Shown here in pieces: positions 1-64,000 of a stretch of DNA of 64,000 nt (positions are counted from its first letter, which is position 1; each line of letters starts with the position of its first letter). The notes under the pieces are model-generated. The model did no database searches. It saw only the letters and a program-made list of their open reading frames with translations, and was not told where the DNA came from. Source of the DNA: Thecamonas trahens ATCC 50062 (Eukaryota > Protista > Apusomonadida); contig NW_013657667.1 of assembly GCF_000142905.1 (NCBI RefSeq), forward strand, positions 254,801-318,800, written 5' to 3'. The translations under genes and the position numbers were made by a program.

Positions 1-1847
1 AGTACGCAGCGCCTGGATGTGCGTTGCTTCGGCCAGTGCTTCCTGCAGGTGGGTACGGCTACTGGGACGAGGAGGCCAACCAAGGTCAACGTGACTGGCC
101 TCTATCTTGGTGGAGTCGTCTTCGGGATTGGATATGACGCTCAGTCGGCCGTCTTGTCGTGGGAGGCTGGCAGGTCGGGCGGGCCAGGGGAGGCGCTGGA
201 GGTGTACATAGCCGGCGAGCGCGGTGGCATGCTCTCAGCATCATCGCCCATACTCTCGTTCACGATGAACGGCGAGCACATTGCGCCGGTGGTGTCTGGG
301 GGACTAGGCTCGAACGCGTGCGCTGGCGGTTGAGCGTGAAGCAGGGAGAGATGAAGCGAGGCCGCTGTACAGAGGGCGTTAGAGTACTGTGCGTCGTTGT
401 GCCAAACCAGAGTGGAATCGCCGTCCGTAATGGCAACGGCGCACGACGAGGCGACAGTGAGTGCTACCAAATCGCTGGCGAGCACGTCGAGGGTGGCGAG
501 CGGGACAAGATCGGGGAAGGACCAAAGGCGGGTAGCGCCAGAGACGTCGACCGAGAGGGCACGAGATGGCGCCAGCAAGTGAACGGCAGCAATGACATCC
601 GCGTGAGCGTTTGTCACCGACGAAGCGACGGCGCTCGTCTCGAGGACAACGACAAAGAGCGAGGAGGAGCGAGCGACTAGCGCGTAGTGCCCAACGTCAT
701 CGGCGGTGACAGCCGAGACAGCACCTGGGCGGGTCTTGTGACGGAGCGTGATACGTGAACGCGGCGGGGGCGGAGGCAATTCGTGGCGCGGCGGTGTGTG
801 CGACGGCTGATGATCGGTCTGGGAGAGGAGCTGAAAGGTGGAGAGATCCCAGACGAGAAGGCCTGCGTCGGCGTCGCCGGAGAGGAGGCGAGGAGGGCCG
901 GGGACGATGAATAGGGCGGTGATCGGAGCCGGATGCGCCGTCAGCGACGTCACCGGGCGAAGCGTTTCCAGCGAGTAGAGCCAGATGACATCCGAGTCCT
1001 CGGCGGCAGTGGCAAGGAGTGAGGAGCCAGTGACGAGGATCATGGCTGTGAGCGGGGCATCGGCGTCACGGCGCTGGATGTATGCGTCCACCATGGCGAG
1101 CGGCTCGTCGCTAGGTTGGGAAAGATAGGCATCGGCAGGGAGCGCATCAAGATGAACAAGGCCGAGGTGACCATCCGAGGTAGCGAGAACGAGACGGGCG
1201 GTGTGAGGGCATGAGGTGACGGAAGCAACACCCGCGCGCACCAGCAGTGATGCGTAGCGGGTCCACGGCGGTAGTGACATAAAGGGGGTGCATGCCGTAT
1301 GCGCAGCAGGCATAGTGGGAGACCAGAGGCTGAGCTGAGCGTCCGAGGCGCCGGTGACAAGGGTGGGGACCACGCCTGGCGAGTGGGCGAGGGCAAGGAC
1401 GGCGACGGCGGCGGCGTGGGCGGCAGGATGGCAGGCGATAACCGCGCCCGATTCGGGGCTCCACAGTGCAACAGCTCCGGATCGGTGTCCTGTGGCGATG
1501 AGCGTCGGGTTGGGGACAGCGACAAGGGCGGTGACGGCGCCCAAGTCGAGTGGAGGCGGCGCGGTGAGGAGAGCCAGGCGCGACGGGAGCTGCGGCAGGG
1601 TAGCGGGCACGACAACCGGTTGCGGAGGCGGGGGCGGCGAAGGTGCAGAACGGCCCAGCGTCCATGCACGGGCGCGAGCACGCCACGAAGATGGGTTATG
1701 CGGCTGTACTGGTGGGTGTGTTGGCGGAGAGGACGCCCGCGGTGGCGGCGGCGAGGCTGCGCGTGACGGCGACGGGGCGGCAGGGGTGGCGGGCGGCGAT
1801 GATGGAGGGGACGGCTCGAAGAGCGAGCGCAGCCATGCGGCAGCCAT
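1..1847 (-). CDS. WD40-repeat protein with Pro-rich N-terminus; probably continues off the left edge after an apparent -1 frameshift near 235
   Basis: ORF 141..1853, first ATG at 1847. WD-like repeats: LVTGASDAQLSLWS, LTAHPAPITAL...LLSGDADAGLLVWDL, AHADVIAAV...LWS. The -1 frame is open from ~234 to base 1 (EHATALAGYVHLQRL...LQEALAEATHIQALRT). Confidence 0.75.
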
Positions 1848-1948
1848 GCCCACGGGTTGGGAGGGTGGTGGGGAGGGGCGGGAGAAAAGTGCTTAATTTG
1901 GGATTGGTTGTTGGTTGTTGGGGGTGGGGCTAGGGACGGGGGGGGGGG

Positions 1949-2048
1949 NNNNNNNNNNNNNNNNNNNNNNNNNNNNNNNNNNNNNNNNNNNNNNNNNNNN
2001 NNNNNNNNNNNNNNNNNNNNNNNNNNNNNNNNNNNNNNNNNNNNNNNN
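1949..2048. other. Assembly gap (100 N) flanked by G-rich tracts
   Basis: Run of N. G homopolymers lie immediately to the left and shortly to the right. Confidence 0.99.
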
Positions 2049-2109
2049 AGGTGGGTTGGGTGTGATCGCAAGGGGTGGGTGGGGGGGGGGGGGAGGGTGT
2101 TGGCACGGC

Positions 2110-3135
2110 TCATTGTGATTGCTCGGGGGAGTCGGCCATGGCGGCACGGATGGTTGGAAGATCTGAGCGGATAAAGGCGGCAAGGGCGTCAAAGTAGCCG
2201 GGTTCGAGCCAAGTTTCGTTGTGGGTGCCGTTGGCAAAGGTGACGATGCGCTTGCGTGCCGGGAGAGGAGCGAGGTCGTAGAGGCGGGCCATGTGGTCGG
2301 CCGGGACCAGCTCGTCACGGAGGCCCGAGAGGAAGAGGATAGGGAGAGTGAGCGAGGGCATGTGATCGGCCGAGCGCCAGGGATTAGAGCAGAGCGGCTT
2401 AAAGGGTGAGAAGATAGGCATGACGACGTCGATCATGTCGACGACGGAGACAAAGGTGTTCTCCAGAACGAGCGCGGCGATGTCGTCCTGGCGCTGCGCA
2501 GCGAGAGCGATGGCGACAGCGCCGCCAAGCGAGCGGCCAAAGACAATGATGCGAGAGGTATCGATGCGGTGGCCCTGGGCGAGGAGCCAGTCGAGCGGGA
2601 GGCCGGCGTCGGCTTCGAGGGCGGCCTGCGACGGACGGCCTGTGGAGCGGCCGTATCCGCGGTACTCGGCGAGGAGGACGTTAAAGCCGAGGTTGTGCAG
2701 GTGGTAGGCGTTTGGTAGGCGGTGGCCAGCGTTGCCGGCGTTGCCGTGGAAAAACAGGATGGTGTGGGCGGCGGCGGCGGCGGCATCGTCGGCCTGCGGG
2801 CAGAAGATGGCGGCGAGCGAGGCGCCGTCGGGAGTGGGCAGGACGACGTCCTCGCCGGGCATGCCCAGGGCAGCGGGTGCCATGACCTGCTCGCGGGCAC
2901 CGTCGGGAACCTGCGGAAAGTACAAGAGCGAGTCCTGGAACAGGTACAGCGAGCCGAGGGCGACGGCCGTCAGCGTCGCCAGGGTTGTCAGCGTCGACGA
3001 GACGAACGACGACATGGACGAGGTGTCGGCAAAGGCCCAGAGTGCCGCAGCGAGAACAAACCCGAGTTGGAGCGCAAGCGGCGACGAAGGAGAGGACTGT
3101 GGCGTGCCGGAGACTGGTGCGGCGTCCGTGTCCAT
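2110..3135 (-). CDS. ABHD13: Alpha/beta hydrolase, ABHD13/Bem46 family
   Basis: Motifs LYLFQDSLLYFP, FHGNAGN, EYRGYGRS, GRSLGG nucleophile elbow, LENTF, SGLRDELVP and GTHNETW, plus N-terminal hydrophobic segments. Start is ATG 3135 or 3015; the ORF-track extension to 3837 is a shadow of the upstream gene. Confidence 0.88.
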   Translation of the reverse strand: MDTDAAPVSGTPQSSPSSPLALQLGFVLAAALWAFADTSSMSSFVSSTLTTLATLTAVALGSLYLFQDSLLYFPQVPDGAREQVMAPAALGMPGEDVVLPTPDGASLAAIFCPQADDAAAAAAHTILFFHGNAGNAGHRLPNAYHLHNLGFNVLLAEYRGYGRSTGRPSQAALEADAGLPLDWLLAQGHRIDTSRIIVFGRSLGGAVAIALAAQRQDDIAALVLENTFVSVVDMIDVVMPIFSPFKPLCSNPWRSADHMPSLTLPILFLSGLRDELVPADHMARLYDLAPLPARKRIVTFANGTHNETWLEPGYFDALAAFIRSDLPTIRAAMADSPEQSQ

Positions 3136-3178
3136 ACAGCGCCGAGAGCAGTGGGAGTGTGTACGAGCGGCGGGGCGT

Positions 3179-5968
3179 TTACAGCTGGAGCTGGCGGAGC
3201 GAGGCCTGGAGGCGCTGGAGGGCACGGATTTCCGAGTGATGACCATCACCGGACTGGGGCGCCGAGGACAATCCAGCGGTGGCCGGGCCGCTCGGCGACG
3301 ATACATAGTCTGATGTGGCGAGGCCATGGCGGGCCGAGGGTGAGGCGTGGATGAGCGGGTCGACGCGGTAGGATGAGATTCCGCCGAGGCGGTAAGCGAG
3401 CGACGACGGGTCGGCGAGGATGGCGGACGGCGGCGGAGTCGAGACTGAATACTGATCGAGATACTGCGAGAAGAGCGAGCGGTTGAGGGCCGGAGAGGCT
3501 TGCGGCGATGGAGATGGCGGATGCCACGGCTCGGCGGCGGCCGGTGGCGAATTGGACGGCCGAGGCGATGGAGGGCGCGGAGATAAGGAAGGAGAGCAAG
3601 GCGGTGGTGGGGTGGGAAGCGCTGTCTTGGGCTTGACCAATATCCGAAGTTGTCCAATTGATGCACCAGATTCATCGAGGGCGTGATACCAGCCGTCGAG
3701 AGAGGCAAGGCCGTAAGCGAGCGGTGAGAGGTCGAGATCTGTGACGGCGAGGACTGTGCGGGCTTGCGGCGTCGACGGCGCGGTGGCACAGAGCATGACG
3801 GTGAGAGGAGCGCTCGCGCTGTTGCTAGCACCGACAACTACTTGACGGAGCTGGTCGTGCGAGAGCGCAAAGGTGACGCGATGGTCAAAGTGCGGGCCGG
3901 CGCACGGCGACGTCATGGCCGAGACGACAGGCTGGTCCTCGCCGCAGAGCCGGTAGGCAATGAACCACGACGAGCCGCTGGCGCGGCAGCTGTTGATGAG
4001 TGCAGATTCAAAGTGAAGACCACGGGAGATGTCGACGAGGAGACCGTTGGCTTCGGACCGCGCCCGCGTGCCGAGGCTGTCAGGCGGCGGTGCGATGTCG
4101 CGCGTCGAGTGCCATGGCTGGCTGGAGGCAGGCTCTTGCACCGCGGTTGCAACTGGCGGTGACGCCAGAGCTTGATGCTCTGACGCCGAGCAGGGCGAAG
4201 TGCGGCTCGGAGTTGAGACGAGCTCATCGAGGTGGAGCTGCTGGTGCTTGACTTGGGCCATGAGCTGGCTCAGCTGGGACTCCAGCGATGCCTGGACTGG
4301 AATCGCCACCGCAGCTTGCGGTGGCCGCGCATGCCGCGAGTCGCGAGGCATGTCGGCGGGCTTGCCAGCAGTGGCAAAGTCCGGACAGCCCGGAAAGGGA
4401 ATAGACGGAACGAGAGCAAAGCTGGGGTTGTTCACCACCGCTTCGTCGCCGTCAGCCTTGCCGCCTTGGATGGGGCTATGGTGGCTGTTGTTGTCGTCGT
4501 TGTCATCGTTGTCATCAACGTACTGGTACTCATACTCGTAATCGTCAGCCCAAGACTGCGATGCAGCATCATCCACCTGCGACGTCAAGTACTTGTTCTC
4601 AAACGAGACGTCGGGCGACGGCAAGGGCGAAGGCGAGGGCGAGGAGATGATTGAAGGCGACTGCCGCGGCTGGCGGGTTGGCTTGAACGGTGACGGTGGC
4701 TTGAGCGACGGCAAGTCCTGCTGTGAACTACGAGAGTTGGACGAGTGCGAGGAGCTGCGGTTCTGAAGCGCTTCGAGCTCGGCATCAAGCTTGTCGAGGG
4801 AGGAGGCGAGGGAGGAGGCGTCGTCAGCAGGAGGGTGGAGACGCGTCGGCGGATTTGGTGAGAGCTCGCGGAGGAGCGGGAGAAGCGAGAGCGTCTCGTC
4901 CAGAAGCGCGGAATGATCGCTCGCAGTTGGCGCGGGCGGCGGCGGCGAGCGGTCGAGGAGCGGAACGGGCTCAATGCCGGGCGAGAGCGGAAGGTGAAAG
5001 TACCGGTGGGCAACGGCGTCGACCATGGTGATACGACGGCGCGGATCAAGAGCAAAGAGAGCATCGAGGAGGGTGAGGACGTCAGACGGAGCGTCGGGGA
5101 GCAAGGCAGGCCAGCCGACGGTGGTCTTGGGAAGGGCGGACACGAGAGCATCAAAGTGCTCCGGTGCCAGATACGGCAGATCGCTGGGCGTGCCCGGTGC
5201 ACCAATGACCTTGAACACTTGATACAGATGCTGCGGCACAGAAGCGACGGTCTCAGAGTCGAACAGCGGGCCGCCCAGGAGCATCTCGGCAAGCACGACA
5301 CCAAGGGCCCACGCATCGGCAGCAAGGTTGAGGTCGTGCCCCGGGTGAGGAGTAGTCACGCCGAGGAGGCGCTCCGGGGTGCGTGCAAGCGCCGACGGCA
5401 CGCCAACATCGAGCGGTGAGAACGGAGCAATCCGCACCGGCGAGCGCTGGCCAGACGACGAGCGGAGAGCAGCAAGGTCGAGGTAAACGGTGTCGGCGGC
5501 GAGATTGCCGACAGCGTGGCCCATTTCGTGCATGCACACGAGGATGTCGACAAGGCCACGGGCGATGTGGCGGACAAGCTCGGGCGCGAGCGGCCCGCCC
5601 TGGGTGCGGACCAGGTCGCGCAGCGTGGTGCTGCCTGTCGGCGCCACAGCGTACAGTGCAGGGGCCGGCGGGTCGGCTGGCGCCACCGTTTTGTCCGGCG
5701 GTGGCGGCGAAGCCACAAACATCTCGGCCGCATGAATGAAGCCCTTGAACTGGGCAAACAGCAGGGCGTCGAGTCGCTCACGCTGCGCCTCGTCCATGCT
5801 GCGCGGGAGCGGCGTGGCGCGGACGATGTACAGACCGGAAGCGGCCGAGGGAGCCGACGGTGCGGTAGCATCTACCACGCCTGTGGCGCCAGAGAGCGAG
5901 GCGCCTGGCCGCAAGCGCGCGACCCACTGGCCCGAGCCCACCTCGCGGACCACCTCGTACCGGTCCAT
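3179..5968 (-). CDS. CMGC-like pseudokinase with a C-terminal C2 domain (C2CD3-like)
   Basis: MDRYEVVREVGSG start. C-lobe motifs RTPERLLG, DAWALGVVLAEMLLGGPLF and LDPRRRITMVDAVAHRYF are present, but HRD, DFG and VAIK are absent. C2-like block DLSPLAYGLASLDGWYHALDESGASIGQLRILVKP. Confidence 0.75.
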   Translation of the reverse strand: MDRYEVVREVGSGQWVARLRPGASLSGATGVVDATAPSAPSAASGLYIVRATPLPRSMDEAQRERLDALLFAQFKGFIHAAEMFVASPPPPDKTVAPADPPAPALYAVAPTGSTTLRDLVRTQGGPLAPELVRHIARGLVDILVCMHEMGHAVGNLAADTVYLDLAALRSSSGQRSPVRIAPFSPLDVGVPSALARTPERLLGVTTPHPGHDLNLAADAWALGVVLAEMLLGGPLFDSETVASVPQHLYQVFKVIGAPGTPSDLPYLAPEHFDALVSALPKTTVGWPALLPDAPSDVLTLLDALFALDPRRRITMVDAVAHRYFHLPLSPGIEPVPLLDRSPPPPAPTASDHSALLDETLSLLPLLRELSPNPPTRLHPPADDASSLASSLDKLDAELEALQNRSSSHSSNSRSSQQDLPSLKPPSPFKPTRQPRQSPSIISSPSPSPLPSPDVSFENKYLTSQVDDAASQSWADDYEYEYQYVDDNDDNDDNNSHHSPIQGGKADGDEAVVNNPSFALVPSIPFPGCPDFATAGKPADMPRDSRHARPPQAAVAIPVQASLESQLSQLMAQVKHQQLHLDELVSTPSRTSPCSASEHQALASPPVATAVQEPASSQPWHSTRDIAPPPDSLGTRARSEANGLLVDISRGLHFESALINSCRASGSSWFIAYRLCGEDQPVVSAMTSPCAGPHFDHRVTFALSHDQLRQVVVGASNSASAPLTVMLCATAPSTPQARTVLAVTDLDLSPLAYGLASLDGWYHALDESGASIGQLRILVKPKTALPTPPPPCSPSLSPRPPSPRPSNSPPAAAEPWHPPSPSPQASPALNRSLFSQYLDQYSVSTPPPSAILADPSSLAYRLGGISSYRVDPLIHASPSARHGLATSDYVSSPSGPATAGLSSAPQSGDGHHSEIRALQRLQASLRQLQL

Positions 5969-6603
5969 GTATGCGTGAGAGGGGAGGGGAGGGAGGGGTG
6001 GGGTGACGTGGGGGGAGGTGGTTGGTGAGCGGTGGGTGGGCGAGGGGGGCAGGCCTGAGAGAGCGGTGGGCGGGAGTTTCGGGGCGATGGGACCAAGGGC
6101 TCCGTTCGAGGATGGCGTATTCTGAGGCGTTTGATCGTTGTGTTGTGTATGGTGGGGAGTGCACCGTGTGAGTGCTGACCGTTGATTTGTGGGGCAGCGT
6201 GCGAGGGGGGCCGAGGTAGGCCAGATGCCTGGCTTGCAGAGTACTATTGTGTTGATGGAACGATTGAACTCGGGTGGATGATGGTCATTTTCCACCACGT
6301 CGAGTTGGCAAGCCATCCGTCTTCCTCGACTTTAGTCGTCGGGCAGGTACGTGTTTATGCCGTGGCCATGCGAGAGATGATGTGGCTTGTGGGATGAGCT
6401 TGCAGCCCGGCAGAGGCAGTTGTGGTCCTTGCGACCGTGAGAGTGCAAGCCGAGTCAGCTGAGACAGGCAGGGTGGAAGGAAGTAGTCTGTATGGCTGTG
6501 GTGTGTGGCAAGATGGGAGAGAAAATATCGCTCACCTCACAGCGACGTGGCGCCTTTCCATGAACGACATCAACGGGAGAGGGACCCACAGTAGATTCTT
6601 GTC

Positions 6604-7823
6604 ATGCGGTCACGGGCTATCATGGTTCTCGGCGTCATTTCTCTGTTTTGGTGCTTCGTGCTGATCTGGGCTGTTTCACGGAGGGGCTACTCGGCCGACT
6701 CGAGCTCGACGTGGCAAGGGCAACTCATTCAGGGCGAGTCCAAGAATCCTGTGCGCAAGCTGCCCAAGCCTGCCAACGAGCCCAAGAGTTGGGCGAAGTT
6801 TATTGGCCTTTCCAAAGCTGATGTCCGTGCTGTGGATGGTTCGAGGCTGAAGGAGAAGCACAGGACGAGCGCGTCAAAGCAGATGGGCAAGGGGTCCGGG
6901 AAGCCACGGGTCCTGATGTTCACGTGGGCGACCGAGGACACGTACGAGAGGTTTGAGTCCAGCTACTACTGGAAGGCGTGCTACGCAGCCAAACATGGCT
7001 ACGAGCTGATTGTGACGGACGAGATGGACAACGCATGGGATGACTTTGACAAGAAGACCGAGACAGATGGAGGATGGTACCGCGAGTCGCGCATGTACGC
7101 GTGGCACAAGGCCATCACCAAGCACATGGTTTCTGGCGAGTACGACTTGATCTGGATGACCGGCGCCGACACTCTTATGGTTCCGCGCCACTTTGATGTG
7201 CAACTGACCGACTATTACGACGGCTATCCGCTGACGATCATGGACCAGGAATTCGACATCTGGGGCTTTAACCAAAACGCGCTGCTCATGGAGGCACAAG
7301 CACCCGGCTCGTGGATAGAGGCTTTCCGAGCCATCCATTTTACCGGGAGCAAAGAGCACATCGTCCAGTCGGACAACGGCATGTACATGATCACTATCCT
7401 GGAGATGCTGGGCGCCGAGGCCAAGCTCCGCGGCGAGAAGGGCTACGCGCAAAAGTGCAACAAGCTTGCTATCCTTGACATGCCGGCGCCTGTCCTGGAC
7501 AATACCGACTTTGAAGAGTACAAGCGCCGCAACATCGCCCTTGGTGAATGCTTCTTTGCCGAGCTTGAGCGCTTGGCTGGGCCGTACAACTCCCGCCGCT
7601 CCTCATACATCAACCTTGTTCCACAGTCGGACCCACTTCCGTGGCTCAACTGCTGGGGGGCACCCGCTACAGCCATCCTGAATGGACAGAGCGGTGTTTG
7701 GCTATCCATCTCAATGGACCCGTCAAGGAAGACGACGCGTTCCGTGCTGTCCTCGGGGATGCTCCTTGTGATGTGCCCGGCTTTGACTGGGACTCGCACC
7801 CGCTCAATTTCCGCAACCGTTAA
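6604..7823 (+). CDS. Type II membrane glycosyltransferase-like protein (GT34/MNN10-like), with an apparent frameshift at 7655-7660
   Basis: N-terminal TM helix; WKACYAAKHGYE motif; DLIWMTGAD. The C-terminus in the -1 frame (NCWGGTRYSHPEWTERCLAIHLNG, stop 7823) aligns with the paralogue at 29562-31535 (NCWSALTGDPRMDLSWCMTVHFNG). Confidence 0.7.
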
Positions 7824-8170
7824 GTGCGAGTATCGTGCATGCGTACCCTACGCCAACCACGAACGCCTGACAATGCTCCCTTCGAGATTGTGTTTCAGAT
7901 GCTCTGGGGCAGGTGTGCCCGTACGGTAAACAGATAGAGATATATCGACGACGATCTCCGCTTGAGGATCGGATTCAGCCCCGACCGGGTCGGCCCGTGC
8001 CAGTGGCCGCTCAAGCGCCATGACCGGCTGTGACTGCTATCACGGCTTGACTCGAACTCCGAGGCATGGACTCGACAGGCGGCCCGGACCGTGGCTACAG
8101 CCAGAGCCAGCTTGAGCTGGAATTCTCTGGCGCCCCACGGTGGTAGTCACGGTGATTGTCCGTGGAGGGT

Positions 8171-8379
8171 GGAGAAGCTAAATGCGTAAAAATGTATACA
8201 AATCAATCATATTTTGCCGAATCTAATACTTTTATATATACCAAATTGCAATTACGCACATAATTCAAAATTTTTACATTAAATATAATATTATCAAGTA
8301 TTTGCATTTTTGGTTTTATATAACTATATAGTTTGAAAACACCTTTCAGTTTTGACCGTGTTCAGAGCTTTAGCTCTCC
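8171..8379. other. AT-rich intergenic island with palindromes and imperfect terminal inverted repeats
   Basis: 8181-8340 has 33 G+C in 160 nt (21%). Flanks are GGAGAAGCTAAA (8171-8182) and TTTAGCTCTCC (8369-8379). Confidence 0.8.
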
Positions 8380-8598
8380 CCTCGCCCGTCCATCGCCTCG
8401 TTCTTGCACGCTTCTTCTCTTTGCCTTACCAATAGCATGAGACCAGCTAGATCATTACACTTGCTACACATCCATTGCCTTATTTAGTTCGTTGCCGGTT
8501 CGGTGGACGTGTTAGGCGCGGCCGGGCCACCCTTCTGAGCCAGCGGTTGGGCACATCGACAGACAGCGCGCTCGCGCCACACCTCACTCGCCTTGGCC

Positions 8599-11412
8599 AT
8601 GGCCGCTTCTTCTGCGCTCAGCTGCACTCCGGCACGCCCGCTGACCAACACGTCATTTGCGGCCACCTCGGAGCTGCTTGTGGCTGCAGACGCGCCCGAC
8701 GGGGCGGCGTTGTATGCGTTAGGGGACCCTCAAGCGCCGCCGACCTGGTTGGCCCACGATGGCGCGCTCGCCGCGGGGTTTGCGCCGCCGGAGCTTTGCT
8801 CCGATCCCCGGCCCAATCCCACTATCATCACAGCGTCGACAGACAGTCTTTGCTGGTGGTCAGCTGTTGTCCTTCGAGATCCAGACTCGGGCGCAGTAGT
8901 GGCGACGACGGCGTCGCTGATCGCAGAGACCCCGCTTGGCCTCCCGGCGCTGCCGCACCCGCTGCCGCGCTCAGGCACGCTGGTGTGGGCGCCCGACGCT
9001 TCTCGCCTCGCTCTTGTCCTTGGTGCCACCATATGTGTTTACAAGTTCCCAGACGCCGGCTTTGCCGGCGTGGCACTGGCCGCCGTCCTCGTTGGTAACG
9101 ATGGCCCAGTCATCGACTGCGCGTTTGGCGCGTTCCCCGGCGCCGAACACCTGTTGTTCTCGGTCGCGCCTGCCGACGGTACATTCAAGGTGTGGAATCT
9201 TGAGACACGCGACTTTGAGTTTGTATCGCCGGTTCTGGACGCGTACGGTGTCGGCGATGCCGTCGCCTCGGCCGATTTAGCTTCCATCGCCTCGCTGGCA
9301 GATGCTGCCCTCGTCGCCATCGGCACGACTGCGGGGCACGTCCACCTCTACCGGTTCGAGCTGCCAAGGAGTGGCTCGCTTGAGCGCACTTCCTTTACCT
9401 CACTTCGCACTCTCTCGCTCTCATCGTTTGCCGGTCGCCTTGCCGAGGCCGGTGCCGTCGAAGCTGCCGAACGCGACCTGGCCACCAAGCCTGTTGTCAT
9501 CTCCTCGCAGCCGCGTTGGAAGGTAGATCCCTCGTCGGCGCTTCCTGGCTTGACCGATATCCATGCCGAACGCGCAGCAGTGATTGAGCTGGCTCGCGCG
9601 GCTGAAGCCTCGCGATGGGCAAGCGCGGCCGATGGAGCTGACACGCTTCCAGTCCTGGCCATCCTCCCACTTGCCACGTCATTTCTCCTCTGTTCGCCGC
9701 GCTTGGTCTGCTCCCTTGATGCCCTCTCGTCGAGCCCCACTGTTGTGGCTGCCGTCGATGGTTTTCTGCTTCCGAATGCGCTCGCTGAGAGCGTGGCGAG
9801 CATGCCGCTTGCCGGCGCGTTTGCACTCGTTGGGCCAACGCCTCAACTCCTCGTCGGCGCGCTGGCCACACCGTCGGTGTCTGTTGTGCCGTTGCCTACG
9901 CTTGGGCTCCTTTCCTCTGAGAGCCTTGATGCGCCGAGTGTGTTACAGCCGGAGCAAGTTGACCTTGCTCTCTTTGCTTCCCGACCCGAGCTGATGGGCT
10001 CGCTCCTTATCCCGCGTGGGCGGACCAAGCTCAAGGCGAGCAAGCCGGCGCGCGGCCGCGGGCGTAGTCGTGGACGTGGACGTGGACGCGGGCGCGGTCG
10101 CGGGCGTGGACAAGCTGTTGCTATGCCCAAGACCTCGGGATATGGCGTGACCCATGCCAAAGTCAAACTGTTTTCTGGCTCGAGTGCGCGACGGACAAAG
10201 GCGGCTGAGGCGGCTCGTGCCAAGGCCAAGCGAAAAGCCACTCCTGCGCGGAAGATCCGGGTCCAAGGCGAGACGCTTGCCAAACTCCGCGCTGACTCGG
10301 GGTACCACAGCCTTGCTGCTGCACACGATGACATGGCGTGGGAAGCACAGGCCAAGAACAACCTGGCGCTGCCGCTCCATGCAAGCGCCATCACCTCACT
10401 CGAGTACGCACCGACTGGTAGCGTACTTGTCTCGGCCTCAGCTGACTGCACGGTGAAACTCACCAAGCTCCCGGTCTCCAAGTACAACGGCGCATCGGTG
10501 CTGGACGCAGTTGGACGGTACCCCATGGCGAGCGCAAGCCTCACGCCAGCCGGCCTCGCCACGCCGCTTGTTCTCGCTCGCTCGTCGCGCGAGCTTGCTC
10601 TCTGGGCTGGATCGCCGCTCTCCGGTGTGACTGACCCGCTCGTTCGTGCTACGCCGGGCGATGCGCTCTCCGACGTCGGCCCGCACGCCACATGGACCAG
10701 CGCGCAGTTCTTTGGCTTTGCCGATGCCCGGCTTGTTCTCGCGGCTTCGGGTGCGACCGCCGCGCTGCTCCGGTACAAGGTTGAGTTGCCGAGCACAGCC
10801 AACCCGACACCGCGCGCAGACAGAGGTGCGATGCGGGCTGTGGCATCAGTGGCACTCGATGCCCAAGGTATTGTCGGCCTTGCTGCTCACGCGCCTGCGC
10901 ACAATGGTGTCGTTGAGCTGGCAGGCACCCATGCGGTCCTCGCTGCGTCAGACAAGTCGCTCACCCTTGTCGACTGGGCAGCTGGCGGCGCAGTCGTGGC
11001 GAGTGGCCTGGCAGAGACTCGACGGACGATCCAGACGTTGGCGCTCCCATCGTCTGGACTCGGTCTCCCGCAGCATCCTTGGCTCACCGCGGTGGCGTCG
11101 GCAGACTCGCGGATCGGGCTCTATGACCTGCGCACGCTTGGGCTGCCGTCGGCTGGACCGGTGCGGGTTGTTGAGGGCCATACCGCGCGGAAGATGGGTG
11201 TCGGCCTAGACTTTTCGCCATGCGGCCGCTATCTGGCCTCGGGCTCGGAAGACAAGTGTGCGTACGTGTGGGACCTGCGCTCATCGGCCTCACCGCTCTC
11301 CAAGCTCCGCGGCCACGCGGATGTCGTCGCCGCTGTCGCCTTTAACCCTGTCCATCCGCAGCTCGCCACAGGCTCGTTTGATGGCCGGCTCCGGTTCTGG
11401 GTTGTTGCATGA
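8599..11412 (+). CDS. WDR27: WD repeat-containing protein 27-like
   Basis: C-terminal FSPCGRYLASGSEDKCAYVWDLR...GHADVVAAVAFNPVHPQLATGSFDG. Central TSGYG..KLFS linker between two WD clusters. Internal (RG)n tract. Confidence 0.75.
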   Translation: MAASSALSCTPARPLTNTSFAATSELLVAADAPDGAALYALGDPQAPPTWLAHDGALAAGFAPPELCSDPRPNPTIITASTDSLCWWSAVVLRDPDSGAVVATTASLIAETPLGLPALPHPLPRSGTLVWAPDASRLALVLGATICVYKFPDAGFAGVALAAVLVGNDGPVIDCAFGAFPGAEHLLFSVAPADGTFKVWNLETRDFEFVSPVLDAYGVGDAVASADLASIASLADAALVAIGTTAGHVHLYRFELPRSGSLERTSFTSLRTLSLSSFAGRLAEAGAVEAAERDLATKPVVISSQPRWKVDPSSALPGLTDIHAERAAVIELARAAEASRWASAADGADTLPVLAILPLATSFLLCSPRLVCSLDALSSSPTVVAAVDGFLLPNALAESVASMPLAGAFALVGPTPQLLVGALATPSVSVVPLPTLGLLSSESLDAPSVLQPEQVDLALFASRPELMGSLLIPRGRTKLKASKPARGRGRSRGRGRGRGRGRGRGQAVAMPKTSGYGVTHAKVKLFSGSSARRTKAAEAARAKAKRKATPARKIRVQGETLAKLRADSGYHSLAAAHDDMAWEAQAKNNLALPLHASAITSLEYAPTGSVLVSASADCTVKLTKLPVSKYNGASVLDAVGRYPMASASLTPAGLATPLVLARSSRELALWAGSPLSGVTDPLVRATPGDALSDVGPHATWTSAQFFGFADARLVLAASGATAALLRYKVELPSTANPTPRADRGAMRAVASVALDAQGIVGLAAHAPAHNGVVELAGTHAVLAASDKSLTLVDWAAGGAVVASGLAETRRTIQTLALPSSGLGLPQHPWLTAVASADSRIGLYDLRTLGLPSAGPVRVVEGHTARKMGVGLDFSPCGRYLASGSEDKCAYVWDLRSSASPLSKLRGHADVVAAVAFNPVHPQLATGSFDGRLRFWVVA

Positions 11413-11420
11413 GCTGCCGT

Positions 11421-13187
11421 TTACACCTTGCCTTTGTTCTTGCTCTTGCTCTTGTTCTTGTTCTTATCTTTCGTCTTGGCCTTTGACTTGGCCTTTGTCT
11501 TGGACTCGGACTCGGGCTCCGGCGTAGGCTCAGGCGTAGGCTCAACTGTGGGTCCGATATCAGCGCTGGGTTCAGACGTGACCTGGTCGACCACGCCGTT
11601 CTTTGGCTTGTTCTTCCTCTTGGCCTTCCCCCTGGACTTCCCTTTGTCCTTTTCCTTGCTCTTGGATTTGGGCTGTACCTTGGCGTCGGGTGCGGCCTCG
11701 ACACCTGTGCCAGAATCCTCCCTCCTCAAACCAACCGCATTGTTGGCAGCGTTCTTGTCCTCCCCCCCGGCCTTGGCCTTGTCGCCCATCTTCTGCTCGG
11801 GCTCGGGTCCGGGCCCGGACTCATCGTTGCGGGCCTCGTCGACCATGGCGGCAAACTCGTCGTTGTGCATTTCCGAGGCTGCGCGGCGGCGGAGCATGAC
11901 AGTGCTAGCGCCCTTCTTGCCACCACCAAAGGCAGCAATCTCTTCGGTGAGGGCAAGGCGCTTAGAGCGAAGGAGCTCATAAAACGGATCACGAATGATG
12001 TGGGTTTGGATAGCGGCGATCCACTCGTCGCGCTCGGCTGTCGACGCGGCCTCGAGCACAAACTTGTCGTGGTTCGACTCTGCCACGGTGGAGCGGGAAA
12101 ACTTGGCAGCCTTGAATGCGCCGTCGGGATGGGTCAGCTCCCACGTTGTTGGCCCGGTGATGTTCGTTTGCAGGTTCTCCAGCGGGACGATGCCCTTGGG
12201 TACGGCGTCGCCTTCCTTGCGAAAGTAGTAGAGGCACGAGCCGGAGAGGAGAAACCAGCGCTTCTTCCAGGTCTTGATCCTCCCGCCCTGCTTTCGCAGT
12301 AAGCCGGTCTTGTCTGGGTTGTCAAACGCCGACGGCTCGCAGTCGGGGTCCATCTTGATTTCGTTGTTGACAATCGACGAGTAGAGCGCCTCCAACAGGT
12401 TGTGGTCGATGTCGTTGCCGTTGTCGATGCCGCGGGTGGTGGCGAAGAACTGGTCGAGCGTCATCTTGTTTTTCACCCCTGGGTTGTGAGCGTCGGTGTT
12501 GAGCATGATGAGCGCAAAGCAGAGGACGTACACCGTGTCGCCCGACGAGAACGTCTCCGGATTGTCGGCGTGGTACTTGCGCGCAAACGCCTCCATCATG
12601 CGGTCGATCTTCTGAGCCTCGCCCGGCAGCCGGAACGAGGCCAGAAACGCTCGCAGCGCTGTGTCAATGTCCTTACCAGCCATGTCAAACGAGTTGACAA
12701 AGGCGTCGAGGACCGCAAGGTTGAACTCGTCCGGCGAGCCGAGATACTCGCCGATCATGGTCTTGTACAGGCCTTCGGTATTTCGCAGGTGCGCCGCAAC
12801 CGCCTCGGGCTTGTGCGGCAGTAGACCAGCCTCTTCCCAGTACTGCATCCCATGCTTGGGCTTTTTGTTGAACTTCTTCACGCCAATAGCCAGCCGCTTG
12901 CGTGCGAGCTCGGCAGCCTCGGCTTCGGCTCGCTGTGCCTTGCTCATGCCCTTGAATGCCGACATTGCCGCGCGCGCCTCGGCCGCCGCGCGCGCCTCGG
13001 CCAGGTAGTCCTCAAACGTCCGCTCGGCCTCCATAATGTCAACCTCAAATGTCTTTCCCAGCGTGGCTAGCTCGTGGCCAATGCCTGCGTCGAGGTCGGC
13101 ATACGTGCTGGTGGCAACGCATGCGATGTGCGCCTGCCGGTCGCTGACACGCGCGACCCAGCACCGTGTCGGCCGCCGCTGCAGCAT
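11421..13187 (-). CDS. Cytohesin/ARNO-type ARF guanine nucleotide exchange factor (Sec7 + PH)
   Basis: Sec7 motifs FRLPGEAQKIDRMMEAFA and LIMLNTDAHNP. PH domain GLLRKQGGRIKTWKKRWF...EWIAAI. Lys-rich tail. 5' end uncertain: possible intron with GTGCGT donor near 13197 and acceptor near 13109. Confidence 0.92.
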   Translation of the reverse strand: MLQRRPTRCWVARVSDRQAHIACVATSTYADLDAGIGHELATLGKTFEVDIMEAERTFEDYLAEARAAAEARAAMSAFKGMSKAQRAEAEAAELARKRLAIGVKKFNKKPKHGMQYWEEAGLLPHKPEAVAAHLRNTEGLYKTMIGEYLGSPDEFNLAVLDAFVNSFDMAGKDIDTALRAFLASFRLPGEAQKIDRMMEAFARKYHADNPETFSSGDTVYVLCFALIMLNTDAHNPGVKNKMTLDQFFATTRGIDNGNDIDHNLLEALYSSIVNNEIKMDPDCEPSAFDNPDKTGLLRKQGGRIKTWKKRWFLLSGSCLYYFRKEGDAVPKGIVPLENLQTNITGPTTWELTHPDGAFKAAKFSRSTVAESNHDKFVLEAASTAERDEWIAAIQTHIIRDPFYELLRSKRLALTEEIAAFGGGKKGASTVMLRRRAASEMHNDEFAAMVDEARNDESGPGPEPEQKMGDKAKAGGEDKNAANNAVGLRREDSGTGVEAAPDAKVQPKSKSKEKDKGKSRGKAKRKNKPKNGVVDQVTSEPSADIGPTVEPTPEPTPEPESESKTKAKSKAKTKDKNKNKSKSKNKGKV

Positions 13188-13373
13188 GTCTACGCACTCT
13201 TCCCGCCCTTTCTTCTTGCTACAAAGCCGGCGAGTGGAGCTAGGAACTGGGCTAGCAAGCGGGAGTGACGTGGGTGGTGTAGGTCGTGGTGTGGCGCCGG
13301 GAAGGGGGGGCTTTCGTCTCCGCTTGTGTCAGGTGCCTGTTCCAGCGAACTATTGATATGCTGCTGCCCATCC

Positions 13374-13619
13374 ATGACTGCGCAGCAGTTGATGCAAGCT
13401 GACTTTGACTTTATCCCTCTGCATCCTGCCGCTCGGCAGCAGCAGCAACTTCCCGATAAGATGGCGGTGGAGAGAGTGGTCTGGCATGGGGTTGTTGGGA
13501 CTCGCGCTCAGGGTGAGGCTGTGGATCGCCGTACGCTGGAAGGAGAGCGGGCAGCGGCGGCGGTGGCGACGGACCTGCGCGCTGCGCTGCTTGGGCACGA
13601 AGCCTGCGTGCGGTGCTAA
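13374..13619 (+). CDS. Small hypothetical protein
   Basis: ORF 13326..13619 with ATGs at 13374 and 13461. Coding-like G3 bias. Its TAA overlaps the frameshift-corrected TAG of the convergent LRR gene. Confidence 0.3.
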   Translation: MTAQQLMQADFDFIPLHPAARQQQQLPDKMAVERVVWHGVVGTRAQGEAVDRRTLEGERAAAAVATDLRAALLGHEACVRC

Positions 13620-14658
13620 TTCGCGGATCGGCCATACCAGTCACTGCTACCGCCAAGTCGATGATGGCGTTGCATCGCCGTGAGGGGATGCAGAGGTTCT
13701 CGAGTGCGGCTCTTCCTTGGCGCGAGAGTGCATTACGCGCGGTATCCTGATCTAGCTCGACAGTTTCGAGGACTCGACAGCCACGGCAGAGCGCAAGGAC
13801 AATGGCATCGCTCATTGGCGTCGAGCATGCCCGCACTATCATTAACCGCGGGAAGCCGCTCAGCGTGAGCAGGCCAGCCTCGCTCAGTGCCGGGCAGCCA
13901 GAGACATCGATCTCGTTGAGGAGCGGTGAGCCTTCAACCAGCGCCGCTATGGCGCTGTCGGTCACGCACCGAGACTGAGGACTGCAGAAGACACGTAGGA
14001 GCGGCTGGGTCTGGCACCACGCCTCCAAAGCGGGTGCTGAGACTTGCTCCAGTACCCCGGTCCTTAGCGACGTGAGATGCAAACGGCTCAACGCGCTGAG
14101 CGCTACGTCGGACATCACAGATGGCGGACAGGCTGTCACGTCTAGCTCGCGCAGGTCAGCCCAGCCTCCGAGCACCTGCACAATCGCCGGACGCACCGCG
14201 CCGCCGCCGATCGCGAGCCGCACCAGCCCAGGAATCCGACCGAGGAAGCCAGCAGCGCGAGGAGTGAGCGCAGGGCAATCGACTAGATCCAGCTCCCGCA
14301 GGGCGTAGCCGTCACGATCAACTAGCATCCGCACCAGACTCAGCAACGCGGTGTCACTCAGCTGGCTGCATCCGCGGAGCGAGAGGATGCGCGCGTCGCG
14401 CGGGAAGGCCGCGGTCATGGCCGCCATGCCGTCGTCGCTCAGATTCGCTCCAGCCGCTCCGGCGTCGACCTTGCGCACCCGCATCAGCGAAGGATACGGC
14501 TTCCATGGAATGGCGGCAAGCTCGCGGGCGTTGTGACTCTTGATGGCAGCCATGTGCTCAACAAACGCGAGCGGGCTGGTGACCGTGAGCACGCCGGCGT
14601 CGTCGAGCGGAACCGGGCCGGCAGCCCGCCGGCGCCGCTTAGAAGCGAGTCCACCCAT
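13616..14658 (-). CDS. Leucine-rich-repeat (RNI/AMN1/FBXL-like) protein with predicted N-myristoylation and polybasic N-terminus
   Basis: Cys-containing LRRs: LSLRGCSQLSD, LRELDLVDCPALT, IDVSGCPALSEAGL. N-terminus MGGLASKRRRR. The ORF track ends at 13411; a -1 shift at 13684-13687 would end it at 13616. Confidence 0.78.
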
Positions 14659-14992
14659 GATGCCGCCACTACTTGCAGAAAGACTAAAGAGTGGAGGTCG
14701 TTGCCGACGGAACTAGGCTCGCCACCTCGAGGATCAACGCTTTCTTAAAGCCCCCGCATCCTGGAGTTGATTGCTTCTCGGTACCGCGGCCGAGTTCGGA
14801 AACGGAAACCAAAGCAAAAGTGCCAGAAATTGGAAGCGCCCGGCTGCTCCACCACCGCCTTGCGCTTGCTTTGCCAAGTCGCCAACCAGCACGCGAGGGG
14901 GAGGGGGGGGGGGAGGCCGCATTCGGGGGAAGCCGGACAGCAGTCGAGAGGCTTTGGCCGAGAGCACCGATAGCCCTCTCCCCCTCTCTGCC

Positions 14993-16202
14993 ATGTCCGA
15001 GTCTGTTATCGGGCAGGCTTCCGCCCAGGTCTTCAAGCACAATGCCACGTCTGGCGCGTGGGACCCTGTGTCGCAGGTACGTCTTGCCGGCCCCCTCGGA
15101 CCACGTGCCGAGCCGCGGCTCGATTTTTCGTGAGAACTGCTGTTGTTGCCTGAGCCGCCTGCAGGACAGCCGGTGGTGGGGCCAGCCAAGGTGTGCCGCA
15201 GGCATGGGCTTGCTACGAGTATATACATGGCGAGCGGTGGTGGTGGTGGTGCTGGAGGGCTTGTGCTCGTGTAGCATGTCGCGATTGGAAGGGTTGGGAG
15301 GAGGGCGTGACGGCGGAGCCTGTGCGTGTGTTGTAGTTTCTTGTTTGCAAATCAGTGGGAGGCGACACAGGCAGAGCTCACAACGAGAGTGGTGACCGAG
15401 GTAGTCTGTGGCACGCATCGGGTACTACCATGACACGGCAGCAAACACGTACCGGATGGTCGGGTACGATGGCGAGCAGAAGCTGGTCATCCACGTCGCG
15501 TTCACCAAGGCGATCTCGTACGAGAAGGCGTCGGACAACTTCCACAACTTTACAGCCGACGATGTGACGTACGGGCTCAACTTTGCGGACACAGCCGAGG
15601 CCGGCTCTTTTGCCGGCACCATTGTAGATTCGATCAACAAGCTCAAGAATCCGGCACCGCCTGCCGGAGGCGGTGGGCCGCCGCCACCGCCGCCTGGCCC
15701 GCCGCCGGGCGGCGCGGTTCCGCAGAAGCGCTCGGCGCCGTCGGGTGGAGGCGGCGGAGGCGGCGGGCGCGGTGGCCTGCTCGACGCCATCCGCAAGGGC
15801 AAGTCGCTGAAGAAGACGACGACCCGCGAGCCGCCTGCGCCTGGTAAGGCTGCAGCCCCGTCGCCGTCGGGCGGCGGTGGCGGCGGCATGTTTGGCGAGC
15901 TGCAGAACCGGCTCAAGAAGCGCGCGTCCAAGAGTGACGTGACCGCCTCGTCGCCGCGTGGCGGCTCGTCGCCTCGCGGCGGCTCGTCGGGTGCGCCATC
16001 GCCGCGGGCGCCGTCGCCCAAGACATCGTCGCCCAAGCCGGCGACGACGTCGTCGAGCTCGTCGAGCTCGTCGGGCGCGTCGGGCAACAACGGCGACCTC
16101 ATTGCGCAGTTCCGCGCCGAGCTGGAGGCTATGAAGGCCGAGATCCTGGCCGAGGTTGAGAAGGCGAAGAACGATATCATTTCCGCTATCAACCGCCGCT
16201 GA
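14993..16202 (+). CDS. VASP: Ena/VASP-family actin regulator (EVH1, poly-Pro, WH2/GAB, FAB, tetramerisation coil); exons 14993-15076 and 15405-16202
   Basis: Exon 1 MSESVIGQASAQVFKHNATSGAWDPVSQ, GTACGT...TAG phase-0 intron, then SVARIGYYHDT...FHNF...YGLNFAD (EVH1). Also GRGGLLDAIRKGKSLKK, GGMFGELQNRLKKR and LEAMKAEILAEVEKAKNDIISAI. Confidence 0.88.
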
Positions 16203-16256
16203 GCGCCGCTCTCTCCCGCTGTGATAAACTCGTTTGCCTTCCTTGCCCACAGCGTG

Positions 16257-16721
16257 CTACGCCACCCGCGGCCGCTTGTTGGAAGCCAGCAGCTCACCGT
16301 ACATGCGCCTCCGCCGCCGATTCGACTCGGCCGGCGCTGAGCACGCCAGCCACCTACCGTCACCCCACGCCGCCTTCGCCAGGAGCGGATGCAGTGGCGG
16401 CGGCGGCGGCCGCGAGACCGTGGCAAACGCCGCGCCCGTCGCCACCATGACCGGCACGTCTGTCGGCCGCACCTCGAGGTGCGCCACCCGGCCCTTGCTT
16501 CCGTACGCTAGCGCCAGGATGTGTTTGTTGGCCCGCGCATCGCCGCCCACAGCCTTGCGCAGATACCGCAGTGCCTTGCGCCCCTCGCGGGCTTGCGGCC
16601 CGGCCTCGCCACCTGCCCGTGCCCGCGCCCGCACCCGCTGCACCGCATACATCCGCGCCCGGGCGTCAAACAGCCCCACCGCTGCTCGCAGCAGCGACCG
16701 ATACAGCCCGCACCCGGACAT
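16257..16721 (-). CDS. Small basic LYR-motif protein (probably mitochondrial)
   Basis: N-terminal LYRSLLRAA; ILALAYGSKGR; Arg-rich. Confidence 0.55.
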   Translation of the reverse strand: MSGCGLYRSLLRAAVGLFDARARMYAVQRVRARARAGGEAGPQAREGRKALRYLRKAVGGDARANKHILALAYGSKGRVAHLEVRPTDVPVMVATGAAFATVSRPPPPPLHPLLAKAAWGDGRWLACSAPAESNRRRRRMYGELLASNKRPRVA

Positions 16722-16988
16722 TCTCCGTCGCAACCGCTACTACTTGTCGGGGCAAGTTTGAGTCCGGAAGTGGTGTGTGTGTGCTTGTGGCGGCATCTCG
16801 ACGTGGCGTCGGGCCACACGGTGGCCACTCCCCCTCTCCCCGCCTCACTCCCCGCGCCACCATTACCCCCCTCACTCCACCCCACCCCCCTCCCTCCGCT
16901 CGCCCCTCCCCGCTACGGCCACCCACCCACCCACCACCGTCACCTTCTTTCTCTCTCTCCCTGCCTCCCCCACGCAAGCACCCACAGC

Positions 16989-17738
16989 ATGGCCTTCCTT
17001 CAGCAGGTGCCCGAGGGTAAGTCACGCCAGGCAAGGAAGCAGCCCCTCCCCTCCTCATTCCCCCCATCACACTCACTCCTCCTCCCCGTCATCCGATAGG
17101 CTTTGTCCCCGCCTGTGACGTCCTCAACGAGTTCCCCGTCCTCTACGTCGAGCAGCTGGTAAGCCCTTTCCCCTCCCTCCCCCCCCCCCGCCCCCCTTCC
17201 ACCATCCTCACCCTTTCATCTTGCATAGACCACCGAGGTTGTCCGCTACCTCCGTTACAACGCAGGCGTGGTCTCGGCCAAAAAGTACCACGATGCCCTG
17301 CGCGCCGAAGGCGTGGACATTGCGGTCGACGAGTGCCAGCATGCCATCAACGCCATGATCTACCTCATGACCGGAGTCATCAAGGCCCGCCTCAAGCCCA
17401 ACAAGTTTGGCCAGGCCCTCCTCATGTTTACCGGCCTCATCAAGTCGGTCATCACGGTCATCGTCAAGGTCTGGGCCGAGCAGGCCGAGGTCCTCCTCAC
17501 CGACGCCACCGCCAAGGAGATCCACGTCGGCGAGCTGCTCTCCCTCGACTGGAAGGTCGGCGTCTCGGTTGCCTCCTCTACCTGCTCCTCGCTCAACACC
17601 CCGTTCGTTACTCTCCTTGTCCGAGTCGCCGACGCCGACGGTGTCATCACCTCGCGCGCCTGCGAGCTCTCCATCGCCCAGTTCATGGACGTGGCCCAGA
17701 ACTTTGAGGACATCGCCGAGCTCATGAAGACTGCCTAG
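16989..17738 (+). CDS. COMMD6: COMM domain protein, COMMD6-like; exons 16989-17016, 17100-17158, 17229-17738
   Basis: Two GTAAG..TAG introns restore one frame (MAFLQQVPEGFVPACDVLNEFPVLYVEQLTTEVVRY...). COMM domain LDWKVGVSVASSTCSSLNTPFVTLLVRVADADG...ELSIAQF. Confidence 0.85.
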
Positions 17739-18238
17739 CCTTCTTCAGGAGTGATCCAGGGTCATCAGGCCGAACTTGTGCCTCTCGAGTTCTCTCGCCC
17801 CGTCAGCCGCACCACTGTCCGCCACCCGCCACCACCCGCTACCCGCCGGCACTACCCGCCACCACCCCCACCCCACCCATCAGCATCAAACTTGCACATC
17901 ACCTCTCTTGTAACCTGCGCACGTTTCTCTAGTTACTACAGTACGCACCATCCCGCAAATCCCTCCATGCCCCCCCCCCCCCCCCCCTCCCCGGCCCCCC
18001 CCCCCTTCCCTTCCTCTCCCCTTGTCTGCCTCCTGCACCCTTGCCGCGTCACAGGATGAGCACGCCCATCCCCCTGACCACAGCTGCAGGGTTTAGTGAT
18101 GGTGGCCCACGCATCCTTCCCGCCCCCGGCTCCCTCTTCCACGGCCGTACACTCTGCTCGACCTCCCCCCATTCCCGATGTACCCCTCCGTCGCCTCCCC
18201 TCCTGCCTCACCCGCCCCTTTGCCATGTCCGCACCCAG

Positions 18239-21200
18239 ATGGAGGGCGACGCTGCCAAGCCCAACGCTTCATCCCCGCAGGTGACGCCCGCCGACGAGGC
18301 GGCACCTGCCGCTGCCGCTGCGGCTGCAGCAGCCGCGGCTGCGATCGCACCGGCGCCGGCCATGTGCCACATCAACATCGAGTACCGCTCGAACCTGGTC
18401 CTGACCAACCTCCAGCTGCCTGCGGCGTCGATGGTCCTCGACCTGCACGGGACGGTCGAGCATGTGGCGGCCCTCGGCCACCTGACGTGCTTTGTCTTTG
18501 AGCTCGACGGCGTGCCGCTCCTCCCGTACACACCGCTGAGCGAGCTGGGCGTCTCGTGCGACGCCGATGCGCCGTCGACGGTGGTCATTGTCGAGGACCT
18601 GTACGACCAGGTCTCGGCGCTCGCCCATGTCAAGCGCGTCTACGACCTAATGGCCCCGCTCGACGAGTTTGGCCTTCGCTCTTTGCCGGCTCGTCGCTCT
18701 CGTCGTCGCCGGCCTCGCTCAAGGTCGGCTCGCCATCGGTCCTTGCTGCGCTTGACGCCTCGTTCAACCTCTCCAAGGCGCTCGAGCCGGTGGTGACCGG
18801 GACTGAGGGCGATGAGGAGAAGCGGCGCGCCACTAAGCTCGCCAAGCTGTTCGAGTCGGCCGCTGCTGCTGGCATTCCCACGTCGACCAACAAGGGCAAG
18901 GGTAAGGGCAAGGGCAAGGGCAAGGGCAAGGGCAAGGGCAAGGGAAAGGGCAAGGCCTCGGAGCTTGCCATGAAGCGTGCCAAGACCTCGACCTACATCG
19001 CTATGTCTGGCTACAACCCTCCGCCGCAGAGCCGCGCCATGCAGGGCGATCTGTTCTACCTCGAGGTGACGACGCCCGAGGCTGTCGTCCACGTCACCGC
19101 CAACCCGTTCGGTTTCTACATTAACGGCTCCTCGCGTATGGCCTTTGACCCCGAACCGATCAAGGGTCCCCGCTCCGGTCAGGCCCACTCGCTCTTTGAG
19201 CTCCTCAGCTCGATCTCGTCCTCCTTCCGTGCCCTCTACAACACCCGCATCACCGAGGGTCAGCTCGTCCTCGAGTCCGGACTTGCCCCGTACCCCACCT
19301 TCTCGTGGACCGCCCGCCCGGCCGAGCACACTTTTGACCCGACCCGGGCCGACGAGCAGCTCAACAAGAGCGTCAACGACTTTGCCGCCGGCCAGATCCG
19401 CGACTGGAACGAGGAGTTCCAGGTCGCCCGCTCGCCGCAGCCCGGCATGGCTGCCGGCTCCACCGAGGCTGCCGTCATGCAGGACGTCATGTACTCGCGC
19501 GCCCTCGCCGACTTTGTCGAGGCCGCTACCCTCGGCGCCAAGACCATCGTTTTCAACCTCAACTCGCTTCCGCCGCTCAACCCAACCGAGCCGCCGCACA
19601 AGCACCTTTTCCTCCTCGGCAAGATCTTCTACCAGCTGCCGGGCCGCACCATGGCCGCCACCCGTGACGCCATTGTCAACGACGACGTCGAGGCCGAGCA
19701 GGCCTTCAACGACCTCGCCGCCGTCCGCCTCTACACCGCCGCCGTCCCCGACGGCCTCCACACTGTCGGCACGGTTGTCATTCGCTTCCGCGGCCACCTC
19801 GTTGTCGCCCAGACCATCATTCCGGGCGTCTTTACCGGCGACTGGTCCGACAAGCTCCTCTGCGGCTCGACTGAGCCGTCGCAGCCGTTTGCCTGGCGCG
19901 ACGACGAGTTTATCGCCAAGATGAACGACGCCGCCGAAAAGCTCCACATTGCCGCGCGCTCTGTTGTCGACGGCGCCGGCGAGACCGTCACCACTTCGGC
20001 CTCGCTCGAGACAAAGGGCATCAAGGGCACCGACGGCCGCTACTACATCATCGACCTTGGCGGCGCCCTGCCACGCGACACAAACTGGCTCGACAACACG
20101 GCCAACTCCAACATCGTCCACACACCCAAGGCCCTCCACATGTTCCTCGCCTCGCGCACCCTCCAGCACCGAATCGAGTACACCCGCAAGCACGTTGCCG
20201 CCCGCTCGGCCGCTGCCGGCGACGCTGACGCGCCTGCCGACGCCGACCCCAATGCGCCTGCGGCCGACAACGCCGAAGTCGCCCCTGCTGCCGGCGACGC
20301 TGTTGCTGAAGCCAAGGCTGCCGCCGAGGCCAAGGCCGCCGCCGACGCGCCCGCGCCCGAGGCCGGCGAGCCCACTGGCGAGCCTTCCGCCGAGCTGCCC
20401 GAGTTTGAGCCGCTCGAGCCAATGCTGTTCAACGTCAACCTCTTCCGCTCGGTCTCGTTCCCCGACGCCGACGCCGAGCTTATCGAGGCCGACAAGGCCA
20501 ACCTGGAGGCTCTCGGCGCCTTTGTCAACGATCAGGTCGTTCCGACCGTTGTTAAGAAGCTGCTCTCGGTCGAGCGTCCGTCGAACGCGGTCGCCCTCGC
20601 CGACATGATGGCCGACTACGGCTTGCAGCCGCGATACCTCGGCCGCGTCCGTGCCCGCATCCCGACCCAGGCCGCAGTCGCCGTCAAGCTCGTCACCACC
20701 GAGATGGTCGTCACCGTCGCTGCCGACGTCTACAACGTCCTCGTCCGCGACGTCCCCGCTCACGTTCTCGGCGCCTCTACCGCCCACTTCCTCAACTGCC
20801 TCTTCTCGACCTCGTCGCTCTCCGCTGACGATGCTCCGGTCATGGTCCGCAAGGCCCGCGCCGCCACCCGCGCCGCCGCCGCCCGCCGCCTCGCGCTCGC
20901 TCACGGCAAGACCGTCTCCCTGGACGACGTCGTCTTTATGGGTGAGCTCACGCGCACCTCGCTCTGGGAGCTCCTCAACGCCCGCGGCGTCGCCCACTTT
21001 GGCGTCGAGCTGTTCCCGGCGCCTGCCGAGGGCGACGACTCGCCGGCGTACATCCTCTCTAACGACACTTGGTCCGGCGAGAATGCCTTTGACTCGCTCC
21101 GTTCGTTCTGCGAGAAGACCGGCCTGCAGCTCAACGCCGCTGCCCCGCTCGCTATCAAGGAGCGCGTGCCGTTCACCCCCGCCCACATCCTCGACCTCCA

Positions 21201-22164
21201 GCCGCGCGTCTACTTTAACCGTGACACCGCCACAACCAACGACACCCTCGACCGTGCCACCAAGGCGCTCCAGCATGGCAAGCCCGAGCTCGCCGTCCGC
21301 TACCTTCGCCTCGTCCAGGACGTCTGCCTCCGCCGCACCGGCTCGCTGCTGAGTGAGGACATGGCGCGCTGCTTCACCCTCCTGGCCATGATCGAGCTCC
21401 AGGCCGGTGAGGCCGTCTCGGCTGTTCACCTTGCCCGCAAGTCGGTTGTCATCGCCGAGCGGGTCACCGGCGTCGCCTCGGATGTCACCGCCCGCGCCTA
21501 CCACATCCTCGGCTCGGTCGCCCACGCCCTCAAGAAGCCGCTCGAGGCCTTCAAGTACCTGCTGCGCGCCCGCAACATCCTGGAAGTCGTCACTTCGATC
21601 CCCTCGGTCAATCTCGCCGACATCGACCAGGCCCTCGCGTCGGCCCTCCTCGACCTCCAGCTCCCGCAGGTCGCACGCATCTACGCCACCAATGCCCTCT
21701 TCATCTACGAGTCCATCTTTGGCGGCGGCGCACGCGTCCTCGCTGACCCCATCCGCATCCTCGCCCAGGCCTACCAGGGCTGCGGCCAGTTCGACCAGGC
21801 CGCCAAGCTCGAGCGCGCCCGCCACGACATCATCCGCAGCATGTTCCCGCAGGAGCACCAGGTTGTCATCGAGTCGCGTAACTTTATCGCCACCTGCCTC
21901 CGCCACCACATCGACCGCGCCCAGAAGCAGGATTCGGAGCGCCGCGCCATCGAGGCCTCCATCGCCAAGATCGACGCCGGCGAGGTCGACTCGCTCACCG
22001 ACGCCGAGTCCATCGAGTTCCTCACCCGCGCCGCCGCCGCCGGCGTCAACCTCTCCTCGCTCCCGCTCAACGCCAAGGTTGACTACGTCACCGGCAACAG
22101 CCAGAATCAGGGCAAGGGCAAGGGTAAGGGCAAGGGCAAGAAGGCCAAGTCCAACCGCAAGTAA
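18239..22164 (+). CDS. CLUH: Clustered mitochondria protein (CLU1/CLUH), with an apparent frameshift at ~18668-18676
   Basis: N-terminal EDLYDQVSALAHVKRVYDL (ORF 18041) joins ORF 18556, which has SGYNPPP...GDLFYLEV, RDWNEEFQ, AQTIIPG, KGIKGTDGRYYIIDL and C-terminal TPRs. Confidence 0.9.
18891..18954 (+). repeat. Coding hexamer repeat (AAGGGC)n encoding (KG)n; a second copy lies at ~22111-22140
   Basis: Direct inspection of the sequence. Confidence 0.9.
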
Positions 22165-22314
22165 ATCGCTTGACATTCGTCGTCTCGAGCCGCGTCCGTC
22201 TCTTTGCCGCCGTCACCCATGTCCGGCACTCGCCTTCACCGCCGTCGTCGACTCCGAGCGCTCACCCGGCAGGCAGGACCCCACTCCTCTCCCCCTCCCC
22301 CCTCCCCCCTCTCC

Positions 22315-24483
22315 ATGGCGGCCCGGACTCCGTCGCGGCGCTCAGGCCACTCGGCACAATTTGACCCGCAGTCGGGCGTCATGGTCGTTCTCGGTGGCTA
22401 CCGCCCGCCGCGGGTCCGCTTCACCGACCTCCATTGTCTCTCGGTCCACACCGTCGAGTGGGAGGTGGCAGCCGGCGCAGACAAGCCGCGCTCACCGGAA
22501 GCATCCTCGCCAGGCTCCTCCGCTCCGCCCCCCACCACAGGAGCGCCTGTGGCTGGAGGACATGGCTTCAACAACATGCTCCCGGACCTCCTCGCCCACA
22601 TCCTTAACGCCGGCGCCGCGGGCCTGGCCGCCAACAACGAGCTGCAGACCGCTCTCAGCGAAGCTGCAGCGGCATCGGCCGAGGCCGAGGCTGGTCGCGA
22701 TGCCCGGCCGGTGCGCTACTGGATGGAAGATGAGAGCGACGACCCTGCGCCATCGTCACTCATCTCGCACACCTCGGTGCTGGACGGCGCCATCTTGCTC
22801 TCGTTTGGTGGCTCGGACGTCGACTTTGGCCTGTCGTCGTCGGCAGCCTTTCATGCCGTTTCGCTGGCGGCCATGCTCCGGCCAGACTCGAGCCACGACC
22901 GCATGATGTGGCGCTCGGTGGCACTGACGCCACTGGTGCCCATCGAAGCCGATCCGCCGTACCCCGGGCTTGACGGCGTCGCCCGCGAGCCGCTGGCGCC
23001 CGAGCCGAGCTACGGCTCGACCTTGGTCCTTCGCCCGGACACTCTCGAGTTGTATTTGTTTGGCGGAACTTCGGGCCGCAACTTTTTCTCCAACCTCTAC
23101 TGCCTCGACGCCGCGGCGTCGACCATTCAGATGCTGGTTCCACCGTACCGCGGCGCCGACCCGTTGGCCGCCATGGCTGCAGGCCAGCCGGTTCCACCCT
23201 GTGCACCACACGGCCGTTATCGTGCTGCAGCCATTGCCACCCACACTCACATGTGGATTGTCGGCGGTGGTGCCGTCTCACCTCTCGTCTTTCTCCGCCT
23301 CTCCGACATTGACATGCCGCCATCCTTCCGTCGACGCTTTGGGTGGAGCATCGACGAGGACGACATCATGGAGACGTTCTTCCAAGTTCCGACGTCCGTC
23401 CCGGTCGCCATCTCTATGTACACGTACGAGTTTGCCACCCGTGAGTGGCGGCGCATCGTCCCCCCGAGTCTGACCGGGCGAGGTCTGCCGACCGACGACG
23501 AGGTTGCCAGCCCGTCTAACCCGACGCGGCCGCAGCAGCCGATGCCACGGCGGTGTCACTCGCTGTCGTACGATTCAGTCCGCAACGTCGGATACATGTA
23601 TGGTGGCACTACCGGCTCCGTCGTTCTCGACGACCTGTGGCAGCTGGATCTGGCGACCGGCGCTTGGTCCTGTCTCATTGCGCCTTCAACGCTGCCCGAA
23701 CCCGAGCCGGCCGCCGACGGCGAGCCCGGCGTCGCAGCCCTTGTTCTCGACGATGACCTCGACGACGGTTTGGGCGAATACGACTATGAGTACGGCACAG
23801 ATGACGATGAGAGCGACGACGCCGGCTCGGATGAGTACGACGAGTACTCCGAGTCGGCCGGCTCGTTTGAAGGTGACGAAAGTGTTCTCAACAACGTCCA
23901 GGGCTTGCTCGATGCCGTGGCTCCGGGAGGCTTTGGTCCGATGACGCCCCCCGGCTCTGGTCAAGGCGCTGCCGCCTCGTTTACAGCTGGTGCTGTCGAC
24001 GCTGCCTATGACGCTGCCTCTCCCGGCCCTGCGCCCACCCTTGACGACGCGAGCCGCGCTCGGATCCACGGCGCCATCCACATCCCCACCGGCCCCGGTC
24101 TCCCGCCGCCGACCTACTTTCACTCGTCGGTTTACGATTCGTATACTCAGCGGCTGGTTCTGTTTGGTGGCTGCCTTGACAACGATGGCAACAATCAGTC
24201 GTCGCTCCGCCGGACCAACAAGGTCTCGGTCGTCCAGATTGGGGTGCCGTCGCTCGAAGCGCTGGCGACCACCGCCGTCGCTTGCGCTGCCCAGGACCTG
24301 AGACTCACCCGCGACTCGCTAGCCGGAGTTCTCCCGTCGCGGATCCTTGACCGGATATTTGCCCTTGCCCCGCCTCTGGGTGCGGTCCAGCCTGCCATAG
24401 ACGATAGCGCCAGGCACGAGGCGGCGTCGACCGCCGGCCAGCCCCCCGGCGAGACAGCTGGCGCGGCCACACTGCACTCATGA
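22315..24483 (+). CDS. Kelch-repeat protein (KLHDC10-like) with acidic insert and C-terminal BC-box-like motif
   Basis: Kelch motifs RRSGH...VLGG, LYLFGGTSG, PRRCHS...MYGGTTG...DLWQLDL and YFHSS...LVLFGG. C-terminal VPSLEALA. Confidence 0.78.
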   Translation: MAARTPSRRSGHSAQFDPQSGVMVVLGGYRPPRVRFTDLHCLSVHTVEWEVAAGADKPRSPEASSPGSSAPPPTTGAPVAGGHGFNNMLPDLLAHILNAGAAGLAANNELQTALSEAAAASAEAEAGRDARPVRYWMEDESDDPAPSSLISHTSVLDGAILLSFGGSDVDFGLSSSAAFHAVSLAAMLRPDSSHDRMMWRSVALTPLVPIEADPPYPGLDGVAREPLAPEPSYGSTLVLRPDTLELYLFGGTSGRNFFSNLYCLDAAASTIQMLVPPYRGADPLAAMAAGQPVPPCAPHGRYRAAAIATHTHMWIVGGGAVSPLVFLRLSDIDMPPSFRRRFGWSIDEDDIMETFFQVPTSVPVAISMYTYEFATREWRRIVPPSLTGRGLPTDDEVASPSNPTRPQQPMPRRCHSLSYDSVRNVGYMYGGTTGSVVLDDLWQLDLATGAWSCLIAPSTLPEPEPAADGEPGVAALVLDDDLDDGLGEYDYEYGTDDDESDDAGSDEYDEYSESAGSFEGDESVLNNVQGLLDAVAPGGFGPMTPPGSGQGAAASFTAGAVDAAYDAASPGPAPTLDDASRARIHGAIHIPTGPGLPPPTYFHSSVYDSYTQRLVLFGGCLDNDGNNQSSLRRTNKVSVVQIGVPSLEALATTAVACAAQDLRLTRDSLAGVLPSRILDRIFALAPPLGAVQPAIDDSARHEAASTAGQPPGETAGAATLHS

Positions 24484-24605
24484 GCAGCGCGGCAAGTGAA
24501 CCCGCGTCGAGCGAGAAGCCGAGCGAGAAGCCGAGCTTTGGGGAGGGCATCAAGCGCATCCTTGAGTAAGTTGGGCAGGTAGTGTGATATTATGTGATGT
24601 TATGT

Positions 24606-24672
<67 letters not shown>

Positions 24673-24986
24673 TGCTCACACCGGCGGCGGACGTGGCGTG
24701 GGCGGCGTGTGGGCGGGACGGACCGAGGAAGCATAGCGAACCGGACAATGCACCTGTGGTGCGGCGGCTGCTGACCACGTCTGCAGCCATGGTTGTGGTC
24801 CCACTGGGTGTGCTGTATGCGGTGCGGTACGGCGTGCTGCCGGCAATGGTTCCAGACATCACCGACTCGGACGCCACCCTCTATGGCGGGCTGGCGGCGG
24901 TGGTGTCCGTCAACGCTGTCATTGCGGTGTATGCATACCTGGCATACCTTGACGATGATTCCGATGCGCGCCGCAAGCGGATGTAA
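24480..24986 (+). CDS. VMA21: V-ATPase assembly factor VMA21; exons 24480-24565 and 24737-24986
   Basis: ATG 24480 MSSAASEP...KRIL, GTAAGT intron to TAG 24736. Two TM helices, VVRRLLTTSAAMVVVPLGVLY and LYGGLAAVVSVNAVIAVYAYLAY. Basic C-terminus RRKRM. Confidence 0.8.
24608..24671. repeat. (TG)32 microsatellite inside the VMA21 intron
   Basis: Direct inspection of the sequence. Confidence 0.97.
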
Positions 24987-25004
24987 GTGCGGCCGATGGT
25001 CCCT

Positions 25005-25604
25005 TTATGCGGCGTCGTCGGCAGCAGAGACGCGGTCTGCAGCATCGTCCGGCGGTAGCTGCCCACTTGCCGCCAGGGCGTCATGCAGTGCTGAGGCAAA
25101 GGCATCGAGGGCAACAACCTCGCCGTGGACCTTGGTGTTGAGCTCCTTGAGCTTGTTGAGATTGGCAGTCGAGAACGCGTCGGTGGCCAGGCCGTGATCG
25201 ACGTAGTGGACGACTTGGCGCGGGACGGTGGACGTCAGCTCTGCTGCTGCGGTATCGATGTCTGCGTACAGTTGAATGATCGAATTGCTGTCCAGTAGTA
25301 GAGGGAGAAGTAGAAGATGTGAGTGGAAGGCGGCAGCTGTAGCTGTAGCCGCGAAAGCGAAGGCACTTGCAGATCGCCCCGCCCCCTTCCCCCTCCTCCC
25401 GTCTCCCCCCCTCCCCCCTCTCCCCCTCCCCCTCCCCCACCATCGTCATTTCCCAACCTACATCCGCGCATTCAAAGCCATCTGCGAGCCCTCTCCCTGG
25501 AACTCCTCGACAGTGACGGTCACCTGGCGAAGTTCTTCCATGACGTTGTCCACCATGCCCAGGGCAGCTTCCAGCCGCTGGCCCTCGCTCTCGCTCTCGG
25601 CCAT
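25005..25604 (-). CDS. MED10: Mediator subunit 10 (Nut2); exons 25604-25462 and 25287-25005
   Basis: Not present as one ORF in the track. Spliced product MAESESEGQRLEAALGMVDNVMEELRQVTVTVEEFQGEGSQMALNARINSIIQLYADID...TVPRQVVHYVDHGLATDAF...NTKVHGEVVALDAFASAL matches the MED10 pattern (L..I.....FQ...Q..LN...; VP..V..Y.D.G; N..VKGK). GTAGGT/CAG intron. Confidence 0.85.
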
Positions 25605-25609
25605 GAGCA

Positions 25610-25720
25610 AGACAGCAGACAGCAGACAGCAGACAGCAGACAGCAGGCCACAGCCACCAGCCACCAGTCAACAGCAACCAGCCACCAGCCAACAGCAACA
25701 ACCACGCACCAGCAACCAGC
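25610..25720. repeat. Heptamer tandem repeats, (AGACAGC)5 then degenerate CAGCCAC units, in the MED10/PPTase divergent promoter
   Basis: Five perfect copies at 25610-25644, followed by CAGCCAC/CAGCAAC variants. Confidence 0.85.
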
Positions 25721-25824
25721 CAGGCCTCTTCTGTCTCTCCTGTGTCTCTCCTCCCCGCCGACTGGTCAGAGCGAAGTGTGCGTCTCTGCCACCGCTCTCT
25801 CCCCCCCCCCCCCCCTCCCTTCTC

Positions 25825-26727
25825 ATGGCTGCTCAAGCTCCCCTCCCCCTCCCCCTCCTCCTCCTCCACGCCGTCGACTGCACAGGCTGGGAGCCCTCGC
25901 CTCACACATGGGTCGCTGTCACCGCCGCCCTCGACCCCATAGAGGCCGCCCGTATTGCACGCTTTGTCTTTCCTCGTGACGCCCGGGCATCGGCTTGTGG
26001 CCGTCTGCTGCTGCGCCTGCTGCTGGCCACGGTGCTGGCTGGGAACGAGGCCGATCCTTGTGGCCTGGATCTGGTGCTGCATCGAACTGAGCGCGGCCGG
26101 CCGCAGCTGGCTGATCCGGCGCCCGGCGTCGACGCCAACATCTCCCATCACGGCAGGTGGGTCGTCGGCGCTGCGATCGGGTGTGGGTCGGATGCACCCG
26201 ATGCGCGAGTCGGCATTGATGTTGTCACGCTCGCAGTCCGCGGCCTCGATTGTAACGCCTCGGAGACAGACGCACTGAGCGCTGTCGAGACGTACCTGAC
26301 CGACTTTGCATCGGTGTTGACGCCTGCCGAGCGCGCTGCGCTCCGCTCGCCAAAGCTAGGCTGGCGGGCAAGAGTCAAGACCTTCTTCATTACCTGGGCG
26401 GTCAAGGAGGCGATTGTCAAGGCGCTCGGCGACGGTCTGGCCTACGGTCTGGCCAACATTGACGTCGCCTTGGCCGACGGTGGCGTATTAGCTGATATGG
26501 AGCTGACACGTGGTGTCGTCGAGCCACTGCAACTGAGCATCACTCTCTCCGGCAAGGTTGCCGACGGTTGGGCGTTTGCCGTTGGCGCACTGCCGACAGA
26601 CGATGAGCTTGTCGGCGACTATGGTGCATCAGTAGTGGCACTTGCGGTGCAGAGCGCCGACATGCTTCCACCAGAGCCCATCCCCATGGTCATGCACCAT
26701 GCCGCTGATTTGCTGCAGAGTCGGTAA
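25825..26727 (+). CDS. AASDHPPT: Sfp-type 4'-phosphopantetheinyl transferase (AASDHPPT/Lys5-like)
   Basis: Motifs RIARFVFPRDARASACGRLL, RTERGRPQL, NISHHGRWVV, VGIDVV and WAVKEAIVKALGDGL. ATG at 25825. Confidence 0.88.
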   Translation: MAAQAPLPLPLLLLHAVDCTGWEPSPHTWVAVTAALDPIEAARIARFVFPRDARASACGRLLLRLLLATVLAGNEADPCGLDLVLHRTERGRPQLADPAPGVDANISHHGRWVVGAAIGCGSDAPDARVGIDVVTLAVRGLDCNASETDALSAVETYLTDFASVLTPAERAALRSPKLGWRARVKTFFITWAVKEAIVKALGDGLAYGLANIDVALADGGVLADMELTRGVVEPLQLSITLSGKVADGWAFAVGALPTDDELVGDYGASVVALAVQSADMLPPEPIPMVMHHAADLLQSR

Positions 26728-27814
26728 AGTGCTCCAACTTGTGGACAAAGGCCATCCGCTGGCTCTCAAGCGAGAGCGACGGTCTTGCTGCGTCCTGCAT
26801 CCACCACAGCGGTGCCGGGATCATAGTCGAAGAGAACGAAGCGCTTGCCGCGGCCGAGCTACTACTCCTCGCGTTGGCGCTAAAGGCAATGACGTCGGCG
26901 ATGCGGGTACCCAGCGCGGAGATCGCGATCTCGATATGGCGTGGCTTGTACCACGGCGGAAGAATGGCGTCGGGCACCTCGTAGTCGGGAAGGAGAAAGA
27001 GGAACACCCGAGTGGCAAAAACTTCCACAGGAACGCCCGTGGCACGGCTCAGTGCATGCAACGGGTTCCTTGCGATGAGCGCTAGCGCTCGGAGCTCGGG
27101 GATGAGGATGACAGCCCGAAGCGCAGCAGCAGACAGCGGACGGGCGGCCAGCCGTGCAGCAAGCTCCATGGACGCGAGGGAGGCATGGAACGACACAAAG
27201 ACGCCCGGAAGTCGGCTTTCCCACTCGGCAATCACCGCGCGCGCCATTCGCCTCGCGCGCAGAAGCGTGCGCTCGCGGTCGTCGTCCTTGGTGGCGACGC
27301 CAAGCGCCCTGCGGATGACAGACGCCACACAATCTATGGCGACAGCGTGCAGCCGAACGGTACTGTCCTGCTCGGCCGGAACAACGTAGCCGGCTCTCGC
27401 CACATCTTTCTGGATGCCTCGGTCGGCAGTGGAGGCAAGGGCGGCGACGATGGCCTCGTCCGGGATGTTGCGGTGCGAGTCGAGAAAGAGCGGGCGAAGG
27501 ACTGGATGGGAGATAGCCGGCGCCCATCCGGACCACGATGGGTTCGCTGCCTGGTCCTCGGACGCCCGCTCTAGCCTGTTCAAAAAGCTAAGCACTCGTC
27601 CCGCAGCCTCTGATCGCCTCGCACCGCGGGCGGCGTCGGCGGCCGCCCGGAGCTCGACGCGAGCTGAGAGCTCATCCGGCGCGAGCATGCACTGCGTGCC
27701 CGCGGAGGCGCACCGGTCGCATGCCTCACCGCCAGACGGCTTCATACATACTGTGTAGTCGGCAAAACAGAGCGCACACGGTGGCGCAACCCGTTGCCCG
27801 CTTCCAGAGGCCAT
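26690..27814 (-). CDS. Protein with an N-terminal Zn(II)2Cys6 (GAL4-type) cysteine pattern
   Basis: CALC-FADYTV-C-MKPSGGEA-CDRC-ASAGTQ-C gives CX2CX6CX8CX2CX6C. ATG at 27814. Confidence 0.65.
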   Translation of the reverse strand: MASGSGQRVAPPCALCFADYTVCMKPSGGEACDRCASAGTQCMLAPDELSARVELRAAADAARGARRSEAAGRVLSFLNRLERASEDQAANPSWSGWAPAISHPVLRPLFLDSHRNIPDEAIVAALASTADRGIQKDVARAGYVVPAEQDSTVRLHAVAIDCVASVIRRALGVATKDDDRERTLLRARRMARAVIAEWESRLPGVFVSFHASLASMELAARLAARPLSAAALRAVILIPELRALALIARNPLHALSRATGVPVEVFATRVFLFLLPDYEVPDAILPPWYKPRHIEIAISALGTRIADVIAFSANARSSSSAAASASFSSTMIPAPLWWMQDAARPSLSLESQRMAFVHKLEHFTDSAANQRHGA

Positions 27815-28088
27815 GCGGGCGAGGGCGGGACGCGGCGCACGGGGAAAGGGTGGGGTGGCGGGACGAACGAGCAGGCGCCGCTTGTGGCCGACCAGACGTG
27901 TCCGAGGGTGAAGAGGGATGAAACGTATCGGCTGCAATTGCGGGGCAGGGAATGGGTCTGGGGATGAAAGAAATGGTATGATATGTGGTACTGATAGTCG
28001 ATCGGGCGCGGTTACTGGGTTGCGCAGTGTGTGGTCGGGAAACTGAACGTGAGGGAGGGAAGGAAGGCCATGTCAATGGCATTCATGA

Positions 28089-29267
28089 CTAGGAGGGGAG
28101 CGATGGCACGCCATCAGTCACAGTAGCGACCTCGACCTTGAGCTTGGCGTTAGTCCGCAGATCTTCGACGGCGCTGACGATGGTCTCGTTGACTGGGGTA
28201 AACTCGAGGCCGAGCTCGCGGACCTTGGTGTTGTCGAGGTGGCAGACCTTGGAAAGGTTGGTGCGGAGGTAAGAGCCAACAGCCTTTGGCTGAAAGTATG
28301 ACGCCATCTTGGTGAGGCCGGTTCCGATCTTGCACGAGAGGTCGCGCTTGGGCAGCGGATGGTCCGGGTACTTTGTCTTGAGTAGGGCGACGGTGTCGGC
28401 CATGGAAATGGCATCGTGCGCGGTGAGGTAGCGGCCCTGGGCGGCCGGGTTGGTCAGTGCAAGCGTGTGGGCATGGGCGACGTCGTGGACATGGACAAAG
28501 CACCAGTTGAGATCCATGGTTGCGGGATACTTGCCGTCCATGATATCGCGCAGGATGCCGTTAGAGGTGTTGACTGCAGGGCTCGGCTCGGGCCCGACAA
28601 TGACAAACGGGTTGATGACAACGAGGTCAAAGTTGACGGCCGCCGGTGGTGGCGGCGTCTCGATAAGACCGTCGGTGGGCAGGTCAGGCAGCGGAATGGG
28701 TGAGCCGACAAACTTCCAGGCCTCTTTCTCGGCGAGAGCCTTGGAGGCGTAGTACGGGTTGCGCGCAACGGTCGACTTGACGTTCCAGTCGGTCTCGGTG
28801 TAGACGTGGCCATTGTCGGGTGAGTCGGTCACCGCCGCCATCGACGAGGTGAGAACGACACGGGCGACCGAGGGCGAGGCAGCGGCGGCGGCGAGGGTGT
28901 TGTACGTGCCCATGACCGCCGGCCGGAGCAGCTCCTCGACGGGATCGTTGACATCGAGCACGTACGGCGAGGCCGTGTGCATGACTGCAGCAGTGCCTGC
29001 CGCGGCGGCAGTCAACGCCTCGACGTCGTCGAGCTCGGCCGGCACAAGCTCGAGCGTGAGCTCGGGGTACTTGTCGGCGAGCGCACGGAGGTGGGCCGTC
29101 TTGGACTCGTTGGCCAGGCTCGACGGGCGGAGGGTGCCACGGACCGAGTAGCCGGAGGCAAGGAGGTCGGCGACGACGTGGGTAGCGAGGAAGCCATTGG
29201 CTCCTGTGACGAGAATGAGTGAGCCCGGCGGTGGCGGGAGTGGCGAGGCGGAGGCAGAGGCGGACAT
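28089..29267 (-). CDS. NAD(P)-dependent extended SDR (dihydroflavonol reductase/aldehyde reductase/Gre2-like)
   Basis: Motifs LVTGANGFLA, HTASP, VVLTSSMAA, YYASKALAEKEAW and VHVHDVAHAH. ATG at 29267. Confidence 0.9.
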   Translation of the reverse strand: MSASASASPLPPPPGSLILVTGANGFLATHVVADLLASGYSVRGTLRPSSLANESKTAHLRALADKYPELTLELVPAELDDVEALTAAAAGTAAVMHTASPYVLDVNDPVEELLRPAVMGTYNTLAAAAASPSVARVVLTSSMAAVTDSPDNGHVYTETDWNVKSTVARNPYYASKALAEKEAWKFVGSPIPLPDLPTDGLIETPPPPAAVNFDLVVINPFVIVGPEPSPAVNTSNGILRDIMDGKYPATMDLNWCFVHVHDVAHAHTLALTNPAAQGRYLTAHDAISMADTVALLKTKYPDHPLPKRDLSCKIGTGLTKMASYFQPKAVGSYLRTNLSKVCHLDNTKVRELGLEFTPVNETIVSAVEDLRTNAKLKVEVATVTDGVPSLPS

Positions 29268-29561
29268 GGCTGACGTGTTTGGCTTGGCGTCAGGTGCTTT
29301 TGGGAGACAAAGGTTGTCGAGGCTGAAAACGTGACCGGCTCCTTTTTCTACGTTGACTGGAGTGCGGAGCTTGGTGCGGCGCGGTGTGACCCGGCAGAGC
29401 GGCGATGGAAGCGCAAGGCCACGGGAACGGTACGGGAGGGGGCTATGAGGCACGGGCTTGGATGCTTTGTTGTGTTGCATGAACGCGCAAAAAGGGTGGC
29501 TCCTTTGTTGTTGTTCTGTTGTTCTGTTGTTCTGTTGTTCTGACGAGCGAGACCAGACGGC

Positions 29562-31535
29562 TCATGCCCAGTACTTGTAGCACTCCGTGACGGGCATGTA
29601 CTGGTAGTCAAAGCATGAGGTCGAGTGGGCGGTGATGTTGTTGCAGAGGCCAAGCGAGTTGACGAGCGGGGCTCGCTTAGAGCCGAGCCCATTAAAGTGA
29701 ACCGTCATGCACCATGAGAGATCCATGCGTGGATCCCCAGTGAGGGCCGACCAGCAGTTGAGATTGAGTGAGTTCTCGAGCATGTTGTGGAGCTTGAGCT
29801 TGGACTTGGGTCCACGCTTGCCATAAGGGCCTGCGAGGCGGTCGAGGTTGTCGAAGAAGCAGCTTGAATAGGCGTTGACTATGGGTGAGCCGACGGCGAA
29901 CTTGGAAAAGTCGGTGCTCATGCCGTACGGCTTGTCGAGCTCACAAAGCGACATACACTCGCCGTCATAGCCCTTCTCGCCACGGGCTTCGGCCTCCTCA
30001 CCAAACACCTCCAGGATGGTCTCGGTCAGCGCTGAGTTGTCGTCCCACACCAGGAAGCGCCAACGCTTGGCGAACATGCGAGCGATAAAAGCGCGGGCCC
30101 ACGGGGTGTTGCGGAAGACCATACCGCCAAATCCGTACGACATGGACCGCTGCTGCGGCCAATGCGGCTCGTCCATGATGATGATGTCCTTGTCCGGAGC
30201 GAGGTCGAGAAAATCGGCAATGTCGACGTCGGTCCGCTGCAGGTACTGGTCACCGCCGGTCATCCACACAAAATCGAGGTTGTCCCGCTCGAAAAACTTG
30301 AACATGTTGGAGAGGGTTGACCACTGCGGACCAAGATTGTACCACCCAAGGTCTCCCTTGGCCGACCCGGTGCTGAGCTCATCAACCTCGTCGGTCTTAG
30401 CCTTGAACTTGGGCTCGATCAGCAAGTTGCCGAGGGCAACAACTCGGTTGGCCCGCTGTATCATGAGGCTCTTCAGCTGCTCAAGGTTGTCCTCGATGAG
30501 ACTGCGGACGTGGGCGAGGACGTAGGCCTGCTCGCCCTTGGCGTCGGCAAGTTTGCTGTCGATGGCGGAGAAGACCACTTCCATGGCCGACTTGATGTTC
30601 TGCTGGACGCGGGTGGCAATGTGCCTGTACGAATGGAGTTCCTTGATTACCGATGGGCCCTCGTCAAGGATGACCTTTGCCATTGCCTCTACTGAGCGGG
30701 TGTTCGCCGGGCCCGTGCCCGCCCTCATCACCGACACCACAAAATTGCTGAGCAGCGAGGGCAGCGGGTCGTGCTTGGAAATCTGGTCGCGCACCTCTTG
30801 CAAGTGCACGTGCACCTTTTTCATCATCGGCGCATTGCCCTGGATGTGCTTGGTACCGGTCTCGTCAATGAGGCCGAGGAGAAGGAGCACGTTCGACGAC
30901 GCGAAGAACGTGTCGTCGTACGAATACAGCACCTCATCCGGAATAAAGTCAAAGGCAGAGTACGGCGACTCGGAGACCGGGAGGCCAAACAGGCTTAGGA
31001 TGTTGTTGCGGAGTCCAAGAACCGAAATCTCGTACTCGAGCACGTCCGCTGGCGTCGTATCCCACAACGACTCGTACCCGTAGTTGGCCGCGTAGCACTC
31101 TTTGATAAAGGCCCACTGCCGAAACGTGTCCAGCGACTTGGTATCCGACCATGTGTACAGTAGGCCATTGTACTTAGACCGCTTGGACGATCTGCCAAGC
31201 ACAGACGTGACCGACTCGACAAAACTGTCTGAGTCGGAGAGCTGGCGCGACCGCGACACCATGTCCAGCTTGTCGCCGGGCTGCATCACCCGCCGCTCAC
31301 TGGCCTGCTCGTCAGCGGACCTTCGCGAGCTTCTTCCGGGCAGCAGTAGCGCAATGAGGACCAGAATAGTTGCCGCGATCAGCGCCCGCTTGGCACGAGT
31401 GTTGGCTGTAGCCACCGCCCGCCTGTTCTTCCCATTTTCATCCACCACAGACTCGCCCGCCATCCTGCGGGTCACGAACCACCCTAGGCTCGCCATGAGC
31501 GGCACCAGTGTGAAGCCCAAGAATGTCGTGTGCAT
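29562..31535 (-). CDS. Glycosyltransferase-like membrane protein (GT34-like), paralogue of 6604-7823 with a large internal insertion
   Basis: Shared blocks KECYAANYGYE, GWY, DFVWMTGGD, IIMDE, TILEVFGEEAEARGEKGY, CFFDNLDRLAGPY and LNCW. Two N-terminal hydrophobic segments. Confidence 0.72.
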   Translation of the reverse strand: MHTTFLGFTLVPLMASLGWFVTRRMAGESVVDENGKNRRAVATANTRAKRALIAATILVLIALLLPGRSSRRSADEQASERRVMQPGDKLDMVSRSRQLSDSDSFVESVTSVLGRSSKRSKYNGLLYTWSDTKSLDTFRQWAFIKECYAANYGYESLWDTTPADVLEYEISVLGLRNNILSLFGLPVSESPYSAFDFIPDEVLYSYDDTFFASSNVLLLLGLIDETGTKHIQGNAPMMKKVHVHLQEVRDQISKHDPLPSLLSNFVVSVMRAGTGPANTRSVEAMAKVILDEGPSVIKELHSYRHIATRVQQNIKSAMEVVFSAIDSKLADAKGEQAYVLAHVRSLIEDNLEQLKSLMIQRANRVVALGNLLIEPKFKAKTDEVDELSTGSAKGDLGWYNLGPQWSTLSNMFKFFERDNLDFVWMTGGDQYLQRTDVDIADFLDLAPDKDIIIMDEPHWPQQRSMSYGFGGMVFRNTPWARAFIARMFAKRWRFLVWDDNSALTETILEVFGEEAEARGEKGYDGECMSLCELDKPYGMSTDFSKFAVGSPIVNAYSSCFFDNLDRLAGPYGKRGPKSKLKLHNMLENSLNLNCWSALTGDPRMDLSWCMTVHFNGLGSKRAPLVNSLGLCNNITAHSTSCFDYQYMPVTECYKYWA

Positions 31536-32095
31536 TTTCCGTCTCCACTTGTAACAACCTGCTTTGCAGAAGACGGGTGCTTCCTGCTCTTCGCCTTGCC
31601 CCCCTCCCTCCCCGCTGCCACCCAAGCGCCGTTTCGCTGTCACCGCCAACCTCATTCGTTTCTTGTTCCGTTTCTCGCCTCACCACTCCCGCAAACTTGT
31701 GCCATGCGGCGCAACGCGCTGGGTTTTTGCGTCGGGCACTGGTGTTGTTGTTGCCACCAACGCCACCCGAGCACAGGCGTCGGCCAACCCAATTCGGCCA
31801 AATCCTGCCTGGCCAGACTACCACAGCTGCTTGGAGCGGCGGCAGCGGCTTGAGGCGAGTCTTTCTCACGCCATCCTTTTTCCTCAACGATGCATGTGCC
31901 ACCAAGCAGTGTTGGCCTCTTGCGGTCACAAAGTGTTAGCCATCGGCAGGCTCCAGCCCCCCCACAGAATGGCCTGGCTGGCTGGCACGCCGCTCGTCGT
32001 CCCACGCTCACGCTCACGCTCACACCCACCTTGCTCGCGCCTACAATTTGTCGTTCCCCACCGCCTCTCTCTCCTTCTCCATTGCCCGGTGCAGC

Positions 32096-35000
32096 ATGGC
32101 GTTGGTCTATGTCCATGGTATGGCGCGGTGGCATAGGGTTTGGGGCGACCGGTGTGCGGGAGGGGGGGGGGGGGGGGAGGGAGGGGGGGGGGGGTGGGAG
32201 GTGGTGGCGAAGAAACAGGCAGCTGCGCACAGAACGCGGACGGGAGGCCAGGGGGCACAGGGTGGAGGGTGGTGACTCACAGCAAGGGCGACGGCATGCA
32301 CGGCAGTGGGAGAGGCGACACAGGTGGTGGCCGAGACCGCGGTGGCGTTACTGGCCAACGTGAGGGTGGGTCCGCTGCTGCAGCGGACGCGAGCGCGGCC
32401 TGTAGAGGCCAATGTAACCTTTGGAGAGGCCTTTGTCTTTGCACTCGAGCGTGGGCCGATGCTCAACTCTGCAGACGTGAGCGTCGAGGTTCTGGGGCTG
32501 ACCTCTGCACCGCTCTCTGCGCGGGCTTCGCTTGCGCTCAAGAGCTCGTCGCCGCTGGCGGCGGTGGCATCTTCGGAAGGGCGGTCGGCGTCGTTTTCGC
32601 TCGACTCGGGCGGATCGCGGCGGCTGACTGGGAGCTTGGGCGGGCCTGGACCAGGCGCGATGGTGGCGGTGCTGGGGGAGATTGCCATTCCGCTGCCGCG
32701 GATGGGCAAGCTGATGCGGTCGTCGGTCTGGCTCGGCTCTGTTGGCGGCGGCATGGTGTCGATTGCAGTCAAGGTCATTGCGGTGGAGCGCGGGCCGTCG
32801 CGGGAGCTCGCTGGATGGAACCCGCCTGACACGCGACACACATCGGGGACGCAGCACATTCCGCTGCTGGACGAGGGCAGGAGTGGGCAGGCCGAGCCTG
32901 AGTACTACGACCCGAGGGGGGCGCCTTTGGTGACCGGAACCGTCACCTGGGCCCGCGACGTGCCAACCAAGCGGGTGTACACCAAATCGGACTTGTTCAC
33001 GGCGTACGTGGAGAATCCGGCGTCTGAGTCGCGGTGGTACGCACGGTTCTTTGCCGGCAACGTCCACGACAACTTTGTGGCCAAGTCAGAGGCCTTCCGT
33101 GGCTCGGTTGTCATTGTCTCGACGATGTTGACGACGATTCCAGGCCTCGGTAACCAGTACTGGGTCATTGTGTGGAGCAAGGACGCGATTGTGCGGCGGA
33201 TTGTGTCTGTGGCGTCCAACACTTCGCTGCGGTTCCCGGAGCTGCTGCAGCGTGTGGCGCCAGCGATCTACGCACGCGGCTACAAGCTCTTTTCCAAGGT
33301 GGTGTACCCGGCGCCAGGCCTCGAGGCTGCGCTGGTGTCTGTGGAGAACGGCGACGAACCGCAACTGACGATGAAGATTGGCGTGCTGTTTGCCAAGCAC
33401 GGGCAGACCGACGAGAACGAGATGTTCTCGAACCGCAACGGGTCGGAGGCTTTTGAGGAGTTTCTCGACCTGCTCGGCGAGCGCGTGACGCTGCAGGGCT
33501 TCAAGGGATACGCCGCGCAGCTGGACACCCGCAACAACGGTTCGGGCCTCACCTCGGTCGCCACCTCGTTTGGCGACCACCAGATTATGTTCCACGTCTC
33601 GACGCTGCTGCAGTATGATCCGACGGACGAGCAGCGGATTCAGCGGAAGCGATTCATCGGCAACGACATTGTGGTCATTGTGTTTATGGACGGAACGACG
33701 CCGTACGACGTGCAGACCATGAAGTCGCAGTACACCAACGTGCTTGTGGTGGTCCAGCCCTCGCCGACCGACGCCAACGCGTACCTGGTGACCACAGCCA
33801 ACGGACCGGGCATCCCACCGTTTGGGCCCGAGGCTGCTGTTGAGTACCCGCGCGACTCGGACTTTGTTGACTGGCTCCTCTCTAAGTGCATTAACGGGCA
33901 GACGGCGACGTGCGCCGGTGCCGAGTTCCAGATCCGTGAGAAGCGGACTCGCGCCGTGCTCCTCGACAACATCTATAACGAGCTTCCGCCGTCGGCCTTT
34001 GAGCGCAAGAAGAAGCGCATGTACGAGTTTGCGTCGACCGGCCGCCAGTTCCTGCAGGCGCTCCCGGTTGCTGATCCTCAGATCTTCCAGCTCTTTCCCA
34101 TGCTCGACGCTTTCCCACACCGCATCTCATGCTTTGACTCGATCGATGAGATCCTGTTCTTTGGCACGCCTGCCGGCGTGTACAAGACTGCTGGCAACAC
34201 GTCCGAGTGCCACAAGGTGACCGATCTGGCTGAGGTAGGCCAGATTGCACTTCTGCCGGAGCTCAACATGCTTCTCATCCTCACTTCGCCGCCGTCGGCG
34301 CGGCTGTATGCGTTCTCGCTCCGCGAGCTCCTCGCCGATGGCCCGGCTGGCCAGCCGCAGGTTGCACTTGTTCCGGTCAAGTCGCCGCTCTCGTTTGAGG
34401 TCGGCGTGGTGGCGCGGCAGCGGGTGGTGGCGGTGGCGGTGCCTGATGGCGCGGTCCAAGTCTTCGGCATGTCGGCCACGCGCGAGTTTTCGCCGCTTGT
34501 CACGCTCCGGACCGAGGGCACGCTCATCAACGCCATGGCCTTTACGCCCACCGGCCTTGCTGTCGGCTACGAGTGTGTCGAGTCGCCGGCAGCGTTTACC
34601 TTTTCCATTTCACTTCAGAGGCGCTGCCGGACTCTGCGCAGGCCGGAGCGGTGGAGCAGCTCTACTTGCCGTACCCGATGTACACGGCGTCTGCGCTTGA
34701 CGCGGTGCCGATGGACGCTTTCTACTTGCCTGGCACCGGCGTCTTTCTCTGCTTCCAGTCTTTTGGTGTTCTTGTAGATGCGCTCGGCGCTGTGATCCTC
34801 CGCATCGACTGGGAGATCGAGCCGATCTCGTTTGCCTGCTTTGGCACGTTCCTCATTGTCTTTTCCGTGGGTATCACCCAGGTCCGCTCGCTCATCAACG
34901 GCTCGCTTGTCGAGTCACATCTGCTCATGGCGACGTCGCCGTTTGTTTGCGCCGGCGACACGATTTTCGCGTCGGTCAAGGGCTACGACTCGTGGTCGGT

Positions 35001-35955
35001 CACCATGTTCACGCCTGTCCACAAGTATCCAGAGTTGCTGACGTCAGATCCGGCGCTGAGGCCCGGTGCGAGCGCGGCCGAGTCTGCGGCGCAGGCGGCC
35101 GACGCAGCTTCCAAGGCCGCAGCATCGGCCGAGGCCGCGGCCGCGGCTGACAGCGCCTCGTCGCCCGCGGGCATTGACGAGGAGTACTCGAAGCTCCGGC
35201 GCGGGCGCGAGACAACACGCATGCATCGGCGCTCGATTGTGGGCTTGCAGCAGATCTCACCAACGGCCGTGCTTGCCGACGATGACGATGCAGTCGTTCA
35301 CACCTCGTCGTTGGAGGCGATGTGGGAGGCGTCGGCTCGGGAGCAGGCGTCGCAGGTTGACGCCGCAGCTGCTGCGGCAACAGCGTCTCTCGAGGTTGAG
35401 GCGTCGCGGCGAAAGGAGGCGCGCAAGTCGCTAGCGCAAGTCGCGCTGTCGGACTTTAACTTTGACGACGCGAGCGGTGGCGAGAGCGGAGGCGCGGGGG
35501 ATGCGGGCGGCGGGAGCAGGGCCGACGCGAGCGGGAGCGCCAGCAGATCTTCGGGCGCACTGGCAACAGTCGGCGGCATGGCGTTTGGAGCCAACGTCGA
35601 CGCCGACGCCCTCACCGGCCTCGAGCGGCACCTCTTCCGCTTTGGCGTGTGCATGAACGAGCTTGTGGAGTGCATCGCGACCAAGAACAAGTCGATCATC
35701 ATCCAGGGCATGTCGCAGGTGGTCAACCAGGTCAAGATCATCACCCGTCTAGTGGACGCGTCAGTCCCGCCGCCGCCCGCGGCCATGACAGCAGCGGCGT
35801 CGTCGATTCAGCAGGCCGCCGCTGTGGCGCTCCGCGCTGGCAAGCGGGTGATGATGACGTCGTCAGCCGAGGACTGGACCGCGTTTGCGCGCGAGAACCT
35901 CGCGCTCACCGTCACAACCCACAAGCTGTTCCGGCTGCTTCACAAGGCCGAGTAA
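32096..35955 (+). CDS. C2 + Rap/Ran-GAP + CNH domain protein (GARNL3-like); intron 32118-32306; apparent frameshift ~34573-34600
   Basis: Exon 1 MALVYVH plus GTATGG..CAG intron gives a C2-like start. RapGAP motifs KIGVLFAKHGQTDENEMFSN, IMFHVSTLL and RKRFIGNDIVVIVF. The CNH-like propeller continues in ORF 34573 (GVLVDALG...IDWEIEPISF...QVRSLINGSLV). C-terminal helical bundle. Confidence 0.87.
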
Positions 35956-36029
35956 AGGCATATGACCGCCAAGCAGGAAGTAAACGGGCTGCGAAAAGTG
36001 GAGCGGAGAGGAGCGATGCAACGGTGCCT

Positions 36030-37177
36030 TTACTTCTTCTTCTTGGGTCGCTTGCGCTTCTTCTTGGTGTGGGCGGCGAGGATCTTCTTGCGAACGCGGT
36101 GGCCACGCCAGAGCTTCTGCAGGCGAGCGGCGGCGGTACCGAGGCGGACGCCAAAGAGCATGGCAGCCTCGCGCTGCTTGGCGAGCCGGTGGTCCTCCTC
36201 GACGACGGCGCGCATGTTCTCGTACTCGCGGGTGAGATTCTCGATCTCTGCCACGGTCTGCGACTGCTGGATCTTGAGCGACTCAACCTCCTTGCGCTTG
36301 GCCTCGATGTCTTCAAAGTACTTGTCGTTCCAGGCTGTGATCTCCTCCTGGAGCCTGTGCTCCTGACGCTCGAGGAAGCCCATGGTCTTGTTGTGGACGT
36401 TTGTCTCGATGGCAATCTTCTTGTCAAGAGTGTCGATGTCGGCAACGAGCTCGCGCTCGCGCTCCTCCCACTGCCTGCGGCGCGAGTACTTGACAGCCGA
36501 GTACTTTTGCGCGAAAAGTTGTAGTTGGAGAGCGCCTGCTTCTTGGCCTTTTGCAGGGCGGTCTTCTTGCGTGCGATGATGATGTTGAGCTCCTTGATCA
36601 TCTTGTCCTTGTCGGCCTCCACGGCGGCAAGCTGTGCAGAGAGGCGCTTGACTTCGGCGGTTGCCTCGCGCTCGCGTTCGATGGTCCGGCGCAGGCCCTC
36701 CTCCTTGGCCTTGTCCTCACGGACGGTGGTGAGGAGGGTCCGGAAGTGGAGCTCGTTGAGCTCGAGTTGGGTATCCTTCAGCAGGTGGATGAGAGAGCGG
36801 CGCTCCGACTGGATCTTGAGCAGGTTGTCGGCCACGTTGGGGTTCTCTTTGAGGTTGCGGCAGAGTAGCTGGGTCGATTGCCGAAGCTGGTACGCGATCT
36901 GCGTCAGCTCGGCCTCGACGTCTTTGTACTTTGACTTGTTGGCCAGCGCCTTGTACGACGCCCGCTGGGCGAGTAGCTCCTCATATCGAGCCTCCAGTCG
37001 CTTCTGCTCCGCAATGATCTGCGAAGTCTCGTCGCCTGTCGCCTGCGCCAACTCCTCCCGCTGCTCCAGGATGTCGCGGGTGATGTCGCCCAACAGCGAG
37101 AGCGAGCCCACGCAGTCGTCGAGCAGCGCCGACAGCTGCACCACCTCGAGCGGTGCCAGCCTATCCTTGTGCTCCAT
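36030..37177 (-). CDS. IQCG: Dynein regulatory complex subunit 9 (IQCG), with an apparent frameshift at ~36505-36517
   Basis: Coiled coil; LKENPNVADNLLKIQSER; HNKTMGFLERQEHRLQEEITAWNDKY; IQ motif AARLQKLWRGHRVR; Lys-rich tail. Confidence 0.8.
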
Positions 37178-37514
37178 GGGGAACGAGCGCAGGTATGGGG
37201 GTCGGGTTTGGGGTGTGTGTGGGTGGGTAGGTGGAAGGGGCGTGAGTGAGGTGTCGTATTCTTGGGGAGAGGGTAGACGGAGACCGGGTCGGTGGTGGCG
37301 GGAGGGAGGAAGGAGTTGGCCAACCGCCACCCGCTGCTGCTCGTTCCGGTTGTGTATCGTTTTCGGTTTCGGCACTTCGGCGAGTGAAACCCGTGGCAGC
37401 CTGGCGGTGGCGGGCAGAGCGGCAAGTCTGGTTTGACGCGGCGGCGTTGCGGTTGCGGCGGAGACGAGGCGGCCTCTTGTCACGCCACTTGCACTCTGCT
37501 GGTTCTGTCTTTCG

Positions 37515-38585
37515 ATGACGGTGCGGATAGCGGCTGGCGTGTTTGCTGAGCGGATGGCAGGTCTGCTGGCCGCGGTGAGGCGGGAGGGTGGGCGGCTGCG
37601 GGTGGCGGTGGCGGTGTCTGGCGGGGCTGACTCGCTGGCGGCGGCGGCGCTGGTGGACGAGTGGATTGCGGCCGGGGCGGCAGCCGAGGCGAGCGTGGTG
37701 ACTGTAGACCATCGCTTGAGAGCTGAGGCAGCTGAGGAGGCTGCGTGGGTGGCATCACTGCCTGGATCGCCGCTGCTCCCGGCGATGGCGCCGGGCGCAG
37801 GCACTGTGCTCCGCGTTGACGAGCCGCCCTCATCGCAGGAGCACGGCCGGATGCTGCGTTATGCAGCTATGGCGCGGTACGCTGCAAGAAGCGGCATCGA
37901 TGTCATCATCACCGGTCACTCGGCGGACGATGTGGCCGAGTCGACTCTGCTTCGGGCCGGGCAGGCCTCGGGCGTCGACGGCCTGGCGGCCATGGCGGCT
38001 ATGGCCGTTCTGCGACCGCCGCCGACTTTGCTGGCGGAGCGCAACGTGCGTACAAGCGAACATCTCTCAGCTGACGGCCCGCCGTGGCTTTCCCGACCAC
38101 TCACCCGGCACACCCGGGCGCAGCTCGAGGCAACATGCGAGGCCTTTGGCCTCGCGCCCGGCGGATGGGTTGCGGATCCGTCGAACGAGATGACCAAGTA
38201 TGCGCGGACTCGGGCGCGGCTTGCGCTGCGGTTGCCCGCCGCCGCTGTTGTCGATGCTTCCGGAAGTCTTGCTCAGACTGCTCTTGTCCTACGCGACATG
38301 CGCGATGCCGCCGAGGCGCAGCTCGCGAGTTGGCGGGCGGCCCATGTGGCGGTGCGGCTTGACGGGAGCCTGTGTGTGGCAGACGAGGCGCTGGATGCGC
38401 TTCCGCAGGTCTTGCGGCTCCGAGCTGTCTCGATGCTCATCACAGCGGTGGCGCAGCGAACATACCCTCCGCGGCGGCGTGGCGTCGAGGCGGTGCTTGC
38501 CCTCGTGCCTGGCGCGTCGCAGACGGTGGCCGGCGTGCTTGCAGTGAGGAGGAGCGGGCGGCTGGAGTTTAAAGCGCAGCCGTGA
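37515..38585 (+). CDS. tilS: tRNA(Ile)-lysidine synthetase (PP-loop ATPase), probably organellar
   Basis: Motifs VAVSGGADSLA, TVDHRLR, RMLRY, TGHSADDVAES, RPL, WVADPSN and YARTRAR. Confidence 0.85.
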   Translation: MTVRIAAGVFAERMAGLLAAVRREGGRLRVAVAVSGGADSLAAAALVDEWIAAGAAAEASVVTVDHRLRAEAAEEAAWVASLPGSPLLPAMAPGAGTVLRVDEPPSSQEHGRMLRYAAMARYAARSGIDVIITGHSADDVAESTLLRAGQASGVDGLAAMAAMAVLRPPPTLLAERNVRTSEHLSADGPPWLSRPLTRHTRAQLEATCEAFGLAPGGWVADPSNEMTKYARTRARLALRLPAAAVVDASGSLAQTALVLRDMRDAAEAQLASWRAAHVAVRLDGSLCVADEALDALPQVLRLRAVSMLITAVAQRTYPPRRRGVEAVLALVPGASQTVAGVLAVRRSGRLEFKAQP

Positions 38586-38592
38586 GCCAACA

Positions 38593-40781
38593 TCACAGCC
38601 TGTTGTCGTCTGACGATGATGACGAGTCTGACGGTGACGAAAGCGTCACGGGCTTGGACCTGCGTCCTGCGGGACGCGGAGGCGAGCTCAACTCGTAGCC
38701 GGAGCGCGGCGACTCGGCCTTGGGCGGCCTAGCCGCCGCTGCCGACGACGCTTCGATGGTCGACGACGACGCTGACAGCTTGGCTTGTCTGCTCGACTTG
38801 CCGCGCTTCTTGGCCTTGGACTTGGATGCCTTTCCGTCCTTGGCGGGCTTACTCTCCTTGGCCTTGGACTTGGACTTTGCATCCTTGACATCCTTAGACT
38901 TGGACTTGGACTTGGCCTTGGCCTTGGCCTTGGATGCCTTTCCGTCCTTGGCGGGCTTGCTCTCCTTGGCTTTGGCCTTGGCCTTGGCCTTGGACTTTGC
39001 ATCCTTGGAATCCTTAGACTTGGACTTGGACTTGGACTTGGACTTGGACTTGGCCTTGCGCGGCTGCGAGGCCGAGTCCGACTGGTCGTCATCTGACCAC
39101 GACGAGTCGCGGTCGTACTCGATGTTGGGCGAGACGTCAAAGTGGCAGGCATACGAGCCAGAGCCAGAGCTAGAGCTAGAGCTAGAGCCGGAGCCGGAGC
39201 TGGAGCCGGAGCCGGAGCCAGAGCCCGAAGCTGAGGCCGAGCGCGACGAGGCCGAGGGAGAGATGGTGTAGCGGGTCGACTCTTCGACAAGCGACGAGAA
39301 GCGGCCCGAAGAGAAGAGCAGCTGGGTGTACTCGAGCGAACGGATGGGGTCAAAGTAGCGGTGGGCCAGGGTTTGGCGGGCAGTGTAGCGGAGCTCGTGG
39401 TCGTAGACAAGGAGCTGGTCAATGAGATCGATGGCATCGGGCGAGGCCAAATGCTTGTTGGTCCTGTTGACGAGCATGGACCAGTTGACGCGCGACGACT
39501 TGCAGCGCTCGGCCTTAAACAGGCGGATGGGATATTTCTCGCGGGCGCGCAGCGTCGAGCCATACTTTTGAGGAAGCGGATGTAGTCGGCAGTGCCGAGG
39601 CCCTTGCACACGGCAACCATGTGGTTGCGGTTGCCGAGCTCGCGGTCGTCGCCGCCGCGGTCCGACTCGAACATGGAGCGGCGCTGGAAAATGATCTGGC
39701 CCATGATGCATGCAAACGACCACATGTCCGACTGGTAGTCGTAGTACCGGTAGTGGAGGAAGAGCTCAGGCGCCTTGTACGAGCGGGTGCCCGGCCAGTT
39801 TGTCCACTCGACATTGGGCATAAAGTGAGCGCAAAAGCCGAGGTCAATGAGCCGGAGATCGCGGGTCTTGGGGTTGTACAGCACGTTGCCGGCCTTGATG
39901 TCGCGATGGACAATGCCCTGCGAGTGGGTGTAGTGGATGGCGAGGGCGAGCGAGTACAGGTACGACCGCGCCTCGGTGTTGGACATGGCGGCAAAGACCT
40001 TCTTGTACTTGGGGTTGTCCACATGCTCAAAGACCAGCGCCTTGAGCCCGGTCTCCGGCTGCATCACCGTGTCATACATCTGCACAATGTTGGGGCCCTT
40101 GCCCAGGAGCTTGAGCATCATCACCTCCTGCCGCACCGCTGCCGGCTTCTCCTTCTCCGGCTTGATGGTCTTGACCACAACCTTGGCCCGGTCCGACCGC
40201 CGCACCGCACGATACACCGCTCCAAACGCGCCCTCGCCGAGCAGCTCGTCCCAGTGGACCTTGTATGCGTCGAGCGAGCCCCACTCGGGCTCGGGCGCCG
40301 TCATCTCCGCCCGGCTCTTGGCCTCGTTGACAAAGGCATAGTCAAACGGAACACCATTAACCTTTTGCTGCGCACGCAGTCGCTTGATCCTCCGCAGGTC
40401 CTGCTCCCGTCCCCCGCCCGTCCGCACCACCCAGTAAGTCCCCCTCCAGCCCACCTGCCTCTCCCCGCTTCCTCTCCCGACCTGGCAGCATGGTCCCTCC
40501 TTCCAGCCGCAGACCAACCACTCAATTCTGATCCATACCGACACGGCTGCGGTGGCTATTCGCTCACTCGCCCAGTACTGGCTGTAAGGGAGGGGGAAGG
40601 AGGAGAAAAACCTCACATAGCCCAGGGAGGGGAGCACTGCAAGCACAAAATGTCAGTGGGAACATATGGTACGTACGTCATCAAAGGCAGCCTCGCGAAC
40701 AAGCCGTTCGTCGTCTATGTACAGCTCCGTGTCCTCGGACGGCGGCGCGCCCTTGCAGCACACGGCTCCCCAAAAGGCCAT
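38593..40781 (-). CDS. Divergent casein kinase II alpha-like kinase with a Ser/Lys-rich tail; apparent frameshift at 39566-39569; 5' exons uncertain
   Basis: Motifs EWGSLDAY, GEGAFGAV, GPNIV, ALVFEHVDN, HSQGIVHRDIK, LRLIDLG, YKAPEL...YDYQSDMWS, then in the -1 frame HLASPDAIDLIDQLLVYDH...HRYFDPIR. Kinase exon from ~40400. Candidate first exon MAFWGAVCCKG... from ATG 40781 with a GTACGT donor. Confidence 0.82.
38810..39235 (-). repeat. Coding hexamer repeats encoding (KS)n, (KA)n and (GS)n, plus a duplicated KDAKSK...KESKPAKDGKASK unit
   Basis: TTGGAC/TTGGCC arrays and GAGCCG/GAGCTA arrays on the + strand. Confidence 0.9.
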
Positions 40782-40908
40782 GACGCGAGTGAAATGGCCA
40801 GCAACAAATGCGAGTCGGACCCAGTCGATCCATTGCGGTTGAATGAAATCAATGACTGCGAAGCAAGTGGGCCCACAACCGCTTCACCATGGCCCACTTC
40901 TGGCCGCT

Positions 40909-41040
40909 CCGCTCACCACCGCTCACCACCGCTCACCACCGCCCAACTGCCCACTACTGCTCCATCTCACCGCTCACCACAACGCACCGCTCACCAAAAC
41001 CGCTCACCACACCGCACCGCTCACCAAAACCGCTCACCAC
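40909..41040. repeat. Minisatellite with core CCGCTCACCA (8 copies, including a ~30-bp higher-order duplication) in a divergent promoter
   Basis: Copies at 40909, 40919, 40929, 40970, 40987, 41000, 41017 and 41030. Confidence 0.88.
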
Positions 41041-41099
41041 TACTCCTTCTCACCCTCCACTAGACCCTGGCGTACTCTCCCGCTCGCTGCCAGCCACTC

Positions 41100-41174
41100 A
41101 TGTCGTCGACCAACGGCCGTCCAGTCACCGCAGGCCCGGGCCGACGCAGGCGGAGGGCGCAGAGGCGAGACGGC

Positions 41175-41206
<32 letters not shown>

Positions 41207-42029
41207 TAGAGATAGGGTGTATGGTGGAAGACGCAGTCGGCCAGGCCGTGGCCGTAGTCGCGGCAAAGAAGGGAGGCGACCAGTGACGGCAGGGAGGCGA
41301 CGCGGTGGCGGACGCCGGCCGGGCGTCGGCCGGCCGGTCTCGCGCGATCCGCATCGGCTGCCGCTCTCGGTTCTGGCCTTTGGCATGCGGGACCAGTCGC
41401 GGGCAGAGCGGGCGGCGGCGGCTCGGGCCGAGGCCGAGGCGCGTAAGAAGCGCGAGCAGGGCTTCAATCTTCGGCTGCATCCCGAGGGAAGCCAGGGCTC
41501 GCCGCTCGACACATACGACTCGCTCTTCGACCCGGCGCTGGCCTCTTACTTTGCCAACCCGCGTGTCCACCGGTTCCTCCTCGACAACGGGCTCATCGAC
41601 CGGACCGGCAAGGTCATCGACATTGAGGCCAACAAAGCCAAGCTCTTTATTCTCGAGCAAGAGCTGCGCAACGCCGAGAAGGCCGAGTGGCTCCGTCTCC
41701 GTGAGGAGGCCGAGGCCGAGCGCCGCCGCCGCAAGCTCGAGGCCGAGCGCCAGGCTCACGAGGAGCGCGCAGCCCTTGTTCGCCAGCGAGTCATCGAGCG
41801 CCGCAAGCGCCGCCTCGAGCAAAAGGCCGCGCGCGATAAGATTGCGCCCAAGTCGTTCCGCCCATTTGACTCGCCGCTCCTTGCCGACGCCGACACCCAT
41901 CCCTCCTCCCGCTCGCCGGGCGCCCATGCTACGCGCTCCAAGCAGGCCAAGCCCCTCACTGACGAGGAGATTTCGGCCCAGCTCGAGTCGACCCTTGCCC
42001 GCATCGATGCCGTCAACTCGTCATTGTAG
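41100..42029 (+). CDS. Coiled-coil protein with an ERICH3-like N-terminal conserved motif
   Basis: PLDTYDSLFDPALASYFANPRVHRFLLDNGLIDRTGKVI resembles the ERICH3 N-terminal pattern (Y.SL.D..L..YF...R.R..L...GLI.R.G.I). E/R-rich coil. (GCA)10 at 41175-41204. Alternative start ATG 41385. Confidence 0.6.
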
Positions 42030-42364
42030 GCGATACACACCAGCTGCATGCAGCTAACTGCCTCCCTCTCTCTTTCTCTCTCTCTCACTTCCCCCCCCCC
42101 CCCCCCCTTCCCTGGCTCAAGACTCGCCGGTTACTTCCTCCTCTTCTCTGGTCAACGGTAGATAGCTACGCCTGGCACTCCTGGCTCCGATGCGTTATCA
42201 TCATCAACATGTTAGAAAAAAGGGCCGAGCATGCGCCACCAACAAGAGTTCTCGTACGTTTTCCTTCGTCCCCCCCCCCCCCCCCCCCGTCCCTTCAACA
42301 CACACATGCACGCTCCCCCACCACTCCTCCCCCCCCCCTCCCACCTCACTCTCACTTCTTCCCC

Positions 42365-44191
42365 ATGTCCATGTCATCTACCCTTGCCCTCACTCCCGCC
42401 GTGGCCGTCGTCTTTGTCCTCGCCCTTGCTGCGCAGGCCACGGCAGCTTCCCTCGACCCAGCGTACTACGACGGGACAGCAAGCTTTGCTTCAGGCGACT
42501 ACGTGCTGTACTGGAAAGTGCACGCCACGTCGGTGGAGATTGCTCTGGATGCTGCGACGACCGGATGGGTTGGCTTTGGTCTCTCGGAGCCGACGTCGGG
42601 CTCCATGCCGGGCTCAGACATGGTGGTGGCGTCGGTCGACGGCTCGTCGGGGGTCGTCACAGTTCGCGACATGCACGCGCTGGGCTTCTCTACGCCGACC
42701 GAGGACGCCGCGTGCTCCGACTGGGTCATTGTCAACGGCTACGAGGCAGGTGGGCGGACGGTAGTTGAGCTTGTCCGCGCCAAGGAGACCGGCTCGCCGC
42801 AGGATCGTCCCTTTGTCGAGGGCAACATGCATGTGGTGTGGGCGTTTGGGAGCTCAGACACGCTGACGTACCACGGTGCCAACCGCGCCACGAACCAGGT
42901 CACCTTTTGGGGTGAGAGCTACGTCCGTCCGGTCGGTCTCACCACCCTTGAGCTCCGCCACGCTGATTTTCCGGTTCCGTCCATCAAAACCCACTACGAG
43001 GAGACGCTCTTTGCGCTCCCCAACGATCGGCCGTATCATCTTGTCGAAATCGAGCCTGTCATTGTCCAGCCCAAGTACGTCCATCACATGGTGTTCTACT
43101 TTTGCACCGGGCCCACGCTCGGTGAGTGCTGGGACCTTGTGGGCGCCTGGGCCGTCGGCGGGCCGTCGACTGTCACTCCCGAAGTCGCGGGCTTCCGCTT
43201 CGGTGCAGGCACCACCATCACCCACCTCCGCATCCAGTTCCACTATGACAACCCGACCAACACTCCGGGTGTGACTGACTCGTCCGGCGTCCGCATCCAC
43301 TACACTGACATCCTTCGCGAGCACGACGCCGGCGTCCTCTGGATCGGCGATCCGGCCGTCCGGCTCCCGGCCATCCCGGCCGGCGAGGCCGCCTTTCACT
43401 ACGAGACAACGTGCCCATCGGAGTGCACATCTCGCTGGACGCAGCCTCTCAACGTCTTCACCGTCTTCCTCCACATGCACTCGGTCGGCAAGACCATTTG
43501 GACAACTGTCCATCGCGCCGGCGAGCGCGTGCCCGAGGCCGAGGATCGCATTGAGTTCTGGGACTTCAACCACCAGCAACTGACCACCGTCAACTACACT
43601 CTCCAACCTGGTGACGAGATCAACGTCCACGGCGTGTTTGACACCACCGGCAAGTCGGCTCCCGTGGTCTTTGGCACCGCCTCCGACGAGGAGATGCTCA
43701 TGAGCTTCCTCTCTTACTATCCTGCCCAGACCGGCATTTGGCAGTGTGGCTACTTTCCCAGCGCCTCGGACCCGAACAACACCGACTGGACGCTCTGCCA
43801 GTCCGACGTTCTCGACATCCGCCAGCCCAAGGTCGCCGACCCGCCCGGCGGCGAGATCATCACCTTTGGCGCCACGCCCGGCACCTGCGCTCCGCTCGCC
43901 ACCATTCCGCCATCCCGCCCGCAAACAACCTCGTCGCCGGCAGCCTCCCCTCCACCGCCGCCGTCTACCTCGACCCCGACCTCGACTGCCGCCGCCACCC
44001 AAGGCTCGTCCTCACCATCGGGATTCTCGTCGTCGACCGGCATGCTGATCGCCGCCGGTGTCGGCGGCTTTGTCATCATTCTCTTCCTTGTCGGCGGCGT
44101 TGCCGCCTTTCTGAAGTTCCGGTCCTCGTCCTCCTCGACTGCCGGCACAAACGCAGACGCTAAGAACGCCGTCGCTCTCGAAGCCATTTGA
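42365..44191 (+). CDS. DOMON + copper type II ascorbate-dependent monooxygenase (MOXD1/DBH-like), type I membrane protein
   Basis: Signal peptide; DOMON motif GWVGFGLS...MPGSDMVV; Cu ligands VHHM, QFHY, LHMH and EEM; Ser/Thr/Pro stalk; C-terminal TM helix. Confidence 0.9.
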   Translation: MSMSSTLALTPAVAVVFVLALAAQATAASLDPAYYDGTASFASGDYVLYWKVHATSVEIALDAATTGWVGFGLSEPTSGSMPGSDMVVASVDGSSGVVTVRDMHALGFSTPTEDAACSDWVIVNGYEAGGRTVVELVRAKETGSPQDRPFVEGNMHVVWAFGSSDTLTYHGANRATNQVTFWGESYVRPVGLTTLELRHADFPVPSIKTHYEETLFALPNDRPYHLVEIEPVIVQPKYVHHMVFYFCTGPTLGECWDLVGAWAVGGPSTVTPEVAGFRFGAGTTITHLRIQFHYDNPTNTPGVTDSSGVRIHYTDILREHDAGVLWIGDPAVRLPAIPAGEAAFHYETTCPSECTSRWTQPLNVFTVFLHMHSVGKTIWTTVHRAGERVPEAEDRIEFWDFNHQQLTTVNYTLQPGDEINVHGVFDTTGKSAPVVFGTASDEEMLMSFLSYYPAQTGIWQCGYFPSASDPNNTDWTLCQSDVLDIRQPKVADPPGGEIITFGATPGTCAPLATIPPSRPQTTSSPAASPPPPPSTSTPTSTAAATQGSSSPSGFSSSTGMLIAAGVGGFVIILFLVGGVAAFLKFRSSSSSTAGTNADAKNAVALEAI

Positions 44192-44370
44192 TCAAATTCT
44201 ACCTCTGAGAAATAAATTCTCCACCGCACGCGCAGCACCGGCTGAACGACAACTCGGTGGCGCCAGGCCTCTTCCTCCCCGTTTCAACCACTCTTCGCGC
44301 GCCCCCCCCCCTCCCCTCCCACCTCTCTTCCACCAAGGCACCTCTTCTCCCTTGCCAAACACTTGAGAGG

Positions 44371-47300
44371 ATGCCTGGCCACCTTTGGGTTCTGCTGCTT
44401 GCTGCGGCTGTTGCTTGCGCGACGCTTGCCTCTGCTGCAAGCTACAGACCACCAACACCGGGTACCGAGGCAGTGAGGCCAACCACGTTCAACGTGACCT
44501 TCACCTTGCCACCTGCTGTAGAGGACGTAGTCTTTATCTCGGTCAACGTGAGCAAGTTTGTCGCTCCTGGAGTCTTTGCCAACTTCCCTTCCAAGCTCCT
44601 TGCCGTTGCCGAGCTTGGACAGCCCGAGTCGCCGGTGTGGACAGTGTACGAGTCGGTCGACGCTTCAGCTGACTACGTTGTCGTCCTGGTTGCCGTCTTT
44701 GCCGATGGCTCGACTTCAGAGCCCTCGGAGGTCTCTTTTTACGAGTCGCCGGCTCCAGAGGCCCCCGACTCGCCCACCGGCCTTGCCTCTTCGGCGGTCG
44801 CTCCCGACTCGGCCGAGCTATCCTGGGACGCGCCGTACGACGGCGGCGCAGCCATCACCGACTACAACATTGTCCTCACCGCACTCGATCCGCCCGACGC
44901 ACCATCTCCAGCTCTCTTCTCGACTACCGGCGCCACAACGACGCTGGTCTCGTCGCTCTCGTCGTACACACAGTACGAAGCAACTGTGACCGCCACCTCG
45001 TCTGCTGGCACCTCGCCGCCGTCGCCGCCGCTGGTCTTTCGCACTCGCCCAGCTGCTGCTGACCCTGTCGTGGATGCCTACGTCACCGCCACGTCCCACT
45101 ACACTGCAAGCCTCGAAGTAGCCATCCCGCGTTCGTACGGCACACCTGTCGTGGCACTTCTCTTCTCCGCTGAGCCCGGCGCCCATCACCAGTGGCTTAA
45201 CTTTACCGAGTCACTCCCGCAGGGCGACGTTGTTGCTGCCACGCTCATCGGGCTTGAGCCCTCGACCAACTACGCCATCCAGATCCAGGCGCTCGCCGAA
45301 GGTGCGGAGCTCTCGACACCGGCGCCGCCACCGGCGCTCACTGCGCGGACTGCGGACCCCGCAGCTCCCGACAGCGTTGGGTGCCTCGTTGATCTGAGCG
45401 TCATCAATGCAACTGCTGTTGCGCTCACCTGGACTGCACCTTATGACTCGGGTGCGGCCATCACCAGCTATGAAGTCTCGGCCGTGCCAACCGTCGCGAC
45501 TTCGGCCGGTAAGCCGACGTCCACGATCACGGTTGCGGTTCCTGGCGCCACCAACTCGGAAGTGGTTGGAAGTCTTCTCCCGGCCACGCCGTATGAGCTA
45601 TATGTGGTGGCAATCAACCCCCAGGGCACATCGCCACCTCCGCCATGCCTCAACGCCACCACGACCCTGGCTGGTCCGCCCGACCCCGTTGCCTGCGGTT
45701 CGATCGTAGTGACGCCAGTTTCGGACACCCAGCTCGACGTTGCCTGGGTCGCACCGTCCGATGCCGGCTCGACCATCACCAACTACACCGTTGTCTACAC
45801 CCATCTCGACAGCGGCGGCACGCCTGATGGCGAGTCGATGAACGTGGTGGTCTCTGCGTCGCCGGCTGCCCTCGCTGGGCTCGGACGGTACACCGACGTC
45901 GGAGTTACGGTGACCGCCACCAACTCAGTGGGCAGCTCGCCGCCCTCGTGTCAAGTTGTCGCCACGACGCTGCCAGGATTCCCGGAGCCCACCGTGGGCG
46001 TTGCTGCTGTCGACGTCACCCGGTCATCTGCTCGCATCACTTGGTCGCCGATCGACGACAATGGCATGCCGCTGCTCAACACCACTATCTACGTCTTTGA
46101 GATGCAGGCGTTTAGCGCCGCGGCACCGCCGATCGAGCCGCACCTTACGCAGCCTGGCGGCGGGTCGCAGGCCCACGAGGCGCTGGAGAGCCTTGCTGCC
46201 GAAGTCTACATCGGCTCTGTGGCTGGCAACGGCATGGAGTTGGCGCTGCCTGCCTCTACACTCGAGCACAACACCCAGTACGGTGTGATAGTGCTCGGCG
46301 CCAACGCGGCCGGGCAGGCCTCGTTTGTCATCCCGCCGTTTGCCTTTCTCTCCGGGCCGGCCGAGCCCGAGAAACCGGATCGGGAGACTTTTGTGGCGAC
46401 TGCGGTCAACCCACGGACGTTGTCGCTGTTGTGGGATGCTCCGAATGACTCGGGCTCACCCATCGTTCAGTACGATGTCTTCCTCACCCGCATCTCGGAC
46501 TCGTTCGTCATTTCGGGCTCGTTCAACACGACGTCTGGGGTGGTGACTGGTCTCGAGGCCTCGACGGAGTATTTGGTGCAGGTCTTGGCAATCAACGCGG
46601 TTGGTTCGTCCGATCTATCGCACCCGCTGTACTGGCTGTCGCCCGAGGCGGTTGCGCCGTCCGCGGTTGACCCGACCTCGTTTTTCTCACTCTCGTCCAC
46701 CCGCTCATCGATCCATATCGGGTGGGCCGAGCCGTTTGACGGCGGCAGCCCAGTGAGCGACTACGTTGTCCTCGCGTACGACACGGTGACCGGAGCCAAG
46801 GTATACGACATGGCCGGTGACGCCTCGCTCTCGCGCAACATCACCGGGCTCTACGTCCACCGCGACTATGCTTTCATCGTTGCTGCTGTCAACAGCGTCG
46901 GCATTGGCGCCGCACCAGTCTATCCGCCCGACTCTACCGGGATGGCCATGACGGCGACCGGGCCACCGGATCCGGTTACGAGTATCCAGCTGTACGCTTA
47001 TCCGGCGGCGACGAGCCTCGAGACCTCGTCGCTGCTGCTGCTCGAGTGGCAGGGCCCCGACGACAACGGTTTTGACTTTACCACTGTTGAAGTCATGGTC
47101 TACGCTATGCCCGACGAGTCGCCTGTCGCCGGCTACCCGCAGCAGGCCAACGTGACCGCGAGTGGAGGTTCGGAAGCGCCGGTTGAGCTCGACGGCCTCA
47201 TGCCCGACTCCGAGTACGGCGTGCGCCTTGTCATTTACAACAAAGTCGGCGCCAGTCCGCCGTCAGACCTCGTTGTGAGCCGGACTGGACCGGGCGTGCC

Positions 47301-50300
47301 AAATCCACCGGACATGGTCAACGCGACCGCCGACGGCCCGCGCGGAATCCACATCTCGTGGTCGCCGCCGTTGTACACCGGCGGGGCGCCCATCGAGTTC
47401 TACACGGTTCACATCACCGGGACCGGAAACCATGACGACACCTTTACCATTGCCGGTGAAGTGACCACGCTGGATGTCTCCAGCCTCTGCATGGCCGGCG
47501 ACTACGAAGTCGAAGTCATTGCGGCCAACGCGGTGGCTAACTCGGCACCGTCGCCTGCTGTGGCAGTGAGCACACCCGGCGAGCCACCGTCGGTCGTGGC
47601 GACACTGTTGGTCACTGCGACAACACTCGACTCGGTGACCCTGCTATGGAACACGCCGCCGGGCGTGTGCAGCATGCCGGGTGTCTTTTCGCTCTTCCTC
47701 TCGGCTAACATGTCGGATCCGTCGCCGCCGTCCACTTTTGTGGCCAACATCTCCATTCCGACCACGTCGACGACGGTGGGCGATCTCGAGCCTGCTGCGT
47801 CGTACAAGTTTGCCATCCAGGTTGTCACTGACTATGGTGTTTCTCCTCTCTCCGCAGCCACTTCAGTGACGACCGGCTCGTTGCCGCCGGATGCCCCGAC
47901 TATTGTGGTGGCGATGCCAGAGCCGGCAGCGTACGCCGTGTCTGGACCTTATCTGCCGGTCACCACGAGTGTGGTGGTCAACATCACACTTCCGCTCTCC
48001 GACAACGGCTCGCCGGTGGTCGAGCTTGGGGTTGTGATCAACGGCTCTGAGGTTGTGCGGGTGCCGACCTCGAGCGGGCCGGGTGACGTGGTCTCTGTTG
48101 TCGTCGACGAGCTTGAACCCCACCAGATTGTGGCGGTTGCCGCGTTTGCATCGTCGGTCCTTGGCGACTCGGCGCTCTCCCCCACCACAGTGGTCACGAC
48201 GCTTCCAGGACCACCAGAGGCGCAGCCGGCGCCGCAAGCCATCACATCCGAGTCAACGTACACTTCGGTGACAGCGCACTGGGACGGCGTGGCAACCGGG
48301 TCGTCCCGAGGCCTGCCCATTGACCACGCCGTAGCTGTGGTTGCCAAGTCGTCGACCAACTTTTGGGCTTTTCCATTGTCACCTTGTCGCCCCCACTTCC
48401 ACTCGGTCCTCAGCCCATCGTCATTAGTGGGCTCAGTCCCGGGCGTGACTATCTGGTTGGGTTTGCTCTTGGATGCCTTAAGCCAGATGGTCAGGGTGAG
48501 TACCTGTACTCCTCGCTGAGCCTTGCTGAGCTATCGCCGGTGGCGACGACGCCACCGACAGTGCCCGACGTTGCCAGCTGCGCGACAAACGTCGAGGTCA
48601 TTGCTGCGCCCGGCAACGTCTCAGCCAGGGCCGAGGTCTCGTTTGTGCAAGCTGCTGAGAATGGATCACCCATTACTGTGGTCGAGATCGAGCTGACGCC
48701 TCTGAGTGGCTCGTTCGGCGATACCAAGCTGGTTGCGGCGGTGGGCATCGGGGCAGCCGATACCGCTGTGTCTGTCAATGACCTTGACGGCGCTACCGAG
48801 TACTCGTTGGCGCTGCGGTTTGGCAACGCCGAGGGCTTTGCGCCGTTTAACAACAGGTCGCTCTGTGCGACAGTGTCGAGCCCTCCGCTTGCGCCGCGGG
48901 CGCCGCTCGCTCCGCTTGTCAGCGTTGTCTCGTCGCAGGTGGTAGCGGCACGAGCGCAGGCGCTCCCGTCGTCGCAGGGCTCGCCAATCACGTCGGTTGT
49001 GCTCGTGGCGACAGGAACAAGCGGCAAGGCGCTGGGAACGAGCGTTCAGGTCGAGGTTGACGCGGCTCAAGCTGTGGCTACCACCGAGCACCTCGGCCGG
49101 CTGTTTGGCGGCGAGGACTACGAGGTAACAGCCCAGGCGCGCAACGCATACGGGCTCTCGCTCTCATCGCCGGCCGAGGTGGTCTCTTTGCCGCCGGGCG
49201 AGCCATGGCCAATCGAGTGCACCGACGGCGTGGTGAGCGACGTGACGCCGAGCTCGTTCCGGGCAGCCTGGCCGCCCACCGCCCACAACGGCGGCTTTCC
49301 GCTCGGAGGATACGACGTCGAAATTGTGGCCATGGCGACCGGCACCATGGTGTTTTCGGGAACGCTGACGGAACCGGTCTATCAGCTGAGCGGCCTCGAT
49401 GCCGGAAGTCAATTCAACATTAGCGTGGTGCCGTGGAACAGCGCCGGGAGTGCAGCCGGTTGTGCAATGGAGGCGAAGACTCTTGCACTTCCGCCACTCC
49501 CGCCGACCTCGGTGACGACGACGGTGGCCGATCTGTCCGCTGGACGAGTGCTGGTCACTTGGGCTCCGGCTGTCGAGCGCGGTGCGCCTGTGGTCGAGTA
49601 TCTTGTTCACGTGGAGCAAGGTGGCGTGATTGCGATCAACGAGACAGTGTCGGTTATGACCAACAGCGAGCCTGCGCTCAACATTACCGGATTGCAGCGC
49701 GGAGTGACGTACTCGCTGACGGTGTCTGCGGTGTCTGCGGCAGGTATCTCGTCGCCTTCGAACATATGGCTGTTTGGTGTCAGCCCGCTGGCGCCACAGC
49801 CGCTGGCATGCCCGTCTGTCACGCAAGTTGGTCCCAAAGCTGTGTTTGTAAGCTGGGCCGCAGCGGTGACCAACGGCGCGCCTGTGCTCGTCTACCGAGT
49901 CGAGGCGCGAGTCGATGCCGAGGCGACGTTCATTGTGCGAGCGAGAGTCAGCACGCTCAATGCGACACTGACGGATCTTGTGCCAGGCACGGTTTACAGC
50001 TTGCGGATTGTGGCCGAGTCGTCTGTGGGGCCGTCGTCGCCGTCGCTCTGCAGTTCTGGCGCGGGTCTGGCACTGCCTGCGACTGCACCCGAGCCGACGT
50101 CTGATGTGGATCCGCCCGAGATCGACGGCACGACGGTGGTGCTGCGGTGGAGTCCGGCACGGTCCAACGGCGAGCCGGTTTTGGAGTACCTGGTGCAAGT
50201 GTCACGCAACCTGCAGTTTGATCCGTCGTTCAACGTGTCTGTGACCGAGTCGCGGCGGCGCGCTCCGGATGCCCGAGTCGAGCTCACGACGCTGGCGGAG

Positions 50301-52420
50301 GAGACAACGTACCATGCTCGGATTGCGGCGATCAACTCGCTGGGCATGTCGCCGTTCTCGGATGTCATCACGTTTACAACGAACAAGCGGTCATCAACGT
50401 CATCTGCACAAAGCCCCAATAGCGAGTCGGGAACAACGTTCCTGGGTCTGGGCAGCACGCTGCTTTTCACCGTTGTTCTCGTCATCGCGCTCCTTGTCAT
50501 TCTGGTCCTCTGCTGCATTTGCTGCTGCAAGCGTAGCGGGGACGAGCAGGAAGGTGGGGCGTCCCAGTCGGGCATGGCAGCGCAAAGCGCTGCCGAGCGA
50601 GGCGAGGCTCGCGGCGTGGAGGACGACGATGATGATGACGACGACGACGAGGACGACGAGGCGTTGCGAAAGGCAATTCGCCAGGCCAAGAAGGCCAAGG
50701 ACTCAAGTCGGCCCCCTGCGCGCGCTGCAGACGACGGGTTTGGTGACGCTGTGGGCGACATTGAGCTCACTGGGATGGATGCCGGCGAGAGTGCTGGGCC
50801 GAGCGGACGCAGGTCTGCAGGTGGGCGCGGATCACGGCGCCACGAGCCGCGCGCGCCAGCTGGTTTTGTCGAGAATGATGATGACGACGACGACTCAGCG
50901 ATTGAGTTTTCAGAAGATGAGGCCCGGTCCGACGATGGCGGTGCGCTTGGTCCGGTGAGTAGTGGCGCAGCAGTTGCAGGCGCGCCGACCTCGGGCGCGT
51001 TTGCCTCGTTTGACGCTGTGTTTGGCGCTCCGGCCGGAGCGGCGGATCCGTTCTCCAGCCACGCGTTTGAAGCAGCGTTTGGCAACAGGGCGGGAGACGG
51101 TGACGACTCGTCAGTGCTGGACCAGTCGATGGCGCGCGAGTCGATGGGCAACGTGAGTGCGATGTCTCCTGGCAGCGGTGATCCGTGGGCGGCGGGAGTG
51201 CCAGTTTCGAATCCTGCATCTGGAGCGACGTCTCCGGTGTTTGATGCGGCGTTCCCTGCGATGAGTGGCGGGAGCGGGCTGGAGCCGCCGCAGCGCGGCG
51301 ACGACGACGCGTCGTCGGTGTTCACAGTCCCGCTGGGCGCTGGGTCGATGGTGGGCGGCGACGATGGGTCCGAGTCGATGGCGTCGTCAGGCGACGGTGG
51401 CCTCTTTTCCAAGGCCTTTTCGTCAGGTCCGGCGACGCGAGTGGAAGACGAGAGCTTCAATCCGTTTGACGGCGCGGCCGACGACGAGACTAGCGCGCTG
51501 GCTGGTTTTGGCTCGCCGGGCCTGGAGCTAACATCGATTGCGCCGGCGGTTTCGCCGCGGTGGGATTCGGCGCATGCCGAGCCTGTGGTCGTCCTTCCGA
51601 TGGTCCGCGAGCAGGGGACTGCGGTGTACACCGAGGGCACGCTAACACAGTACTCGCTCGGCGCCGAGGTGGCGTACGGTGTGCCCGACGCATCAGTCGA
51701 GGTTGCAAGCGGCGCGAGCTTCGCAGTCGTCCTTGGCAGCACGGCCCGGCATGAGCTGTTGCGGGTCGACGGCGCCGAGTTGGATGAGCTTGCGCAGGTC
51801 GGCACCGGACTTCCGTCTGGCAACGCTAGGGGCATCCACCGCTTCGGAGACGGGGCATGGCAGGTCGACGTGGCGCTGGCGGTGCCGCGGTCCGGCGGGC
51901 GGCCGATCTTCCGGCTTGGCACGTTCTCGCCGGACGCCTCTTTCGCACGCGTTCCTCTCAAGGCCGGGCTCAAGTACAAGCTCAAGCAGGACAGCGACGG
52001 CGGCGCGGTGCTGATGGCCGAGGTCTCTGTGGCGGTCGAGTCGTTCGCACCGACACAGGCGACCCTTGATCTGGTCATCTCAGGCGCGCGTCTCACGCCG
52101 GAACGTGTGGCCTCGCTCAAGTGCAAGCCGCCCGGCAACCTGACCCCGCTTGGCGAGGTCACCATTGCGCTCCCAGTCGAAAGCGGGAGCAAGCAAAGGT
52201 GCTTGTGCGCGCCAAGCTTGCCGAAGGTCAGGGCTTCTCGGGCATCGAAGATCTCAAACTCCGGGCCACGCTCAAGGGCTCGGGCGCCTCGCTGCTCGAC
52301 CTCGGCGGCCCACACGGCGTCGGTGCCCTCATCTCGGCCCAGCCGGGCGTGACGGTCTCGGACTCGGAGGCCTTCCGGGCTCTTACCTTTGAGGCCAGTG
52401 TCGACGGTCGGCTTTTGTAG
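44371..52420 (+). CDS. Giant single-pass fibronectin type III repeat protein (~18 FN3) with an endocytic-motif tail and C-terminal mu-homology-like domain; apparent frameshifts at 48361-48364 and 52195-52197
   Basis: Signal peptide MPGHLWVLLLAAAVAC. Repeated W-x-A/P-P-x-D/N-x-G-x-P/A-I-x-x-Y and L-x-P-x-T-x-Y...A-x-N-x-x-G motifs. TM LLFTVVLVIALLVILVLCCICCC (~50460-50530). Acidic tail, then a beta-rich final domain. ORFs 44257, 48363 and 52121 join by two -1 shifts. Confidence 0.85.
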
Positions 52421-52537
52421 CCTCGAATTGTCGGTAAAGAAGCTTTTGAATGCACATGATGGCCTGGCTCCCGTCGTCCCCCGTCAACTCGGCGAGGCAG
52501 AGTCATCAGTTGCAGCACTACTCTCGCATTTCCCACC

Positions 52538-55219
52538 ATGGGTATGTTTTGCCACCTTTCCGCTGGCCGCTCCCCCACCACCACCCCGCCACCCATTGTC
52601 GCCTCGCGTCCCCTCCCTCCCCCCCCTCCCCCCCCCTGCGCGCTCTCTTTCTTTATCCCCCTCTTCAGTCTGCTTACCCCACCGTAGCCCCATTCCTATG
52701 CCTACAGCCTAGCCTAGCTGATGCGCCTACTGCATTGCGCAACGCATGGGCGTTTGGGAACACTCTTAGCCATTCTCGGCTCCCCCCTCTCTCTCACACA
52801 CACTCTCGCGCTCACACACTCCCCCCCCCCCCCCCCCCCTTCCCCATCCTCCTTCAATCCAACAGCTGCGTCTGCTGACGATTCGGACCACAACATGTCG
52901 CACACGCCCGAGCCGGGCTCATACTCGGACAACGACGCCACAGGTGCGTCGTCGGATCCGGACGGTGAGCGGTCGGACTCGTCGGATGATGACGGCCCTT
53001 CGTCGGAGCGTGCATCGCGGACGGGGCACAACACAGCGGCACCGTCGTTGGCAGATCTTGAGGCGGACGACTCGGATGCTGCGCTGCTGGCCGCCATCCG
53101 CATGCCGGAGATCAACGATGGCGAGGAGCTTCGGTCGGGCTTTTACACGGTCAACCCGTTCCTGCCCGAGTACTCGCCCGAGGGCGACGCGCAACTGATG
53201 GCGCAGGCGCTGGGCCTTGTCAAAGGCAAGAAGAAGAACGAGCTGCTGCTGGTGGATCTGCTGACGACACGCGAGCCGGACCAGGTGCAGGCGGCGCGCG
53301 CGGTGTTCAACGCGAGCAACAAGCACCCGCTGGCAAAGATGGTGAAGAAGAAGACGCGGTCGTCGTTCAAGCGGCTGATGTGCGGACTGGTTCTCTCACC
53401 GGCCGAGTATGATGCGCAGCAGATCATGTCGTCGGTCTCGGGCGTGGGGACCAAGGAGAGTGTGCTCATCGACATTCTGACGACGCGCTCGAACGCGCAG
53501 ATCGAGGCCATCAACCAGGAGCTGCTGCGGACGGTTTCCAAGGACCTGGTGCGGGTGATCAAGGGCGCGACCGGCGGCAAGTTCAAGAAGATCGTGGCCA
53601 AGCTTGCCGAGGGCAACCGCGAGGAGTTCCACGATCTCAATCCCGACCTTGTTCATAGCGACGCACTTGCCATTTTCGACGCGATTGAGAAAAAGTCAGG
53701 CTGCGACGAGAAGGCGCTGGTCGGCATTTTTGCCGTCCGGCCGGCCCACCACCTCAAGGCTGTTGTCCGCCACTACCGCAAGGTGACGCAGCTTGTCCAC
53801 CGTCGTGGGCAGTCGGCTACCCACCACTTTGACATGCTGTTGGAGAAGAAGACGTCGGGCGACTTTCGGCGGACGATCAAGGCGCTCATTGCGCCTGAGG
53901 AGTACCTCGCCGAGTGCGTGCGGAACGCGGTCAAGGGACTGGGGACAGATGACTCGCTGCTGCGGCGCACCATGCTCGGAGCGCGGCTGACGCCGCTGCG
54001 GCTGCACCTAGCCAAGCACGCGTACTTCCGGCTTTTCAAGCGGGCGTTGGTCAAGGACATCGAGGACGACACCCGTGGCAACTACCGGCGGGCGTACCGT
54101 CGTATCGCGGCTACCCACACCGGCAACATGCTAGCAGTCAAGCTCCGCGAGGCGATGCACCACTCGTTCCGCGGTATCGGCGCAAGCAAGGCCAAGATCA
54201 CGCACGTCCTCACCGAGGCGGCTGTCAACGCTCGCGAGCGGGCCGACGTCGCCGACGCGTACGTCCTCGACTACGGGCGCAAGCTCTCCAAGTCGCTCAA
54301 GTCGTCACTCTCCAAGCATCACGCCCGGTTCCTCATCACACTCTCAACCCGGCGGGCGGCCGTCGACGCCGAGACCGTGAAAAAGTGCAAGAAAGCACAG
54401 CTCATCGACATCTTTACCACCAGGCGAAGCGTGGAGCTGAAGCGACTCGCGGAGGAGTTTGAGCGGATGTACACCAAGCCGCTGGAGGAGTTCCTCACCA
54501 AAAAGCTGTCGGGCAAGTTCCGCAAGGTCATTCTCAACCTGCTTGACGCCAAGCGTACTGTCGGGCTCACCATTTCTGAGGCCAAGGCCGACGAGCTTGC
54601 GCAGCAGCTTTACGGTGCTGGCGAGAAGAAGTGGGGGACCAACACCGACGTGTTTGTCAACATCATGGCGCGGCACTCACCGCAGGATCTGACCGCCGTC
54701 GATCTTGCGTACGAGCGCCTGCGCCAGAAGCGGCTGACGGTGGCCATCAAGAAGGAGTTCTCTGGCGACACTCGCAAGCTGCTCATGGCGTGCGTCGACC
54801 CGATTAACTACACCTGCGACCGGCTGATGGCGTCGATGAAGGGCCTCGGGACCGACGACCGCGAGCTCGTGCGCCTGCTTGCACACCGGCCCAAGGCCGA
54901 GATCGAGGCCATCAAGGCCGCGTTTGAGGTCAAGTTTAAGAAGTCGCTCGCGCGCTGGATCAAGGGCGACACCTCGGGCTACTACCGCAAGGCTCTGCTC
55001 TCGTACATTGCCGACATTTCTCTTGCGCCGGTCGACAAGGACGCCGACGACGACGAGGACAACGAGGCCACCGGCTCTGGCGACGGCCTCGGCGGCGAAG
55101 ACGATGGTGACGACGACTGGGAAGGCAACCCCGACCGCCCGCCACCGACCTTCCACGACGACTACGACGACGGCGCGTCGTCGTCGGCCACGCCGATGCG
55201 CCCGCCGCCGGCCTTCTAG
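52538..55219 (+). CDS. Eight-repeat (double-core) annexin; probable 4-nt first coding exon 52538-52541 and intron 52542-52865
   Basis: Annexin repeats GVGTKESVLIDILTTRSNAQI, KGLGTDDSLL, YGAGEKKWGTNTDVF and MKGLGTDDRELVRLL...IKGDTSGYY. ATG G|GTATGT...CTCAC...CAG|CT restores the frame (MAASADDSDH...). Alternative start ATG 52895. Confidence 0.9.
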
Positions 55220-55252
55220 CACCATTGAAGCTGCCACTCATCCACGCCAGGC

Positions 55253-56008
55253 TCATGTCACCTTGGCTGCCGTATCGTGCCGCAGGTCGTGAACAGGCGC
55301 CGCCATGTACACCGCCAGCTCGAGGCAGGCGTAGACCGGGAGAACAACAACAAAGAACGCGCGGAAGCAGCCGAGCGAGCGGACCCAAGCCGATGGCGGG
55401 CGGTCGTTGATCATGACCACGTGATGCAGCTCGGCGTCATCGATCCAGCACCGGTACTCGCGGCCGACCACATAGTCTGCAGCAGCTTCGGCAGCAGCGT
55501 CCTCGGACGAGAACGAGACGGCCACGGCCGAGAGCATCGCCGTGGCCTCGACGTCGGCAGTGGCCGAGCCTGGCGGAGCATAAACGACGTCAAAGAACGG
55601 GGCGTACGAGCCCCACACCGCGCGGACCCCGTTGACCATCAGCGAGAAGAATGAGAGTAGCTGAGTCAGAGCCTTTTCTGCCCCAGATCGCGTATCGTCG
55701 ACCTTGCGCACCTCCTTGCCCGTCACCACACACAGAGCCCCGCTCCACGACACCTCGACGCCCTCCTCGGCTGCTTCGCTCCACCCAAAGGCCATGGCCG
55801 TAAAGGCACAGAGCACAGCAGAGATGATAGCCGCCACGACAGTCGCATGCAGCAGAGTCCACCCATAGTCACGCACTGCCGTTGTCAGTGACGCACTCGC
55901 AGGCCGCCGCATCCTTGGTGGCGTGGCGTAGCGTGTGGGTGGGGTGGTCCGGCTTTGTGCCGTCGATCGCCTTGCCGCAGGCTTTGGCGGAGAGAGCCAT
56001 GGCTCCAT
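55253..56008 (-). CDS. Two-TM membrane protein with a Cys-flanked luminal loop (BK-channel beta-subunit/DUF3592-like topology)
   Basis: TM1 LLHATVVAAIISAVLCAFTAMAF; WSGALCVVTG; YVVGREYRCWID...VVM; TM2 FFVVVLPVYACL. Confidence 0.55.
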   Translation of the reverse strand: MEPWLSPPKPAARRSTAQSRTTPPTRYATPPRMRRPASASLTTAVRDYGWTLLHATVVAAIISAVLCAFTAMAFGWSEAAEEGVEVSWSGALCVVTGKEVRKVDDTRSGAEKALTQLLSFFSLMVNGVRAVWGSYAPFFDVVYAPPGSATADVEATAMLSAVAVSFSSEDAAAEAAADYVVGREYRCWIDDAELHHVVMINDRPPSAWVRSLGCFRAFFVVVLPVYACLELAVYMAAPVHDLRHDTAAKVT

Positions 56009-56072
56009 GCAGCTGGCTTGCCAGCGACGGTGGTCAAGCTACCACTCAACGCTGCATAAGCAGGCAGAGGGC

Positions 56073-59000
56073 ATGGGCGAGTTCATCCCGAGCCCTGCAG
56101 GCGAGTGCATTCTACAGCTGGTGGCGCGTGGCAATGCCATCATTGGTAGGTTGGGGGGAAAGGGGGGGGGGGGAGAGGGGGTGACTGGGCGTGCGAGAGG
56201 GGGGGGCATGTGACCCTGTGTGGGGAGGGACCGGGTAGGGGGGGGGGGGGGGGGGGGAAGCAGGAGGGGGGAGGGGGAATGAGCAAGACAAGGGACTCAT
56301 ACTAGGTGGAGGATAACGTTGTGCTGGGTGTGTGTGGGTGTAGCGGAGCTGCTTCGGCTCTCGCAGCACATCCCGGCCGTGTTTGCCGACGGTGGGGCCG
56401 GGAGCAAGTACGGGGCGGTCATTTTTTCGTTCGAGTACCTGCAGCGGATCGAATACTACGAGGAGGGCATCATGCGGTCGGCGGCTGCGCTAGAGGCCGA
56501 CGAGGAGTTTCGTGACAACCACCTCGAACTGCTTACTCGGTTCTACAAGACCTTTGAGTCGATGTATGTGTACCGGCAGGACTTTCTCGGGTACCTCGAC
56601 GACCTCGCCCGCGGAGTCTTCATTCAGCGGACGCTCGAGTCTGTCCTCGCCGACGCTGACGGCAAGCAGCTGGTGAGTGAGGCTGTGTATCTGTACGGAG
56701 TCATGCTGCTGCTACTGGACATGCGGATTCCGGGGCTGATCCGGGAGCGCATGCTCATCTCGTTCTACCGCTACCAAAAGGCGAGCGACATTGCCAACAT
56801 CGATGAGGTTTGCAAGCTGTGCGCGAGCACCGGCTTTACGCCCGGAAACAAGAAGCCGAAGGACTACCCCGAGTCGCTGTTTGCGCGCTTCCCCCTCCCG
56901 CGCAAGGTGGTGGGGATGGTGCTGGGCCGGCTGCGCATGGACGACATCTACGAGCAGGTCGCCAACTACCCAGACCCGGAGCATCGGTCGGTGGCGCTCG
57001 CAGGCCAAGCGTCGATGATCTACGTCATCCTCTACTTTGCGCCAAACATCCTGCACTCGGAGCCGGCCGTCATGCGCGAGATTGTGGACAAGCACTTTCC
57101 GGACAACTGGGTCATCCCGTACTACATGGGCTTTACCGTCGACCTCTCGCTGCGGTGGCAGCCGTACCGGGCGGCCCGTGACGCGCTGGCCAACACCATC
57201 AAGGTGGCGCATGTGCGGAGCCTGGTGGCGAGCCAGGTGAGCAAGGTCCCACAGCTGCTGGCAGACACCAAGGCGCTGCTGACCGAGGGCGTGCTCGAGG
57301 AGGAGTACGTTATGAAGGAGATCCGCGGCATTCTCAACTTGCTCCGCGAGGGCAACGCCACGCTGCGGTGGATGGCGCTGCACTCTACGACGGCCAACAA
57401 GAAGCTGGCGTCGGCGGTGAACAAGTCTGTAACGCGGCAGCTTGTTCTCCGGCTCCTGCTCGACATCGCCGAGCTCGAGTTCAAGGTCAAGGACGTGGTG
57501 GAGGTTTTGCTGACCAAGAAGCAGGAGCGGTGGGTGGTGGCACGGCAGGAAGCGGTCCACCGGATGACTGAGCTCGCAGAGTACTTTTCCGGCACTCAGG
57601 CGCTAACGCGAGTCGAAGCCAACGCACACCTCCAGTCGTGGTTTGTGGACATTTCGGACAAGATTGCCGGCCTCTCGTTTGTTGACCCAACGCTTGCAGG
57701 GCGCAAGATCAAGCAACTCATTGTGGCACTGGAGGAAGTTGAGTCGCTCCATCACATCGACGCCTCGCTGCACGTCAAGGAGTTCCTAGGTGACACGCGC
57801 AAGTACCTGCAGCAGATGCTGTACTACGTCAACATCCAGAACAAGGTTCTGGTTACGCTTGCTGTGGTGACTGACCTCTCGTACGCGTGGCACATTCTCG
57901 CCAGCTACATCGACCTGATGCAGGCGGCGATCCGGGCGAATCCCGGGACAATCGTCAAGCTCCGGTCTACGTTCCGCAAGCTAGCCTCGCTCCTCGACCT
58001 GCCGTGCATCCGCATCCAGCAGGCCGACTCGCCAGACCTCGGCTCGGTCTCGCAGTACTACTCGTCAGACCTGGTCCGGTTCATCCGCCGGGTCCTGGAG
58101 ATTATCCCGGTCACTATGTTTGAGCAGCTCAACAAGATCATTGTGCTGCAGACGTCTGCGCTTGCGCCGCTCCCGGCGCGCGTGGAGAAGGCCATGCTCA
58201 AGGAGTTTGCGCAGCTTGACGTGCGCTACGAGCTCGCACGGCTGACGCACTCGATCTCGGTCTTTACCGAAGGCGTGCTTGCCATGAAGAAGACGCTTGT
58301 CGGTGTCATCGAGGTCAACCCCAAGGCGCTGCTGGAGGAGGGCATCCGCAAGGAGCTGGTGGCAGCACTCTGCAAGGCGCTCGACACGCACTTGGTGTTC
58401 TCGTCGAAGAAGCCCGAGCTGCTGCCGGCGCTGCAGGCGCTGCAGGCGCGGCTTGCGGGCTTCCGGCTCTCATTCGAGTACGTGCAAGACTACGTCGGCA
58501 TCTACGGGCTCAAGCTGTGGCAGGAGGAGTTCTCGCGCATTGTTAACTTTTGCGTGGAGCAGGAGTGCAACACCTTTCTCAAGAAGAAGCTCTTCTGGTG
58601 GGACTCCAAGTACTACAACGAGGCCGTGCCGATTGTCTCGTTTCCGGCGCGGGATGCGGCATCGATCAACGGCATCGGCCGGCTGACGCGAACTCTGCTC
58701 GCACTCACGTCGCCGACCACCAACGTGTATGTGGAAAAGGCCGCGGCCTGGTTTGTGCTCAAGTCTGGCGAGGAGGGCGTGAACCTGGTGACTGCGGCGC
58801 ACATGCTCACCTCGCTCTCGGTCTTTGGCCTCCGCGGTGTCGACAAGCTGCTCGGTTTTATGAATGTCGCCGCGCTGCAGCGGTTTGTGCGGTCGTACGC
58901 CCGCTCGCTCTCGTCGGACGTGGGCCGGTACCTGGCCTCGGTCGAGGACGTGCTCCTCCCGCTCACCTCGTACCCAGCCACGGACGCCAAAACGCTGACC

Positions 59001-59708
59001 AAGTTTTACGGCGGACTGGTGCAAAAGCTCAAGGCCTGGTGGCCGCTCTTCCTCGAGACGGTGATCGGCGTCGGCCAGCGCCAGCTCCTCCGCCGGCTGC
59101 TGGGCATTGAGCTGGCGTACACGGCGCGGGTGGACTCGCCGGCGCTCTCGTCGACGCTCGACGCACTCAACATGTCGCTGCTCAAGGACATTGAGGCGCA
59201 CTACCGCGACCCCGAGGTCCACCCGTACCCCAAGGTCTCCAACCCGCTCCTGGCTACCCTCGCCGAGTACCTCGACTCGGCAGGCAAGTCGGACCCGCTC
59301 GCGGTCATCTACGTCACCTCGCCGCCGCTCGGCTCGATGGCGCTTCTGGTCTTCCTCTTTGTTCTCTCGGTCCTTCCGCAGCTGACCTACGATCCGCGTC
59401 TCGACACTTTTGTCAACTCGTCCAAGAAGGTTGCCCTCGACGGCGCGCCGTTTGTGGTCGGCGTCGTCACCCTGCTCAAGCAGTTTCACGCCTCGGTCAC
59501 GACCACGTTCCTCAAGTACATGGGCCAGTACATCCGTGCCTCGATGGCTGAAGCCCTGCTCGGCCGCCGCGGCAAGGGCGCCCGCGTTTACTCACCCGAG
59601 GTCCGTTCCGCGCTCCTGTTCCTGCACCAGTTCTGCACCTACGGCGGTGCCAAGCGCAAGGACGTGGAGCAGTTTGTGCCGGCCTACGTCGTCGACCGGC
59701 TCGGCTGA
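56073..59708 (+). CDS. WASHC5: Strumpellin (WASH complex subunit 5); exons 56073-56145 and 56344-59708
   Basis: Exon 1 GECILQLVARGNAII, GTAGGT..TAG intron, then AELLRLS. Also MREIVDKHFPDNWVI, ALLEEGIRKELV and GLKLWQEEFSRIVNFCVEQECNTFL. Confidence 0.95.
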
Positions 59709-59744
59709 CGGAGTCGATAAATTGAGCAGAGGTGCAGACGTGTT

Positions 59745-62110
59745 TTACGCAGCAGCTTGCGACCCAGGACCGGCATCAGGATCCAGAAAGCCACGGGTAG
59801 CGTAGGGCGGAACGTAGAGCTCGTCGTTGACGCCCTGGTTGACATACATGTTGAGCAGCTTCTTGAGCTCGTAGTTCTGCTGGCGGATGGCGTCGGTCTC
59901 GTCAAGGAGCTCGGCGCGCTGCTCAAGGACTTCGTGGTACGCGGTGAGGCCCTTGTACAGGGCCTGCCACACGCGGTACGTCTTGTCCGAGATGATGCCC
60001 GAGAGCTTCTCCCAGTACTCGCGCTCCAGCCGGCGAGCAACAGCCTTCTGCTCGCGCATGAACATGAGCGAGGTCGAGCGCTTGGTCGACTGGCGCGAGA
60101 GGTCAAGATCGCGGTTGTGGTCCTGAACAAACCGCCGCAGCGCCGGAATGATGTCGTTGGGGTGAATGGTGGCCGACGAGGCAACGAGACCCTGCGCCGA
60201 CGGCGAAAGCCCGCCGACGGCAAAGGCCTCGGGGGAGGTCACAAAGTATGACAGCAGCTTGTCGATCTCCGCCCGTGACTCAACCTTGAGCGCCTTGAAA
60301 ATAGAGTTGATCATGAGTAGGTTCTGCTCGTCGCGCGGAAGCGGGTCGAGCATGGCCTGCACCTTTTCCTCCACGAGAAACCCTGCTTCGTCGCAGAGCA
60401 TGTCAAGAATGGCACGAGCAATGCCCGAAGAGCCGTCGTGGGCGAGGACCGAGACCCGTCCAGACGAGCCTGGGGCGGCGCCTGAGCCGCCGCCAGCCAT
60501 CGAGCCTGAGCCGGTCCGCCCACCTAGCGGGCCAGCCTCGCCGGCGGCCTCACGCTCGGCCACCGGGATGACTGGGTGGCCCTCGGCGTCGATAGGGAGT
60601 GCCTGCTCGCGGATGGTAAACAGGTCCTGGGCTGGCGGCTCCCACTTGAGGCCGAGCTGCTGCTCAAAAATGATGGCATCGGCCTGGAGCGTCTTGCCGA
60701 TGTACTCGGCCACGACCTCCTCGTTCATGTCCCATACCTCCTTGAACTTCTTGGCATCAGCAAGCTGAAAGTGCTTGAACTTGCGCTGCAGCTCCTTGTA
60801 CTGGTCGGTGATGCGCTTGTAGTCGTTGGTCAGCTTCTGGTTCTGGTACCGGTACTCCTTGTCTTGCTTCTCGTACTTTGCCCGCAGCGCTGCCACCTGG
60901 TCGCCGAGCGAGTTGATCTTGCGCTTCTGCTGCGAGATGGTGAGGTTGTTCTCAAACTCGCGGCGGTCCAGAATCTTGATGTTGTACTCGAGCTTCTGCG
61001 AGTTGAGTGCGTATGTCGCCCGCATCTCCTCCAGCTGCTGGCGAAGGACCTGTACCGAGGTCTGCAGACGGATGGTGACAATGTTGATGCCCTCACCCTG
61101 CTGGCGCTGCAGCTCTTCCACCTCGTCCTGGTTGGCCTTGAGCAGGGCAAGTCGGTCGTGCATGAACTTCTCCTCCATCTTGGCCCGCTTCTCCATGAGC
61201 ACCTTGACCTCGGCCGAGTTGGAGGCGTGCAGCTCGGCGAGCTCGGTCTCAAACGTCTCCTCCAGCTGGGCCAGCTGAGCGTCGTACGCGGCCTGTAGCT
61301 CCTTGAATGACTCGGCCATGCGGTTGAGGAGCTCGTCAATCTTCTCGGCTTGCCGCTTCAGCTCGGCTACGTACTCTTCGTCCTTCGCCTCGAGCTCAGC
61401 GGTGAGGCCCGCCACGACGTTGTCCTTGGCGGCGATGACGTCGTCGCACCGCGCCTTTTGCTCCATCAGCGCAGCGAGCAAGCTCTGTGGCACGTCATGC
61501 TCCCGAAGCGAGGCCCAATTGAGCGAAATAGCCGCATTTGCCTCTGACGACGCTTGCCGTAGCTCGTTGAGCTGGAACAGGCGGTCCTCCTTCTTGCCGC
61601 CTTGCTCGACCCTCACGGATGCCTCATGGTAATCGCCCTCGACTCTGATGTCGGTCACCGTTCGCTGCGAGGCAGTAATGAGCGCATCCAGTGCTTTGCG
61701 CGATGCTCGCAGCTGCGCCTTGGCTTGGGTGTCCCACTCGCGCTCCTGCGCCTGTGCCGTGGTGAACTGGACGTTGGCTGCGCGGGGGGGGGGGAGGAGG
61801 GAGGGGGGGGGAGGGAGTGAGTGGGTGGGTGGGTGGGTGTGCGGAGAGGAAGAGGAGAGGGAGGGAGGGAGTGAGAGGGTTGGTGATGGTGATGGTGATG
61901 GGGGTGGTGGTGGTGGTGGTGGTGGTGGTGGTTGATGGTGGTAGCATGCTTACCCTTGCCCTGTGTCTTCTGCTTGCGGCGAAGAATGCGCTGCTCGATG
62001 CGTGCTGTCCTTGCCCGGATACGCTCGGTCTGGTCCTCAGACTCGAGTGCCTTGTTGATGTCCTCAATGGACATGAGCGGCTGGCTCTCCGCTCCGCCGT
62101 CGTCAGCCAT
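59745..62110 (-). CDS. DRC1: Dynein regulatory complex subunit 1 (CCDC164); exons 62110-61954 and 61777-59745
   Basis: Exon 1 ERIRARTARI. LEEMRATYALNSQKLEYNIKIL, RITDQYKELQRKFKHF, C-terminal WQALYKGLTAYHEVLEQRAEL...QNYELKKLL...ELYVPP. A phase-1 GTAAGC..CAG intron restores the frame. Confidence 0.9.
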
Positions 62111-62363
62111 GGTGGAGTGAGGTGCGAGGAGGTGGGGGTGGCGGTGAGGTGAGGTGGGGTAGGGGGGAGGGGGGGGGGGAGGTTGGTCGGTTGGCGGTTG
62201 GCGGGCTGGACCGACGGGCGACTGGTGGCTCGCGGTACGGCGTGTGTGGCTCGGCATTCCGCTTTGCGGCGGATGGTGACAACGGCGTGGGGCTAGATCA
62301 GGGCTGAATCAGGACTGGATGTAGGGTACAAGGAGTTTACAGGGCCGCACCCGGCGTTGATTG

Positions 62364-63982
62364 TCAAAGCAGCGAAGTGTGCGGACGGGACAGGTTGGAA
62401 ACGGAGAGCGAACGCTGGGAGATGGTCGGCTTCCGATCGCAGAGCGTACGACGACGGCGGCGCGGGCGCGACATGGGCGAGGCGGACATGCCCCATGGGT
62501 CAAAGTCCGAGTCGTCGTCCGAGTCGGACTCGGAGCCCGAGTCAATAGCCGAGACGGTGAAAACGACGAGTTGGGCGAGGAGGTCGACGAGACGGCGACA
62601 GGCGAGCCAAAGCCCAGCGACTTGACCGAGGAGCGGACGTCGTCGTCGTCTGAGTCGTCGTCGTCATCGTCATTGTCATCGCCGGTGGTAGCAAAGCACC
62701 GAGCAAGGGGCGCAGTTGGAGAGGCGTGCGAGAAGGAGGGAAGGGCAGGCGAGATGGCGTCGTTGGCCGTGACGAGCTGGTTGGTAACATCGGCAAGCGG
62801 CGCAGGCGAAGCCAGGTCCTCGGAGGCCTCGGACGAGATGGTGGACTCGGAGCGCGAGCGGGCAAGGCTGCAGTACTTGGAGACGTCTGAGAACGAGCGC
62901 GAGCGCTTGTAGCTCTTGCGCAAGTTGTTCATGAGCGAGCAGCGCTCCATCTCGGTCTCCTTGTCTGCATCAAACATGGAGACATAGGCCTGCGGGTTGC
63001 AGCGCGACTTGTACAGCGTGTAGAAGCCCTTGTATCCGCCCTGAAGAATATACATCTCCGGGTAGTAGAGCGAGGTCCACTCCTCCAGCTCGGCGTGGAT
63101 CATGCGATCCATGGAGCGGAGGTGGCGGCACTGGGTCGGCCCGCGCTTGGACGAGAACTCGCAGTGAAAGACGATGGTGGGCACCGGGTCCGTCATGATA
63201 GTGGTGAGGAAGAATTCCTCGAGCAGAGCGGTGGTATGGAGGTTGAGCGCGCCCTCGATGTGGCCGCCCTCATACTCGTAAGGGAACCGGCAATCGATGA
63301 TGTACAGCTTGGAGACAACATCGTCGTGCTTGCCCTCCATAACATCGACGAGGATCTTGGGCGAGATGTACTTGAACTCGGCCGGGCCGGTCTCGAGAAC
63401 AGGAAGCTTGGCCTTGTTCTCATGCGACTCTGGAGAGGCAACAGTAGCAGCAGCGGCTGCAGCAGCAGTTGGTTGTGGGATCGGCAACGCCGAGGCCGAG
63501 GCCGAGAGAATGTTAGACCGCTTCTTCTTGAGCGAGTGCACCGAGCGCGTCCGCTTGAGCGAGCCTGACCGAGATTTAGGCCGCGGCGGAAGATTGCCAG
63601 ACGAGCGGACGTTGTTGAGCGCGGCGGTGGCCGGCGGAGCGCGGACTGAGAGCGAGCGCGGGCGCGCCGGCTCGCAGGCAATGGCCGCCATTGACACGGC
63701 CTTGCGCAGCTTGAGCGAAGAGCTCGACATCGAGTGGGCCTGCGGGCGCGAGTGCGGCCGGTGCGTGCGAGCAGCAATCATGGCGGCAACAGGCGACGAG
63801 GCACGCTCCGGCTCAAAGATCGAGGAAGACGTCGGCGGCGGGACTTTGGGAGAGATGGCCATAGCTGTCGGCGCCATCGGCGACGGCAGCACCTGGTTCT
63901 CGTCGTTGTCAAACGAGAGCGAGCGGCGGATGGTGGTCGGCGACGAGAGGCGGGCCGGCGAAGTGGGGACAACGCCAGGCAT
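62364..63982 (-). CDS. CDC25: M-phase inducer phosphatase Cdc25 (rhodanese fold); apparent frameshift at 62560-62563; 5' end may lie beyond the window
   Basis: Motifs IIDCRFPYEYEGGHIEGALN, FHCEFSSKRGP and LYYPEMYILQGGYKGF. The -1 frame tail SAIDSGSESDSDDDSDFDPW...SLL stops at 62364; the ORF track ends at 62309. Confidence 0.93.
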
Positions 63983-64000
63983 GGCAGGCGAGGTCGAAAG

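What the first reader, a model, noticed from the sequence alone, without database searches (positions are those of the whole stretch)
44371..52420. Giant FN3 cell-surface receptor fused to its own endocytic adaptor module (DPF/DPW/NPF tail plus muniscin-like mu-homology domain)
Seen: a signal peptide, about 18 FN3 repeats and one TM helix ending in a CCICCC cluster. In the same uninterrupted frame (48363-52197) follows a ~350-aa acidic low-complexity tail with DDGFGD, FASFDAVF, ADPF, FEAAF, GDPW, FDAAF and FNPF. From ~51580 comes a ~280-aa beta-rich domain (PVVVLPMVREQGTAVYTEGTLTQYSLGAEVAY...LKAGLKYKLK...SLKCKPPG...KVLVRAKLAEG...LRATLKGSGASL). Established: DPF/DPW bind the AP-2 alpha ear, NPF binds EH domains, and Fxx(x)F motifs bind adaptor ears. 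FCHo/Syp1/SGIP1/TCUP mu-homology domains begin P-V-x-x-x-x-x-E-x-x-x-A-x-F/Y and end with L-x-A-R-F...G-S-x-L-S, and they normally sit in cytosolic proteins. Inference: this is a transmembrane receptor or adhesin that nucleates its own coated pit, an architecture I do not know from any described protein. It could serve prey or substrate capture, or gliding adhesion turnover.
Basis: partly seen in the sequence, partly recalled or inferred. Interest (0 to 1): 0.85.

Follow-up and report, generated by a model that had tools for sequence, protein, structure and literature searches.

The report
Giant FN3 receptor with adaptor-like tail
This is one real 2,683-residue surface protein of the gliding protist Thecamonas trahens, with about 18 fibronectin-III repeats outside the cell and a cytoplasmic tail rich in endocytosis-type motifs; the claim that its unique end domain is an adaptor "mu-homology" domain could be neither confirmed nor refuted.

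Summary
Window 44371-52420 (+) is one gene of Thecamonas trahens ATCC 50062, public model AMSG_03554, annotated as hypothetical. Both apparent frameshifts are homopolymer assembly errors: independent contigs add a T after 48360 and an A after 52194. The corrected protein has 2,683 aa: signal peptide, 17-20 FN3 repeats, one TM helix ending CCICCC, a 351-aa acidic disordered tail, and a 279-aa beta-rich C-terminal domain.

The tail motifs exceed what its composition predicts. DPF/DPW/NPF occur 3 times against 0.18 expected (P about 0.0007). F[DE]A[AV]F occurs 3 times against 0.006 expected.

The key inference, a muniscin-like mu-homology domain, has no tool support:
- Pfam gives no hit at E<=10.
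- phmmer against 1.84 billion representatives finds only the protein itself.
- There is no PDB hit and no paralogue in the genome.
- hhalign against the organism's own five mu-homology domains gives probability <=1%.
- AlphaFold2 without an alignment fails (pLDDT 34.7).

These tests are insensitive, so the idea is unproven rather than refuted. I put it at about 0.2.

The best reading is an FN3 adhesin or receptor that carries its own AP-2/EH-type sorting motifs and an orphan cytosolic domain. The scan holds only this same reading of this same stretch (s1-756543).

The parts
44371..44439 (+). Start codon and signal peptide (aa 1-23, MPGHLWVLLLAAAVACATLASAA)
   Evidence: Hydropathy peak at the N-terminus. 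The public model P0001 has the same start.
44440..50453 (+). Ectodomain (aa 24-2028): 17 clear FN3 repeats plus 2-3 divergent FN3-like gaps, with 25 N-x-S/T sequons
   Evidence: Pfam fn3 E 1.4e-84 and 2.6e-45, and 15 stretches on P0001. Self-built HMM finds 17 units. Sequon count.
48360..48361 (.). Assembly indel: one T missing from a T-run, which makes the apparent frameshift inside an FN3 repeat
   Evidence: read laying puts a T behind 48360 in 4 of 4 runs. Local sequence CTTTTG.
50454..50528 (+). Single transmembrane helix (aa 2029-2053) ending in CCICCC, a likely palmitoylation cluster, followed by KR
   Evidence: Kyte-Doolittle 19-residue window up to 3.57. Coordinates checked.
50529..51581 (+). 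351-aa acidic, A/G/S/D-rich disordered cytoplasmic tail (aa 2054-2404)
   Evidence: Composition: 59 A, 50 G, 47 S, 46 D, 17 F, 2 W. No Pfam family. No paralogue in the genome.
50622..50660 (+). Poly-acidic run DDDDDDDDDEDDE, followed by a basic patch RKAIRQAKKAK
51009..51023 (+). FDAVF, first copy of the recurring F[DE]A[AV]F motif (within FASFDAVF)
51045..51053 (+). DPF motif
51066..51080 (+). FEAAF, second F[DE]A[AV]F copy
51180..51188 (+). DPW motif
51240..51254 (+). FDAAF, third F[DE]A[AV]F copy
51405..51419 (+). FSKAF, a further F-x-x-x-F
51459..51467 (+). NPF motif (ESFNPFDGAADDE)
51582..52417 (+). 279-aa C-terminal globular, mostly beta-rich domain (aa 2405-2683). It is an orphan at the sequence level and its fold is unresolved.
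   Evidence: Only a self hit among 1.84e9 representatives. No Pfam hit and no PDB hit. No paralogue. Coding GC3 signature. The low-confidence AF2 model shows mainly strands.
52194..52195 (.). Assembly indel: one A missing from an A-run, which makes the apparent frameshift inside the C-terminal domain
   Evidence: read laying puts an A behind 52194 in the one contig that covers it. Local sequence CAAAGG. The GC3 pattern continues in the shifted frame.
52418..52497 (+). Stop codon TAG (52418-52420) and the downstream stretch as far as contigs reach, a possible 3' UTR
   Evidence: Sequence. Run X1 contig 4 ends at 52497, and none of the four runs covers 52568-52900.

Best explanation
AMSG_03554 is a lineage-restricted, heavily glycosylated type I surface adhesin or receptor of the gliding, bacterivorous flagellate Thecamonas trahens. 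Its rod of about 18 FN3 repeats projects from the plasma membrane. A palmitoylatable CCICCC cluster ends the single TM helix. Its 630-aa cytoplasmic part behaves like the motif-rich tail of an endocytic accessory protein. One DPF, one DPW, one NPF and four to five F-x-x-x-F motifs (three of them F[D/E]A[A/V]F) sit in an acidic disordered region. There they can engage the AP-2 alpha appendage and EH-domain proteins, so the protein most likely recruits the clathrin/AP-2 (or TSET) machinery to itself. That would let it be internalised and recycled, for example to turn over adhesion sites or to bring in bound particles. The terminal 279-aa beta-rich domain is a folded module of unknown fold that adds a further, still unidentified, cytosolic interaction. 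Shown here: gene continuity, topology features, FN3 identity, motif enrichment, orphan status of the end domain, and presence of the candidate partners in the genome. Inferred: motif binding, endocytic function, and any role of the end domain.
For: There is one ORF after two read-supported homopolymer corrections. FN3 is confirmed by Pfam and a self-built HMM. Signal peptide, TM helix, KR-inside rule and the 25 vs 2 sequon asymmetry fit a type I topology. The tail motifs are enriched over shuffles: DPF|DPW|NPF P 0.0007, F[DE]A[AV]F 3 vs 0.006, F...F P 0.005. The T. trahens genome encodes AP-2 alpha with PF02296/PF02883 appendage domains and at least eight EH-domain loci over the Pfam cut-off. 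That DPF/DPW and FxDxF-type motifs bind the alpha appendage, and that NPF binds EH domains, is established knowledge and was not tested here. The end domain is coding (GC3 0.78-0.80), non-repetitive and hydrophobic-patterned, so it is likely folded.
Against: There is only one copy each of DPF, DPW and NPF, whereas true accessory proteins usually carry many. The motif set was chosen after seeing the sequence. No orthologue is available, so motif conservation cannot be checked. F[DE]A[AV]F is not a described adaptor motif; the acidic residue sits one position earlier than in FxDxF. Whether the four runs are RNA is not on record, so expression is not proven.
Confidence: 0.5

Rival explanations
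1. The C-terminal 279 aa are a highly divergent mu-homology domain of the TCUP/muniscin type. The protein is then a membrane-anchored muniscin analogue, with the TM helix in place of F-BAR, followed by a motif-rich linker and a muHD, and it seeds its own coated pit.
For: The architecture is muniscin-like: a long disordered, motif-rich linker followed by a beta-rich domain of about 280 aa at the extreme C-terminus. Apusomonads are the sister group of opisthokonts, where muniscins are proposed to have arisen by translocation of the TSET muHD-coding sequence (PMC4031984). T. trahens has no PF10291 hit anywhere and no F-BAR protein with room for a muHD among the six long ones checked. An unchecked first-stage note reports a TCUP with a muHD in this genome (s1-746993). 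My Pfam and profile searches did not see it, so Pfam silence is weak evidence in this organism. The best local hhalign match, though not significant, falls on the canonical V-x-I-x-I-P-x-P strand.
Against: No PF10291 or PF00928 hit at E<=10. hhalign probability is 0.2-1% against the organism's own five muHDs. The profile search of the genome does not return the domain. There are no PDB sequence hits. The AF2 model is unusable.
Confidence: 0.2
2. It is a gliding or substrate adhesin whose acidic, aromatic-studded tail and terminal domain couple it to the cortical cytoskeleton or motor system, as the acidic tails of apicomplexan TRAP/MIC2 adhesins do, rather than to endocytic coats.
For: T. trahens glides on surfaces. 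The protein is a long FN3 rod with an acidic tail containing Trp and Phe. The end domain is an orphan with no adaptor signature.
Against: No cytoskeleton-binding domain or motif was detected. The DPF/DPW/NPF combination is characteristic of endocytic ligands. No data on localisation exist. A literature search found nothing on this protein.
Confidence: 0.15
3. It is a signalling receptor processed by regulated proteolysis. The released intracellular part (basic NLS-like patch RKAIRQAKKAK, an acidic and aromatic region resembling an activation domain, and a beta-rich end domain) would act in the nucleus or cytosol.
For: The tail has 20% D+E with 17 Phe and 2 Trp embedded in acidic context, and a basic patch just after the poly-Asp run.
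Against: No DNA-binding or signalling domain was found by Pfam. No cleavage-site evidence exists. This rests on composition alone.
Confidence: 0.07
4. It is an artefact: a pseudogene broken by two frameshifts, or two neighbouring genes read as one.
For: The assembly as given has two frame breaks. The public gene model had to invent two introns.
Against: Independent contigs restore the frame at both sites, and both are homopolymers. The coding GC3 signature continues across the breaks. There are no stop codons in 8,052 nt. Contigs tile 47500-52497 without joints.
Confidence: 0.03

Closest known systems
Muniscins (FCHo1/2, SGIP1, yeast Syp1) and the TSET subunit TCUP/TML
   Same: A long disordered linker with adaptor-binding motifs is followed by a beta-rich domain of about 270-280 aa at the extreme C-terminus. 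Both are attached to the plasma membrane.
   Different: This protein is anchored by a TM helix behind a 2,000-aa FN3 ectodomain instead of an F-BAR, MP or longin module. It has no Pfam muHD or Adap_comp_sub signal, and its fold is unverified.
Endocytic accessory proteins with motif-rich disordered regions (Eps15, epsin, AP180-type)
   Same: An acidic or small-residue disordered region carries DPF, DPW, NPF and F-x-x-x-F motifs, enriched over chance.
   Different: Those proteins are soluble and carry many motif copies. Here there is one copy each of DPF, DPW and NPF, and the motifs sit on a transmembrane protein.
Metazoan FN3-rich type I receptors and adhesion molecules (DSCAM/sidekick/receptor-phosphatase-like ectodomains)
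   Same: Signal peptide, tandem FN3 array, a single TM helix and a cytoplasmic tail. Pfam also reports FN3_DSCAM-DSCAML_C-type repeats.
   Different: There are no Ig domains and no kinase or phosphatase domain. The cytoplasmic part is unrelated to any of them. The FN3 similarity is at the level of the repeat family only.
Apicomplexan gliding adhesins (TRAP/MIC2 family)
   Same: A type I adhesin of a gliding protist with an acidic cytoplasmic tail containing aromatic residues.
   Different: The ectodomain modules are unrelated (TSR/vWA against FN3). The tail here is about 10 times longer and ends in a folded domain.

Membership tests
Muniscin/TCUP mu-homology domain (Pfam PF10291; clan with PF00928) | Significant match to the muHD or Adap_comp_sub profile | tested here: not met
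   No hit at E<=10 for 51552-52196, 52196-52417, 51402-52196 or the public model P0001. HMMER filters drop matches above about E 0.1-0.3, so very weak similarity is not excluded.
Muniscin/TCUP mu-homology domain (Pfam PF10291; clan with PF00928) | Two-subdomain all-beta sandwich fold superposable on solved muHD structures | tested here: inconclusive
   AF2 on the 215-aa piece without an alignment gave mean pLDDT 34.7 and pTM 0.28. No fold search was run on it because the model is meaningless. No homologues exist to build an alignment.
Muniscin/TCUP mu-homology domain (Pfam PF10291; clan with PF00928) | Detectable profile similarity to other muHDs of the same organism | tested here: not met
   hhalign probability 0.2% and 0.95%. 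A profile of the five own muHDs finds only those five in the genome.
Muniscin/TCUP mu-homology domain (Pfam PF10291; clan with PF00928) | Position at the extreme C-terminus after a long disordered linker | tested here: met
   A 351-aa disordered tail is followed by a 279-aa domain that ends at the stop codon.
Muniscin/TCUP mu-homology domain (Pfam PF10291; clan with PF00928) | Binds DPF-type motifs of Eps15/Ede1-like proteins or cargo | not testable with these tools
This needs biochemistry.
Muniscins proper (FCHo/Syp1) | N-terminal F-BAR (FCH) domain | tested here: not met
   No FCH hit in the protein. The N-terminal part is a signal peptide plus an FN3 ectodomain.
Fibronectin type III repeat proteins (PF00041) | Multiple significant fn3 profile matches | tested here: met
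   E 4.4e-122 with 15 stretches on P0001. 17 units found with a self-built HMM.
Type I single-pass membrane glycoprotein | Cleavable N-terminal signal peptide, one TM helix, positive-inside flank, glycosylation sequons confined to the N-terminal side | tested here: met
   Hydropathy peaks only at aa 5 and aa 2022-2039. KR follows CCICCC. Sequons number 25 against 2. No dedicated predictor was available.
AP-2 alpha-appendage / EH-domain ligands | DP[FW], FxDxF or WxxF motifs, and NPF, in a disordered region | tested here: met
   DPF, DPW and NPF are present and enriched (P 0.0007). There is no FxDxF or WxxF, but F[DE]A[AV]F occurs 3 times.
AP-2 alpha-appendage / EH-domain ligands | Actual binding to the appendage or EH domain | not testable with these tools

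The most novel reading that the evidence does not exclude
The orphan C-terminal domain is a strongly diverged TCUP/muniscin-type mu-homology domain. Thecamonas would then carry a transmembrane muniscin analogue: an adhesion receptor fused to a coat-nucleating module. This would be a second, independent relocation of the TSET muHD in the sister lineage of opisthokonts, and the first known membrane-spanning muHD protein.
Probability: 0.2. Interest if true: 0.85.

Novelty: new variant of a known kind. Interest (0 to 1): 0.5.

Why it matters
FN3 surface receptors are common. A transmembrane protein whose own 350-aa tail looks like that of a soluble endocytic accessory protein, and which ends in a folded domain with no detectable relative among 1.84 billion representative proteins, is not. 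It sits in an apusomonad, the closest outgroup to animals and fungi, where the transition from the TSET complex to muniscins is thought to have happened (PMC4031984). If the end domain proves to be a mu-homology domain, it would show that this module was mobile before or beside the F-BAR fusion. It would also give a natural example of cargo that builds its own coat. If not, the protein still offers a tractable candidate for how a gliding phagotroph turns over its adhesion sites. A practical point: the public model AMSG_03554 is wrong at two places because of assembly indels.

Tried and rejected
1. A small intron at 48337-48413 or before 52198 as the cause of the frame changes. I rejected this because the contigs show single-base insertions and no joints.

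2. Word-based homologue search of the 215-aa piece found nothing. It sees only proteins of 118-376 aa.

3. phmmer of the same piece against 1.84e9 representatives found only the protein itself, plus four repetitive chance hits, P0002-P0005. An orthologue more than 50% identical could be hidden inside P0001's 50% cluster. The 90% cluster has one member.

4. Two JGI metagenome scans, with the C-domain and with the last FN3 plus TM, found no relatives.

5. AF2 on a single sequence was unusable. I did not run fold search on it. I did not use the second AF2 job with a mixed alignment of the query and known muHDs, because a positive result would be produced by the alignment itself.

6. hhalign and MAFFT against the organism's own muHDs gave nothing significant, and the block pairings were inconsistent.

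7. Weak own-genome candidates were both chance matches: L039 is a NOMO-like luminal protein and L038 is a low-complexity protein.

8. L027 is only a small sigma-like longin protein.

9. Six long F-BAR proteins were screened for a muniscin-like C-terminus and none qualified.

10. Complex prediction (alpha-ear with tail aa 2204-2246) was not available, so there is no verdict.

12. The Pfam FAM176 hit at the TM plus acidic region (E 0.033) is below cut-off and was ignored.

13. I considered a FFAT-like reading of SFDAVF/VFDAAF and rejected it, because the key aromatic position is S, V or A.

Joined step left out: the corrected domain joined across the 52194 indel has no reference. It was therefore never handed to Pfam, PDB, AF2 or the big searches, and its two pieces were searched apart. 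I built the joined protein only inside my own scripts, for coordinates, composition, motif statistics and one hhalign run.

Full report
**What is there.** The window is from Thecamonas trahens ATCC 50062. The protein found by phmmer, P0001, is AMSG_03554 / XP_013759901.1 / A0A0L0D4G7, annotated as 'hypothetical / fibronectin type-III domain-containing protein'. A full-text search finds no paper that names it.

On the + strand two long ORFs, 44257-48519 and 48363-52352, overlap in different frames. The last 74 codons before TAG 52418-20 are in a third frame. I laid the Logan contigs of four public runs of the same organism on 47500-52900. They put a T behind 48360 in all four runs and an A behind 52194 in the only contig that covers it. 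They show no joints, and they tile 47500-52497 without a gap in the path.

Both sites are homopolymer runs. The codon-position GC signature (GC1 0.72-0.73, GC2 0.49-0.50, GC3 0.78-0.80) continues in the shifted frame after 52194. The frame breaks are therefore assembly errors.

The public gene model hides them as two invented introns. It loses about 20 residues of an FN3 repeat and 14 residues (VESGSKQKVLVRAK) of the end domain. The corrected ORF, 44371-52420, encodes 2,683 aa. The runs' library type is not on record. Their size (about 9 Mb of contigs each) and the end of cover at 52497 suggest RNA, but I do not count this as proof of expression.

**Anatomy.**
- Signal peptide: aa 1-23.
- Ectodomain: aa 24-2028, with 17 clear FN3 units and 2-3 divergent gaps (Pfam fn3 E 4.4e-122 on P0001). 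It carries 25 N-glycosylation sequons against 2 in the cytosolic part.
- TM helix: a single helix, aa 2029-2053, ending CCICCC then KR.
- Disordered tail: 351 aa, rich in A, G, S and D (aa 2054-2404). It has a D9-E-DD-E run and a basic patch.
- Tail motifs: FDAVF, DPF, FEAAF, DPW, FDAAF, FSKAF and NPF.
- End domain: 279 aa (aa 2405-2683) of ordinary globular composition, predicted mostly as strands even in the poor AF2 model.

**Are the motifs more than chance?** I compared the tail with composition-preserving shuffles. DPF|DPW|NPF occurs 3 times against 0.18 expected (P 0.0007). F...F occurs 4 times against 0.77 (P 0.005). F[DE]A[AV]F occurs 3 times against 0.006. The motif list was chosen after seeing the sequence, so these numbers are optimistic. 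The recurrence of F-[D/E]-A-[A/V]-F is nevertheless hard to dismiss. It has the Phe-Phe spacing of the alpha-ear ligand FxDxF but a shifted acidic residue, and it is not a described motif.

The presumed partners exist. The genome encodes AP-2 alpha with both appendage Pfam domains and many EH-domain proteins.

**Is the end domain a mu-homology domain?** Every test I could run was negative or void.
- Pfam gives no family at E<=10 for either piece, for a longer piece, or for P0001.
- phmmer against 1.84 billion representatives returns only P0001 and four repetitive chance hits.
- The PDB sequence search returns nothing relevant.
- The genome has no paralogue of the tail or of either piece of the domain. 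The two weak candidates are a NOMO-like protein and a low-complexity protein.
- The genome's bona fide mu-homology domains are three AP mu subunits, AP-5 mu and delta-COP. A profile of these five finds only themselves. hhalign against the domain gives probability 0.2% and 0.95%.
- AlphaFold2 on the 215-aa piece, necessarily without an alignment, gave pLDDT 34.7. I therefore ran no fold search.

This shows how easily such matches arise in beta-rich sequence.

On the other hand, these tests are weak for one orphan sequence. The domain had to be searched in two pieces. An earlier, unchecked note of this scan reports a TCUP with a mu-homology domain in this genome (s1-746993). My Pfam and profile searches did not see it either. 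Silence of Pfam in this organism is therefore not strong evidence. I put the mu-homology reading at about 0.2.

**Context.** Hirst et al. propose that muniscins arose in ancestral opisthokonts when the TSET muHD-coding sequence moved behind an F-BAR (PMC4031984). FCHO homologues fall into holozoan and fungal clades only (PMC4824007). In line with this, T. trahens has no PF10291 match, and none of six long F-BAR proteins has a muniscin-like C-terminus. A relative of T. trahens exists in Tara Oceans assemblies (AP-2 alpha 73% identical). No relative of this gene was found in the representative library or in JGI metagenomes. An orthologue more than 50% identical could be hidden by the 50% clustering.

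**Most likely function.** I read the protein as an FN3 adhesin or receptor that carries its own coat-recruiting tail. The disordered region presents DPF/DPW/FxxxF ligands for the AP-2 alpha appendage (or TSET/AP ears generally) and NPF for EH-domain scaffolds. The protein would then concentrate in, or help stabilise, endocytic sites and be recycled. That would suit adhesion turnover or particle uptake in a gliding phagotroph. The end domain adds an unknown interaction.

Rivals are:
- a true mu-homology fusion (0.2);
- a cytoskeleton-coupled gliding adhesin (0.15);
- a proteolytically released signalling tail with an acidic activation-like region (0.07);
- an artefact or pseudogene (0.03, largely refuted).

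**Limits.** The corrected, joined C-terminal domain has no reference. It was not given to Pfam, PDB, AF2 or the large searches, and its two pieces were searched apart. The ESM Atlas was busy at every attempt.

**Verdict.** It is a new variant of a known kind, namely an FN3 type I receptor with an accessory-protein-like tail and an orphan domain. Interest 0.5. It would rise to about 0.85 if a confident model shows a mu-homology fold.

Noticed in passing
window 48360 and 52194: The assembly lacks one T and one A in homopolymer runs. The public gene model AMSG_03554 (P0001, 2,649 aa) bridges both with invented introns and so lacks 34 residues. Other genes of this assembly may carry the same kind of error.
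   Followed up: yes
window 47530, 47546, 48195, 48944, 48992, 50714, 51680: Single-base differences between the contigs and the window. Some appear in only part of the runs of one sample (for example 48195 C>T in X1 and X2 but not X3), which suggests allelic variation in the culture.
   Followed up: no
window 42209-44188 (+): The upstream neighbour, 180 bp before the FN3 gene's ATG, is a DOMON plus copper type II ascorbate-dependent monooxygenase (DBH/MOXD1-like) with a C-terminal TM-like region.
   Followed up: partly
window 52721-55216 (+): The downstream neighbour is an annexin with eight annexin repeats (Pfam E 1.8e-94). A C/T-rich low-complexity stretch at 52540-52720 is not covered by any of the four runs.
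   Followed up: no
G000 whole genome (L002-L006): Six-frame searches find only five mu-homology proteins: three AP mu subunits, AP-5 mu (L006) and delta-COP (L005).
   Followed up: partly
L037 (ENA ERZ908065, Tara Oceans contig k127_183364): A marine metagenome contig encodes an AP-2 alpha 73% identical to that of T. trahens. A fairly close uncultured relative is therefore present in public assemblies and could supply orthologues of this gene.
   Followed up: partly
L053, L054, L056 (G000 C20, C36, C5): T. trahens has at least 14 FCH/F-BAR loci with unusual partners: F-BAR+PH (1,369 aa), F-BAR+PH+C2+RasGAP (1,151 aa), and an ORF over the C5 FCH match that in the full Pfam scan shows only a DnaJ domain (921 aa).
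   Followed up: no
L039 (G000:C30:125478-128915, - strand): A NOMO-like protein with many transthyretin-like or CarboxypepD_reg beta-sandwich repeats. It surfaced only as a chance weak match.
   Followed up: no
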